Of a DNA stretch of 64,000 bases, positions 1-64,000 are shown piece after piece. Positions within the stretch are counted from its first letter, which is position 1, and each line of letters opens with the position of its first letter. The position numbers and the translations under genes are program-made. Below the pieces are notes generated by a model, which made no database searches, was not told where the DNA came from, and saw nothing but the letters and a program-made list of their open reading frames with translations. Source of the stretch: Trypanosoma brucei (lineage: Eukaryota); assembly GCA_000002445.1 (NCBI GenBank), contig CP000070.1, positions 608,001 to 672,000 on the forward strand, read 5' to 3'.

Positions 1-1924
1 GCATCACACCAGACAATGAAGGATACACACGACCCATATCGTCTAATGCCTTCGCCATGTTTATGGACCGCTGCGGCTCCGGCACATGTCTAGCGCAAGT
101 GGTGCACATGCTAGTTTCAATTTCCTGTACTCGCTTCTTAGTGCTTGTTGTACCCTCCGTAGGAGTGGCGTCGGTGTTCCATACCTTATGCTCCAAAGCT
201 CCCCTCCCACTTTTCAATAACGGCATGCAAACTGGTTGTTCAGATGGTTTCGTAGGTGTAGCCAAGTGAGCGTCACGCGTCGCCTTTCTTTTCTTGTTTG
301 GGGTATCGAATCGCAGAGGTATTTGTGGCACGAAACTCATGGTTCGAGTTAGCGATCGTGCATTCGCCAGTGTGGATTCTAGAGAGCAACTCTGTAGTAC
401 GCTGCGGCTAAGAGTGGTTTTAGCGTCATCGGACATGCTGTCGTTTTTTGACAGTGACCACCGTTTTTATTGTATTGTCTCGACCACGACTCTTTGGTCC
501 TATATTTACCTTCGCTCCGTGGCACTTCTACTGTTGATCGAAACCCCAATTGTCGGTCACTCCCTCACCACTTCGCTTCTTTGTATAACAATAATAATAA
601 TAATGAAGGTAGGAGGTGAGGCCCTTGCTGTTAAAATTGGCCCCCTCCCTCCCTTGTTCCGTATACACGTTTCACAGGATGCGTACAAGGATAAAGAAGA
701 AACAAATAGTGGGAAACAACTAATTTATGTACTTAAAGTTACGAACACCACAGTAGCAGAATTAAGAAAGAGGAATCGTAACACGCCGCAGTTCCCCGAC
801 CAGTAAAAAAAAGGGGGCGTGTAAGTCGCGTTAGCGGAGGCCGCAGTACTGCTACCAAACAACTACACGAGGAAACGAAGTAAACGGAGCGAGTGACTAT
901 CTGTATCCATGCGTAGTGGAGTATAGACATGATTAGCCCAAATTTCCCAACTACATTCCAACAAACTTCCCTCCCTTTCCTTTATAGCCACCAATAAGCT
1001 CTTCGTGGAAAGAACGAATCCTGGCAGAAAGCAGCTAAAACGGCTTTATATATATATATGTATATATGTAAGAGGACTCCTATTTTACTTTCTTTTTGAG
1101 GAAAAAGTATTCTCTGCAGCGCACCTTTCTTTCGATCTGTCACGCACACACAAGTCCTTCTCCCACGCCCTCTTTTAACCCACTTTCAACAGGTGAGAAA
1201 AAAGAAGTTAAAAAGAAGAGGTAAAAAAAAAATGCATCGGAGTGTGCGCACGAAGGCTCCTCATATGCACGTCATGCAAACATAACAATGCGCATTGTGG
1301 GCTGCCACTCTTCCTCAATACTTCAAAAACAAGCCCCTCCCCGAGTTTAAAGGTAGTCGTCACCGACTGTTGGCCTCCACACCGTTATTATTAAGTAACT
1401 TGTGTGACTCGACAACGCGCTGTCATCACAAATACACGCACGAATGACGAAGTGAAAAAAAATGAAGGAAAGAAGGGGGTAAGTGTAAACAAAACACAAT
1501 AATAATCTTATTCTTTATATTTTTTGTTTATTGTTTCACTTTTTGTTCGGCTCCTCCCTCAACTCGAATGGCAGCATCCACCATGAAATCCCTCATGTTC
1601 GCACGAGGATATTCTCCATCTACATGTAAGGCATTACACGCAACACACCACCACCGCTAGTGAGACGATCGATTTCTCGTGGAAAATAAAGAAGTCAACA
1701 GGTTGATTGTGCTCACCACCCCCTCCCTTTTCCTTTCTTTCAGTAAACCACACTCCACCCTATTACTCATACTCTTTTCAATCTCAGACATGCTCCACCT
1801 CCGCTTCAGTACATACGTCTCACGGTCTATCCCTAAACTGGATCAGCTTATCGCTACGGCTGCGCCTGCCAGGTAAACTCGTGAGCGATTGCACGCCTCT
1901 CCGTAAAAAGATGTTAAAAGAATC

Positions 1925-2851
1925 TCAGATAGGAGAAGTAGAGGTAGAAGGAGAAGCAGCGGCAGCCACAGCTACAGCCGGAGTAGCGGGTTGCACAGGA
2001 GTACAGAACGGGGGATCCTTCAACCACAACTTCAAACGGACGGCGTCGGAATGATCAAGGTAGTAGCGCGGCAGAAATTTAGACTTTGCGAATCCCAAAT
2101 TCAAGTACAATGAAAGAGCACGTTCGTTGTTTGTCGGAGTTTCCAGGTAAACTTCATCACACCCCTTTTCCCTCATGAGCTCAATAGTGAGCGTAACCAG
2201 CCGGCTCCCAAGCCGGAAACCACGGAACTCGGGGATAACGGCGAACATAGCTACGTAGCCGCGCAGCGGACTGTCAATGTGCTTGCGCGACACACGAGAA
2301 ACTACAGCCCCTACACGTTTGCCTTTCACGGACGCGTCAGGCACGTCCTCACCGTCGTAACCGTATGCAACAATTGTTAAATCAGGCCATCCGAAAATAA
2401 AATACTCATATGTGAAGCTGCTGTAAGGCTCTGTCAACTCCTTTGTGAACAGTTGTACGATAAAATTCATCACCTCTTCGTCACCATCGAATTGTTCATA
2501 GCGAATATACTTGTTGTCTGAAACCTTTTGCCAGGCCTTCTCCTCCTCTTTCAATGGCACGAGGGCTTTTGCCACCTCGGCATCACGTATTGCCTTCTCG
2601 TGCATCAGCCGCTCCGCTAGGAGCGACATCCGTAGACGATGCTCATCGACAAGCGGTTGAGCTGCAGCCACGGGTTTCGTAAGCACTTCCTCCATTTGCT
2701 TCTCCTCCAGGGCCATGGCCTGCTTCCGAGTCATTCCCTCCTTCGAGTTTTTCGACGGTACGGAAGTGCCCTCAATTGCAGCCACTAAAGCATCAATATC
2801 CACATCCTTGACGTTGTTCTTCGTCGCATTCTTTTTCCCTTTTTTTGGCAT
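1925..2851 (-). CDS. NAA30: N-alpha-acetyltransferase, NatC catalytic subunit-like (Naa30/Mak3 family GNAT)
   Basis: C-terminal ~160 aa align to the Naa30/Mak3 consensus (EPYSSFTYEYFIFGWP, RGYVAMFAV, CDEVYLETPTNNERALSLYLNLGF, RYYLDHSDAVRLKLWL). ATG confirmed at 2849-2851. Confidence 0.75.
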   Translation of the reverse strand: MPKKGKKNATKNNVKDVDIDALVAAIEGTSVPSKNSKEGMTRKQAMALEEKQMEEVLTKPVAAAQPLVDEHRLRMSLLAERLMHEKAIRDAEVAKALVPLKEEEKAWQKVSDNKYIRYEQFDGDEEVMNFIVQLFTKELTEPYSSFTYEYFIFGWPDLTIVAYGYDGEDVPDASVKGKRVGAVVSRVSRKHIDSPLRGYVAMFAVIPEFRGFRLGSRLVTLTIELMREKGCDEVYLETPTNNERALSLYLNLGFAKSKFLPRYYLDHSDAVRLKLWLKDPPFCTPVQPATPAVAVAAAASPSTSTSPI

Positions 2852-3039
2852 CTTATTCCACCTCCCTTGCGCCCTTTTTTTTTCTTTTCCTGACTTTCCC
2901 CCTTTTTAGATTACTTTGTGATTTGACGGTACTTCTCGTTAACGTCAACCGCCTCGGTCACGGGAGTCAAACTTAATACCCTCCTTTTTAATCGACGATT
3001 CTCACGTTATTTTATATTGTTTGTTATTGTAGAACCAAT

Positions 3040-3240
3040 ATGTGGAAAGTTAAAGCCACGAAACAAGCAAAAAACAGTTACAAATGCAACCGAACAGACA
3101 AACAAATCGAAGGCCAAATGAAAAGAGTAACATTTGAAAGAAAAGAGAAGACAGCAAAAGATAAACGAGGGGTGAAACCCAACAAGTTGCGCATTAAAAA
3201 AGGGAAGAAACAAAAGCACCGTTCACAGAAATGAAAATAA
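3040..3240 (-). promoter_or_regulatory. polypyrimidine tract (minus-strand sense) upstream of the Naa30-like gene; candidate SL trans-splice signal
   Basis: The plus strand is A/G-rich here (aaaaaagggaagaaacaaaagc...), so the minus strand is pyrimidine-rich. The tract sits between the RPS15 stop and the downstream gene's ATG. Confidence 0.4.
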
Positions 3241-3293
3241 AAACAAGACCAAACAAGTCATGGATTGCATCCCATTCAACTCTCCATGCTTCA

Positions 3294-3752
3294 CTACTTG
3301 AGGGGAATGAAACGAGAAGAGTGAGTCGCACCAAAACCGGGGCGGCCGTGAGCGACAGGTTTGTACGTCAGCGAGAACTCTCCAAGATAATGGCCAATCA
3401 TCTCACCCTTGATCTCCACCGCATTAAACTGGCGACCATTGTAGATTCCCACAACAGAACCCACCATCTCAGGCGTGATCACAACATCACGAAGGTGTGT
3501 CTTCACAGCTTTCGGTTTCTCACCGGCCTTCACGTTCTTCTTCGCCTCACGCAGGCGCTTCAAAAGCACAGGGGCGCGACGGTCCGCGTGGCGGTTCATG
3601 CGTCTACGGGCGCGAGCATGCACAAGTGCCTTGAACTCCTCCTCAGTGAGCGCAAGTAGTGGGTCGATTTCGTGGCCACGGTACGTGAATTTGTGGAAGG
3701 TACGCTCCTTCTTCAGCTGTTCGTACCGCTCCTGTGTAATGTTCGACGCCAT
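3294..3752 (-). CDS. RPS15: 40S ribosomal protein S15 (uS19)
   Basis: Near full-length match to eukaryotic RPS15 ([43 protein letters not shown]). The track ORF extends to 3812, but the conserved protein starts at MASNITQ (ATG at 3750-3752), giving 152 aa. Confidence 0.9.
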
Positions 3753-3774
3753 CGCTTCTTGCCTAGGATGACTA

Positions 3775-3870
3775 AAATAAACGTTGTAGTAGTGGAGGAA
3801 ACATATATACATAAAGAGACGGTTATATATGTTTCAATGCACAGGAGGGAAAATAGATATTAAAGCGGGA
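3775..3870 (-). promoter_or_regulatory. polypyrimidine-rich tract upstream of RPS15
   Basis: The plus strand is purine-rich (gtagtagtggaggaaacatatatacataaagagacgg...ggagggaaaatag) immediately 5' of the RPS15 ATG in minus sense. Confidence 0.35.
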
Positions 3871-4381
3871 GGACGTATCGTACCACCACGTAAAAGAAGC
3901 CGTCACTAAAACTCTGTGGATACTGCCATCTGGAACTCGATATGTGCTTTGCCATCCTTTATTTGCAACGAAGGCAGGTGCAAGTATGCATCTCAATATC
4001 TTCGTGTTTACTTCCCATTCCGTGCATTATCATTTAGTTCTAACTAATGTTACCCACAACACATCAATTAGCTTCAAAACACTGCTGCATGGAGTTAGGG
4101 TCCCCATCACTCTGTTTTCTTGCAGTGCTTTCAACTCACCTGGTGCGCACACCTCTTCGCACAACATCACCGAATGATGAGAACCTCTGATGTATCGTGT
4201 CTCACGTAGGTGTGTTACACAGAGGCATGGGTATGTGCTACCAGCCTCACCGCATGTCGTTTCAACACACGCAGATGCGCAGTGAACAACACAAGGCATA
4301 CCCAGCACCCAAAGATTCCAGCGGCAATGCAGTATTCGTATCGCGGATACGGGGAAAAAATGTTAAGCAATGGGTATCACT

Positions 4382-4750
4382 TTACTCATCTGGAGAACCC
4401 TCCGTCATGCGCACCTTCCCCACAGCCTCTACGTACTCTTCCATCAAACTATCCAACGAAGCTTTTGCCGATTCTTCGCTGCCCGCCGACGGCTTATGGG
4501 ATTGCTCTCCCGAGCTTCCCTTTTGTTTGAAGTCAAATCGAATTCCCAAATCGTCTTGCAATGGTTTTCCCTCCCAAACGTCGGAGCCATTCGCCCGCAG
4601 AGCACCGAGCAATTGGTCAAGTTTACCCTCTAACGAATCGCTGGGGTAAGTCGATCCCGCAGTGCCAGTCCCATTGCCACAACTCACGTCGTCTTCCTTT
4701 CCCAATGCGGCTAAAAGCGCCTTCATATCCCCCGCGAGGTCCTTGTCCAT
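4382..4750 (-). CDS. hypothetical small acidic protein
   Basis: 122 aa ORF lying in PTU orientation between RPS15 and the next gene. The first codon of the track ORF is GTG; the second codon is ATG (4748-4750). I recognised no domain. Confidence 0.4.
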   Translation of the reverse strand: MDKDLAGDMKALLAALGKEDDVSCGNGTGTAGSTYPSDSLEGKLDQLLGALRANGSDVWEGKPLQDDLGIRFDFKQKGSSGEQSHKPSAGSEESAKASLDSLMEEYVEAVGKVRMTEGSPDE

Positions 4751-5866
4751 CACGCTCCTACCAATGGCGGGAACGAAACTTTGAAAACCGTATTTTATAT
4801 ACCTTTTCGCCTATAACCTTCCTCGTTGTGGAGTGCAACCCCAGTTGTAATTAATGATTCTTTTGTGTCACCGCTGAAGTAAAGAAAAAAACATAGAAAA
4901 GATGAAACATAAATGCACGGTCAAAAGCACTTCCAGGAGAACTGCTTGCAATCATACGCACAGGCACAGACACGGACACAGACACACACACACACGCGCG
5001 CGCAAGGAAGTAACAATTAGGTAAAAAGCCACGACACCTGTTTTAAATCCCATAAACAAGAACACGCCCAACATATCTCTTCATGTGTGAGGTGGGTTGT
5101 GACGGTGCGTTATTTGAAGGCGCTTGGTCTCAACTTCAAGCCGTTCCCATCAACACTCACTTCCTCTCTTAACACCTTTATTTCCCTCTGGGCGTGTATA
5201 CATGTGTGTTTATGCGATTACTTGATGGCGAATGAGTCGTCAAACCCATATTCACATTCATACAAGCTGCGTGTAATCACCCCATCATGGATATGTTAAT
5301 ATTGATGTGATCCTTATACCACCTCCCTTCCCCCCAACAACAATAACAATTTTGATCTGTTCTCAAGCCACGGGGCATGAATCCAACGAAGGATCGAAAA
5401 ATTACAGAATGAATATATTTAGAAAAGGACACATTTAGCTGCTGACACAACACCAACATCTCTCTCCCATTCTTTTTCCCTTACTCCGTCTCCAACAAGT
5501 GCAACCTGCATGCTACTAAACCGATAGTGATGCAGTTATCGCTTGAAAAAAAAAGGAACAAAAGGGGGGAAAGAAAGAAAAGGCATTTGTTTTTTTTTTG
5601 CCATTTTCTTTGTTGTCCTTTAGTTTTGTCACTTGAACAAAGTTGCTACAGACAGACACGCACACACGTATATATGTGTGTCCGTATGCAGGTAGTGAAG
5701 AGCCGTGAGTGTGGGAACCCACACCGCATGCGTTGCCTTTCACACCTTTCCCTCTCTATGGATTCTATAATTTGTCAGCACTAAAACCGTGCCGTCTGTA
5801 CCGGCGGCGGCGCTCTCGCATCTCCACACTTGCACCCTCCCCCTCCCTACACCGTGAAGGGCAACA

Positions 5867-8722
5867 TTACTTTATAAGCTGCCGAAGAATAAGCGAAACC
5901 TTGCTCGATTTTTTGATGCTATCCATCGCCTGCAACCTGATCGACTTCGTCGCATTATGTAGATCGATACCATTCACTCCATCCACCTGCCATGAAATCT
6001 GTCCGGCATCATCTGGAACCAATGTTTTCATAAACGGATGAGTCTTTAGTGCCGCTGAGACAGGAGGAAGACGAGTCAACACAAGCTTATCTCCTCCATG
6101 TGTCATGCTGATATCCCAGGACGTTTTTAGGTCAGGGCGGCGCAACTCCATGTTCATACCGTCGAAGTGATCGAGGGTAACAGCGTTCTCAAACGTCAGT
6201 GGAGGAGCTTCCTTCAGTTCAGCCATGACCTCAGGAGTCATGGCGACACTGCCCTTTGGGGCCACTGCTATGCGCACCGCAGCTGCATCACCACCGCCGG
6301 GAGAGGTTGACGAAGAAGATTCTTTTTTGCTTTCGCTCTTCCTGGATACTACCACAGCCGCATCGGAGCGCGGTTTTACGTCTACAAGTGGCTTGTCTAC
6401 CACACCTTGAGCCTCCGCTGCCTCCTTCAACGATGTACCAGCACCACTGTCTGCTTTCTTTCCACCTTCGGGAGTCTCCTCTTTAGCCTCTCCATCCTTA
6501 GATTCACTATCCTTCGCCTTATTGCTTTTCCTCCCCCTTGTACGTTTCTCCTCGCCCTCTTCCTTGTCTTTTCCCTTCTTTGTCTTTCCACCCTTTTTCT
6601 CCTTTCCACTCTTCTTCGCAGCCTTTGACAGTTTCTTTCCCGCTTTCTTCCGGGCATCCTCCTTGTCCTTCTTCTTCTTTTCAGAGGCCTTTTTCTCAGC
6701 TTTCCTTTTCTTGGTTGCCTCACCCTTTTCCTCACCTTCCGTTGTCCCAACCTTTTTGGTCTCCTTCGTCGCTACCGTCGAGGATCTCACCTCCCCCGAA
6801 GTTTCTGCGGTTCTGTCATCGGTTTCTGATGAATGGAGCGTCTTCCGGCGGCGGCCCCGCTTTTTGGGTTCCGTTTTCTCGCTACCTTCATGTTGTGTCT
6901 CCTCATCTCCCTGCTCCCGTGTTCCCTGTCCTTCTGGCAGCGGCCTATCCGAGTCGGTACCATGCCGGTGTTGTGAATCCAGGTTTCCAGCATTCTTGAT
7001 TTCGTCATCCGCAGCCGAACGCATAACGTTGCTCTTTGACCCCCCTCTCTCTGCGAGTTCAGCACCCTCCAACTTCTCGATTTCCATGGCCTTCGGTTGC
7101 CGCCGTGAGTTCCCCACCCCCACCGCAACTGATCCGTCCTTGGAATCAGAATTTACAGTGGCAACGGTTTGCAATCTCAAAATAAGGAAAAGGGAGCTGC
7201 GCATAACGTCATCAAGGAAAGAATTGTTTTTCGGCTCGCATCCATTGACTTGGGCAACGTGCAGATTACCGAGGTGGGTGTTAATGAACTCACTCGCCGC
7301 ATTTGAAAGCGAAATATTCGGGGAAACACTATCTAGTATCAACTGGTTTTCACCATTCGCAACCAATTTGAGCTTCCAATCTACGGAAACAGATGGCCGC
7401 TTTAGAATAAGGCACGCTTCCTGCCCAGAAGCACCTTCCCCCCCTTGCGGTATAATGTTAAACGAAACCTCCTGAGGATCATGCATGCCCGAAACACCTG
7501 CAACAAGCAACGAGACTTTTGTTACCTTACTCTTTAGTATGTTTTGTAACTTCTCCAGACGCGACACTCGGACTTCCTCACTTACATCACCATCGGCCTC
7601 TTGTTCCCCAGGTTCACGAATAGTTACCCCATTTATATTATAAATCGGTAATCCACCCTCGCTTAGTTGGAGGGCATGGAAGAGTTCACCACCGGTTGAT
7701 GTGGCAGTCCGCAGTGTATTTTCCACTCCAATCAGTTTGCTCGCCATATTGATCAATAAACCCCATTTAAACGACGAGGCAGACCGCTCAATTGTGATCT
7801 TTCCGGAAGAGGGGTCGTAGTAAGTTACAGTAACAGGAGGATCGCTTATATCTTGCGGGGGGAATGGAAGGGAAGGCGTGATACGGGTGGTTTCCAGGTT
7901 CAGTCGATCCGGTTGTACCATCAACATCCATCCCAAAAGACTGTAGAATGACTGGACCACCAAATTCGCCGTAGTCCCATCCGCCGCAGCAGTTTCACGA
8001 GGTATCGAGTTGCTGCCGTTAGAGGTCAACGGTGCACTTATGGAATCGAATGCTGTTACCAGCGCAGCACGGAACTGAAGAAAGTCCTGTGTGTTCTTTT
8101 TGGTAGCCGCAAGAGCCTGAAGTTCCACATCTGTCCGTCGGGAATTCGCTGGTGAGGCTTCTTCTGCAGCGAGGCGCGCCTCCAGCCGCTGGCACACGAC
8201 TCCATAGTTATCCCGCACCACACCTGTGCAGAGTACAGCGGTAAGTGAAACCACAGCCTTAGCACATGCACTCCGTTCGGCAAAAATCTTTTCTAGACGT
8301 GGCATAAACACCTCAGCTTCTTCATCCGAGCCACAAGGTACGAGTACCTCGCCGTCGCTTCCGACCGCACAGGAAGCGAAGGCGAGCATAACGCTCTTTT
8401 GCACCAGATAGAGGGCTTCTTTCGGAGTTAACCTCGAGTCAAACTCCAGTATTCGGCGGAGCTCACGAAGCACCACACCTTGTACGCGCGACACCTCGGA
8501 GCGAAAAACTCGGTCGTGCTCAGGGTTAATCACCACTTGTTTCAGTGTTTTGTCATATTTCATAAATGGTGTCAATAGACGGGTTTTTAGACCAACAATG
8601 GAATTAACAAATGAAACATCCGGTGATGTAGCATCGGATGTCTGAGAGCCAGAGTGGTCAGCCTTCCTTGAAGCAGCGGATTCCTTCCGATCCTGCTTAG
8701 CGCCGCCACGAGGCCGATACAT
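5867..8722 (-). CDS. hypothetical protein with a long K/E-rich low-complexity segment (possible chromatin or nucleolar basic protein)
   Basis: Large ORF in PTU orientation. The track ORF starts at GTG (8797); the first in-frame ATG (MYRPRGG) is at 8720-8722. A segment of about 280 nt (~6480-6760) is CT-rich on the plus strand and encodes KKRKAEKKASEKKKKDKE...-type sequence. Confidence 0.55.
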   Translation of the reverse strand: MYRPRGGAKQDRKESAASRKADHSGSQTSDATSPDVSFVNSIVGLKTRLLTPFMKYDKTLKQVVINPEHDRVFRSEVSRVQGVVLRELRRILEFDSRLTPKEALYLVQKSVMLAFASCAVGSDGEVLVPCGSDEEAEVFMPRLEKIFAERSACAKAVVSLTAVLCTGVVRDNYGVVCQRLEARLAAEEASPANSRRTDVELQALAATKKNTQDFLQFRAALVTAFDSISAPLTSNGSNSIPRETAAADGTTANLVVQSFYSLLGWMLMVQPDRLNLETTRITPSLPFPPQDISDPPVTVTYYDPSSGKITIERSASSFKWGLLINMASKLIGVENTLRTATSTGGELFHALQLSEGGLPIYNINGVTIREPGEQEADGDVSEEVRVSRLEKLQNILKSKVTKVSLLVAGVSGMHDPQEVSFNIIPQGGEGASGQEACLILKRPSVSVDWKLKLVANGENQLILDSVSPNISLSNAASEFINTHLGNLHVAQVNGCEPKNNSFLDDVMRSSLFLILRLQTVATVNSDSKDGSVAVGVGNSRRQPKAMEIEKLEGAELAERGGSKSNVMRSAADDEIKNAGNLDSQHRHGTDSDRPLPEGQGTREQGDEETQHEGSEKTEPKKRGRRRKTLHSSETDDRTAETSGEVRSSTVATKETKKVGTTEGEEKGEATKKRKAEKKASEKKKKDKEDARKKAGKKLSKAAKKSGKEKKGGKTKKGKDKEEGEEKRTRGRKSNKAKDSESKDGEAKEETPEGGKKADSGAGTSLKEAAEAQGVVDKPLVDVKPRSDAAVVVSRKSESKKESSSSTSPGGGDAAAVRIAVAPKGSVAMTPEVMAELKEAPPLTFENAVTLDHFDGMNMELRRPDLKTSWDISMTHGGDKLVLTRLPPVSAALKTHPFMKTLVPDDAGQISWQVDGVNGIDLHNATKSIRLQAMDSIKKSSKVSLILRQLIK

Positions 8723-9416
8723 TTTGTCGCTAGGGTAAAGGGAAAGATCAGAGTATGAAGTGCGCTGTCCGCAATTCTTCGCTCTCACCTCACTCACTCT
8801 TTGCCCAACACAATCCGCAGAAAAAGAATAAAAGGCTAAACTGATGGTGCTCTACGCAGACACTGGTAGATGAAGGGCCCTAGGTTATACCGTATTCAAA
8901 GATAAAACGACGCGCCGCGCAATAAACATAAACGTTCACCAAGATTTTTAAAAAAAAGGAGAATGAAACAAAAAAGAGCTATCTATCTACCAAGTATTCG
9001 AAGAGATCAAAAGCAGTGACAGTTCACGCGCTTCACTTGCAACACCAACCCCTGAAAGGGATGGCTAGGAGATTAATGCCTTCCGTTCCTTAAAAGAAAG
9101 AAGTTATAATGATAAATTATTAATAGAACTAACGCAGAACACGCATCGGATTCAATCACCATAAAGTGCTCCCAATACTAAAACTTTCACACACACACAC
9201 ACCTCCCTCCCTTGTGGCTTCCTAATGATGCGACTCGTCCGTAACTTCCTGAAGGAAGAGTGAAAAAAATTCAGAGTATGCGATCGTGCCAGAAGAGGGG
9301 TGCCATACTACACACACACACTCCCTCACCTCACCGTTGCTACAATCGCGTGTGCATGATACTTCCTTTTTCCCGTTGCATTTCAGTCGTCCAACCCCCT
9401 CCTGCGAAAACTTCAA

Positions 9417-10694
9417 TCACTTTACAATAGCATTTGTTATTCCCGGAACAGTTAGGACACCGAGGGGGTGCTGCGCGGGAATATCACCCCAACGCACGAT
9501 GCTCTGATCATCCACGCGAAGAGGACCGAGAAGACCCGTTGCAGCATTGCCTGAAAGTTGCTTTGTTTCAAGTAGCGCTTCTTTGTTGTAAGCCTCGCCA
9601 AAAAGAATACGGTCCCCAGGTTTTGCACCCTCAGGTGGCTGTACGATCCGCAGGCTAGTTTCATTGGAAGCACAAAGGATCATACCGTGTGAATTGATGT
9701 CCCTAAGGGATCTGGGTTTCAGGTTGCATACAGTAATGCACAGCGTTCCCTCCACCTCTTCAGCCTTGTAGTAGTCTACGAGACCACTAACCACAGTGCG
9801 TGTTTCTGTACCAATGTCCATGTCCTCAACGAAAAGCCGATCGGAATTGGGGTGCCTTCTAACGTTGAGAAAGCGGCCCACACGCAAATCCAACTGATTG
9901 GGATTCAATGGCACTACTTCCTTCTTTTTCTCTGGCGAAGATATACCATCTTTTGCAGTAGTAGCAGAAGCAGCGGAGGCAGCGGCATTTGCAGCTTTGG
10001 CCAACTTCGCCTTCTCCTTCTCCTGCTTTCGGCGCAGTATTTCCTCATCAGAGGGTTTGGCGAATACAGGTTTGTCACCCTTAGCCTTTCCTCCGCCAGT
10101 GGCACCAGCTTTACCACCGGTTGCAACTGGATTAAATTGAGAAAATGCATCACCCTCCAAATTTGGAATGAGCGGAGCAACTCTCTCGTTGCTTCGAGTG
10201 TGGAGTGCCCAAGCTTTCACGCACGGGTATGCCTCAGGTGTCCACAAGGGATGATTGTGTACGGCCACGTATAAGAGCAGGTCCGCGATTGTGGGAAATG
10301 TTCCTCCAGTTAAGAAACCCTTTTTCCCATCACTGAGGTCAATGCATTTCTCCACTTGCAGCAACAAGTGTCCCATGAAACTCGTGCAGCCGGAGTCCTT
10401 GAAAGTTTGTGTAGGTTCATTCGAGACGAGCAGCGACGCCCAGAGCAACCACTGATTCACCAATGGAGCCACATCCGGGGCTGCACCAACAAATTCCTTT
10501 AATTTAGCATCCACTGCCGTCTTCCGCAACGCGGAAACAAGTGGCACAAGTCCACTATGTGTCTTTGGTCCCGTTACAACAGCGAAACACTCACCTCCAG
10601 AGTTTACATTCTCGGCAGGAACCCCAAACATGTTGAGTACGTCCCTCAGCACCTTGCAAAAGGGTGATTTTTCCTGAAGAACGTACTTGTACAT
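9417..10694 (-). CDS. tRNA-binding protein, Arc1p/AIMP1 (EMAP-II)-like, with GST-C-like N-terminal domain
   Basis: The C-terminus carries the Myf/EMAP-II OB-fold signature (LDLRVGRF..HPNSDRLFVEDMDIG..RTVVSGLVDYY..LCITVCNLKPRSLRDINSHGMILCAS). The N-terminus has GST C-terminal-like motifs (TFPTIADLLLYVAV). ATG confirmed at 10692-10694. Confidence 0.7.
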   Translation of the reverse strand: MYKYVLQEKSPFCKVLRDVLNMFGVPAENVNSGGECFAVVTGPKTHSGLVPLVSALRKTAVDAKLKEFVGAAPDVAPLVNQWLLWASLLVSNEPTQTFKDSGCTSFMGHLLLQVEKCIDLSDGKKGFLTGGTFPTIADLLLYVAVHNHPLWTPEAYPCVKAWALHTRSNERVAPLIPNLEGDAFSQFNPVATGGKAGATGGGKAKGDKPVFAKPSDEEILRRKQEKEKAKLAKAANAAASAASATTAKDGISSPEKKKEVVPLNPNQLDLRVGRFLNVRRHPNSDRLFVEDMDIGTETRTVVSGLVDYYKAEEVEGTLCITVCNLKPRSLRDINSHGMILCASNETSLRIVQPPEGAKPGDRILFGEAYNKEALLETKQLSGNAATGLLGPLRVDDQSIVRWGDIPAQHPLGVLTVPGITNAIVK

Positions 10695-11929
10695 TTTTCA
10701 AACTGTATAATGATAATTCAGTTGTTAAAATGTGGGATAAAATACAAACAAACTTGAGAGAATATAGTTGAGGCAAAGGGGGAAGCACAGGTAAAAGATA
10801 GAGTGTAAAAACCAAAAAGGAAACCGAAATGCCACATAAGAAAGTATATGTGTATAAATGGCACGTGATTCAGCATAGGAAAAGATGGCCAGAAACTCAC
10901 TTATTAAACAATGGTAACAACTCAACTGTGGCACCTCATGGACCCTTTCTGCAAAATGCCCCAATACTTTTCAACGTAAGTCCATCATCTATACCCTTAT
11001 ATTTCCGATAATCAAATAGCGTTAAAACGTACCCGTAAGGGAGCGACATTATAGCACTTCGCAAGCCGCCGGAGCGCGTGTCTTCAAGTCTGCTGTTTTC
11101 TTTTTTCTCTCTTTTTTTTTTGCGATGAACGGCATTAAGGAGGTATCTTAGAAACCCATTGAACGCGCCGGTTGCGGGGTCACCAACACAAACTCCAACT
11201 TGATCAATGGTTCACCGTCAACAGAACGACGCCAACGCGTTGGGACGATGGAAAACAAAAAAAAGTATACAAGAAGGATAAGGAAACAAAGTGCCTGCGG
11301 GAAGTTAACGTACGCCCTTAAACCAACTGATACGCCGAAACCCTCCACATGACGCAGCAAAGTGGCTCGGCACCCTCAGGGTATTCTTATTATTATTTTT
11401 TTTTTTCTCTGCGTCATGAGGAATCGCTACCACACCGTGCGTGTATGATGTAGACGTTAAAACGAGCCCTCCCCCCAAAAAAAAATAATAATAATATTAT
11501 GAAGAACCCCCCACACACACCTCTGCAGTACAACAAACAGAGGGACGCCTCCTTTTAGCGGTAAGGTGCACGCGACCCGATTGGCGTTGGAGACAGGAGG
11601 GAAAGCACATGACAGCAAGTATCCCTAACAGAAGCACATTACACCTCCATAAAATTTGGACTCTTCCAGTTTGTAGGTTTTATTTTTCACTTCCCAAATG
11701 TGAAGTGCTAACAACCCCCTACAAAAGCGAACAGCGATGACTCCAAGATGCAATTCAAGGAAACAACTGATATGTTCCCGAATGTAACTGCTGAAGCTGC
11801 CCGTGTATGATGGAAAGACGGTGAACGCAAACAACAATTATTGCCTCAGCATGCTCGGCAACCTAAGCATGATAGTCCGCGGTAAGAGCAAAAGAACCAG
11901 CGCCCCACGTAAATTTGCTTCCAACATTT

Positions 11930-13732
11930 TTATTTGACCCTCACCTCATTACCCAGCGGTTGCCGTTCACCAGCTCGCAGAAAATTTTTCACCTTGTAGT
12001 TGGCAACACGAACCCTCAACTGAGGAATGTCGTTCTTGAGAATCGATATAATGCTGTCCTGTGATTTTTTACTAAGTGTTGGTAGTGAAGCAATGCTTTG
12101 CCGCCCTGCGACGGATGAAGAATTCAAAAATTCCAAAATTTCGGGTTTCACAGTATCTTTCCAACGAAGTTGAGTATCCATTGTCTTCTCGTGCCTGACA
12201 TACAAACGGTCAAATATGACGTCAATGTTCGTCAGCACATCATTTTCAAAGTCAACCAATGACTTGCGCGTCTTCAAAGCGGCAAACACGGCGGCGATCG
12301 CGGTAGCGGAGGCAAGTAAGGCTGCAACTTCCGTGAAACCGCCAACCGCAAGCAGAAGTCCGGAGACGCAAAAAATCGCAGGTGGTGCCAAAGTGGCGAC
12401 AACCTTCATCTTCCGGTATGTTGATACAATTTCAGTGCAAACACGACCGGCAAGAAGTACTCGTTTCACCCCTTCCTCCAACTCCGTGATAAGATTGTCG
12501 TAGCGACGCAGTGGTGCTTGAAGAATTTCACTGACCACTTCACTTCTCTGTCGAAGAAGCTCATCTCGGGCAATAATCGACGTTGACTCCTTTTGTGGTG
12601 ATCCCGATGCTGTTTTCCTCCCTCCAACAGCCGTTTCCTCGGTTGAGGAACTCTTATTGAAGGCAGCAAAACCTGCTGCGTCCCGCGTGTCGTCAAATTC
12701 ATCACCACGGGGAAGAAAATAGGTAGTGTATATGTGTGGAATGTCCTTCATTTGTAAAACTTTGCTTAGGTTCCAGCAAAGGACGCCATACACACGAGCA
12801 AAATCCGCTGCCTTGTCATACATATCTGATTTGTTTAAAACGATAAGCAGCTTATGCTCCACCCCAGCTAGGGATTTGGTGAGAACATCTAATGTTTCAC
12901 CTGTAGTACCGGGGTTAGCGGGGTCAAACATCAAAATAATCAAGTCACAACGTGAAGCAAACCAACGTGTCACGGCGAACAGATCATACCCCCTGAGCTG
13001 ACCCTCAACTGATGTCCGATCATTCAAATGAATAGGAGTGTCAATCATGCCCGGCGTGTCGACAATCATGAGACCGGGTGGTAATAGAGACGTTGCCGGC
13101 AATTTGCGTGTCTTTACCTTGAACTTGTTGACAAAGTGGATGCCAAATTTGCGCAACTCTTGAAAACTATATCGTGGATCACTTACAGCAGTCGGTCCAT
13201 CCTCGGTTATATCGTCTTCACCACTCTGAATAACCGTAAAGCCGTCATCCGTTGGAGATACGCCCGATCGCTGCAGTTCGATACCTAATAAACGATTAAT
13301 CATCGTAGACTTTCCCGCGCTGTGGTTCCCAAGGACAATCACCATCGGTTGGCGGTTGCTGTCATGGGAAAGGAACCGTAATTCATCGCTGTATCGCTGC
13401 TGAACACGCCTCTTTAGCGAATTCAAATCCTCCTCAACACCTTCTAATGCATGCTGCCCACTTTTGTTCGAGCCGCTTTCCATGCGATATATCCCGTTAT
13501 ATCCGTCACTGGCACTTTCATCCCCACTAGATTTCAATCCAAACTTGTTTAACATCATTACGGTTGTAGTAGTCGCAAAACACATGCGGTTAGTCGAGCA
13601 GTTGGCACCCAACTGACTTCTGCGCAACAGTCGCTTCAGTGATGATGTGGTGGGTAACGTTATGCTACGAAGTGATTTAAGGGGCGTATTGAAGTTTCCA
13701 CATGCTAAAACTGCACTTCCTAACTGCCTCAT
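11930..13732 (-). CDS. dynamin-superfamily GTPase, mitofusin/EHD-like, with C-terminal transmembrane hairpin
   Basis: G1 motif GNHSAGKSTMINRLLG, G3 VDTPGM and G4 LNKSD are present. Two adjacent hydrophobic segments lie near the C-terminus (LAPPAIFCVSGLLLAVGGF / VAALLASATAIAAVFAAL). The track ORF begins at TTG (13912); the first ATG (MRQLGS) is at 13730-13732. Confidence 0.6.
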   Translation of the reverse strand: MRQLGSAVLACGNFNTPLKSLRSITLPTTSSLKRLLRRSQLGANCSTNRMCFATTTTVMMLNKFGLKSSGDESASDGYNGIYRMESGSNKSGQHALEGVEEDLNSLKRRVQQRYSDELRFLSHDSNRQPMVIVLGNHSAGKSTMINRLLGIELQRSGVSPTDDGFTVIQSGEDDITEDGPTAVSDPRYSFQELRKFGIHFVNKFKVKTRKLPATSLLPPGLMIVDTPGMIDTPIHLNDRTSVEGQLRGYDLFAVTRWFASRCDLIILMFDPANPGTTGETLDVLTKSLAGVEHKLLIVLNKSDMYDKAADFARVYGVLCWNLSKVLQMKDIPHIYTTYFLPRGDEFDDTRDAAGFAAFNKSSSTEETAVGGRKTASGSPQKESTSIIARDELLRQRSEVVSEILQAPLRRYDNLITELEEGVKRVLLAGRVCTEIVSTYRKMKVVATLAPPAIFCVSGLLLAVGGFTEVAALLASATAIAAVFAALKTRKSLVDFENDVLTNIDVIFDRLYVRHEKTMDTQLRWKDTVKPEILEFLNSSSVAGRQSIASLPTLSKKSQDSIISILKNDIPQLRVRVANYKVKNFLRAGERQPLGNEVRVK

Positions 13733-15679
13733 TATACTTTTAATGCTCTTCCCTTGTTTATATTTATATTTTACTGCCCGTAACAAATGACTTCCTTTGC
13801 TTTCCTTCGTGATAATGTCTTTTTTTTTTTCGTTGTTTATTTTTGTTTGTTTTGAGATGAAATTGCAGTAGCAACAGGAGAAATAAGGGGGAAAGTATCT
13901 TTTTTTTTTCAAATTGAAGAACTACTTAGAAAAAAGACATCAAATAAATTGCAATACAACGCACATACGTATCATCCCCCTTTTTCCACACGTACAAACA
14001 AACCTTTTTCATCGCAGCCTTTTTGTGTGAGCAATAGTGGGGAAACCTATATATATATATATATTTCCATCCTCTCTCTCTCTCTCTTCCTCTCTTCTTT
14101 TTTTTTAAAAAAAAAAGAAAATTCTGGATATTTTCTTCCTTGCTTTTCTGTTTTTTCTTGTTTACCAGCTACTCTGTCCAGTTTGTTTCGCCTCGCCTCT
14201 TTACTCTCACTTTTTGTCTTCGCCCTTTTTTTTTTTCATCACCATATGATAATCAGCACGTGAAGAAAAAAGGAAACCATACGGTAAAATAACATTTTCA
14301 CTGATCCTCAGCGAAAATAAAGTTGGTAAACATTACGGTGAGGGACGGGGAACAAATAAAAATAAAAACAAAACAAAAGCAACAAGAACAAGAACAGGAA
14401 CAGGAGTTAAAAAAAAAAAATACCTGAAAGAGTAATATGAAATATTTTACAGGCAAAAATGGCGGAAAAGGAAAAAACAAACAAACAAATCAGACCGACT
14501 AATACGCATCATATAGCGTTTTAGGACCGCAAAATTCATTTTTTTTTTTAATTGCTCAGTAATACCGGTGAGTCGAGGAGGGGTAAAACTTCACACGTGT
14601 ACTTTCCTTCCTTTAATCTCGCCATCATTTTGTATTCCTAAAATATTTCCTGTTCGGTACATATCTTTCATCTTTTTTTTTTCTTTTGCCGACATTAACT
14701 CCCCACCCCCTGCACACAAACACACAAACAAGAAGGGGGAAAAAAAAAAACACGCAATGCAACACGCGCTCATTTTCTCAAGGACATGGACATCACATGT
14801 CGCGTATAGTAGCAACAAAAAATTAAATGAACAACAACAACAACAAGAAAAAAAAAAGAAGATGAAGGGTAAAAGAAGCAACATGGGAAATTTATAATAC
14901 AAACAACCATTTTCTCAATTCATATTCATAAACGTAAGGCACGATATAAACATTAGAAGGAGTTGAATTCCACTCCGTAATGTTAATAATATAATTACAA
15001 TCATATGCACTCCTCATTTCCCTCTTCCCATTCCTAAATAATAAAAGTAAAACCCCCTTTTTAAAAAAAAAAAATCAGAAGAAAAAAAAAAGATGAAAAC
15101 TAAAAACTAAAAAACTGAAAACTGAAAAATTAAAAGAAAAAACAACAAAGGTAGATGTAACATCATTGAGTATATATCACGCTAAACACCTCTTACTTCA
15201 TTCTCTTTCCCATCAAAGCAACACCTCCAGCAGCATTTAAGGGATAAAAATAAACAAGAAACCGCCAATTAATAATTAAAAACAAAAAAAACTGTTTACT
15301 ATAGCAGGAAACAAAAAGAAAGACAATCAAGGAAAATATTCGAAATCAGAAGCAACAGCAATTGGGAAGGATAAAACAAACAATCAAAAGAGGACCGAAC
15401 GGAAGGGGGTAAATAAAAACAAAAAAAAAACTAAAAGAGAAAAAAAAATTTTAATTTAAAAAAAAAGGGAAAGACGCAACTTCTCATATATAATGCGAGG
15501 AATGGACGCCATTCACCATTTTCATCTTCTTAACATTTTCCCTCTTCAAAACTGTCTCTCCCTCCCTCCCGTTGAATTCCTTTACTTATTTTTTAAAAAT
15601 TATTTTAGCTCTTTTCCTCTTTCGGTATTTCTCCCCCCCCCCTTTGCATTCATTTGTACGTATATGTTGGTGATATTTG

Positions 15680-15683
<4 letters not shown>

Positions 15684-15710
<27 letters not shown>
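15684..15710. repeat. (TA)n microsatellite
   Basis: An uninterrupted TA dinucleotide run of about 27 nt. Confidence 0.9.
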
Positions 15711-15715
<5 letters not shown>

Positions 15716-16395
15716 TTTCATATTATATATCTTATTAACAATATAAAAGTAACAAACCATAATCAATATTATTATTATTATTATTATCGGAGTGTGACGC
15801 TGCATCTCCTCCCTCCCCCTAACAAAGCTATAAAAATAAAAAAAAGCATGCAATTTCGCATTCCTCGTTTCTGCAGTCAACTCATCAAAAGACAAAGACA
15901 AAAAAAAAAAAAAGAGAGACGAATCATAACGACACGATGAAATGAAGAAAAGAGGAAAAAAAAATAACATTATAATACACAATCATAACATTTCCTTTTT
16001 TTCCCCCTTCACTTCTTATATATATATATATATATTATTTAGATATTTATATTTTAATATTTTTATATGTGTGTTTATATTTATGTATATTTTTCTTTCT
16101 CTATTGCAATAACATCAAAAACAACATAACCTTGTCCGTGAAATAAAAATAAAACAAAACATTTAACTACTGTACAAAAATCTTTTTTTTGCATAATGGA
16201 TACTAAATTTACATATTTTACATACAACTTTTGTGACATTAACATACAAACACATGACACTCATGACACATATACAACGATTAATAAACATATGACGGGA
16301 ATGCGGATAGGTTTTTTTTTCTTTTTTATTTAATTTCTTAAATTATTTTTTTATTTATTAAATAGGCACAAAAAGGGGGAGGGGAAAAAAAAAAT

Positions 16396-16423
16396 AACAA
16401 CAACATCAACATCAACATCAACC
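16396..16423. repeat. (CAACAT)n hexanucleotide repeat
   Basis: aacaacaacatcaacatcaacatcaacc. Confidence 0.8.
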
Positions 16424-17100
16424 GAAAACCAGAAAACACAATTGCTTTTTTTTTTAAAAAAGTCGAATGAAAAACCAAAGGCGAAACCACCGGCAGACAT
16501 GTATACATGTGTAAAAACACACGAACACAAATTAATCACACGAAAAAAAAAAGAAACAAAAGGGGGTTGAGGGAATAACAATTAATTTTTAAAAAAGAAA
16601 AAAAAGATGACGGTAGTAGTGATAAATAAATTTAAATGATGATTTGTGTTCGCCTTAACACCATTAATATAAATATATAAATATATATTTTTTCTTTTGC
16701 TTTATGAACTTTTTGTTAGTTTCTTCTTTTTTTTTTCTCCCCCCCCCCTTTAATTTAATGGAAAAGGGATGGCGGTAGCGGCAACTGCACAGTGGTAGTG
16801 ATGGTATTCTTTTTTTTTTTAATTATTTATTATTTTTTTTCGTTTGGTTTTGTTTTGCTGAAAGTGGTTTTGACAAGAGATTACTGAAATCAAACACAAA
16901 CACACGAACATATAAAAAAAAGGAAAAAAGGGGGAAAAACATGAGGAGCGTTCAAAAGGTATAAAACAACAACAACAACGACATAATCATCAATCTAACA
17001 AGGTGAAAAGGTGAAAAAGTAAAAAATAACAACAGTAAAAAAAACACATATTTATATATATATATTTTTTGGAACATGTAAATATGTTGGTAAAGTAAAT

Positions 17101-17124
17101 ATATATATATATATATATATATAT
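17101..17124. repeat. (AT)12 microsatellite
   Basis: Uninterrupted AT run. Confidence 0.9.
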
Positions 17125-18089
17125 TGCGGAAGAAAGGAAGTAAAAGTAAAAAGGAGGGAGCTCCAACTGGGCGAGGAAAGGTGATAACAAATCAAAAAAA
17201 AAAAGTAAAAGTAAAAAAACACTCCTCTCTCCAAATACAAAAAAAAAGATGTACAACGAGAGACATAAAGTAAAAAAAAAAAGATGAAAAGGAACATTAT
17301 TTCAATGTTAATTACACTCATTGGATTCCTCGCCCTCAATATAAAATCCCTTTACTCCCCTCGTTTTCTTTTTCTTTTTGCTTTTTACACTTTTTGTTTC
17401 TTCCATTACGATGCAGTCGAGTGACTCGCGCACTCGCCCACGCATGCATGCACGTAAACATAAATATATAAGTACATATATGTATATAAATATATACATA
17501 TATACACGCAAAAATACAAATGCGTAAATATGTGTGACGTTATACTCAACGTGAAGGTGAAACACAAAAAATTAAAAAAGAAAAAAAACGAAAATCTGCT
17601 CAAGCCTTTTTTTTTCCCCCTCCTTCCAAACGAAGTCCTTTGCACCCCCAACAATAACAACAATAAGAAAAAAAAAAGAAACGGAAGGGGCTGCCACATA
17701 TATCTTCTCTTGCTTTGCACCCATAAGTACATACGCACATAAACTTAGCAGAAATGAATCGCCGTGCTGAAGAGAAATGTCTCTCGTTTACGTAACAAAA
17801 ATAGAAGAAAAAAAAGAAGGAATCTGCAAAACTATCACACGCCATTGCGCTAAGAGTTAAAACGACCAAAAGAAACGAAACACTTTTTATGGACGCAACA
17901 CCCTCAACACGCTAAAAAAACTGACATATGTACGACCATCTCATTGTGTTAATTACTCACTTTTGTGTCTTATTTTCCCCTTTTCTTTCATCCTCCCAAG
18001 AATATTCTTCACAGCCATTATTATTTCTATTAATATTATTATTACCATTTCCTCTTTCAGTCCTCACAGAAGCATAAACACACATAAAC

Positions 18090-18114
18090 ATATATATATA
18101 TATATATATATATA
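18090..18114. repeat. (TA)n microsatellite
   Basis: Uninterrupted run immediately downstream (in minus sense) of the kinase gene. Confidence 0.9.
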
Positions 18115-18237
18115 GGGGAACAAACACAGCATGTGCACATTACCCACCCCATTCCATCCCCACACCAAAACGCAAACATGCCACAAAAAGGGAAAATAAA
18201 ACAAAAAAAACAAAAAAAAACAAATCCGCCCAGCAGA

Positions 18238-19743
18238 TTATATCGCATTCTCCGGCGCCGTCGCACTTTGATTTAACTCACGTCCTTTTGCAACTCCCTC
18301 CGCCGCCGCCATGCGCTCCAGCAGCCACGGTGGTAAAATCTCCGCCTCTTCTCGCGTCACTTGAAACATACTTGCGGGAAGCGGCGCCCCGTTAGGCAGG
18401 CGGGCATCATCCGAAAAGAGTTCATCAAAAAACACGTGTTCTAAAACCTCAGCGGAGGTAAGTCGTTCCTCTGGCGTATAGCGCAGAAGTTGCTCAATAA
18501 GTGACAGGGCGGCCTGCGAAGTATTGGGTGGTAGTACTTCCACCCACAGTAAAGATTTTACACGGGGTGCCGAACGTCGCTGCATATAATCTGCGTTTGC
18601 TGAGTTGGAAGAGGGCAGGGGGCCTGATGGAGTTGGTGACAACTGTGAGGCGTTGTGCGAATCTCCCCATGTCCGTATTAATGCACTTCCAGCACTCTGT
18701 GGATTGAGCGCGAAGAGTTCCCGCTCAGATGGTTTTCCAAGTACTTTAATTATCTCCACTAATTGGTCCATTGTACTGCTACTGCCCTTAAACAACACCT
18801 TCCCGCACAGAAGCTCCGCTAGGACACACCCAAAGGCCCACATGTCTACATGAAAATGGTAATATTGCGAACCAAGTAGAAGTTCAGGAGCGCGGTAATA
18901 CCGGGAAAAAATATAGGGAACGTTCTTTTCTCGTGGTCCCTCTCCTCCAACAGCCTGCATCTTCTTGGCACTACCAAAGTCACATAGCTTCACGACGCCA
19001 GTTTCCTGATCAACGAGTATATTGTTGGGTTTAACATCACGATGGCATATTCCACGTGCATGGAGAAATGCCAGAGCCCTGGCAAGCTGGAACATTATTA
19101 CCTTCACGAGTATAATTGGCATTTGTTGTTCCCGTTGCCTCAAAAACATATGATGTAATCGGCGCACATCCAAAGGGATGTAGTCCATCACCATAAACAA
19201 GTACTGAACCCCACTGGGATCAGAAGCGAAGAAATGATCCAGAAGCTTCACAACGCACGGGTGGTACGGCACGATCGTTGGCATATTCCAACTTTCTAAG
19301 CCATCAATTGCAGTGGTACCATTTGCCTCCTCCCCATTGCTTCCAGTTACTGATGTGGCGTGAGCACCCACCCCATTTCCAACATCTAATGAAGACACGC
19401 CTCCCTGTTGCGTATTTGGGCCGAGGTGGTCACGCATTAATGTCAACTCCCTCTGTCGCAGCCTTCCGTCATGAATAACCCTTTTAATGGCGACTAAATC
19501 TCTCGTTCCCACAACCTCAGCAGATGAAACTTCGCCAAACGCTCCTCTGCCAATCACTTCTTGAATTGCATACCTCACTTGCTCGCATTTCACTGCAGTT
19601 CTTTCTTGAGCCTCTTGATTGCCTTGCGGTCGTGCGCTAAATCTCCGTGGTAATAGCGGGACCCTTTCACCCACAGAAGCGGTAACTTCCTTTTGCCCAT
19701 TAGTTACTCCACGCAACGTCGACGGCAAAATCCGCTCACTCAT
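18238..19743 (-). CDS. GSK3: CMGC protein kinase, GSK3 family, with ~50 aa low-complexity insertion in the N-lobe
   Basis: Motifs HRDVKPNNILVD, LCDFGSAK, SRYYRAPELLLG, DMWAFGCVLAELL, MDQLVEIIKVLGKP and RLTSAEVLEHVFFDEL match GSK3. The track ORF starts at TTG (19779); the ATG (MSERILPS) is at 19741-19743, giving 501 aa. Confidence 0.8.
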   Translation of the reverse strand: MSERILPSTLRGVTNGQKEVTASVGERVPLLPRRFSARPQGNQEAQERTAVKCEQVRYAIQEVIGRGAFGEVSSAEVVGTRDLVAIKRVIHDGRLRQRELTLMRDHLGPNTQQGGVSSLDVGNGVGAHATSVTGSNGEEANGTTAIDGLESWNMPTIVPYHPCVVKLLDHFFASDPSGVQYLFMVMDYIPLDVRRLHHMFLRQREQQMPIILVKVIMFQLARALAFLHARGICHRDVKPNNILVDQETGVVKLCDFGSAKKMQAVGGEGPREKNVPYIFSRYYRAPELLLGSQYYHFHVDMWAFGCVLAELLCGKVLFKGSSSTMDQLVEIIKVLGKPSERELFALNPQSAGSALIRTWGDSHNASQLSPTPSGPLPSSNSANADYMQRRSAPRVKSLLWVEVLPPNTSQAALSLIEQLLRYTPEERLTSAEVLEHVFFDELFSDDARLPNGAPLPASMFQVTREEAEILPPWLLERMAAAEGVAKGRELNQSATAPENAI

Positions 19744-19745
19744 CT

Positions 19746-19790
19746 CCAAAGTAAAAAAAAAAAGAAAACAACGTGACAAATGTTGTTCCT
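19746..19790 (-). promoter_or_regulatory. polypyrimidine tract immediately upstream of the GSK3-family kinase ATG
   Basis: Plus strand reads ctccaaagtaaaaaaaaaaagaaaacaacg, which is a U-rich tract on the minus-strand transcript. The upstream part of the track ORF (MSRCFLFFFTLE) is translated from this tract. Confidence 0.4.
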
Positions 19791-20252
19791 CTCCTCTTTC
19801 CTTATTTTAATGTTTTTTTTTCCTCCTCCTTTGTTCTCTTCCTAATGTGAAAACGCTGTCTTCGTCGCAGCGAGCTGTTGTTGTTTTCTCTCTCTCTCTC
19901 CTATTGTTTCCTCCTTTTTTTTTTTTGCTGTCAAAAATGTCAACCTTCTTTACGTGTACACAACGCGCTTGAAAGGAGTGACACCTTGACTTTATGCAAA
20001 TGGTAGAAAATGAGTTCCTCCTTTACCTCCCTTTATTTCCCCTTCTTTTTTTTTCTCTTTTCGCTATTTTTTTTTTTTTTGCTCCCGTTGCTTCCTACTT
20101 AGGCCTCTTATTTGCCTCAGTTCCCCTTTGTTTTTTTTTTGCGTGATCCTCTCTATACCTCGAAAACAAATATATATATATATATATAAACCCTTCAGAG
20201 GAGAGGAATCCCTTTTGTTACTACTTCCCTTTTGGTATTTAATCGTTATTGA

Positions 20253-20277
20253 TATATATATATATATATATATATAT
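20253..20277. repeat. (TA)n microsatellite
   Basis: Uninterrupted run. A second (TA)9 lies at 20171-20188. Confidence 0.9.
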
Positions 20278-20765
20278 GTTGGTGGTGTTTTTTTTGTCGA
20301 TGGAACGGGATAAATGACAGTCAACACCAATAAGAAACAGTTACGGAGAGGCGACAAATCACACAAACAAGAAAACCAAAAAAGAAAAAGAAAAAAAGAA
20401 GAAGCAAGCGAGGCAACGAAGGAAAAAAGGAGGAAGAAGGAAAAAAAAGAGGATGACTTTAATAAAAGTGACATATAAAAGGCGTTTCGGTACATTTCAA
20501 TAGGGGAACATCTCGGGGAAAAGATGCTCCTACACACAAACTCCCAGAGAATTTGTGAGAGATTAGAAAGCATAAAGAAGAAGCAACAACGAGAATTATT
20601 GGCACATCTTTTTTTTTCCTTTTGCGCAGCCCACGCTGTTTCGAGCCACACAGTCATTCACAGACGCAAGCGCATGTACGAATGTTCGACCCGCCAAAAC
20701 AAACAAACAAATAAATAATAATTATAATAGTAATAACACAAAAATAACAGACAACATGTAACCAT

Positions 20766-21578
20766 TTAATTCAATCCCTTCTCAAGTTCCTTTGACTTAT
20801 CGGTACACGCAATCATTGCTTCAATGACAGCAGACCTCATTCCACCCTTCTCAAGTATCCGTACAGCCTCAATAGTTACTCCTCCAGGTGAGCAAACCAT
20901 ATCTTTCAATTGTGCAGGAGACATGTCACACTTTTGAAGCATTATCGCAGATCCTAATACCGCTTGAGCCGCTAATTCATACGCTTGTGCGCGAGGCAAA
21001 CCACCATGAACTGCCGCATCGGCCATTGCTTCCATAAACATGAACACATACGCCGGTGACGCACCTGCGACGCTGCTCACGGCAGGAATTTGTGACTCTA
21101 AAACCTCTACAACAATACCAATGGTGCGGAAGAGCTGAAATATTGTTTCCTTTTCAGAAGCCGTCACGTGTGCGTTGGAAGTGATGGATGTCACACCGGC
21201 ACCGACACGTGTGGGAAGGTTTGGCATAGTGCGCACAATTTTGCGTGCCTCCGACCCGAGTGCCTTTTCCATCGAGGCGATAGAAATTGCAGCAGCGACC
21301 GATACAATAATTTTATTTGCCGTTACACTCGACTGAATACTTGCAAGTAATTCACAGACAACTTTTGGTTTGACGCCGATGACTATCACATCGGCGTACG
21401 CGGCAGCATCAGTAGCGCTTTGGGCTCCTCCCACACCATAACGCTCGCAAAGCCGATCCACAGTAGCTTTTGTACGGTTAAAAACGCGGATAGACTCGGG
21501 TGGGTACTGTTTGCTTTGAATAAGTCCACCTAAGATGCATTCGCCCATGTTGCCACATCCAATAAATGATATCTTCAT
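20766..21578 (-). CDS. P5CR: pyrroline-5-carboxylate reductase
   Basis: Rossmann motif MKISFIGCGNMG, followed by conserved P5CR C-terminal dimerisation-domain motifs (SPAYVFMFMEAMADA, SPGGVTIEA). ATG at 21576-21578. The track ORF extension upstream of this ATG is non-coding. Confidence 0.85.
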   Translation of the reverse strand: MKISFIGCGNMGECILGGLIQSKQYPPESIRVFNRTKATVDRLCERYGVGGAQSATDAAAYADVIVIGVKPKVVCELLASIQSSVTANKIIVSVAAAISIASMEKALGSEARKIVRTMPNLPTRVGAGVTSITSNAHVTASEKETIFQLFRTIGIVVEVLESQIPAVSSVAGASPAYVFMFMEAMADAAVHGGLPRAQAYELAAQAVLGSAIMLQKCDMSPAQLKDMVCSPGGVTIEAVRILEKGGMRSAVIEAMIACTDKSKELEKGLN

Positions 21579-22505
21579 TATTGTAACGGATTTCGTATGA
21601 CAATTATCCTTTTCCTTTTTTTGTGTGTGTGCGTGTGTGTAATTACCTCCTTGACCCTTGATATAAGTTTGAACGAACAACAACACAAAGTCGAGCGCCA
21701 AATAAAACACCTCACTCACACATATAGAACCATCCCAGACACATTTGCACAAAAACAAGAAGCAATATAGATACGATCTTATATATATATATATATATTT
21801 TAATTTATATATTTTCACACAAATGTGTGCTTCCCCAAGGGGAGGGAGCATTTGGTTTAAATAAAATAGAACAAAAGAGGAAGCACAAAATGTAAAGAAC
21901 ATATTGCACATCAGGAGGCAAAATAAACAATTAAGGTGAACTCCCCCCTCCCCTTTCCGTTTGTCTTCTATGTTCCTTTCTTTTTTTTTCCCCCTTTCTC
22001 CACACCTCCTCCATACACACACTTCCCCCATCCCTACAAAATGCATCAGGGCAAGGTTCAATTTGCATACACCCACGCACCTGTCTGTACACATGCCCAT
22101 ACCTCCCCAACCTATTCATTTTATTTCTCACGAATTGCGCATACATAAGAGGGGTTGTGTGAAAATACAAATGCATATCAGCAACAAGATATTGTCCATA
22201 TATTTATTCCACACTTGGTTTGTAACCGCATGTCTTTTCTCTCCCACTTAAAAAGTACGTTCTTTCCGCCAAGGTGTTAGAAAGCACAAAAGTGTTAAAT
22301 CGTGATCACAAGGTGCCACAGAAGCTAACAGCAAGTGCAGTAAATATTTTCAATGAACACAAGCGCTAAATTGCCAGGACACAAGCTGCACCGGAGGGGG
22401 GGGGGCATTCAAACAAAGAAATAGAACAGAGACGCGAATGCAATCAAGAGGTGACTCCTCTTCTTCCTTAAAGTCAAGTCATAAAACCGTTGCGAGCTCC
22501 AAACT

Positions 22506-23963
22506 TTAATTTCGTTGACTTACATTTGTAGCGGTTGGTTTCGGGGGACGCCAGGAAGGCGTTCGTAAGTAAGAAAGAGGGTCCAATGGATCTGGTTGTG
22601 CCAAAGCCCGCTGAAACACCTCCGTCGCCGTCTGCACGATATGAAACGGTGGAGCTACAGTAGGATCACCCTGACACTTCCATGAAAGTGCTTTTTTATT
22701 CCCCGAAAGTTCCTCCCCGGCATCGTGTGGAGACCTGGCGGATGAGGTGGTCCAGCCACGACGACCTGCACGGCTAACACCACCCGCCATGGCGCGGCTC
22801 AAGCGCCCCATAAGTAGCACAGCTTTAGCACGGTTTTCGTGAATCTCATCTTTGTCCTCCCTAACTTTATTAACAGCGGCCCCAAGGTCTGTATTAAAAA
22901 GGTGATCGCGCGTCATACCGGTGAAGTCATCAATAATCTCGTCACCATTGGCGAGTACGGTGCCCTCCAGTTCACCTTGGATGGGAAAACTCAGCAAGAT
23001 ATCGAGTGCGGCAGTACGGAGTTCGTACGGCGCAAGCTCACGCCGTTCAAAGTCGTATAACCATGTACTTAGCTCCTGCAAAATACCGTTTTCGATTAGA
23101 TACCGCTGAAGCACACGACAATGGGCATACGCAGCAACACGGTCACAGATGCGGACACGTTGCAACGGTGGTTCGTTCCCAGCCATAGCACACTTATCAT
23201 CTACCCGCGCTTTCCGCATCGCGTCTACCACTGCAGCGGCCCTTTTGTTCAACAAATTCTGCTGCGCCTCCACGGACAGCTTTTTTGGCCGCGCACCATT
23301 CGTTGTTGTACTACTCAGCTGAGTGCCCTTTTTGGTGCCCTTGCGAGTCCGATTCTCCAGCACGTCGCTTCGGTAATCCTGCTGAAAGGAATCCAACAAC
23401 TCCGAGGATGAAGCCTGGTTTGTGTCAGCGATACCCTCGTCCACTAAACGATAATCGGTACGAGAACTTTTCCGCCTGCGCTTCTCCCTGGAATGTCGCA
23501 CACCATCTTTAGTGTCAAATCCCTCATAGACTTCAACATCAGCAGAATAATGTTCGATGTCATCCCTATTGCGTTTGGACTTCCGACTGCCACGCTTCCC
23601 TTCCTTAGTTTTGTGCGTGCTCCTCCTACTCTTGGATCTTTTTCTTGGTTTACCTCTTCTATCATCTTCGCCTCCGTGTGCCCGGTGCAACCGACGCTGC
23701 AGTTTTTTCCACCGTTTGTACACCTCGGGACCAAACTCTTTGGCATCCGCTTTGTTCTGAATAAAACGCAACTCATCATCTGTAGGTGTCTGGACTGCTT
23801 CACTACTAGCAGCAGCACCACGGTCACCAATCCCAACCACCTCCGTCTCGTCATCATTTTCAATACTTAAGTTTAGAGGCCGGTCTCCTTCTTCACCCAC
23901 TTCACTGTTTTCACCACCGGATGACAAAAGCAGATCCAACACGTCATCGTCATCACCACTCAT
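22506..23963 (-). CDS. hypothetical protein, possibly IWS1/Spn1-like (TFIIS-N-type helical domain), with an acidic N-terminus and a basic S/R/K-rich segment
   Basis: The C-terminal half (ENGILQELSTWLYDFERRELAPYELRTAALDILLSFPI) resembles the conserved IWS1 domain. ATG at 23961-23963. Confidence 0.45.
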   Translation of the reverse strand: MSGDDDDVLDLLLSSGGENSEVGEEGDRPLNLSIENDDETEVVGIGDRGAAASSEAVQTPTDDELRFIQNKADAKEFGPEVYKRWKKLQRRLHRAHGGEDDRRGKPRKRSKSRRSTHKTKEGKRGSRKSKRNRDDIEHYSADVEVYEGFDTKDGVRHSREKRRRKSSRTDYRLVDEGIADTNQASSSELLDSFQQDYRSDVLENRTRKGTKKGTQLSSTTTNGARPKKLSVEAQQNLLNKRAAAVVDAMRKARVDDKCAMAGNEPPLQRVRICDRVAAYAHCRVLQRYLIENGILQELSTWLYDFERRELAPYELRTAALDILLSFPIQGELEGTVLANGDEIIDDFTGMTRDHLFNTDLGAAVNKVREDKDEIHENRAKAVLLMGRLSRAMAGGVSRAGRRGWTTSSARSPHDAGEELSGNKKALSWKCQGDPTVAPPFHIVQTATEVFQRALAQPDPLDPLSYLRTPSWRPPKPTATNVSQRN

Positions 23964-24857
23964 CTTTCTCTCTCTCGCTTACACGCACACACACACAAAC
24001 AAACAAACAAATCTGTGAGAATTACTGCTGTTACTCTTTTTTCCCCCCTTTTTTTACGCCTCTGCACCTGAGATAGTTCGCTTACCTATCCCTTTTCTCC
24101 CAATACTTAAATGTTTTGCTTCTGTCGCTGCCGATTTAGACGTCTGTGGGGCTGGGATTTTGTTTTTCCCTTCCTTTACTTCCACGCAAAATTTATTTTG
24201 TAGTTTTATGAATGTTCTATCGTCCGATTATTAAATGCAACTATGTATATAGTATATTTGAAAGCTTTTTTTTTATGTGTGTGGACGATTTCCCCCTCCC
24301 AATCCCTACCTGAAATTTTTCCACCTATTGTTACGTCCATTTTAACGCCGTGGCGTGCAGGGGGAAAAAAAAAATGGGGAACAGCGAAGGTGCGCGATGT
24401 GTGAAAAAGACGACGAGTGGGGAAGGAACAAAATATCCCGAAGTTCACTAAAGGTGGCGCAGCTGTTAATAATGTGGGAACCGAAAAGGGGACAAAGGGG
24501 TCCCAACATGAAAGGCAACTTCCAAGCATCTGAACCGAAGTAACGCATGTGTAGAACGTACAGACGGAAGGAATGTGCTGCCGGAAAGGGGTTTTGGTGA
24601 CTCAAAATGAAGGGAAAAGGAGTAAATACAAAGCAAACACATACATGTTAAGGGCAGAGTTTGAGCACGCGGAGCAAAAGGTAAAATACACGCTGTCGTT
24701 TGCTTTTTATTCTCCGCTTTCATTTTCCCTTCATGATCCACACACCTCAATGTGCACCAACTTCCGAGAGAGCATCACACAGAATTTGGATTCATGCAAT
24801 GCAACAGCAGCCACCCTCAGATACACACAGGTAACAGTATCCAACAAACTTACAAGT

Positions 24858-26153
24858 TCATAGCTGAACACCACAAAGCACATCACCACGTAGACGAGGA
24901 GCTTTTGCACGCTTCTGCCGCCGCTGCTGTTCAGACAAAACTTCTATAGAACCAACAATGTTGGGATCAGTTGTGGAAAGTTCATCCCTACGCCATTGGA
25001 GGAGGCGCCCAACCAACACATTGCTCCGTGTCATCGACGGAGGTGACCTGTCTGCCGGAACACTTTGAATATAGAGATAATAAAACCGCGAGGTGCCGTT
25101 GAAATTGAACGACCCTCCCGGTTGTCCCCGTGATATGTTCCCGCAGGCTGAGAGAGAAGTCTGAAGCGAGGGGGAAGAAATGGCGTTGCCCACGTTAAGT
25201 GAAAAGCACAATTCAGTGTTGGTGCTTCCGACAGCAGGAGTTGACGGCGTAGTAACTGATCCTAGTGACTTTCCACAGGGCCCTCCGAGACTGAGGGTTG
25301 ATCCTCTTCTTGCGTCATTCCACGAAGCCGCATCCACTTGCACAGCGCGCAGAATTTCAGATTCACGCTCCACAAGATAACTAAGTTCATCCATCCCACT
25401 GACTATGTGGGTGTTCGTGTGACTATGTCTCGTGGAGGTCGCGGTGTCTACACAATCAATGGAAGCGGTGCCCCATTCTTCAACGAGAATAAGAGCACAA
25501 CGCCAACGACGTTGCAGACATCCAAACAGCCAATGGCATAACGGCACCTGATGACCCACCGCACGCTCAAAGTGGTGCAGATAGCCGCCTCTGCCATAAC
25601 CACACTCAACAACTACAAGGGGAACTGCCTCGCACAACTCCGTTACGGCAGTTGCCCTGCCGTGCATGCAAAAAACTGCCAGATCATTCACATCCATGCA
25701 GTGCACTACTGTAAGTCGATTAAGGGCCTCAAGCAACACCCCTCGCCGGACTTCACTGTCACAAGAAGACACAGCGCCATCAACTCTGTCAATTCCGTCT
25801 CCCACCACGAAGTTGTCACTGCCGTTTCCAACTCCACACCAACCACTCGGTGTACCTGGGTGCGTGCTCCCGCCTGAAACGGCCTCCAGATGCTCCATGA
25901 ACCGCCGCATATTGAAACCTGCGCCACCAGGGGCGAATAAAAAGGTCACCGCACCGCCTTTGCTGAGATGCGAAGCTGCAACACGACTCGCCCAGTGAGA
26001 TTTGCCGCTTCCCGCCATACCACCCACAACAAGGACATCACCCCTCTTTAAGCCACTTCCCGTGGCGTTGTGAAGGATTGTGGGCTGCAGGCACACGTGT
26101 GGGGCGTTAAGGCGCCGGACTAATGCTTGAGCACTCTCACGGTGTGTGGACAT
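24858..26153 (-). CDS. RecA-like P-loop ATPase domain protein (possible RAD51 paralogue)
   Basis: The Walker A context GSGLKRGDVLVVGGMAGSGKSH resembles RAD51-paralogue N-terminal ATPase cores. The hydrophobic stretch PLVVVECG is a Walker B candidate. ATG at 26151-26153. Confidence 0.4.
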   Translation of the reverse strand: MSTHRESAQALVRRLNAPHVCLQPTILHNATGSGLKRGDVLVVGGMAGSGKSHWASRVAASHLSKGGAVTFLFAPGGAGFNMRRFMEHLEAVSGGSTHPGTPSGWCGVGNGSDNFVVGDGIDRVDGAVSSCDSEVRRGVLLEALNRLTVVHCMDVNDLAVFCMHGRATAVTELCEAVPLVVVECGYGRGGYLHHFERAVGHQVPLCHWLFGCLQRRWRCALILVEEWGTASIDCVDTATSTRHSHTNTHIVSGMDELSYLVERESEILRAVQVDAASWNDARRGSTLSLGGPCGKSLGSVTTPSTPAVGSTNTELCFSLNVGNAISSPSLQTSLSACGNISRGQPGGSFNFNGTSRFYYLYIQSVPADRSPPSMTRSNVLVGRLLQWRRDELSTTDPNIVGSIEVLSEQQRRQKRAKAPRLRGDVLCGVQL

Positions 26154-26851
26154 ATCGAATATTTAACGCTCCCCGTAAAGCACTCGGCTGGGTTGCTAAA
26201 GGATACATGTGAATGAGCATAAGTGTTGGTGTGTGTACAGAAAGGAATGAGGTGAGCAAAACGGGTGAAAAAAAAAGGGAAGTAGAGGATGTTGATGGAA
26301 AGAATCGATCAAAGTAAGGGGAGATTGCACAAAAAAAAAAAAGAAATACATTCCAATCTCAAAACACCCATCGAACACGCATACAGTGTTGCAACTAAGT
26401 TTGCGCAAGAAAAATTACACGCTGTGCCCCCTGAAAGCAGCAAGCAGAACGGTTTCCAAGACTGAAACTAACCGTTACCCACATGCAATAACAGTATATA
26501 CAGAGGCGCATTACATCGAACAAGCATTGAAAGAACCACACACACGCACAATCAATACCACACACCTCAGAGCGCAGAAAGGCCGAGTATAATAGTAGCA
26601 CGTGCCCGCAGACAAACCGGTAACAACATACGGATTTCATTGTGCGTAACTAACACAACAGAGGGTAAGAAACTGTCGGGTCACTCACAATACTTTGTTT
26701 TTCAGGTTTTATATCTTTATCAAATGCGCGATCACGGTGGAGGCTCGCGACGGACGGCAGCGAAAGCTCGGAAGAAAAGAGTAGAGTCAGTGAATGCGGT
26801 AGATTGTGATTATAGCGAAGGGGTGTGGCAAGACGAACATTGGAAGTTAAA

Positions 26852-29008
26852 TCACGTTGTGTTGCCTTCCAAAATCTGTAGTACTTCTTCAAGGGTTGGC
26901 AGTCGGCCTCTGCGAAACACCATCCCTCCGCCCAATGTGGTAACATGCTTCGCCACCTCCAAGTAGAAGTCCTGTGAAAGAACAATAACATGACGCACGT
27001 CCAACTGGCACGACGCGCTATTAACGAACTTCAGCAGTTCGTCGTGCGACAAATTCATCTCAAGAATCTGTGGAGTAAAGGCCTTTAGCAGCGCAGCAGC
27101 AACAAATATCTCAAACCGCGGAGTATAGGGGCAACAAATGATGACATCCCACAGGAGCATAGCATCCTCTACAGGGAATTCTCTTTTGAATAGCACCAAA
27201 AGCCAACGAAAGCAGAAAAACATATCATCAGCCCCTTGTATCCTCAAATGATTAAACAGAAGGGGCGCGGAGAAGGCCACAAGTGCTCGCAACGCGGTAA
27301 GATGCTGCTCCATTCCCCTTTTGACATCTTTAAGAATGTCGTTGCAACAGTGGTTTGCAATAAAACAACTAAAAATCATAAACGCCTCCACTTCGTCTTG
27401 GGCCAGAAGAGCAATAGGTGAAAGGATATCGCTCATGCCCTGACAATAGCCCAAGTCAAGGTTCAGCATCACGCGCGATAAGAGCACGTTGCGCAACATG
27501 CACAGTTTCTCGCCACACTCGTCAGCATATGCGGGAAGAAAACGGTCAGTCCGGAGTACATCCTTTTCTACTGCTACGCGCGCTTCACGAAATACGGTAA
27601 AATTCTCCTCCTGCTCGGGGAAAATGCTTTTCCATTGTCCTGTAAGTACCTCATACCTGCGCCTATATTCATCCCGAACGCGCTGACGTTGCGACTCTGT
27701 TGAACTGGTATGGCACCCGTAAACGTCCAACATGAAGCACCAAACCTCCAGCCTTATATCGGAATCTATACCACCCATGTACGCAACTATCTTGGCATGT
27801 TCAAACCTCTCTACATCTACGCGCCGCTCGTCGCCCACGAAACAGGTGTTCCACTCATTTGCAGTTAGCCTAGGACCCATTTGCCGAAGGTTCTCGCACC
27901 GGGAAATGCGAGGAACCTGAAGTTCGACCTGAGAAATCTGTGCAGCAACTCCCCCCTCTCCATGAAAAAAGTCGCCTCTTTCATCCCCTTTCGGAGGTGT
28001 GTCGGAGCAAGGGAACAGGAGAGACGGGTCCACCTCCACGTTGGAGGCAAACTCGTCCCTGCTGTTGGGAGAAGGCTCCAGGAGTGAATTAAACACGTTA
28101 GTGAGTTTGGTCGCAACCGTTGCCAACGGATTGCTATCCTTCTTTCCGTACAACATTATCTGCATATCCCTGGTATCCCCAGTTTCGTGAGTTGGAGGTT
28201 GCAGTGCAGTGGGTGTACCAGTACCCGAAGCAGTTCCCCAGAGCTCGTTGAGAAAAGAAGAGCGCGTATAACTACGAAGCTTGTTTAAGTGGCTCATTAC
28301 GGTAGTTCTCTCCTCCTCAGAACTTGAAAATTTTGTTGTCAAATTCTTTGGGTGGTGACCGTACACAATGAAGTCATTTGTATCAAGATGGCTCTGCGAC
28401 ATCGGCGATAAGACCCTCATCTCCGCTAAAAAGCTTGTAAGGCCCCCTTGGCAAAACGAAAGCATCACAATTTCTGCTGAGTCAAGGCGATACACTTCGA
28501 TAACACTCTTACCACCAACGGACGCCACACGCCGAATTTTATCAATGCATTTCATCTCTATACACGTTATGTGAGACAATTCAGTAGAAGAATCGCCTGG
28601 CTTCCCTACCACAGTAACCCCCAAAATCGGAGAATTTCTTGGAAACGCAGGCAGAAGCTTGGGACACTCACGAGGAATGTAAGAGTACGGAACCCAAACG
28701 AGGAATATGTCCTCGGTGTGTGCCGGTACATTCTGCGATGAGCCTTCACGAGGTGGCTGACCTCGTGACGGCAACTCAGCAGCGGTAGCGCTTATATCCA
28801 CATATGTGTTATTATTCGAATTCTTGTTGCGGCCACTTGCCCAATTCATGTGCTTATCGTCCCTAACCAACATTAGCATTCCAGCAGGGCTTTTCTTACC
28901 GCTCCCACGGTGGGCCTCGATAACAATGTGAGCATGCGATGAAATGATATCCGAAAAGCTGACACGGCTCAGCAACTGGTCCACGAAGACTTTACTACCA
29001 ACATCCAT
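26852..29008 (-). CDS. TBC-domain Rab GTPase-activating protein
   Basis: TBC signatures are in the C-terminal half (IDSDIRLEVW, YCQGMSDILSPIALL). ATG at 29006-29008. Confidence 0.7.
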   Translation of the reverse strand: MDVGSKVFVDQLLSRVSFSDIISSHAHIVIEAHRGSGKKSPAGMLMLVRDDKHMNWASGRNKNSNNNTYVDISATAAELPSRGQPPREGSSQNVPAHTEDIFLVWVPYSYIPRECPKLLPAFPRNSPILGVTVVGKPGDSSTELSHITCIEMKCIDKIRRVASVGGKSVIEVYRLDSAEIVMLSFCQGGLTSFLAEMRVLSPMSQSHLDTNDFIVYGHHPKNLTTKFSSSEEERTTVMSHLNKLRSYTRSSFLNELWGTASGTGTPTALQPPTHETGDTRDMQIMLYGKKDSNPLATVATKLTNVFNSLLEPSPNSRDEFASNVEVDPSLLFPCSDTPPKGDERGDFFHGEGGVAAQISQVELQVPRISRCENLRQMGPRLTANEWNTCFVGDERRVDVERFEHAKIVAYMGGIDSDIRLEVWCFMLDVYGCHTSSTESQRQRVRDEYRRRYEVLTGQWKSIFPEQEENFTVFREARVAVEKDVLRTDRFLPAYADECGEKLCMLRNVLLSRVMLNLDLGYCQGMSDILSPIALLAQDEVEAFMIFSCFIANHCCNDILKDVKRGMEQHLTALRALVAFSAPLLFNHLRIQGADDMFFCFRWLLVLFKREFPVEDAMLLWDVIICCPYTPRFEIFVAAALLKAFTPQILEMNLSHDELLKFVNSASCQLDVRHVIVLSQDFYLEVAKHVTTLGGGMVFRRGRLPTLEEVLQILEGNTT

Positions 29009-29503
29009 CTAATCCCCACCACCCTTCCCCAACCTTTTCCTTCACCCGTTCGCCTAATCACTAGTGTTTACTGTCCTTAATACGGTTCTTGAGATTATAT
29101 TTCGGTTACACCCCAGCTCTGGAAACTACTGGCAGTTCTAATGTTTCTCTATTTATTCGTCTCAAAATGAAGGAGAAAGTTTGCGGCCCGGCAACGCAGT
29201 TCTTGACAAATACGATGAAATAAACACTTGCGCAGGAACCCCCGTGCGTAAGCTAATTTTTAAAGGGGCAGCAACTTATCAGTCACCACAGCTGTTCTAC
29301 ACTCGACACCTCTCCGGTATTCCCCCCATGCCGTCGTCGCCTAGCCATAACAACAACAGTAGCGTTTCCACGTGATCATTAATATTGCACATCCGCCTTC
29401 ACCACCATATATGCGCAACACAAAAAAACAAAAAACAAGCATACCATCTATGGTAATAATAACAATAACAAAGGAAAGGAAAGGGGAAAACGTGCGTGTC
29501 ACG

Positions 29504-30655
29504 TCACTCAACGCGATATATCAAATGCACACCCAGCTCAGTTTCCACTGGCGCGCTTACTTCACCACTTTTAAGGGAAAACGCAACGGTGTCAAAGCCC
29601 TCCGTGTACGTTCCGCTCTCCACCATGCCCAGATCTCCATCACGCTTGGCAGAACCGCATTCGCTAAAGTCACGCACCACTTGTACGAATTCGTCCAACG
29701 ACCAGGTCTTCCTTTCCTTGTGCTGAGCAAGTATCGCCTGTGCTAAATTAATGGCGTCAGCCCTTGATCGCGTGATCTTCTCTCCCTTGTTTCTCGGTGC
29801 GAGAGAAGAAGGACGGCGTACATCCTTGTGTTTTACGAGTACATGGTAGAAATGCCGCTCGGTAGGTGGAGGCGCCCCTGCCTGAACAGAGGTTTCTAAC
29901 ACCCCATCACATGTCACAACCTCTTTAGTTTCTGCGGCAACGGATTCAACCACCGTTCTGTCTACTACAACATTACCCTCTATTCGCTCTTCATTAGAAA
30001 CAGCTCCCGACGTTGAAGGTGAAACCCGAGTGTCTCCCAATGTTCCATTCTGCTGATCCTCCTCCACACACTTCCTTTTTCCCTCCTCCGCTTCTTGCCT
30101 CTCTTGTTCCTCTCGCAACCTCTTGGACGATGATGGAGGCCCCAGTTGAACCTTGTAGACCCGAGAGCTAAACCCGAACTGAATGCTGCTCCCAACGGGA
30201 GCGGGCAGCGGTCGCCTCTTCTCGATGCGATTGCCATTTAATTTTACACCGTTAGTTGAGCCTAAGTCCATTAACACAAAACAGCGTTGCCCACCATGAA
30301 ACACAAGGACGGCATGAACGCTACTAATGGAGGGATGCTCAAGAACATAATCACAAACCTTACTCCGACCAAACAAATAAAACGGAAAACGATGCAACCC
30401 TAGTGCGGGTAAAGGTAAACCGTCACGTGTACACTGCAAATGACATGCGACTGAAGGGAGCGCGGCCCAAGGAGGGCATTGAAAATATGAGACCTGAGCG
30501 TTAAGTTTGGTAGGGTCCGTTACACCAATAATGTGCTGGGGAAGCTGCTTGGCTGCTTCCGTTAGTTCCACTACCTTTGGAGGTGGTGGTTTAGCAATCT
30601 CCGCCGCCTTCTCTACTGCTGCAACACGTGAGAGAAGACCAGTAGAGGTAACCAT
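29504..30655 (-). CDS. PAR42: FHA-domain parvulin-type peptidyl-prolyl cis-trans isomerase (Par42-type)
   Basis: FHA core (FYLFGRSKVCDYVLEHPSISSVHAVLVFH..VLMDLGSTNGVKLNG) plus a C-terminal parvulin PPIase domain (HVLVKH..GDLGMVESGTYTEGFDTVAFSLKSGEVS). By my reading of the sequence the track ORF's first codon is not ATG; the first ATG (MVTSTG) is at 30653-30655, giving 383 aa. Confidence 0.75.
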   Translation of the reverse strand: MVTSTGLLSRVAAVEKAAEIAKPPPPKVVELTEAAKQLPQHIIGVTDPTKLNAQVSYFQCPPWAALPSVACHLQCTRDGLPLPALGLHRFPFYLFGRSKVCDYVLEHPSISSVHAVLVFHGGQRCFVLMDLGSTNGVKLNGNRIEKRRPLPAPVGSSIQFGFSSRVYKVQLGPPSSSKRLREEQERQEAEEGKRKCVEEDQQNGTLGDTRVSPSTSGAVSNEERIEGNVVVDRTVVESVAAETKEVVTCDGVLETSVQAGAPPPTERHFYHVLVKHKDVRRPSSLAPRNKGEKITRSRADAINLAQAILAQHKERKTWSLDEFVQVVRDFSECGSAKRDGDLGMVESGTYTEGFDTVAFSLKSGEVSAPVETELGVHLIYRVE

Positions 30656-30931
30656 TTCCTCCACCCCTCGCCCTCCACGTTTCACTTATCTTGCTTGAAG
30701 AAGTTACGTCAGCCCCACCTGCACAAACAGGATGAAATAAAGGAGACATAAATAATTGGAGAAGAGCGGTACTTCGAACAGAATTATTGTTTTCTGTGCT
30801 CAATATAAAGCAAAGGAACAAAAAGAGCACCGCATCAAAAAATCGTTAGTGTTGGTATTAGGGTAGAGAAGAGTCCACTGGAGAAAAAGAATACCTCCAT
30901 TTTGTCCACACCACACACCCATTCCATGCGG

Positions 30932-33043
30932 TCAAACAGCGCTGTTGCCGTTCCACTTCTTAACTCGTTCACGGTGGGCCCAACAGCTGTTCTGCTTTAG
31001 GCCCCATCCGCGGTATGGATCTGCCAACGAACGCATTACTTTTGGGTGCATCGAAAATGGATGCGCCGTTCGTCTGTGATTCATGAACACCATCTCACCG
31101 CCGCGGCCGTAGAAATTCCAACCACTTGCTGTATCGTGCAGACCCTTCGGTATCGGCCGCGGGTCTCTCTCCGGGTCGTCCTCCACGCAAAAAGCATTGG
31201 CTCGCTTTGAATGCAGCAAAGTAAGCCGCTCTCTAAGTTCGGCATCCATTTGTTCGGTGCGCTGCACGGTGCGTGAACGACGACGCGAGGCGAAGTGCCG
31301 CAGCGCCTCCTTCTTCTCACACTTTTCAATCCGCTGTTGTTGCAGTTCCCGAAGGCTCGCGGCGAGTTCTTTGGGAGGCGGCATGGAGCTGAACATCTCG
31401 GCGGGGAAGACGTGCGGAAAGTGAAGAATTGTGTAATAGCGAGCCTCCAACGAAACGGCACTGTAAAGGTAGAACAGAAGAGCCACAAGGTGCTGTCGGA
31501 TGCGGCGCTTCGTTTCGGCAGACTCAAGTTGTTCATGCTGCCGTAGGTGCTTCTCTTTTGTGGGAAAGAGTTCAGGAACCTGCCGCAAGAGGTGCAACGC
31601 CCTGTCCCATTGGCCTAGTTGCACCAGTGCCGGTCCTACAGTTCCCATCATACAATCTGTAATAACGATATCGTCTCGCTCAAGGAGTAACTGGTCCAAC
31701 AAGACTACTACCTGATCAGGGTGGCACACCACATCTAACTGCAGGGTTATCTGCACCTTTTCAACTCCACTTATCTGCTGTCGTTTGGAATCCATATGAT
31801 CGAGGTGGGAAAGCTCTGGTTCCTCCCCGGAATTAGTGAGCGTCAGCTCCCTTGTCTCACGGGGAAACGCAGAAAATAGCAAGTTTAGCGTCAAAGGTTT
31901 GAGGGGATGGCTGGTCCTTACAAGCGGGTGGGTGCATCCGGAGAGATAACAATCTCTGAACAACCTTACTGCCTCCTTCCACCGCTTTTGGTCTCCCAAT
32001 GCATTTAGCAACTGTTGCATCTCACTGCTCGTCATAATCAGCGGCTGGAGAGCCACATCTCCACTGGTGCTTGAAACGGATGCTGGAGCTACCCCATCAA
32101 CCGAAATTGATGCACATCTGGGTGTATGAGAGTCCTGCTGAGCACAAGGCATCTGACGCCCCCATAATTCGTGTAGACAACCCAGGGCCAACGTCCACTG
32201 ACCATCCCGTGCCATCGAATACATCATTGAGCGAACCGCCTCTGTAGTAAGCCGTTTGTTCTGAAGGCTCCCACTATCAATTGGAGTCCTCACGCGACCT
32301 ACGCCCGGCGTAGAGCCCGGAGCTTCGGCAACAAACAGAGATGCTAACGTGGGGTTTGTTGGCTTTGTAACTATGGGTTCCACCTTCTCCACCGCCACGT
32401 CTCCTGTACTTCTGCAGATGGCTTGTATGGCCTCCGTCCAAGACCCACTACGCGCCGCAGCCTCCGCTATTATATGCGACATCCGCTCCTTCTCCTGGAG
32501 GCTCCCACCCACCTGCATAAAGTTCTCAAATACGTACCGCGCCTCAGCAAGCATACCAAACTCTGCCAAAAGTGGAATAAGCGTCTCACCCATGTGGTGC
32601 CACGTGAGTGCCGACATCTTCACGCGGCGTTTGGCCTGCAACAAACACTCATAACCCTCCAACGGTCGACCCAAGTGCACGTATGCCCAAAGTAGTGTGA
32701 CCCACACACCGTCAGCTTTCACATCACCCGCGTAAACCTCATCACGCAGTTCATTGAGAAGTTTGACACCAGTTTGAATACGAAAAGGTGAGACATTATC
32801 AGCAGCAATACCCCGAATAACTCGTTGATAGTCCAGAGTGGTGCGGCCAAGAAGGGCGTAACGTGCCCGAAGAACCTCCAATGCGCGAGACCAATCATGC
32901 GCTTCGAGCGGCAGCACCAGCCGGCGCTGAATAGATTTCACAGAATGCGCCGTTAGTGCTTCGTGCCGTGTGCGGTAAGCCGTTCGCCGCTTTGTCCAGA
33001 ATTGTGTCGCATAGCCGCCGTGGCGGCCTGCCTTTTGAAGCAT
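30932..33043 (-). CDS. hypothetical protein, predicted alpha-helical repeat (PPR/TPR-like)
   Basis: 703 aa ORF in PTU orientation with ATG at 33041-33043. Leu/Ala-rich helical-repeat-like sequence and an R/K-rich N-terminus; no catalytic motif recognised. Confidence 0.5.
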   Translation of the reverse strand: MLQKAGRHGGYATQFWTKRRTAYRTRHEALTAHSVKSIQRRLVLPLEAHDWSRALEVLRARYALLGRTTLDYQRVIRGIAADNVSPFRIQTGVKLLNELRDEVYAGDVKADGVWVTLLWAYVHLGRPLEGYECLLQAKRRVKMSALTWHHMGETLIPLLAEFGMLAEARYVFENFMQVGGSLQEKERMSHIIAEAAARSGSWTEAIQAICRSTGDVAVEKVEPIVTKPTNPTLASLFVAEAPGSTPGVGRVRTPIDSGSLQNKRLTTEAVRSMMYSMARDGQWTLALGCLHELWGRQMPCAQQDSHTPRCASISVDGVAPASVSSTSGDVALQPLIMTSSEMQQLLNALGDQKRWKEAVRLFRDCYLSGCTHPLVRTSHPLKPLTLNLLFSAFPRETRELTLTNSGEEPELSHLDHMDSKRQQISGVEKVQITLQLDVVCHPDQVVVLLDQLLLERDDIVITDCMMGTVGPALVQLGQWDRALHLLRQVPELFPTKEKHLRQHEQLESAETKRRIRQHLVALLFYLYSAVSLEARYYTILHFPHVFPAEMFSSMPPPKELAASLRELQQQRIEKCEKKEALRHFASRRRSRTVQRTEQMDAELRERLTLLHSKRANAFCVEDDPERDPRPIPKGLHDTASGWNFYGRGGEMVFMNHRRTAHPFSMHPKVMRSLADPYRGWGLKQNSCWAHRERVKKWNGNSAV

Positions 33044-34311
33044 AAGCCAAAAAAAACTAAGGTGCGCGTTTCTTTCCCGGTTCCGCCCGCTAGCGCAACC
33101 TTCGATAGCTCATAAAAGGACCACCTCACACATGCATTAAAAGTGAAGAAAAATGAGTGTGAGAGACAAAAGGAAAGTAATGAAGCAACAGCGAAAGGGG
33201 CAAGGTGGCTAAGCGTGAAATAGCTGTATATTTGAAAAATGGGGAACTGAAATCATGCAGTGACAACTGTAAATTCAAATCCATGAAGACCTCACACGTC
33301 CCTCGTAGCATCACCCTTCGCAAAAAGCTCGTAAGCAGAAAGGGAAAAAACTTCAGTGCCCGTAAGCGATGCTGCGTTCCTAAGACACGGCACCATCTTC
33401 CTCCACAGCACTTGGAAGTCAAAACCGCAATGATCACCTCCACTTGCAGCAGCCGTCAACAAAAATGCGGGAAACAGGAATGCCACCGTTTCCCGTCACA
33501 TGATCACATAACCTCAGTGAACCTTTGGGGCAAACAAAAAACGCGAGAAATTGGCGAGGAGGCAATAATTTGTGAATACCGCAGAAACGATGAAAGAATG
33601 CTACCAATTGAAAAATAAAAAAATATGCATAGTGGAATGTAGAAAAGATGGTAGAGGTAGTAAACTTGCTCCGTTTCACCGAGAACGGTAAGCACATTTC
33701 GGTAAAGCGAGCAGAGATGCGAAAGAACGGAGGGTACCTCAAAAATACCATTTATGAACCCACCAAGCGAAGGTGCGCTACAGCACAGGATGTCTCTGTG
33801 TGACCTTCGTAAAAAAAAAAAGAGCCTTCACCATTCGTCAACTCCCTTTTTCCCTCTCCAATCTCCATACAGTTAAGGTTGCATGGGGTAAATTGTGAAC
33901 ACATACCTCCCACCTTCCCTTTTCAGCTCCCGGTACAAAGGTAAACGAATACCCACGAGATAAGAATTGCAGCGACTGATCGGAAAGAAAGCAAAGAAGA
34001 ATAAAAGTACGAAAAAGGGAGGAGAAAAGGAGGACAAAAAGAGGGGGAGGAACACGAAAGTACATGAGGTAATGCAACGAAGGGGGGAATCAAAAACGTT
34101 ACATTCCCGCGTGAGTACGTGCGCAAAATGGTGAGAAAGCAGCATCTTTCCCTTCCAAAAGCACACATGCACACACTGCTAAGGACGTTTGCTATTCCAC
34201 AACATCGAGTCTCACACCACTTCCACAAGGCAATTTTCCTCTGCTAAGTTATTATCTCCCCCTTTCTGTTCACTTCTCCACCACTCTTTACTTGCCCCGC
34301 TACCACTACAG

Positions 34312-35625
34312 TTAGTTGTACACCATGTATTTGGCTGTTGCGCTGAACTTATGGTGGCCCTTAATCACTTTGTTAACGGCATCCAAGAAGTCTTTCTCGT
34401 TAATTGTCTTGCGGCGCGCCCTGATGGCAAACATGCCTGCTTCCGTACAGACCGACCTCAAATCGGCACCCGTTGCGTTCGGGCACAACCTCGCAATCAG
34501 TTCGAACCTGATCGCCTTCTCACACGAGAGTGACTTGGCGTGGATGCGAAGGATCTTTGTTCGACCCTCCAGATCCGGCAGACCAACCTCAAGTTTGCGG
34601 TCCATGCGACCTGGGCGTGTGAGGGCGGGGTCTAACGTATCAGGACGGTTCGTTGCCATTATAACCTTTATATTACCACGTGAGTCGAAGCCATCCATCT
34701 GGTTCACCATCTCAAGCATCGTTCGCTGAATTTCGTCGTCACCATCACCACCACCTCGAGCACCACCAACAGCATCCACTTCATCAAAGAAAATGATGGC
34801 TGCCTTCTTGGTCCTTGCAAGCTGAAAAATCTCCCGAATCATTCGGGCACCCTCACCAATATAACGCTGAACCAGCTCGGAACCAATCACACGAATAAAA
34901 GTCGCGTCCGTACGGTTGGCGACAGCCTTCGCTAAGAGCGTCTTCCCCGTCCCCGGTGGACCGTAGAGCAACACACCCTTCGGTGGATCTATACCAAGCT
35001 GTGTGTATTTCTCTGGGTTAGTGAGGGGTAATTCCACGACCTCCCGAATGCGGTCGATCTGCTCCTTTGCTCCACCCACATCATTATATGTAACGTCTGG
35101 CTTTTCTTCTACCTGCATCATCGATACAGACGGGTCAACACGAGGTGGGAGGGGTATTTCGATGTGAATGCTGGAATACCCAACTAACACACCCACACGC
35201 ATGGATTCCTCAATGTCCTGACGGGCCACGCGGTTGCCAAGTTTCACCACGTACTTGGCTGTGTCACGAATGGCTACAACGTACTTCGCATCGTCCTGAC
35301 CTTTGTTTATGATACGGGTGCAACGAGCAACATGAAGGGAGTTCTCAGACCGCATCACCTCCTGGTCACTGTTTAGATCCCACTGTACGGGTGGTGCAAG
35401 TCCAAGTTCATTATCCCGTGTGCCAGCGAGTTTGTTAACCGCCTCTGCCTTTGTCTTCACAAACTCCTCCAACTCCTTCACCGTGGCGTGGTATGGTCCC
35501 GAGCCATATAGTTTCAATAGAGCAATGTCATCTTGGTCAAGTGGAATAATCTCCTTTTCTTCTTCATTTTCCCCCTTGATGCGCACAGTGTTCTTGGTTT
35601 GACATCCTCCCTTCTCGCTTGCCAT
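34312..35625 (-). CDS. RPT1: 26S proteasome regulatory ATPase subunit RPT1 (PSMC2/S7)
   Basis: Full-length AAA+ match including the RPT1-specific segments [27 protein letters not shown] and C-terminal [11 protein letters not shown]. Walker A GPPGTGKT, Walker [12 protein letters not shown] at 35623-35625. Confidence 0.9.
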
Positions 35626-36481
35626 TACCCTAACTTTACGACCAGGATGGGTTTTCCCACTCCCTTATTTTTGGTCAAGAAGACTCTGCCACAAAAGGAA
35701 ATATACGCTCGTTAATAAATAAATAAATATATATATATATATCTTTTTATGTATCCGTGCGCGTTCGAGAATGTAAGTGTTTTCCACTGCGCCTTGCCCC
35801 CACCGTTTCTCCCTCCGGCTACACACCCTTGTTCCTTCACTTTTTTTCTTATTTTTCTCTCAAATACCACCTCTACTACACTTGCCCCTAACCTTTCTAC
35901 ACTAATGATCGAGTGCTTGTAAGGAAAAAAAAAACGGACAAAGAACCTGCGGAGATAAAAATGAAATATTAGAAACGCCTGGCACGGCTAGTCACGTCCG
36001 AATTCGCGAACACAAAAATAAGTGAAAATGCTGTACATCGCCTTCTCTACTTTCCCGGTGCCTTTTTGATCCTGCTTCATTTCGTTCACTCCAAATGCAA
36101 GCGGTGCAGGCGCGAGTGGTAGCCTAGTGAAACAAAGCGAAGCAACAACGAGCGAAGGGAAGGGGAAAAAGAAAAGAAAGAACTGATAAGCCTGCAGTTG
36201 TGCACGTCCATGTAAAATGTATAATTTATTTATTTTAATTTATTTTGTGTGTAGTACACGGTTGGGGTGCGAGCTGTAACATCATTTACCACACTTGGAA
36301 TGAAGACAGTTAACGAGTTTTTGTTTTGGGGGCTTTCATAGTGGGCACTACCTTAACTAAAATAGGAGATACACCGCATTACGCCTCAACACTAGAATGA
36401 AGGGGAGGGGGGAAAGGAAAGAAAAAAACAAATGTCGAATGTAAAGTACATGATAAATGAGACAATACACCAGTTAAGCGG

Positions 36482-36484
<3 letters not shown>

Positions 36485-36516
<32 letters not shown>
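36485..36516. repeat. (AT)16 microsatellite
   Basis: Uninterrupted run in the RPT1-RER1 intergenic region. Confidence 0.9.
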
Positions 36517-36518
<2 letters not shown>

Positions 36519-37092
36519 CTGATTTGTGCACAAAGAGGAAAAAGAAAAAGGGAAGTAAAGCCCCGCTGCAGAACCTTCTCCTCTTATAACCGCAACAAAA
36601 AATACGCAACCAGTTAGCTATAAGTTCATTGCCGCCCCACCAAATACAAACAAGAACAACCTCCAGTACAATCTTCTTCCAATTCTCTTCTCCCATTCCG
36701 TCGCTCCTTTTCTTTCCTTTCACTTTCTTTCTCGTTTACCCTCATCACGGAAAACCGACACCTAATTTGATTTCCCTCCATCCCCCTTTCCGCCCACACT
36801 TTTGTTTTAAACGTATACCTGACGGCCGCTCGCACATTATAGCATGGAAGAGAGGAACGAAGTGGTAAACCCCATTTTTTTTTTTTAGAATGGGTGAGAC
36901 CCACGACAGGTAACCACAAAGAAGAAGTTTAGAAAAGTAAAGTAAGAGGTATCCCCGTAACAAATTTCGAATCGAACCAACATGTAAAAATACCTGCAAA
37001 GCCGCATCACGCGGGGGCGGACAAGTAATGCGATGCGTTTGTGAAGCACTGACGGAAATGGCCCCTAGGAAACAGAAGGACAGCTGGAAATA

Positions 37093-37641
37093 TCAACTCT
37101 TGGGCACAAACTTTGGTTTACCCGCACTCCACGGAACGTAGCGATGCCTGATCATATGTCGAATACGCTCACCGACTTGTATAATGGTAAGAAAGATAAA
37201 GTACAAGAGAAGGACAGGCCAAAAGACGGGAATGTCCAGAATTCGAAAAAGTGTGAGAAACGTGCAAACCAACACGGACTTCATCATACTACACCACACC
37301 ACAAATTCTTGCATCCGTGGAACGAAAGGGCGAAACTCTTCATCGGGAGATGCGGCAGTGTGAGGGAGCTGCCCCTCACTCCCCAAATCCTCATCTGCGA
37401 GCGGGGTAATAACCTGCACCAGAAGAAACAGTAAATGAATGCCCAACACGTAACTGATCACATAAAACCCACCACAGAAATAGACACGAAGGATATACAG
37501 CGAGAGCATGAAGACGAACATGACCCAACGCAGAGGCCGGTGCGGGACAGTTTGGTCAAGGAGGCGTGACCACGTCATCTTTATATTATCGGTGAATTTG
37601 CGGGCTGCCGACTTCTGTCCAATAATGTCCTTCGACGACAT
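37093..37641 (-). CDS. RER1: RER1 (retrieval receptor for ER membrane proteins)
   Basis: Collinear similarity to RER1 across four TM segments (LRWVMFVFML, EEFRPFVPRMQEF, PVFWPVLLLYF, IRHMIRHRYVPW). ATG at 37639-37641. Confidence 0.85.
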   Translation of the reverse strand: MSSKDIIGQKSAARKFTDNIKMTWSRLLDQTVPHRPLRWVMFVFMLSLYILRVYFCGGFYVISYVLGIHLLFLLVQVITPLADEDLGSEGQLPHTAASPDEEFRPFVPRMQEFVVWCSMMKSVLVCTFLTLFRILDIPVFWPVLLLYFIFLTIIQVGERIRHMIRHRYVPWSAGKPKFVPKS

Positions 37642-38587
37642 CGCTGCCCTTTTTGTTGTTGTTGTTGTTGTTTGGACTTCCTTCTATGTGCTTTTCCACT
37701 TCAGTCAGCACTCAGGCAAATGATTAAAACAAAAAGCCACAACGGTGAGAAGACCCTACACACTAACGCTGTCAACCCTCTGTCTTGCACAAATCCAACC
37801 TCCTCTTCCTTTCTTTCGAATCTAATGGAGTTTAGGAAATCTACTGCCCTTTGTTTTCTCCTTTCCCTTGAGCCCTTGATGCAGACACTCCCGTTATTAC
37901 CCTCAGTTTATCGCTTCTTTCGTTATTATATCTCTTTCTTCGTGTTTTTTTTTGTAGTCTCTCGTTTATATTCCTCCTTTCTTTAGCAATATATAACTCC
38001 ACCTGCTAACAACTATTTAATTATTCCAGATGTGTCCTCAACTTCCGTTTAAAATAACGCCCTGTACTTCGTTAAGTGGAGGAAGTTCTCCCCAAGTGAT
38101 TAATAATATAACAGGGGGAAAAAGACCAAAGATCACAACACCCGGTGAATATACGGACGCGTTACTGCTACTTCTTGTGCTATGTTGAGAAAATGAATGA
38201 TGTACCGCGAGATTTGGGTGGTGATGAGAAAAAAAAACATAAAGAAGGAAAAACAGTGATGGTAAAAAATAGTGGCATCAGCAAATTAAAGAGAAAGGAA
38301 AGCAAAAGGGCCATAAAATATCACAGTAGCAATGCAAAGTACTTACGGAACTGCACTAGAAAAGTTAAGCGAGAAACAATAATAACGGCGATGATAACAG
38401 TAACAACAAATCAAGACTTGCTTCATCAAACGCAACAAAGCCGCAGATGAGCGTCGTCATGACCCTTCGTCCGTCCGAAGCACCACACAGTTGGTAACGT
38501 TTAAAGGGGGATGTCAAGAAGAAGCAAAGGAAGACAAAAGACAAAAAGAATGCAAACTTTGTTGCGCGTCTCAATCACCTCTCTTAA

Positions 38588-39763
38588 TCACGCCACTGCT
38601 TCCTCTTCAAAGACGCGATCCACCTGCAGCGACTGCTTGTCATATTTGTGGTCAGAGCCACCACGGCCAGCTGCATCCAACTCCGCTACCCATCCGGCAT
38701 ACGCATCCGGATGTGCATCACAAAACGGTAAGTAAGGTTTGATGTCTAGAACGGGTGTGCCATGGAGAAGGTCGTGATCAGCAATGTGAACCTCCAAACC
38801 GCGCACATCGACAAGACGCACGCACGAAAGTCCAATAAAGTTCGGGCGGTGGGGACTTCGAGTGGCAAATACACCTCGCAGTTCACTATCACGTGGGGGG
38901 ACCAACATCGTTTTGAAACCAGCAGAGCGCTCCGCGCCCTGACGAGGGCGTTGGCGCTTCGCCCCGACGGCAACTTCTGCCCTATCACCCTTCACACCGC
39001 CCGTATCATCCGCCGCAGTGGCGCTATCTTTTGCCTGCGTGCACTCTTCGTCAACAGGAAGAGCATAGGAAAAAGAGAAAAGCACCCAAATGTATTCGAA
39101 ACCCTTAAGGTCCCTCACCGCATTCTCTAAGCCAACGCGAAGCCTAATAACTGCCGTTTGTGGCATGAAGTTTTCCGTGTGTGGTTGTCGTGGGGCCGAA
39201 ATGTGGGTTCGCATAAGACTGTAGACAATCCCAACACCACATATAGAATATGGTTGAAGTTTCTCTGGACTGAGCACGATACGCACAAGCCGATTTGCGT
39301 GCATTACGGCACGATGGAACGCTGCTTCATATGCATCCACCTTATGTTTTGTGCGCTGTAACCGTTGCTCAATACAATCCGCCACATCTTCTGGTGTGCG
39401 CAGCCGGTCAAAAAAATACACGGCGCTAGCGGGAGCGGTGATACAATCTCGTTTCAACCCGTCATCAGCATCACCTGAGGAAACAAGGGAAGGTGGCGGG
39501 TCAAACAAACGGGCAGTGATGCGATTGGACTTAACATCAGCTACTAACACCTCCCCTGGCCAGTAGGGTAAACCGGGGGGACGAATCCAAACAATATCAT
39601 TTGGAAGGAAATAATGTGGTCGAACACCGAAACGCATAGGCCGTGGTCGCGTCTTACCGCCCTTCAAAACAACATCCTCGCCGTGTGCATCTTCAACTGG
39701 CTCTGGTTGAGAATCGCGATGGGAATCAACTCGGATAAGTGATCTTTCAGTACTCTCCTCCAT
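38588..39763 (-). CDS. PWWP-like domain fused to a TsaA/TrmO (YaeB, UPF0066) tRNA methyltransferase-like domain
   Basis: The N-terminus carries a PWWP-like core (DIVWIRPPGLPYWPGEV...AVYFFDRL). The C-terminus carries TsaA-family signatures (PRQP, YIWVLFSFS, GVFATRSPHRPNFIGLS, GTPVLDIKPYLPF). The track ORF starts at GTG; the ATG (MEESTERS) is at 39761-39763. Confidence 0.65.
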   Translation of the reverse strand: MEESTERSLIRVDSHRDSQPEPVEDAHGEDVVLKGGKTRPRPMRFGVRPHYFLPNDIVWIRPPGLPYWPGEVLVADVKSNRITARLFDPPPSLVSSGDADDGLKRDCITAPASAVYFFDRLRTPEDVADCIEQRLQRTKHKVDAYEAAFHRAVMHANRLVRIVLSPEKLQPYSICGVGIVYSLMRTHISAPRQPHTENFMPQTAVIRLRVGLENAVRDLKGFEYIWVLFSFSYALPVDEECTQAKDSATAADDTGGVKGDRAEVAVGAKRQRPRQGAERSAGFKTMLVPPRDSELRGVFATRSPHRPNFIGLSCVRLVDVRGLEVHIADHDLLHGTPVLDIKPYLPFCDAHPDAYAGWVAELDAAGRGGSDHKYDKQSLQVDRVFEEEAVA

Positions 39764-40305
39764 GCGATCTTGCACGAAACAAAGGGCCGCTGAACGGTCT
39801 TCAGATAGATAATGAAAGAGGAAAGAGGTCGCTTTCCCTTTTCCGTAGTTAAGAACTAAATGAAAGGTTTAGAAAGAAAGTTAAAAACAAAAAATACAAC
39901 CGCATTCTCTCAGGTATGGAACAGGATTAATACGTAAAAGTTTACAGGACAGTCTGCAAAAAATAGGGTTAGCAGAATTTCATTTGTGTATCTGATGTGT
40001 GTATGATTGTGATCTTTCTGTAAACACAATCCACAGAGGTTACCCAATACCTCTTAGTTCAACAATTGTGCATTGAATGCCTGTTTCCATAATGGAATAG
40101 GAAAAAGATGTAACGGATCACGGGGCTCCGGGGTGGAACATTGACGCACACACAGGTACGCCTAAACAGAAACAGTCGCAAACCCCCAACACGCGCGTTA
40201 CCAAAATATGTCTTACCGAAAGTTTGGTCACATCACTGATCCGCCCATTTCTGTTTCTGCCCATTGCAACTCGCGAAACTCCACTCCTCCCATGCCCCGC
40301 TTCCC

Positions 40306-41232
40306 TTACGTCTGCTCGTTTTCAGGAACTAAGTTTGTGATGCGTAACTTTCGCTCCACTGACTCGTCATACGTTCCAATCAAATAACCAGCCTCCTCCT
40401 TCCATGACTCCCCATCCGAGTCAATGAAAAACTTTATGTAGTGAATCTCCCCGAACACAGGGACTTCCTTCAGTAAAGTGAACCCCAGTTTCGATGTGAA
40501 GAGTTGGATGCTAGAGAAGTTGTTCGCACGCACCTTAGCAACAAAACGGGAGGCCCGAAGCTTGTCAAGTGCGTAACTCATAAGAAGTCTCACAGCCTCC
40601 TCACCGAACCCGCGGCGCCGAAAGTTCCCTTCCGCGATCATCGCCTCCACTTCGAAACAACGCCCGCAATCTGCCGCCGTTGGATTTGTTGTGGTGGGTT
40701 CCACACTGCTTATTTTATCACTGCTTAAAATATGAAAAGCAGTGTCAACTGTGCTGTCAGTGCTCCCATCGCCCTCCATTTCACCCTCACCACTGCTAAG
40801 AAGGAAAAGATTGCAGTCACCAATCATAACATACAGCCCCTCCTCACCATCTCGTGTCGTTAATGCTGTCGCCGCGTCCACCGGTATTTTGCTATGCTGA
40901 CTGGCACCACCGGTGGATGAGTGAAGTATTTTCTTACCGCCTTCCACATTTTCCTCTGCTGTGGCACTACACTTCCCACAAACCCCTTCATGAACCTCCA
41001 TCTCACCCTGTCGTACAGAGACTGGGGCAAGAATAATGAACGTAAGTTTGTCCTCTGCGCAGAGCCACTCCTGCTGATTTTCATACTCCTCCTGCAGCGT
41101 CAGTGGTTCACTGGCTGTGAGTTCCAACATTTTGGGGTCGCTCATCCAGCAGTGGTAGCGGGGCACATGGTGGTGCAAGTAAGGCACCAGCCGCAACCGT
41201 TGGCCAGAAACTAACACATTTTTATTGTTCAT
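40306..41232 (-). CDS. NAT9: GNAT N-acetyltransferase, NAT9-like
   Basis: The N-terminal NAT9 signature (RLVPYLHHHVPRYHCWMSDPKMLELTASEPLTLQEEYENQQEW) and acetyl-CoA-binding motif (RRRGFGEEAVRLL) are present. ATG at 41230-41232. Confidence 0.75.
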   Translation of the reverse strand: MNNKNVLVSGQRLRLVPYLHHHVPRYHCWMSDPKMLELTASEPLTLQEEYENQQEWLCAEDKLTFIILAPVSVRQGEMEVHEGVCGKCSATAEENVEGGKKILHSSTGGASQHSKIPVDAATALTTRDGEEGLYVMIGDCNLFLLSSGEGEMEGDGSTDSTVDTAFHILSSDKISSVEPTTTNPTAADCGRCFEVEAMIAEGNFRRRGFGEEAVRLLMSYALDKLRASRFVAKVRANNFSSIQLFTSKLGFTLLKEVPVFGEIHYIKFFIDSDGESWKEEAGYLIGTYDESVERKLRITNLVPENEQT

Positions 41233-43107
41233 AACACCACCACCACCACCCCCTATAATCCTGATGCTTTATACATACGTACATGCGGTTACACATATGG
41301 AAACCAAGTAGAAGGAGCAAAGAACATCAAAAAGAAACAAGGAAGAGAAACACAGAAAGTACAGGGCCAAACTGATGCAGCACACTATGATAATTAAGAA
41401 GTAAAACAAAAAAGGCAAAAAGACGGAGTGGGGAGTTGCACACCGCCAAGGGAAAACAGCTAAGCTCTATAATTGTTTTTTTTTCACTCGAAGAGCACAA
41501 AAAATACACTCACAAAATAAAGAAGGGTGAAAGCGTCAAGAATAACCATTTCAATATGGTGAGGAACGAATAAAATGGAAGATGGAGTTAAAACCATCAA
41601 AAAACAATATATACGCGCACTCAAACAGCAGGTGATAACCCAGTACAGCAGAGCAACAATAATAACAACAGTTTCTTTTTTAAAAAAAAAATAGGAAAAG
41701 AAGTAACATCCACATGAGTAGTTCGGTTAAAATTTCGTTGATTCCCTACCGATGTTACTTTAACTTTCGTTTCCTCCCCCCCCCCTCCTCGAACCACAAG
41801 CGGAGGAGCAGTAATGGGAAAGACGTACGAGATGTAAAAACATCTCGATGCCGTTGACTCCCTTATTGTAGAACTACGGTGGCATCTCTTACTTTACCCC
41901 ACGGCTCCACCGTCCATTCATCTGTTGTGCCTGAGTTTTGCCTCGTCATTCAAAATCTGCAGCATGTGGTCACGCAACCAAGGAAAAAACAAACGACGCA
42001 CAAGCAAGATACAAATGGAATACCACATCATCCGCACCAAAAGTGTCTGTGTCTACAATTTCATAAGTAAGGGAGAGGATCCTGCGCCCGCTACACTACA
42101 GCTTACCGCTACACACGCAAACACAAACATTCATATTCATGTAAACAAATATTAATAAATATAGTTGTTTACATATACGTGTTCAACGGCATTACCCAAA
42201 ACTATGGAGCCGCCATGAAGCGGCAGCAATCAAGCACAAACACAAACACAAACAAGCCGATACTAAAGGAGAAGTGTGTAAAAACGAAAAAAGAAAAAAG
42301 AGCGCTTAGGAACCAATCGTTAGTAATAGGAGGAAACTATCGAAAATGGGAGAGGTTGTGTCGTAGGGTCAGTTTTTAATGAAATTTGCATTTGGGAATT
42401 ACAGAATGGAATTAAGTATGACCGTGGGGCAATATACGACAACGCGAGATGGACATGTGCATAACCCCGCAATCCATCAAAAGGCAACTAAGAGGTTTGA
42501 GCAGAAAAAATAGAGGAAGAAAAAATATACCCCAATGTTTCGTCACCTGCATGCAATTCCTCTAATGGATCCTCCGACACACATAACCAGTTTTATAACT
42601 GGATAGAGCGAACTAGATCAAAATCGACCGCTGCGCATGGTGAAGTACAAAAGAGGAACACAACGCATCCCTCACATCCGTTCCTGATAGAAGGAGTCAC
42701 GTAAGTGAACATATATGGGTACATAAAGGAAAGACTAGAACATATGCGCATGCCAAGTCCTGAATCTCAAAAAAAAAATCAGAAAATGTGCATTTTTTTT
42801 TGAGCCTCCTTATGCCGTCACCACCAAAAAGTCCCGACAATACTGTCACACAGTGAAAATAAAATGGTCAAGACACCTGACAGAAAAGGAAAAGAGGTCA
42901 AGGGATTGTTTCTCATCCACTTCCTGGAGGTCAGTGCGTGGCAACTATCTCACGCGCAACCACAGCACCCCGCACAAAACGCACCAAAGTTTCTTCAATG
43001 TGCACAATAACCCAAAAATGGGACAGAGAGGCACACACCACCGACAAATATAAATAAATAGGTGTGTATGTCCACTCGCCCTTCCATATCCCACACAAAG
43101 TAGAAAG

Positions 43108-43788
43108 TCACTCCGCGCCTTCCGTAGCATCATCATCATCTGCATCACTGAATGATTGTTCAAGCGACTCTTCAACAACACGCCTCACACGCTCCTCATA
43201 CTTGTCCCTGCTTTGGACATACATACTGGCCGCCTCAGCGTTGGCTGCAGAGTTAGGGTTTGGATCTGAAAGTAGTGAAATAATCATCAAGAGAACCGAC
43301 TCCACGCTCAGTGACGGACACCATTTGTCTTTCAGTGTATCAAGGCAGATGTCCCCATTTCCATACACATTTGGGTGAAATATTTTTGTTGTAAACCGCA
43401 CAGAAGGCGGAGAAAAGGGATACTCAGGGGGGAATTGCAAAAGCAGTTTGAACACACCACCTTCCCACGCAGTCCCATCTGGACCAAGAACGACTGCCTT
43501 CCATTGGAACAAATCGCCCTCCAGCGGCCTCGTCCAAAACTGTTCGCACTTGTTCATATGAATAACCTGCAAGTCGTTCATGAGTCGACGTTGGGCACTG
43601 GCAAAGTTATGTGAATTCTCTACCGTTGCTTGAGGCTGGGGAATAGACCGAACAACCGCCTCCGCCTCCGCCTCCGCCTCCGCCGTCACCTCAATCCCGT
43701 GCGGTGCCGTCTCTTCTCCGTCTATAGCAACCCTGGCAGTTTGCCGAGAAATATTAATGGCTGCTTCATTGGTAGATTCATTATCCAT
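43108..43788 (-). CDS. RAD6: ubiquitin-conjugating enzyme E2, RAD6/UBE2A-like, with ~70 aa N-terminal extension and acidic C-terminal tail
   Basis: The UBC fold has the HPN motif and catalytic Cys (FKLLLQFPPEYPFSPPSVRFTTKIFHPNVYGNGDICLDTLKDKWCPS). It is closest to RAD6 (AQRRLMNDL; SDPNPNSAANAEAASMY). The tail is SFSDADDDDATEGAE. ATG at 43786-43788. Confidence 0.8.
   Translation of the reverse strand: MDNESTNEAAINISRQTARVAIDGEETAPHGIEVTAEAEAEAEAVVRSIPQPQATVENSHNFASAQRRLMNDLQVIHMNKCEQFWTRPLEGDLFQWKAVVLGPDGTAWEGGVFKLLLQFPPEYPFSPPSVRFTTKIFHPNVYGNGDICLDTLKDKWCPSLSVESVLLMIISLLSDPNPNSAANAEAASMYVQSRDKYEERVRRVVEESLEQSFSDADDDDATEGAE
43656..43684. repeat. perfect (CCGCCT)n hexamer repeat inside the E2 CDS, encoding (AE)n
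   Basis: ccgcctccgcctccgcctccgcctccgcc on the plus strand; in minus sense it encodes TAEAEAEAEAV in the N-terminal extension of the RAD6-like E2. Confidence 0.85.
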
Positions 43789-44787
43789 TGGTTTTACACT
43801 TCACAACAATGCGTACTAACTGTTGCTGTCTCTATCTTACTAACGTTTCCTTCGCAGAGGAAGAGACAAACGCACACACACACGTGGCAATTACTACCTT
43901 ACTGTTCACTAATGGTAAACCTCCCAAAAGGCTTCTGTAGGCCTCGACACGCGCAATTGTTACTGTCGATGCGCCTGGGTAAGGTCACTGTTATTGTTTC
44001 TCTAACCGCATGATAGCAGAAAAAGAGAAACCGATGGTAGAAGAGTTTTTTTTTAAAAAAAAGGTAAAAGAAGTACGCTATCCAAGTCGGAATCGGATAC
44101 GAAGTTAACTCCGTCTCACATTTGACATGCGCACTCCTCCACCCTCATAAACACACACGCACACACACACACACATAAAAGAAAAAGAGATATGCCGCTT
44201 GACGCCACGGTCATTTACTTCCCCTCATTTTTCGGCTACTCGCCTCCGCACTTTGCCCCTATGCACAGGTACATATATATATTTATTTATTCAAAGCAGA
44301 ATAAACAAATACCTTCAGCGCCTGGACCTTGCCGTTTCTGCTTATTGAAAATTTTCCGAGCTGCCACCTTCCTCTCTTTTCTTCCGCCTTTCTTTCGTGT
44401 ATCACAAATGGACAACACCGATGCCTCTTACCTCAAGTCTTCACTCCAATAACAGTGGTGGAAACCAAAACTTCGCGGCACATCCGACGAGCCGACGTGT
44501 GCTACGCTTAATAACAGTGAAGAAAATTAAAAAGCAAAAGCAGCACCTCTACAAGCACATGACACATGGTACAAAAACTGCCGCGGCAGGGTAACGAAAC
44601 CGTTTTAAACTACTGAAAAGTGAAACTGCATGCGACGAAGAATACGGCCAAGGAAGGAATAAAATCCCGTAAGACAAGAGCGAAAGCGAGGTAAGAATGA
44701 TAACGGGTGATGACAAAGCGTGCCAAACGTGGCAGCGCAAAGGGGTAGAAGAAAAAGTAAGAAATGATGGGGTTTCTCAACACATAC

Positions 44788-44808
44788 ATATATATATATA
44801 TATATATA
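44788..44808. repeat. (AT)n microsatellite
   Basis: Uninterrupted run in the E2-RPT5 intergenic region. Confidence 0.85.
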
Positions 44809-45350
44809 CGTAATGTATATGCTTATATGGGATTGTTGAATTTCTGCCAAAGGGGGAGAAAGAGGTTCAAACAAAAAAAAATCAAAAGAGCACCAAAAAA
44901 TATATACGACACTGTGGAATTCATGACTCCATTCCTCCCCTCCATGAACAACCAACACCCCTGTGCCGAAGTGAGTTGTCCCATAAAACTCGTATCGTAC
45001 TATTCAGCATTGACTCTCATTTTCCTCTCCCATTTCCCCACTTCCCTATCAACACCAATGGTTTTGCTTCCCATATATTCTTCCCTAATCGACACCCAAC
45101 ACACAGAGTCCGCAGAGTACAAATAAATAAAAAAAAACGTGCTCTCGGCAACTCTTTTTTGCGGCCAAACGAACCTCAATCCTCGAGACGACGCTGAAAC
45201 CACAACCAGACCTCACACAGCAGCACAATGCATCATCTGCCGCATGATGTTAGCGTAGGTGGGTCACCCTTGCACGCCTGTGGATACACGGAAAGAGGAA
45301 AAAAAAACAGAGCACGCAAAACAAAGTGAAGACAAAAGGCTGTGGGTAAA

Positions 45351-46688
45351 CTATGCGTAATAGTTCAAGCTAGATTTTTTGCGTGCTTGCACAGCCGTAA
45401 CCCCCTCTGCGAAGTCCTCGTGAGCCACATAAACCCGCTCGTTGCGGAGTGCCAACATACCGGCCTCGACACACACAGCTTTGAGTTGTGCCCCATTCAT
45501 ATCCTCCGTCATGCGGGAAATCTCTTCAAAATTCACATCCCCATGAAGTGCCATGCGACGGGAATGAATTTGAAGAATGTGAGCGCGGGCCTCCTCATCC
45601 GGAAGAGTGAACTCCACCTTTCTGTCAATGCGCCCGCTACGCAACAGAGCGGGATCAAGGACATCGATACGATTCGTTGCCGCAATAACCTTCACGTCGT
45701 CGGTGCTTCCAAAGCCATCAAGCAGCGAAAGGAGCTCCAACATCGTGCGCTGCACTTCCCGTGACCCGTGTTTACTTCCCTCGTCCGAACGGCGCGAGCC
45801 GATAGCATCGAGCTCATCAATAAAAATAATAGTTGGTGCTCTCTTCTTCGCAAGAGCAAAGGCGTCTCGAAGGATACGCGCTCCCTCCCCAATGTACATT
45901 TGTACGAGCTGCGGTCCAGCGAGGCGCAAGAAGCAGGCATCAGTTGCGGCTGCACACGCACGGGCCAGCATGGTCTTTCCAGTACCCGGAGAACCATAGA
46001 GCAGCACGCCCTTCGGTGGTTTAATACCAATACGCACATATTTTTCCTTTTCCGTAATGGGAAGCACGACGGCCTCAATCATTTCATTAATCTGTTTATC
46101 GAGTCCTCCCACATCGGTGTACTTTTCTTTGGGTTTCTCTACAATCTCCATCGCCTTCACACGGCTGTCGTACTCCGGTGGAAGTTCTTCGAGTACAAGG
46201 AAGGTATCCTTGTTTACACCAACGAGGTCCTGTGGGGAAAGTTTGTTTGCGTCAACAAGGCCAACAACAGGAAGAAAAACCGTCTGCCGGCTTGATGTCT
46301 TTATTATAGCGCTCTTTTGTGGATGTCGAGACTTTTTCTTTCCAACATTCAACTCCTCCACATCCTGGTCGTCTGCCTCAAGATCCAGTACCTCTGCGAT
46401 GCTGGCAACGAGATATGGAAGCTTGTTGCTATCGCGCACACGTTTCTGGCTCTCTTCCACCTCCCTTCTCAACCCCGCCAATTCCGAAGACATGGTTCGC
46501 TCCTCATTCTTCAACTGATGTATTTCACGCTGAAGCTGCGTTGAGCGGTTGCGAAGCTGCTGGTTGGTGAGTGAGTCGATGTTCTCCAATTCCTCCGGTG
46601 ACAACTGCGCCGCTGCTGACGCGTCACTGGTGCCCCCCCTGTCGCCCTCCGCTGCCCCACCGGTTGCCCTTGCGGTGTCCTGCGTCAT
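45351..46688 (-). CDS. RPT5: 26S proteasome regulatory ATPase subunit RPT5 (PSMC3/S6a)
   Basis: RPT5-specific segments [31 protein letters not shown] and C-terminal KKSSLNYYA are present. Walker A GSPGTGKT. The track ORF starts at TTG (46727); the ATG (MTQDT) is at 46686-46688. Confidence 0.9.
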
Positions 46689-46734
46689 CTCGGTAGCTGG
46701 AGGATGAGCAAATATACGCTCCAACAACTAATCA

Positions 46735-46765
46735 GCACAATTTTTAAAAAAAAACAAAAAAAGAT
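46735..46765 (-). promoter_or_regulatory. polypyrimidine tract upstream of RPT5
   Basis: Plus strand reads tttttaaaaaaaaacaaaaaaagatgaaa, which is T-rich in minus sense, about 50 nt 5' of the RPT5 ATG. Confidence 0.35.
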
Positions 46766-47396
46766 GAAATAAGCCCTTCCGAGCTTGTCACTGATCTCCT
46801 TTGGTCTCTACTTTCCTTCAACAGCTGCACACAAAAATACGCGAATGCACACTCTCCCCCTCCCCCTTTGTGTATCGTTCCTTCTCGCGAGAAGTAACCA
46901 CCACTGACGTACCTCCTTCCTTTGGTTACTCCTATCCACTTGCCTTTGTTTTTACTATTGGGCTTCTTTTTTTTCCCCCCTCTTTCTTTCCCCTTCCACT
47001 GCACTCGTCCCCCTTTCAAGAGAAAGTAAGAAGTAAAGGGGCCCAAACAAAAATAAACCGCCACGCACAAGTCCTCGTTGATGGTACTCCTGTCGGTGAC
47101 CGGTATTGATATGTGCTACGTGAGCCTTATATCCCTCCGCGTTAGCTGCTTGAGAGTGGCGCAATACGTTATACAAGGAAATTAGTAAAAGGTGCAAAAA
47201 AAAAAAAGAGATGAGATGAGATGAAACAACTGGAAAAGAGAAATCTGAAAAATGAAATCAACTACGTTCACTCCAAAGTGCATCATAACATCCACAATTC
47301 TCACGCAGTGTGAAACAAAGGAAAAAACAGAGGGGCCCAAAGTATTGTTTTAAATCAATACTGTTCCAAGCACCATCGTGTGCGCTCTTGAGTCAG

Positions 47397-50300
47397 TTAT
47401 TCAATAAGAAAAAATGTGAAGGGCCCACCAGCGCTTCGTGTCACAACAACACGTTCGCCGGTTTCTCCTGATGTATGGGATTCACCCAGTGACCTCTGGG
47501 TTTGATTATGTAAGAAATTGAGCCGAGCGAACAAACTCTCCCCTCCCACCTCCCTCTGTTTCCCACATTCCTGCGACGCCCCATCTGTCAACCGAAAGCA
47601 GAAGGCCCACTTGCCACCACATGCATCCTGTGCACAAAATAATATCCCTCTATCAGCCACCACTGTCGCAGGCGCCCGCTGCAAACGTACAAATGGTGCA
47701 ACTATCGGCACATTTTTATTTCCTACTTCAGAAACTCCCGTCGATGCGACGGGAGGAATGGCAACCAGCTGAAGGTCCCACCACCCACAGTGGAAAGAGT
47801 GCGAAACCGCGACGAGTGTTAGTCCACTTAGGAAGGAAATGACAATTGCGTAAAGCTGACAGTCACCAGCGGGAAGACGAACACACTGAATGAGGGTGGT
47901 TTCAGTGAAAAAGGGAGTGACATCCACATGACACTCGTCCGCAATAACATTTCTGAGGTCGAGCACGACTTTTGTATTGTCCCTCGATGCATGATCCACT
48001 CGATCCTCACACGAGGGAAGAAAACGGGCAACAAGGTCGAGGCCAGTGGCGGAAGTCACAAACAAAAGAGCACTCGTCACGGCACGCAACACACCACTCG
48101 AGCAGTACATCATCTCACCTCTACAAAGCGTGTGCCCAGCAACCTGTTTCTCCAAGTGATTTAGTGTCACATGTTGTTGGGGGCAGACAGACGGCATAAA
48201 AGCGAACAGCGGGTGACCGTCAGTTGTCAAAAAGCAAACATCAGTGACGCAGACAGCAATCACATGCTCAGTTCCCTCGCTCGACTCAGATAGAAGCCAC
48301 GGCACCTGTAGCAGCAGAAAGACAGAGTTAACACCTGCTGAACCAACGTCTCCATGCACGTAAGGAGTAGTGCTAGCGGAGAGAAGAAAGAAAAAACTGC
48401 TGTCATACATCGCAAACGGTCGAAGCATGCACGCAAATAGCGACGGGAAGGCCCCTATAGTTTCTGAAGGGGATGCTCTCAAGTCACCCACCCACAACAC
48501 CTTTCCCCCTGCGGTCACAATGATGGCGGTGCTCCAACAAACGAACAAAAGATTGATTTCATCAAGACTGTCGAATGTGTTTCCCCCTGCTTTGACATCC
48601 ACACCTCCACCACCAACTCTCTTCCTATTCCGCATGGCCGCCATGCAGACGTCCACTGTTGCTGACGAAAAGAGTAATGTCAACGCCGCGCTCATATCCA
48701 ACTCGTCCGCTGAAGGCCAATGAACTTTTGAAAGCCACTTGTAGTTCTTTTCACTACGGGAGACAGCTGGAAATAATTCAGATGCTGGCTCTGATGAAAA
48801 ATGCCTGCAGAGGTAAATGTCACCTGATCGAAATACAGCAATCTCCTCCCCTCCCACATGCTCCTCCCCGTCGTCAAGTACATAACCGCAAGTAGCAGCC
48901 TTGGCCGGGGGGAGGATGCAATGACTCAGCACATCAAAATCCACACTACGTTGAGCCCCAACACTGTAGTAAATATCTGTGTCGCTTGAGAACTGTAAAG
49001 TGGGCCGGATGCCAACACGGGGCCATAAGCATCCTGAGTTACATTGCTGTTTCCCTGAAACACGTTGACCCGTTTCTCCGTATTTCAGTTGGAGGGCACC
49101 CTTGTCCTTTGCTAACAGTTCCCCATGGGTGAGAGAGCAGTACATGTGTCTCACATCCCTACTATATGTACCTTCAACAGTTTTGTCGTCAGGTTCATCA
49201 CAAACAACAGAAGTCACAACGGATCCTTTACCGCCGTCCCATCGCACAGCCACTAACTGACTAAGATGCTGAAACGGGTTACACCCTCGTGGTTCACATA
49301 AGGTTACAACACGGGCTAATATGCTGAAAACTACGGGGACATCACCACTCGGGCGCTTCCCCTTATTGCCCAAAGGAGACGCATTAGATATCACCTCCAA
49401 GAAGAGAAGTGCACCCCCACTGCGAATGGCCGCCACCGCAGCAACAATCCGTTGGACCCCTGAAGCCGCACCACTGACACGCCGTTCCTCAAACGGTTCC
49501 ACAGCACAACTTACAGCGCTCTCAATAAATCCCCCAACGGGACACCGAGCCACTTCGCCGCACTCACCGTAGAGAACAAAATCAAATCCTCCCCCTTTCT
49601 CGCAGACCTCCATTGCACGCACCGCTACAGGTTCCCACGTTGCGTAGGCACTGTCTTCCCGTAGAAAACTGCTCCGGGGGTACATAACATGAGCTGGGCG
49701 AAGAAACACACCCAAAACGTCACCAGCACATGCCTTAGAATAAGAAAGGAAGCGAGTTGGTGGGGCATGAGATGTTGCGGCATCACTAACGTGCAACAAA
49801 AAGCAAGGATGAGCGAGTGTGAGAGCTTCAAGACGCCATGGACCGTTCATACAAAAGCCGCTAACCTTTTCACGCCAACCATTCCACGAGCACTGACCCC
49901 TAAGGTCCGACTCACTTTGATCCACACTTTGCCGCCGCATCGACAGTGCAAAGATGGAAAGACGGTCAACAAGAGCATCGCCTTTTACATGCATATGCTG
50001 GTGCAAAACAGCCAACAAAGGGTACTGTTGTTCGTAGTCGTAGGAACAAGGCAACCAATGGACGGCCCGCGCCTCACGCACAGCTGCAAACGAGTCGTTG
50101 GTCCACCCAGCAACTTGCATAAAAAGTGCGCCAGCGGCTACTTGGCTGAAGCCACGCAGTTCACGCCACTGTTGCGAACTACCATCCCTGTCATCTGCAG
50201 TGCCCTTTTCCCACCACACTAACTCAACGTACTCCACCCAACCCACAACCCGCACGAACGCAATGCGCAGAACAGCCAAATGCCCTCTGTAAGAATTGCT

Positions 50301-51014
50301 ATGAGGCCCCATAGATAACGGCCGATTCTGTCTCTGTAAAGTTGATGATGAGGATGGCGGTGGGAACGTAGGAACCGAGGCAGCGGTTGCAGCGGCACCA
50401 GTAACAGCAGCGTCATCGCAACAATCAATGACGGAACTTATCGGCACATAATTTTGCCGGAAGGCATCTGCAGAACACGCCAAACCACCAGCGCCATTGC
50501 GAAACCACCGAGCAGCCAGCAGTGACGCCTTCCCGAGCGATCTGACCTCCAGTCCGGGGCCAGGGGTTGCGGTGTTAAGCGTAAATGACGCAAAAACAAG
50601 GCAGTCACACTCGAGAACAAAAAATACAACGACATGCAAACCTTCCACACGCACCGTTGAGGCGGCAGCAATACCACAATAACCTCCACATAGAGAACAA
50701 ATGAGGCATTTCTTCGCTGCTCGTTGTTCTTTTTTAACCTCCACCGCAGCAACACGCTGCAACTCACACAGAAGTGTACCGCCACGGTCCTTATGGGCGG
50801 CACTCCCACCATCATGACCTCTGCTTACTTTATCGGGGAAAAATACCTGATCCCGGGACCCCGTCCCACTTTTGTCACTACTCACAAGAAATAATATCTC
50901 GGAGTCACCAAAAACAAAGACATCAACTACCGAATTACTAGTTTGCTGGAACCGCTGCGAGAGCTGCGACGATGATGATAAAAGTGGGGGTTTTGCATGA
51001 AGCAGGCGTTGCAT
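47397..51014 (-). CDS. hypothetical large protein
   Basis: A ~1200 aa uninterrupted ORF in PTU orientation with non-repetitive composition. The track ORF starts at GTG (51062); the first ATG (MQRLLHAKPP) is at 51012-51014. No domain recognised. Confidence 0.5.
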   Translation of the reverse strand: MQRLLHAKPPLLSSSSQLSQRFQQTSNSVVDVFVFGDSEILFLVSSDKSGTGSRDQVFFPDKVSRGHDGGSAAHKDRGGTLLCELQRVAAVEVKKEQRAAKKCLICSLCGGYCGIAAASTVRVEGLHVVVFFVLECDCLVFASFTLNTATPGPGLEVRSLGKASLLAARWFRNGAGGLACSADAFRQNYVPISSVIDCCDDAAVTGAAATAASVPTFPPPSSSSTLQRQNRPLSMGPHSNSYRGHLAVLRIAFVRVVGWVEYVELVWWEKGTADDRDGSSQQWRELRGFSQVAAGALFMQVAGWTNDSFAAVREARAVHWLPCSYDYEQQYPLLAVLHQHMHVKGDALVDRLSIFALSMRRQSVDQSESDLRGQCSWNGWREKVSGFCMNGPWRLEALTLAHPCFLLHVSDAATSHAPPTRFLSYSKACAGDVLGVFLRPAHVMYPRSSFLREDSAYATWEPVAVRAMEVCEKGGGFDFVLYGECGEVARCPVGGFIESAVSCAVEPFEERRVSGAASGVQRIVAAVAAIRSGGALLFLEVISNASPLGNKGKRPSGDVPVVFSILARVVTLCEPRGCNPFQHLSQLVAVRWDGGKGSVVTSVVCDEPDDKTVEGTYSRDVRHMYCSLTHGELLAKDKGALQLKYGETGQRVSGKQQCNSGCLWPRVGIRPTLQFSSDTDIYYSVGAQRSVDFDVLSHCILPPAKAATCGYVLDDGEEHVGGEEIAVFRSGDIYLCRHFSSEPASELFPAVSRSEKNYKWLSKVHWPSADELDMSAALTLLFSSATVDVCMAAMRNRKRVGGGGVDVKAGGNTFDSLDEINLLFVCWSTAIIVTAGGKVLWVGDLRASPSETIGAFPSLFACMLRPFAMYDSSFFFLLSASTTPYVHGDVGSAGVNSVFLLLQVPWLLSESSEGTEHVIAVCVTDVCFLTTDGHPLFAFMPSVCPQQHVTLNHLEKQVAGHTLCRGEMMYCSSGVLRAVTSALLFVTSATGLDLVARFLPSCEDRVDHASRDNTKVVLDLRNVIADECHVDVTPFFTETTLIQCVRLPAGDCQLYAIVISFLSGLTLVAVSHSFHCGWWDLQLVAIPPVASTGVSEVGNKNVPIVAPFVRLQRAPATVVADRGILFCAQDACGGKWAFCFRLTDGASQECGKQREVGGESLFARLNFLHNQTQRSLGESHTSGETGERVVVTRSAGGPFTFFLIE

Positions 51015-51884
51015 CCCCCTCTGCTCTCCCTCTCTATGGATGGTGGTGTAATAAAAGCACACCTTGCGTTATCGGTTTAGTTGTTGATAAAAGTTAGCCG
51101 AAATATTAAGCACACACCCGTGGAATGCACCACAGTTTGAAAAGTGTTTTTGAGCCGCAGCTGATGCTTTTTTTGTGCCCCCCTCGATCTCTCCAAGACT
51201 CTCTTCCTTTAACTCTTTCTTTTCCTCAATAAATCCAAGGGGCCTCTCTTCGTGGTATAAACTACCACCCGATTCCCTTTTTCTCTTCGAGTCTCGGGTG
51301 TTGAGGGTTCAACTACCCGCAAACGCTCACAAAATAAGAAGGACGAAGAGAAGAGGAGAAATAAACCAATTATGTGGAGAGATTAAAGACAAAAATTGCA
51401 CACACGAAGTAAAGGCTGGGCCTCAAAAATACAAGATGCCGAACCGGATGAAAAGAAAAATTAAACAACAACGTTGCGAATCCGCAGAAGTGAGATAGAT
51501 ATTTTTTCTTCTTTTCCTTCAAGAAAGAGAAATGTTATCTTTTTTTTTTCCTTTCTTTTGAAAGAGATTCATCGTTTTGCCATCAGGCAAAACAACATCA
51601 CTCACCTGTGACACCTGTGACAAGGGAAGTGAGGGCCAATGCAGGTACGAAAAAAATAAAGTGCAGAAGCTAACAACCGCCTAAAGGTTGCGAAACATGC
51701 ATACTCCCCCGCAGTCACGTCCTCAGTACCACCGTGACTCGACGTCAAGCCCGTACATTTCTCGTGGCAACACGAAATAGGAGACCTTACATTTCCCCCC
51801 CCTCCCTCCCTCCCTCACCAAAAAGAAAAAAAAACGACAAACAAGCAAGAAGAATATCTGAAAGAACAAGTTCAGAGATCCCCC

Positions 51885-53306
51885 TTACAACTTCGCCTCA
51901 CAGCCATACTCCCTCACGAAGTCCTCAGCAACCAACCCAGCGAGACGCCCTGCAAGCTCAAATGCTGTTAGTCCTACCGCACGCACATCTGTCGCCTTCG
52001 CCGCATTGGCAGGAATATGAGCCGATAAGCTGTACTCAACGCGGGGGTCTTCCTCTTCATCTCTGAGAATAATGAGAGGCTGACGCTTTACCTCACGTAC
52101 AGTTATCGTCACACCACGATCCGAGACGCGTTCAAACAGCCGCGTTTCATCTTCTGAGAGGTATACCAACTGACCATGTTCAGGCGGAAGTACATCAGCT
52201 ACGTCATCATCAGCAAGCTTTATGATGGGTGTAGAGGCGAAGAGTTCTACATCTTGTCGGCGGATGGGTGGACGTGAGCGAAGCAATAATCGAACATCAG
52301 GACCCTTAGCGTGCGTGCACCATGCCGTTTGCAAGTTCACCCATGCACTATTGACAGCGAGAACCTTGCCCTTATTGTCCAGGTCGACGTGTAGTTGATC
52401 TTTCGAACGTTTAATAGTTCCGCTGTAGGTGAGTTGCACACCTTTTCCGATGGGAGCAAAACCTTCCGGCTGCAGGAACTGCTCCTGTATCTTCGATAAA
52501 CATGACTCAGGAAGTGTCGGCACCCAAGTGTACGGATGGTTCACCTGTAACCGCTGTTGGAGCGTGTAGGATGAAACGATCCGACGATTCTTTCGCATTA
52601 CCGACGGCTTTAAAAGGAGTTTGCCGAAGTCCACGTAAAGTTCGCCATCCATTTGCAGATTGCTCATGTTCAAACAACACCACTGGAGAACTTTACTGTA
52701 TCTAGAACGAATGGCGACATCCTTCTCGGACGCCCCGAGTGTGTAGCACTCCGTATTCGAAGGAAACCCCGGGAATGCCGTTGTGTTTACTCGTGAAACA
52801 ACCACATCGGGTGCTGTGTCGCTAACGAGGAGTTGAAACGCCTTTGGGACCATATTGGCTGCCCCTTCATAAAAACCTGCTTGGGAAAGATCGAGAAGTG
52901 TTTCAGGCTGCATAACAGAAGCCTGATTCCATCGACCATATCCACCCTGTTGCCCATGCTGTTGGTGCTGTTGAGGTGAAGCAGCACCCTGCCCCCCACC
53001 CTTCACAGTAGTGTCTTTTGAGTGAAGATATTCCTCTACTTGTCGCACCACCGCCGCCTTCTTTGCGGCCGGATCCGTCCGTACACCGCAGCGCGACAGA
53101 AATCCTTGAAGTTGCGCAAGGGAAAGTGAAAAAAGATTCCCCTCATTCCATAACGCCCATACTCTCTCAGGTGTGACATTCTCTGCCGCCGCCGCCTGTT
53201 GATCCCGCATGTTTAGCGCTCCCTGCGATACACTGCCCTGATTCTGCCTCCTGACCATAATGTTGAAGGTACTACCAACAATGGAACGCCGCAATAAGCG
53301 AAGCAT
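51885..53306 (-). CDS. hypothetical protein with mitochondrial-presequence-like N-terminus
   Basis: 473 aa ORF with ATG at 53304-53306. The N-terminus MLRLLRRSIVGSTF is Arg-rich and amphipathic, like a mitochondrial targeting signal. A Q-rich stretch follows. Confidence 0.5.
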   Translation of the reverse strand: MLRLLRRSIVGSTFNIMVRRQNQGSVSQGALNMRDQQAAAAENVTPERVWALWNEGNLFSLSLAQLQGFLSRCGVRTDPAAKKAAVVRQVEEYLHSKDTTVKGGGQGAASPQQHQQHGQQGGYGRWNQASVMQPETLLDLSQAGFYEGAANMVPKAFQLLVSDTAPDVVVSRVNTTAFPGFPSNTECYTLGASEKDVAIRSRYSKVLQWCCLNMSNLQMDGELYVDFGKLLLKPSVMRKNRRIVSSYTLQQRLQVNHPYTWVPTLPESCLSKIQEQFLQPEGFAPIGKGVQLTYSGTIKRSKDQLHVDLDNKGKVLAVNSAWVNLQTAWCTHAKGPDVRLLLRSRPPIRRQDVELFASTPIIKLADDDVADVLPPEHGQLVYLSEDETRLFERVSDRGVTITVREVKRQPLIILRDEEEDPRVEYSLSAHIPANAAKATDVRAVGLTAFELAGRLAGLVAEDFVREYGCEAKL

Positions 53307-54823
53307 TTCGATGTCAATGACCCGTGATCCCTACACCAGCTTCCCTCCAGAGGGTGGAACACACGTAATCCTAAAAGAAAAGGAAAAAAAACACCGGTTT
53401 CGTGTTTCCCTCCTCCTCTTTTTTTTTCCTCTCTCGTCCCTCAACACTTCAAAACCCCCTTCTTTCTCTTCCGTTCCAGCGTAACAAAGGGAAAACGTAA
53501 TATTGGGTCTCTTCTTTTGTCTGTAAGTAAACACACTTTATCTTTTCTCTTTTCTCCTTTTTTTTTTTTTTGGTGTGTGTTTGTTTGTTTGCTTGTTTCC
53601 TCACAGCCAAAGTTCTGCGGTGTGACTTTCCGGTCTTTTGGTGGAAATCTGACGGAGCAAAGAGGCGCTTACAGAGTCAACTTTTAACCCAAAAACGTCA
53701 ATACCCACCCTTTTGCTTCTATTGTGTTTCTGTTGTCGCTTCTGTACTTTCCGTCGTTGATGTTTATGTTGCTGTTGTTGTTCCTTTTAATTCCCTCCCG
53801 GCCTTCCAGGGTTGATTTTGGGTACACAAATTATCGCTTGTCCGTTCTCTCACCCTGTTTGCTTTATGTTCTTTTTTTTTTTCTCTCTCTCTCTCTTACA
53901 CTTTTCTCTCTCTTATTTTTAACTTTGTAAATAAAAGAATATTCACAACAATACGAGCACTTCCCGCGACACCTTCAGTATTCAGCCGCCTAGTGCAAAA
54001 TCTCTCCCTTCTATTTTATTAATTTGATAGGTAAAAAAAATAGAAATAAAAAAAGAAATAAATAAATCAAAAGTTGTTGCACGAACAAGTGGCTCAGTGG
54101 CGGAGGGAGAAAACATAGTTTCCTTTATTTTGTCCACGTATGTATAACGACACACAGGAAGAAGATAACACAACACCAGGGCTGACTTTTGCCCGGAAGG
54201 AAAAGGGTGAATAGAAAAAAAAAATTGATGTAGAACAGTGGTTTTAAAAAACAAAAAAGAATAGAGGGGTCGAAACAACCAAAGACAGTTAAAAAAGAAA
54301 AAAGAAAAAAGAAAAAAAAACTTTCCTCTACGGAGAACAAAAACGGCAACAGAAAAAAAAAGGAAGGGAAACGATTATTTGCATCGAAGCCATCTCTTGA
54401 GGGCGGGATGTTCTGTTACGCTCTGCTTCATTTTCTCTTCCACCTTTTTTTTGTTTCTTTCCGTAGAAACTAAACACGAAGCGGTCAAGGACCTCCGAAC
54501 GAATTCGATCCGGAGGAAAAACAGAGAAAAAACCTTTAAAAAAAAAAAAGAAAGCCGGACGTAGATAAACAGACGGATTGAAGGGGAACATTTTTCTTTG
54601 CATCACTCTATCATCAAATCTTCAAAACAGAAGGGAAATTGTGAAGTTTAATAGTCGAAAGGTGGGAAAGTTATATCAACGGTTGAAGAGATCCGCCATA
54701 ACCACAAAATAAAGGGGAGAAAAAAAAGTTAATTTCGTGGTGACCGAACCCCCATCAATGACGACTCCTTTATGTTGCTTTTGTTATAGTTATTTTTCTC
54801 CCCTTCTACTTTACCTTCCACCT

Positions 54824-54865
54824 ATATATATGTATATGTATATGTATATGTATATATATATATAT
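54824..54865. repeat. compound (TATATG)n/(TA)n microsatellite
   Basis: tatatatatgtatatgtatatgtatatgtatatatatatatat. Confidence 0.9.
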
Positions 54866-55560
54866 TTTTTTTTTATTTATTTATTTTTTTTCCAACATCT
54901 CCTCTACTTTTCTACGTTTCTTTCTTTTCCTTTTAATTTCCTCCATTTTTTTAATGTCACTTTTCTTTGGTTGTTCCTGCATCCCTTTCTTCTTTTTTTT
55001 TTCCTCCTCCTCCCCATTTCATTTATCCCTTTCACGTCGTTATACCTTTGATTCCTCCTTTTTAAAGAAACACGCATCCCTTTCCATCTCTCTTTTCTTC
55101 TCTATCACCTTGTCTCCCTCATACTGTATCTATGGAAAACCCTCTATATACGAACGGAAGTGGGGGAAAAAAACTGAAGAAAATAATAGCAACAAATGCA
55201 TAAAAATATATTTATATATTTATATGTATGGACGACTGTTAAACCCATTTCCCCGTCCTTTTCGGGAAAAAGAAAAAAGTAACAAAATAACTGAAACCAC
55301 CATACAAACTTCAACTGCCGCTGACACTACTACAAAAAAAAATGCACATGCACATATTGATACAACTTAAGTGAAGTGTATATTTTATGAAAAGACCTCC
55401 CCCCCCTCTTCCCACCCCCAAAAAAAAAGGAATTGAATTTAAATATAAAATTTTCACGCATGCATAAGTGTGTGCAATTTCGTCTGTTTGTTTATGTGAC
55501 AAAATTACAAAATAGGGTGATAACAATAACAAAGTACCCATGAAAAGCACGGAATCAGCA

Positions 55561-55586
55561 TATATATATATATATATATATATATA
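55561..55586. repeat. (TA)13 microsatellite
   Basis: Uninterrupted run about 75 nt 3' of the zinc-finger gene (beyond its stop codon, in minus sense). Confidence 0.9.
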
Positions 55587-55661
55587 GGTAAATAAAGGAG
55601 GATTGTGTGAATTGTTCATGTCATATCTTCTTTTTGTTGGTTCCTCTATGGTGATTCCGTT

Positions 55662-57578
55662 CTATGCATCTATCGGCGAAGCGGAGCGAGTTCTCGAATT
55701 GAAGGAGGGAATTTCGGGTTCGCAATCAGCACTGCAGGCCATTATGCTACATGAACCGGACCGCTTCAGTGGTGAAGACCACACTAACCCCACATCAGCC
55801 GTAAATGACTCAAAGGAAGGATCAGCCGCTTCACCAAAGTCGTCATTTAATGATCGCACAGTTGACAAGGCGCCTTGAGGTGTGAGTCGTACTTCAACCC
55901 CCTCATCACAATCACAAAACCAACTCTGATAACCTCTGCAACCGCGAAGGGAAGAAATCTCCTTTCCTTCGTTGCACTCGCCTTCACCACCGGGTATTTC
56001 ACGAACAAAGCGCTCAAAACTCCCAGGGACTCCAGTGGGGTCCGATATGATTTGTCCTCGCGGTGTAAACGTCACCGCAGCACCATTTCCTTCATGTACT
56101 GAATCCAACGTGTCAGAACGCTTACCTTCCCCAACACAGACAGTACTCTGACCGTACGGCTTCTGATGGTGTCGGTGGTTATGTCCCCACTGTTGGTGTC
56201 CGGCGCCCTCAAGTTTTTGCTGTCCAAGCTTTCCACGATCGGCACCGTGGTTGAGGTCAAATATCGCACGCACCTCTGGCGAACAGTTACCTGGCAATTG
56301 GTGAACACCACCGCACTGAGATTCAGAATCACAGCAACCGCGTACCCAGCTAAGGCAGAGGTTCCGCGGACATGCTGCAAAAGCGCACTCCGTAGGGTAC
56401 CGGCATCCACCATACCACCGCAAGCATGGGTGTAACTCAACACTGAAGAGTGGCGACTCTGATGGAACTTCAACCAACTCCTCGTGAAGGACTCTGCGTT
56501 TGCCGCGTTGATCTTCAGGGGTAGCGGATATGGACCCGATGCGTTGATCATGTGATACGTTCTCTGACGACACAGCAGAGGAGTCAGCGGCATGAATGGA
56601 GGCAGGGAGACGACCTGCGACAGGTCGACCTTCACGACGGTGAGCCCACGAACTGTCATGGGACGTATCCGCCACCGGCACAGAAGAAGAGCGACTCCTC
56701 GTAGCAATGCTTGTGTTGGCGTAATGACTGCGGCGGATGGCCATCAAACGAGCCTTATCTTCAATAAACTGAGCTGCTTCAGCATGCCTGCTGCCGAGCT
56801 CCAAAAGAATCCCTACCAGCTCCTCGACACCCGCCTCCAAAAGCTCCTTCTCCACTGCCCCCACACTAAGGCGGGCGGTGGGATCAGTTTTGAGAGATTG
56901 CTGAGGTGGGATGGAGCCAGGAAAGTGACTAAGAAGTGAGCACTCGACATGCTGCTTCGCACCGCCAGTTCCTCGACGGCCACGTGTCGTTGTGGCAAAG
57001 GAACTAGAGGGATCGCCCAACGAAACATCTTCGGAACAAACCGATGGATCGGAAGTGAACATGTACGATGGGGACGCGACAGCATTTCCTGAAGGAGGGA
57101 AATCGCCTGAAATGGGATGATGAGGCCTGCAACCATAACTTAATGTGTAGGGTATGCCTGATGGGGAATCGTACGACTGCTGCGATTTCCGGCACTGAAG
57201 CAGAGGACCACAAGGGCTGAGTTCCACTCCTGCACCGTTGGCGGCCGCCTCCTCCGAACCGCGGCGGCTCACAGTGGCGGCCGCGATAAGATGGCCATAG
57301 CGAGGTGGTGTGAGGGCTGAAGTGTACACGTTCCCAGCAGCTATAGCACCACTGCTGGTATACGTCTTTTCTGCATTCATTGCCCTCTCTGCCATCACCG
57401 GAGTTGCATAATGTCGTCGATAATGAGTGACCACAGCGTTTGATACCCTTCTAGTGGATGGGGTAGTATGACACTGTAAACACTGACCGCCATGGTGACC
57501 GAACTTACCACATTTCTGGCACTCTTCCCTCCCACGCCAAGAATTCGCGGATGCCACTGGGGATGCTCCGTGACGCAT
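55662..57578 (-). CDS. zinc-finger protein with CCHC knuckle and CCCH-type finger (putative RNA-binding)
   Basis: N-terminal CQKCGKFGHHGGQC fits CX2CX4HX4C. The C-terminus contains C-x7-C-x5-C-x3-H (CLSWVRGCCDSESQCGGVH). ATG at 57576-57578. Confidence 0.55.
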   Translation of the reverse strand: MRHGASPVASANSWRGREECQKCGKFGHHGGQCLQCHTTPSTRRVSNAVVTHYRRHYATPVMAERAMNAEKTYTSSGAIAAGNVYTSALTPPRYGHLIAAATVSRRGSEEAAANGAGVELSPCGPLLQCRKSQQSYDSPSGIPYTLSYGCRPHHPISGDFPPSGNAVASPSYMFTSDPSVCSEDVSLGDPSSSFATTTRGRRGTGGAKQHVECSLLSHFPGSIPPQQSLKTDPTARLSVGAVEKELLEAGVEELVGILLELGSRHAEAAQFIEDKARLMAIRRSHYANTSIATRSRSSSVPVADTSHDSSWAHRREGRPVAGRLPASIHAADSSAVSSENVSHDQRIGSISATPEDQRGKRRVLHEELVEVPSESPLFSVELHPCLRWYGGCRYPTECAFAACPRNLCLSWVRGCCDSESQCGGVHQLPGNCSPEVRAIFDLNHGADRGKLGQQKLEGAGHQQWGHNHRHHQKPYGQSTVCVGEGKRSDTLDSVHEGNGAAVTFTPRGQIISDPTGVPGSFERFVREIPGGEGECNEGKEISSLRGCRGYQSWFCDCDEGVEVRLTPQGALSTVRSLNDDFGEAADPSFESFTADVGLVWSSPLKRSGSCSIMACSADCEPEIPSFNSRTRSASPIDA

Positions 57579-58863
57579 ATTTCGGCTCAGCGGACTTCCA
57601 GTTGATGTTCAAATCTTTTTTTCCCCCTCTCTCTTCAATACTGGTCAACGCCCTTAAAAGAGGTTACCCTGTACGGTGATGACCTGCAGCGAAAACAACT
57701 TTAAAGAAAAAAAACGAACCCTCCCCCTTCCTTTCTTTCCTTCCTTAACCACACTTCCTTACCGTAAGTCGTTTTGGTCTTCCTACCGGATGTCTCTCAA
57801 GGGACCCCGCCAAATGACAATAAAATTAATAATAAAAAAATAAATGGCTGTTTCGAGTAGAAGAACTTGTGTGTTAAACTCCACGGGTCCTGCGTTGGCA
57901 GCTTACTGTTGTGTTCCTCAGACAGTTATGTACCCTCTACGATTGATCTAACGTTCAGCGATAGCGAACAGCGACGATGACGATCGAAGAAAATGGTCGC
58001 AAAAACGGCACACTACCGTTCACCCGCTAATTTCTTAGTTTACGTTTTCCACACCTTTCCCTTTGTCCTCCGCACTTCAATATAACACTCCTTCGCTTCT
58101 ATAATTTGGGTTTCTCACTCTTTTCTGTTATGGCACGGATGCCAATAATGTATATACCTTTTTTTTTTTACGTACACGCACGGTGTTCTACTTTAGATTG
58201 ATCTTTCTTCGTCTAGCAGTGACTAATGTCCGCTAAAGGGAGTGAAACACCAAAGAGAAAGAAAATTTATGGGGAATTATAGAGAGAGAGTGCGCTTCGG
58301 AGGTGCCAAAAGTGAATGAGCGAAAGATGTCGATAACAACAGCACGCTGCAATGCCACGCGGGTATGGAAGGGGAAGGGAAGAGGATAAAGAGATAATAA
58401 ATGTGTGCAGAGTCGTAGTAGTATGGAGAAAGAAAGATTCCACTGCGGGTTGCACATTCATTGGCCTCTCTTCTTTACCTTTCTCAGGTACTCAAAGAAG
58501 TGGAAAGATCGTAAAAAAAAACCCGGAAGTCAAAACATAAATACAGAAATATTTATGAGAAACGACCCCCACCTCCTCCCGGCTTTCCGGCCACCCTCAA
58601 CCCTCGGTTTGTCCCCTACCCCATTCCCGCATGAAAGGTTGTGATAACAGCATCCACACATGCTAGTCCAACCCAACTAAACACTGAAGTATCCCTTAAC
58701 CTTTGGTCATCTCCCCCTTAACTGCTTTTTTAACACGCTTATATTATCCCCCGCTTATGTCTCTTCTCGCCATGCGGACAATAACAAAACAGTAATGACA
58801 AACAGGCGGAGCGCGAGGCGAGGAGGAGACAAAACCGGCACCGGCAACACAGGATGAGTGCCA

Positions 58864-59376
58864 CTAAGCCACCGTCTGCGCTTGTTGTTGCTGCTGCTGC
58901 TGCAACTGCGCCTGCCGTGCACGCATGGTATCTACCACCTTGCCGAGTTGTCCTTGTTTTACGCGCAGTTTCTGCTCTATTGAATTCATATTTTCCTGCA
59001 CCGCCTCGGCGCGTCCAGTGAAATACGTCGCCGCGGCATCCATTGGTTTCTCAACGAAGTAATCCGTGCCCACATCCACTAGCACACGGTCACTGGGGAC
59101 AATTTCGCCCATCACGTAGAGGGCACTGCTGATGCACACGAGGGCCTCCTGTGGCTTCTGTTCGTTGGATGCAGCGGCCTCGCAAACCTTTTTGTACTCG
59201 CCCAGCACTTCGCGGTTGCTCACGAAACGAGAATGGACACCCCGAAGGCTCTCATAGGCAGCGGAAAGGTTCTGCACCTCGAATTGAAGCTGCTTTCGTA
59301 ACTCTTCAAGTTGCTCGAGGGGAAGTTGTGCAATGTTGATGGCACCGCCACTGCCCTCACCTTGCTGACCACTCAT
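58864..59376 (-). CDS. PFDN5: prefoldin subunit 5 (alpha-type)
   Basis: Collinear with PFDN5 (INIAQLPLEQLEELRKQL...VLVDVGTDYFVEKPMDAA). A C-terminal poly-Q run is encoded by CAG/CAA repeats. ATG at 59374-59376. Confidence 0.8.
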   Translation of the reverse strand: MSGQQGEGSGGAINIAQLPLEQLEELRKQLQFEVQNLSAAYESLRGVHSRFVSNREVLGEYKKVCEAAASNEQKPQEALVCISSALYVMGEIVPSDRVLVDVGTDYFVEKPMDAAATYFTGRAEAVQENMNSIEQKLRVKQGQLGKVVDTMRARQAQLQQQQQQQAQTVA

Positions 59377-60372
59377 TCCACGTTAGTTTTGCTTTTCTTT
59401 TATTTTTTTGAAGATCCACTTCTTAAATGGTTAAATTAATATCCCGTTGTATTTGTTTTGTGTTCTTTCCTCCTCTCTACACACTCCTTCCCTTTACTAC
59501 ACACAGAAAAAACTACTTGATTGATCACGGTACATTGCGTTTACGAGTGAACCGGTGTAGGCGTTCATAACGTTTAGTCGAGAAGCGGAAGCAAAATAAG
59601 AATAAAAGTTGAGCTCGTCCAGAAACTGTGGTGCAAAGGTGAAGACATGCCTCAAAACGGTAAAAAGAAAAAATTAAAACAGTGAGTCGTATTTCCACAC
59701 TGCCGAGCCGTTTGTGAGTAGCATTATAAAAAGGAACTGATATTTACCAAATGTACGCACCGAAGTAACGGCCCGTAGTTCAAAGTGAATGTTTGATCAT
59801 GTAAGAGTAGAAAGCTTTTTTAAAAAGGATTAAGAAAAACACTGTGTGATTGCTCTATTAAACCGGCAAGATGCACAAAAAAAAAACACGACTCACTCAA
59901 ACGCGCTTAAATTGACTCCGAACCACTGGAAGAGTTACGAAGCAAAAAAAAAATGAGAAAGGACATTTGAGAAAATGAGAGAGTTTGAACCACAATATAT
60001 TTCGTAAAGGCATCAATCAAGAAAAAAAACGTACCGAGACAGGCTCCCTCCGAATTCCACAACTCCCCCATTCATTCACACCTATCTGCTTTGCACTACC
60101 TACAAGGCAGTACACGCTGCGACACGTTCCCCGTTTACTGGAGTTGATGAGATGTTTGGTTGTAGGGGTAAAAGAATGTAAGGAAAAGGCAGTTGATGTA
60201 AGTATAACTGGGTGTAACGCGAAACCAGTGCTAGCAGCGGTAGTGAATGACAACACGATCCTGCACACCAAATAACAGAGACATGAGTCCCCATATTCCA
60301 TCGGTGTGAAAGAAACGAGCTCAGGACAGGGCCTCAAAAACACATCCCTTGAAACCCTATTCACCGGAAAGT

Positions 60373-60783
60373 TTAGTCCTCACCACCAAACTCCTGTGTT
60401 GTAGAGGGTGAGCAATCACTCCCTGTAACTGATTGTGTCGTTTCCGTCAATGGTTTCACATATCGCATCATATGCGGTGGCGGGGGGATGGGGACGTCGG
60501 TCCACTCAACTTGCACTCCTGCGTCGGCCGTGAGCGGTGGCGGTGCGTATTCTACCAACGGAAGCACGGCGTTGTCCTCAATTTCCTCCTCATTGTCTAA
60601 CTCCAGTAACAGTTCCTCAAGGTAGGGCATGCCAGGGATGAGGTTCGGGTACTCCCCGCGAGCGTTCGGCACTGCCATATGCGACACGTCATCACCAGGT
60701 ATCAAGTAATATAGCAGGCAAGGTTGCTCGGGCACATACGGCAGGGTTTTGTTGTCCCAACGGCATGGCTGCACCGTAGGCAT
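60373..60783 (-). CDS. hypothetical Pro/Glu-rich protein
   Basis: 136 aa ORF with ATG at 60781-60783, in PTU orientation and flanked by intergenic-style sequence. No domain recognised. Confidence 0.35.
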   Translation of the reverse strand: MPTVQPCRWDNKTLPYVPEQPCLLYYLIPGDDVSHMAVPNARGEYPNLIPGMPYLEELLLELDNEEEIEDNAVLPLVEYAPPPLTADAGVQVEWTDVPIPPPPHMMRYVKPLTETTQSVTGSDCSPSTTQEFGGED

Positions 60784-61787
60784 CGCAGCTAAAGGGAGGA
60801 AAACAAAAAAAAACCTTCGGAGGCAAACTCCACTACAGTCGAATTGGAAAACCGTTGGACACTACTATCGCAATAATCTTTTTCATAAGAGCAGCAGCAC
60901 AATAACAATAACAAAACCGGGAAATTGAATTCTGCCTCTGCTGTGGGGAAACTCAACCCCTCGGTGGGGGCCGCACAGTATGCCTGAACGCAAAGGGAAG
61001 GGACAAATTAAAACGCAAAAATGTGATGGCCGATGCGACAGCATGCACGATGCACATTTACGCAACGGGAAGATATGGCAAGTACCTTCTGAAACTCACT
61101 CTGCGCATGCAAATGCAAATGTAAATGCAAAAAAAAAACGGTGCAGCAACGCGCACGATCATGGCCATTACAAACGACATCAAACAATAACAAAGAAAGG
61201 GAACAAGGGGGTGAAGAACTTTGCGCCCCGCTGGTTCACCTTATGCGGAGGAATCAACAGCAATCGAAAAAATGTAAAAAAAAAAACAATATCAGGCGAT
61301 ATGGTGAAACCGAACTCTGCCCTCGGATCATGAGGAGTGGGGGCGAGGGGGAAGAGCCAAAATGCCCCATCAGACCACTAACAAGGAAAGCGCGCTATTG
61401 ACCAAAAAACAAACAAAGAGCAAAGCGAAGCGAAGAATGCGAGTGAGCCAAAACAACATGCACAGTAACCCCGAACGGGAAAAACCATCTCCGAAATGGT
61501 TCGATCACTGGCTTTGTGCGGCCGCGCGTAACACACTTCACAGAGTGCTAAGTGAAGAAAAGTGAATAAAGACAACCCAAAAAAACCGTCACGGATACCG
61601 GTACACACACGCACCAGCACAATCATATCACAACAACAACAATACGTTCACTATTTACGGTGAAAATAAAGCACGTCGTGCCCGCAATCTGCAGAGTTGG
61701 ATAGCAGAGGTGTGGAGTACGAATTTACAGAGAAGGAATGTAGCACAAGATCAACTCTATGAATTTTGCGAGGTGGAACGAAGGTGA

Positions 61788-62966
61788 TTATCTCAAATCC
61801 ATCTCTTCACCTGTGGTTTCATTGCCTCCATCCCCCTCTACCTCTACCCCTATACTCTCCTCCGTCTTACTACCCTCTGTCCCCACGTCACTTTGCTCTC
61901 CCCTGCCCTCCCTTATCGCCTCCACGTGATCTCCTACTTCTTCTTCTGCCTCCTTCATGCAGTTGGTCTGATTGCTACTGTTTGCTTCCACCTTCCCGCT
62001 GTCACTCCCTAAACCCGAGTCCCCCATGCCACTTGACTGGGTAGTTTTCGGACGTATCCCAGTGGGCAGTGGCTTAAGTGGGGCTAATGTGCTGATGATT
62101 TCTCTAAAATTTTCCTTTTCCACAGCGGAATCGACGATCACACTGCTGGTCCCTCTCCCCTCTCGTGACAGGGAACGAGCGTGGAACTTTCCCACAACGT
62201 CTCCACGAGCAACCGGGCTGCGGACGCTGGACGGGCTTTTTTCCCCTTCCCCTTCGTCTGCCGCGTCGATCGACTGCGGTGCACCATTGTCGTCATGAGC
62301 CAAATCCTCCGTGCCGAGGGTTTTGAGCCACGCTCGCGCCGCTACTGCATCACACTTCCGGAACCTCTTACCCGACACATCGTCTTTCACGTCGTCCTCA
62401 ACTGCCTCAGGTTCCGGAGAGGCCTCCTCGTTTACAACCTCGATATCACCATCCTTGTTGTTTTCCGCCTCCCTGCGAACCGCCATCTCTACATCCGACT
62501 CGTCTAACTCCTCAAACTCAGTAGTCACACCTCTGTCTTCTTCAACAACATCGCTGTTACCATCATCACCAACTGTGCGCCGCTGAAGCCATCGTCGGTG
62601 GTGCTTTTCAGCCTCGTCGAAAATGGGATCAAACTCCTTTTCCCCACGTTCCGCGGTACATCCCTCGCCATCCATATCGAGAACTTGAACACCCACCGTT
62701 TGTCCATCAACCCCCGTGGATTTTGGTCCCGCTACCGCACCACTGGCATGAGAATATTCATCCGCTGCCGAGGGAGAAGTCCACAACTTCAGTCCTCTCG
62801 CTACGGAGACGTACTGGTGCAGACGGAAGTATCGTATAGCGAATAATATACCACCCACGACAGGAATAACTAGTAGCAACAACAGGAGGTATAACAAATT
62901 GACCGATTTGCTGCCTTGCTCACTGGAACTCGTCGACGCGCCGGGCACCTGAGAAGCGCTACCCAT
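61788..62966 (-). CDS. hypothetical membrane protein (N-terminal TM segment, acidic cytosolic tail)
   Basis: ATG at 62964-62966. A hydrophobic segment LLYLLLLLLVIPVVGGILFAI lies near the N-terminus after MGSASQ. The C-terminal two-thirds are D/E-rich. Confidence 0.45.
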   Translation of the reverse strand: MGSASQVPGASTSSSEQGSKSVNLLYLLLLLLVIPVVGGILFAIRYFRLHQYVSVARGLKLWTSPSAADEYSHASGAVAGPKSTGVDGQTVGVQVLDMDGEGCTAERGEKEFDPIFDEAEKHHRRWLQRRTVGDDGNSDVVEEDRGVTTEFEELDESDVEMAVRREAENNKDGDIEVVNEEASPEPEAVEDDVKDDVSGKRFRKCDAVAARAWLKTLGTEDLAHDDNGAPQSIDAADEGEGEKSPSSVRSPVARGDVVGKFHARSLSREGRGTSSVIVDSAVEKENFREIISTLAPLKPLPTGIRPKTTQSSGMGDSGLGSDSGKVEANSSNQTNCMKEAEEEVGDHVEAIREGRGEQSDVGTEGSKTEESIGVEVEGDGGNETTGEEMDLR

Positions 62967-63426
62967 CCCCCTCCCAAAAAAAAAAAATAATAATAATAAT
63001 AACTGGAGTAGTCTCTCTTCTTATTAGCACGGTTGCTCCCCACAAATGCTCTGCAGTGCCTACACCGAGCCACGTGTCCCCACCCCCCCCCAACCATATG
63101 CAGATGACAGAACGAGAGGGAAAAAAAGGGGAAAAAAGGTGAATGCGGGGGCAAAAAAAAAAACAACAAAAGCAGTGATGAAAATTATTTAACTGAAACG
63201 CAGCAAAACATAGCCGATTCGGCCGAAACGACAAGCGGTAAATGGACATATTCTGCTTCGTAAACAATATGTCTAGAGAGAGAAATCGAGCATGCCCCAA
63301 CTTGATGATGACGGTAGATAGTGAACACTAGCGTAACAAGTGAAAGAAAAAAGCCAAAGGAGAAGTCATCGAGACACGGAACGCTGCAACGCAAGAAGGC
63401 ATCAAGCACAAAAAAGGAAGGCAACA

Positions 63427-63996
63427 TCACCAGCGGTTAATCGCCTCCTCATTGATCGGCCGATGCCAGGCCCGACCAGTCTCCTGCAACAGGCGTTGCC
63501 TCTTCTCCCGGTCAGCAATCTTCACCCGCGTCCACATCACCTCAGCAACGTGCTTATTATCAAGGTACGCCATCCAGTTTTTCTTGAGAAGTCGCTTCTC
63601 ATCCATAGCTGTGTACGGTGCTGGTATATCTAATGGTAACGTTTCCTTCTTCGCTCCAGGTGCCCCGCGCGGTCGATACTGAGGTCCGTGCAAAGTAAAA
63701 TATGTTTTACCGCGGAGCGTAAGTGCCCATGACTGACCCCTAGGACTGTTTATCCACTTCTGCTCCCACTCCTGCCGAGCACGAACTTCGTCGGTGGGTT
63801 GGCGAGCCTTCGCCGCGGGGATGGTGCGGTGCGTGTGACATAAATTATTGCTATCGCCCGTTTGCAACACCCCGCCAATGGTCTCAATAGAGTTCTCTGG
63901 CACGGTGTAAAACTCTGGGTTGTCGCGAATACCCATGACAATAGGCTTCAAATCCTTAAGAAATTGCTTGTAAATGTTCATCTCCGCTTGCTCCAT
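63427..63996 (-). CDS. hypothetical protein, possibly 5'-truncated by the window edge
   Basis: 189 aa ORF with ATG at 63994-63996. The frame stays open for the one remaining codon to the window end, so the true start may lie outside the window. Confidence 0.4.
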   Translation of the reverse strand: MEQAEMNIYKQFLKDLKPIVMGIRDNPEFYTVPENSIETIGGVLQTGDSNNLCHTHRTIPAAKARQPTDEVRARQEWEQKWINSPRGQSWALTLRGKTYFTLHGPQYRPRGAPGAKKETLPLDIPAPYTAMDEKRLLKKNWMAYLDNKHVAEVMWTRVKIADREKRQRLLQETGRAWHRPINEEAINRW

Positions 63997-64000
63997 GAGC

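Follow-up and report, generated by a model that had tools for sequence, protein, structure and literature searches.

Trypanosoma brucei and other Euglenozoa possess a protein in which an N-terminal PWWP domain is fused to a TrmO (YaeB/TsaA)-type tRNA methyltransferase domain, and this fusion is genuine and conserved across the Euglenozoa. The protein is an uncharacterised variant of a known enzyme family. TrmO enzymes represent a small and recently defined class of methyltransferases, and their C-terminal domain is presumed to bind tRNA.

The gene is located in a 64-kb stretch of T. brucei DNA (the window), of which a first-pass annotation had been made from the sequence. According to the ORF list its coding sequence begins with an ATG and ends with a stop codon at 38588-38590, and the mechanically called ORF reaches 39775 via a GTG four codons upstream of this ATG. 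The product shows 100 % identity at 100 % coverage to a T. equiperdum protein annotated as 'UPF0066', and the gene corresponds to T. brucei Tb927.7.2520 (gene ID from the supplement of PMC13210174). All of the motifs quoted in the first-pass annotation are found in the translation: IVWIRPPGLPYWPGEV (aa 57-72), AVYFFDRL (114-121), APRQP (190-194), YIWVLFSFS (224-232), RSPHRPNFIGLS (302-313) and GTPVLDIKPYLPF (335-347). The gene and its parts are arranged as follows:

38588..39763, minus strand: complete coding sequence of the PWWP-TrmO fusion protein, 391 aa plus stop codon
39623..39763, minus strand: N-terminal tail, aa 1-47, unconserved and predicted to be disordered (pLDDT 44-51, mean column conservation 0.16)
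39401..39622, minus strand: PWWP beta-barrel, aa 48-121 (strands 57-60, 68-76, 81-86, 107-111 and 116-117; motif P66-Y67-W68-P69; cage positions L65/W68/L86)
39269..39400, minus strand: helices of the PWWP module, aa 122-165 (124-135 and 146-159), highly conserved, with no flexible linker before the TrmO barrel
39056..39268, minus strand: first part of the TrmO_N/TsaA beta-barrel, aa 166-236 (Pfam PF01980; PDB alignments to 7btu, 1xqb and 2nv4), containing A190-P191-R192-Q193-P194
38915..39055, minus strand: low-complexity stretch inserted into the TrmO barrel, aa 237-283, disordered (pLDDT <50), conservation 0.15, length variable between species, 46 gap columns in a planctomycete relative
38681..38914, minus strand: second part of the TrmO_N/TsaA beta-barrel, aa 284-361, with R302, D331 and K342 and the clade-specific H330, H334, C348 and H351, ending with A356-G357-W358-V359
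38591..38680, minus strand: C-terminal tail, aa 362-391, with an invariant D371-H372-[K/R]373 and R383, in the place of the TrmO_C of about 105 aa in long bacterial forms

The PWWP module comprises about 118 aa (48-165), the TrmO part about 196 aa (166-361, insertion included) and the tail 30 aa; the domain sizes first proposed (about 110 and 200 aa) were about right, and the domain order is as claimed, with the catalytic domain (Pfam name TrmO_N) in the C-terminal half. Conservation amounts to 0.61 in the PWWP barrel and 0.60 in the PWWP helices versus 0.68 in the first half of the catalytic domain. The loop between strands beta3 and beta4 of the PWWP domain (aa 91-106) varies in length.

Every large ORF of the window is encoded on the minus strand, as would fit a single polycistronic unit. 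Around the gene lie housekeeping genes unrelated to it, which encode Rer1, a GNAT acetyltransferase, two proteasome ATPases, an E2 enzyme and a PPR protein, and the 64 kb contain no tRNA genes. As expected in trypanosomes, the genomic context is uninformative.

The N-terminal PWWP assignment is borne out by family-profile and structure searches, whereas the Pfam PWWP search suggested in the first-pass annotation gave a divided result: the T. brucei sequence alone stays below the gathering score of PF00855 (16.1 versus 25.6 bits, E=0.017), but E<=0.01 is reached by 37 of 43 orthologues, the best with 6e-9. Invariant or nearly so among these 43 are D56, V58, W59, P66, W68, P69, E71, L86, P90, F118 and D119; P66, W68 and P69, from the P-x-W-P motif with which strand beta2 begins, occur in every one. 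A profile of the family finds 71 matches in the PDB, and the 60 listed are all PWWP-domain proteins, including NSD2 (7e-9), DNMT3B (2e-8), MSH6 (2e-6) and the trypanosomal TFIIS2-1 (PDB 2m1h, E=4e-5). Against 1.84 billion representative proteins the same profile retrieves about ten clusters of the fusion family at E<=1e-24, and the nine next-best matches that were checked by a Pfam scan proved to be ordinary PWWP proteins throughout. The structure model of the module (pLDDT of about 97), in which a helical bundle follows a beta-barrel of five strands, matches PWWP structures in a structure search. Conserved residues of the helices are R134, Y145, E146, F149, N157 and R161. For the full-length model a pTM of 0.71 is reached despite about 100 disordered residues, and a low-confidence linker is absent; the pTM and pLDDT values suggest that the PWWP domain packs against the catalytic barrel. 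A general nucleic-acid-binding surface on the PWWP domain was considered and rejected: the net charge of the module is about zero in kinetoplastids and only mildly basic in diplonemids, so that simple electrostatics lend it no support. The PWWP structure 6kco, solved with ssDNA, demonstrates that the fold can bind single-stranded nucleic acid.

The assignment of the C-terminal half to the TsaA/TrmO family holds. Pfam TrmO_N (PF01980) matches with E=8.4e-30 and 103.8 bits (cut-off 26.8) in two stretches around the 47-aa low-complexity insertion. Known TrmO/YaeB structures are recovered by phmmer (7btu 8e-17, 1xqb 3e-14, 2nv4 5e-13) as well as by Foldseek with the full model (2nv4 8e-8, 7btz 1e-7). 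The TrmO equivalog TIGR00104, whose match is likewise split in two by the insertion, scores 92.0 bits and thereby falls narrowly under its cut-off of 93.25. TrmO enzymes are dimers with an AdoMet site spanning both subunits, a lysine of the partner subunit reaching into the pocket, and mutation of the AdoMet ligands Q25, R92, D125 and K136 impairs the E. coli enzyme (Kimura 2014, PMC4132733). These four residues correspond to Q193, R302, D331 and K342, the last being the counterpart of the pocket lysine K136 (gap-free alignment to AF0241: Q22/R82/D111/K122). All of them are invariant in 43/43 orthologues, which shows, at the level of sequence, an intact AdoMet pocket in the euglenozoan protein.

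The T. brucei protein has no Pfam match to TrmO_C (PF18389) at E<=10, and none was obtained among the 43 orthologues. In hhalign comparisons with long bacterial TrmO, homology stops after the AGWV segment, 24 residues past DIKPY (24 columns, probability 98.9). The D-H-[KR] motif of the tail is invariant in 68/68 members of the clade; the Cys/His set H330, H334, C348, H351 and H372 is invariant there, too, and mostly missing from other bacterial matches. By these alignments the catalytic half is a short-form TrmO that lacks TrmO_C, which is newly recognised here. TrmO_C with its DPRxxY motif is essential in E. coli, where D194A and R196A abolish m6t6A; archaeal short forms also lack TrmO_C, and m6t6A was never found in archaeal tRNA (PMC4132733), so a short form is not guaranteed to make m6t6A. 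The tail was also considered as a remnant of TrmO_C, an idea to which the hhalign result lends no support. In a MAFFT alignment D371-H372-K/R373-Y/W374 faces the 'P-H-P-Y' within the DPRxxY region of the bacterial forms, a match too short to be counted as evidence, so that the remnant stays a bare idea.

The fusion was found in Trypanosoma, Leishmania and other trypanosomatids, in the diplonemids Diplonema, Rhynchopus and Lacrimia, and in the euglenid Ploeotia. This distribution over kinetoplastids, diplonemids and a euglenid marks it as ancient and not as an annotation artefact. A mis-called start or an assembly join linking two genes could have produced such a protein, and all that speaks for it is that the single sequence scores below the Pfam PWWP threshold. 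The reading frame is a single uninterrupted ORF, the structure model crosses the domain junction with high confidence and without a break, and more than 40 orthologues, taken from independent genomes and transcriptomes of three euglenozoan classes, share this architecture. Since all orthologues keep the N-terminal domain, the mis-called start or mis-assembly envisaged in the first-pass annotation is not borne out; the conservation data refute an artefact, which we regard as practically impossible.

The closest non-euglenozoan relatives are Planctomycetota proteins with 43 % identity across the whole catalytic part (BLASTP E=2e-51). This nearest relationship of the catalytic half, as judged by sequence similarity, is newly noted here, and the enzyme looks bacterial in origin. 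Because the planctomycete short forms possess neither TrmO_C nor a PWWP domain, the latter need not replace TrmO_C, and it could have a eukaryote-specific targeting role.

The architecture had been presented as one not known to be described, a point that is weakened by two papers. The PWWP domain of Tb927.7.2520 had already been picked up by a profile HMM (Uzureau et al. 2008, PMC2610381), and the gene is named TrmO in a 2026 paper on T. cruzi tRNA modification (PMC13210174); a discussion or test of the fusion itself was not found in the literature searched. In the latter paper LC-MS gave normalised m6t6A values of 0.65 and 0.51 for T. cruzi tRNA, 0.24 and 0.26 for human cells and 0.14 for E. 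coli (PMC13210174 Table S3). BLAST assigned a single T. cruzi gene to TrmO, the orthologue of Tb927.7.2520 (C4B63_76g41), with 31 % identity to human TRMO over 167 aa (E=1.6e-12; Table S1), and T. brucei RIT-seq identified Tb927.7.2520 as a fitness gene (reads 236 -> 87; PMC13210174). In the main texts searched the gene appears in one paper only, the TFIIS paper of 2008, and its ID was not found in the possibly partial supplement text of the TrypTag paper, a weak negative. An identity with the SPARC subunit PWWP1 is ruled out, as PWWP1 is Tb927.11.13820.

The PWWP-like region had been taken for a methyl-lysine reader, and the corresponding explanation is a working reader of histone methyl-lysine by which the methyltransferase is held on chromatin, e.g. 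for co-transcriptional tRNA modification at tRNA genes or for action on a chromatin-associated RNA. In its favour are the genuine and strongly conserved PWWP fold and the lack of an extra domain in the planctomycete relatives, which fits a eukaryote-specific add-on for targeting. The cage positions L65/W68/L86 align to Y233/W236/F266 of NSD2 in an HMM alignment, a sequence-level mapping, and the aligned cage residues of MSH6 are Y103/W106/F133. While the central W68 is invariant, the T. brucei protein carries Leu instead of an aromatic residue at two of three positions; among 43 orthologues position 86 is L41/C1/Y1 and position 65 is L24/F7/Y6/H5/I1. Orthologues with F/Y (13/43) or His (5/43) at position 65, including all aligned diplonemids, therefore have two aromatic cage residues, which again is in favour of a reader. 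Against it, a ligand occupying the methyl-lysine pocket of NSD2 is no longer bound after Y233A or F266A, which change the equivalent positions, and the degeneration of the cage makes methyl-lysine reading by the module doubtful. Other trypanosomal PWWP proteins point in both directions: the PWWP domain of TFIIS2-2 was reported to bind H4K17me3 and H3K32me3, but TbTFIIS2-1 binds neither DNA nor methylated histones (PMC8638923). Furthermore, the 2021 survey of T. brucei chromatin factors does not list Tb927.7.2520 as a candidate reader, and the gene ID was not found in the supplement texts of this survey or of the nuclear proteome paper, weak negatives from possibly partial texts. Chromatin targeting remains pure speculation, and a histone-reading tether is unlikely. 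It is quite improbable that the domain binds chromatin or a methyl mark via a non-canonical, W68-centred pocket and recruits an essential, bacterial-derived enzyme to tRNA genes or other chromatin sites, which would couple m6t6A formation, or the methylation of another nascent RNA, to transcription in Euglenozoa.

Alternatively, the PWWP domain may be a protein-protein or dimer-stabilising scaffold, contacting for example the t6A machinery or a tRNA-processing factor, without touching nucleic acid or chromatin directly. The roughly neutral charge of the module in kinetoplastids, the conserved helix residues, which suggest a specific interface, and the dimeric nature of TrmO with its AdoMet site across two subunits (PMC4132733) would agree with this, and PWWP was first proposed as a protein-interaction domain (Stec 2000). 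On the other hand, binding of tRNA or packing on the catalytic barrel would give the same conservation pattern, and no interaction data were found for Tb927.7.2520 in the literature searched; a pure scaffold is conceivable, if not very probable. A different question is whether the TsaA-type barrel of this clade acts on another substrate, RNA or a small molecule, while trypanosomal m6t6A stems from a different enzyme. The missing TrmO_C, which E. coli TrmO needs, and the archaeal short YaeB proteins without known m6t6A product (PMC4132733) would be compatible with that, as would the narrowly missed TIGR00104 cut-off and the H330, H334, C348, H351 and H372 around the pocket, which could mean different chemistry or a metal site. 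This stands against the intact AdoMet ligands, the abundance of m6t6A in T. cruzi tRNA, where no second TrmO homologue was found (PMC13210174), and the resemblance of D371-x-[K/R]373 to the essential D194-P-R196 of E. coli, a three-residue match only. Another substrate has little probability.

For the preferred reading, a euglenozoan TrmO, we infer enzymatic activity, substrate and the role of the PWWP domain as follows. A class VIII (beta-barrel) AdoMet-dependent methyltransferase would convert t6A37 into m6t6A37 in cytoplasmic tRNA. Its catalytic half is a short form, nearest to Planctomycetota proteins, with a full AdoMet pocket and the D-H-K/R tail. A PWWP-fold domain, consisting of the beta-barrel and two helices, would have been joined to its N-terminus before the euglenozoan lineages split and be rigidly attached to the catalytic barrel. 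Rather than reading histone methyl-lysine, it may dock the substrate tRNA or a partner protein or hold it in position, a role that appears most likely because the aromatic cage is degenerate. For the same reason an unusual tRNA-modifying enzyme is a more probable description of the protein than an enzyme targeted to chromatin. The complete reading, comprising a likely t6A37 to m6t6A37 activity, a short catalytic half and a docking module, is held with about as much belief as doubt.

The Euglenozoa provide a natural variant of TrmO which has lost the C-terminal domain, gained a PWWP fold and kept this architecture since before the split of kinetoplastids, diplonemids and euglenids. The fitness loss upon RNAi in the genome-wide T. 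brucei screen, the high m6t6A of T. cruzi and the sole TrmO homologue found there give it additional weight. The role of the PWWP domain would reveal either the re-use of a "chromatin reader" fold for an RNA enzyme or a tethering of tRNA modification to chromatin; should recruitment to chromatin be true, histone marks and modification of the tRNA anticodon loop would be directly linked. Architecture different from that of human TRMO and a bacterial-looking origin become relevant if the enzyme proves essential.

Like bacterial TrmO (YaeB/TsaA; E. coli and P. aeruginosa 7btu), the tRNA m6t6A37 methyltransferase, the trypanosomal protein has a class VIII barrel, four AdoMet ligands and the motifs PRQP, RSPHRPN and GTPxLDIKPY, with homology through the 'AGW' just past the barrel. 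Unlike the bacterial enzyme it has a 30-aa D-H-K/R tail instead of TrmO_C and DPRxxY, a barrel split by a 47-aa disordered insertion and an N-terminal PWWP domain. H334 replaces the usual Asp of 'LDGTP', and C348 and H351 replace Ala and Phe/Tyr, respectively. The short-form TrmO proteins of Planctomycetota compared here (P0068, P0069 and a 196-aa ORF in the MAG JANQLF010000013.1, locus L002) share DHDLLHG, C348, a terminal 'PDHRW' and the lack of TrmO_C; P0068 and P0069 also retain H351, which is Trp in the 196-aa ORF. They differ by having neither a PWWP domain nor a barrel insertion and by ending directly past 'PDHRW[DE]', and they come from bacteria, where DnaA or MutY genes lie beside them. 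Human TRMO (C9orf156) is also a eukaryotic member of the family with an internal insertion and forms m6t6A37 in tRNASer(GCU) (Kimura 2014), but it retains TrmO_C with DPRxxY and lacks a PWWP domain, and the T. cruzi orthologue is less similar to TRMO than to bacterial proteins. Further PWWP proteins of the same organism are TFIIS2-1, TFIIS2-2 and SPARC PWWP1 (Tb927.11.13820), which are encoded by separate genes, have nuclear, transcription-related partners and possess no TsaA domain. With the PWWP domains of NSD2, DNMT3A/B, MSH6, BRPF1 and LEDGF/HDGF, which are H3K36me readers and also bind DNA, the T. brucei module shares the five-stranded barrel followed by helices and the GD-VW---G-P-WP core. 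In contrast to these basic domains it has a net charge of about zero, unusually conserved helices and Leu at two of the three cage positions, and its fusion partner is an RNA-modification enzyme, not a chromatin enzyme.

The fusion protein is encoded by one uninterrupted reading frame, in whose translation each motif quoted in the first-pass annotation was found at its given position:

38588..39763, minus strand: PWWP-TrmO fusion CDS, single unbroken ORF, ATG start, 391 aa

All large ORFs of the 64-kb window lie on the minus strand and polypyrimidine tracts are present in the intergenic region upstream of the fusion gene, consistent with a trypanosome polycistronic unit. A Trypanosoma equiperdum protein (P0001, "Uncharacterized protein family UPF0066") shows 100 % identity over the full length, and the T. 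brucei gene bearing the UPF0066 description is Tb927.7.2520, which was paired with T. cruzi C4B63_76g41 in a 2026 study (PMC13210174 supplement).

The upstream neighbour (40306-41232) is a 308-aa GNAT acetyltransferase whose GNAT match is limited to aa ~188-257; within the ~100 residues before it there is a long run rich in Ser, Thr, Gly and Glu. Two 26S proteasome regulatory AAA-ATPase genes that differ from each other, one of them PRS7/RPT1-like, share a strand at a distance of 10 kb (34312-35625 and 45351-46727), with an E2 ubiquitin-conjugating enzyme gene between them (43108-43788). A minus-strand ORF of 1221 aa (47397-51062) had no Pfam match at E ≤ 0.001. Furthermore, an ORF-free AT-rich stretch of ~4.3 kb between two minus-strand genes (13913-18237; GC 0.30-0.32 vs ~0.47 elsewhere) holds (AT)n microsatellites and short A-rich repeats, and GC drops again, to 0.37, at 54-56 kb.

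The TrmO-type domain proposed for the C-terminal part is upheld by Pfam TrmO_N (E = 8.4e-30, in two stretches on either side of a low-complexity insertion of 47 aa, aa 237-283), by sequence alignment to the solved TrmO/YaeB structures 7btu, 1xqb and 2nv4, and by Foldseek, which retrieved the same set with the full-length model. The score against the NCBIfam TrmO equivalog model is narrowly below the cut-off (92.0 vs 93.25 bits). Activity of Escherichia coli TrmO requires Q25, R92, D125 and K136, equivalent to the AdoMet-binding residues Q22, R82, D111 and K122 of the Archaeoglobus fulgidus structure (Kimura et al. 2014, PMC4132733). R302, D331 and K342 correspond to R82, D111 and K122 in a gap-free alignment to this structure, and Q193 to Q22 via the PRQP motif common to both; all four are unchanged in 43 of 43 orthologues.

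Taken alone, the T. brucei sequence matches Pfam PWWP below the 25.6-bit cut-off (E = 0.017, 16.1 bits), but the domain is recovered by orthologue and family-profile searches. Pfam PWWP is matched by 37 of the 43 orthologues at E ≤ 0.01 (best E 6e-9). A profile of the N-terminal region, built from family alignment A2, matched 71 PDB sequences, and among the matches listed all 60 were PWWP-domain proteins, including NSD2 (7e-9), DNMT3B (2e-8), MSH6 (2e-6), HDGF, LEDGF and T. brucei TFIIS2-1. Against 1.84 billion representative proteins, the top matches were ~10 whole-profile clusters of the fusion family (E ≤ 1e-24); past a gap, all nine further matches scanned by Pfam were PWWP proteins (E down to 3e-68), and none of the nine had a TrmO domain. 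On account of these matches the PWWP assignment is firm despite the low single-sequence score.

The two domains are genuinely fused, and the fusion is ancient. The N-terminal region is kept together with TrmO in Trypanosoma, Leishmania, Leptomonas, Angomonas and Phytomonas, in the diplonemids Diplonema, Rhynchopus and Lacrimia and in the euglenid Ploeotia vitrea; the architecture is therefore older than the split of the three main euglenozoan classes, and a fusion artefact is ruled out. With mean column identities of 0.61 and 0.60, the PWWP barrel and the PWWP helices are conserved to about the same degree as the catalytic domain in its first half (0.68), the N-terminal tail (0.16) and the insertion (0.15) being unconserved. 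In Leishmania, Leptomonas, Angomonas and Phytomonas the β3-β4 loop of the PWWP barrel carries a 40-80-aa insertion (columns ~290-370 of family alignment A1, falling between residues 90 and 107 of the T. brucei protein), the first part of which is Lys-, Arg- and Glu-rich (e.g. LAANLAEEQRKYRRREEARLGKMHKKK); it is missing in Trypanosoma, bodonid-like and diplonemid sequences. A divergent PWWP-like-TrmO fusion of 441 aa from a Logan assembly (P0070, 35 % identity) has 'PPWP' where 'PYWP' stands elsewhere, lacks C348 and H351 and ends in a long acidic extension. It may represent an early-diverging euglenozoan lineage or belong outside Euglenozoa.

The best non-euglenozoan matches of the catalytic half are P0068 and P0069 (43 % identity), the latter with a BLASTP E of 2e-51 over the entire catalytic part. 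P0069 adjoins DnaA- and MutY-type genes on a 552-kb contig, and a 62 %-identical relative in a Planctomycetota MAG also has an adjoining MutY-type gene. These short-form relatives were located on two bacterial contigs, L002 being Planctomycetota MAG contig JANQLF010000013.1:

L001 3001-3735: short-form TrmO relative, next to MutY-type gene
L002 1995-2585: short-form TrmO relative, next to MutY-type gene

Like the euglenozoan proteins, Planctomycetota-type short forms possess DHDLLHG, C348 and a terminal PDHRW and are devoid of the TrmO_C domain; the bacterial ones stop directly past PDHRW. H351 is retained in P0068 and P0069, whereas the MAG protein has Trp. None of the best 53 non-euglenozoan matches carries a eukaryotic source name, and the T. 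cruzi orthologue shares only 31 % identity over 167 aa with human TRMO (PMC13210174). Since the closest relatives are planctomycete-type short forms, sequence comparison hints at horizontal transfer of the catalytic domain from bacteria and suggests that a bacterial-type short TrmO gained a eukaryotic PWWP domain. This bacterial relatedness is new in the present analysis. A 323-aa protein of the same clade from an ENA metagenome (P0072) has an N-terminal rhodanese domain (PF00581) in place of PWWP; N-terminal accessory domains were thus gained more than once in the short-form clade.

For E. coli TrmO, the DPRxxY-bearing C-terminal domain is essential (PMC4132733). TrmO_C had no match in the fusion protein even at E ≤ 10, nor in any of the 43 orthologues, and the profile-profile alignment of the C-terminal parts with 49 long bacterial forms ends 24 residues past DIKPY. 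The remaining C-terminus is a tail of 30 aa, in which D371-H372-K/R373 and R383 are invariant. H330, H334, C348, H351 and H372 (38681-38914, 38591-38680), located around the AdoMet pocket and in this tail, make up a Cys/His set that varies little or not at all within the euglenozoan-plus-planctomycete clade. Other bacterial TrmO matches mostly have V/L, D, A and F/Y at the first four positions, and most have an aligned His at that of H372. The set could form a metal site or an altered active site.

m6t6A was detected in T. cruzi tRNA by LC-MS (normalised 0.65 and 0.51; two human cell lines 0.24 and 0.26, E. coli 0.14; PMC13210174 Table S3). BLAST with human and E. coli TrmO queries returned one T. 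cruzi homologue only, orthologous to the fusion gene, and Tb927.7.2520 scored loss-of-fitness in public RIT-seq data (PMC13210174). Because of these data and the intact AdoMet site, m6t6A37 formation is most likely the activity of the fusion protein.

HMM alignments of the PWWP module to NSD2 and MSH6 place the three putative aromatic-cage positions at L65, W68 and L86, corresponding to the cage residues Y233, W236 and F266 of NSD2 and to Y103, W106 and F133 of MSH6. W68 never varies among the 43 orthologues; position 65 is L24/F7/Y6/H5/I1, and 41 of them have Leu at position 86. The T. brucei domain would therefore retain a single cage aromatic out of three, and orthologues two at most. In NSD2, exchange of Y233 or F266 for alanine abolishes binding of a ligand sitting in the methyl-lysine pocket. 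The earlier functional reading is upheld in part: both domains stand, but the predicted cage argues against a simple methyl-lysine reader, while leaving room for a non-canonical pocket. The model has no low-confidence linker between PWWP helices and TrmO barrel and a full-length pTM of 0.71 despite ~100 disordered residues, from which we infer that both may form one rigid body. Conserved basic residues of the module are R61, R85, R120, R134 and R161, its net charge being about zero in kinetoplastids. The structure matches include 6kco, a PWWP domain solved with ssDNA, and so offer a precedent for single-stranded nucleic acid binding. The best guess, and the least secure step of the explanation, is that the PWWP module would serve to dock or position the substrate tRNA or a protein partner.

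A PWWP domain in Tb927.7.2520 had already been detected with a profile HMM by Uzureau et al. (2008, PMC2610381). In a 2021 review, TFIIS2-1 and TFIIS2-2 are the sole PWWP proteins given for T. brucei, and TFIIS2-2 was the only one tested in a 2021 chromatin-factor survey. The SPARC subunit PWWP1 was rejected as this gene, being a separate one. The 2026 paper treats the fusion gene simply as TrmO (PMC13210174), and the literature search found no paper joining its PWWP and TrmO domains or testing either. The fusion is a clear and testable peculiarity of a parasite enzyme that appears to be important. Compared with known systems, it is not a new kind but a previously noticed variant of the TrmO family, with a short-form catalytic domain and a cage-degenerate PWWP.
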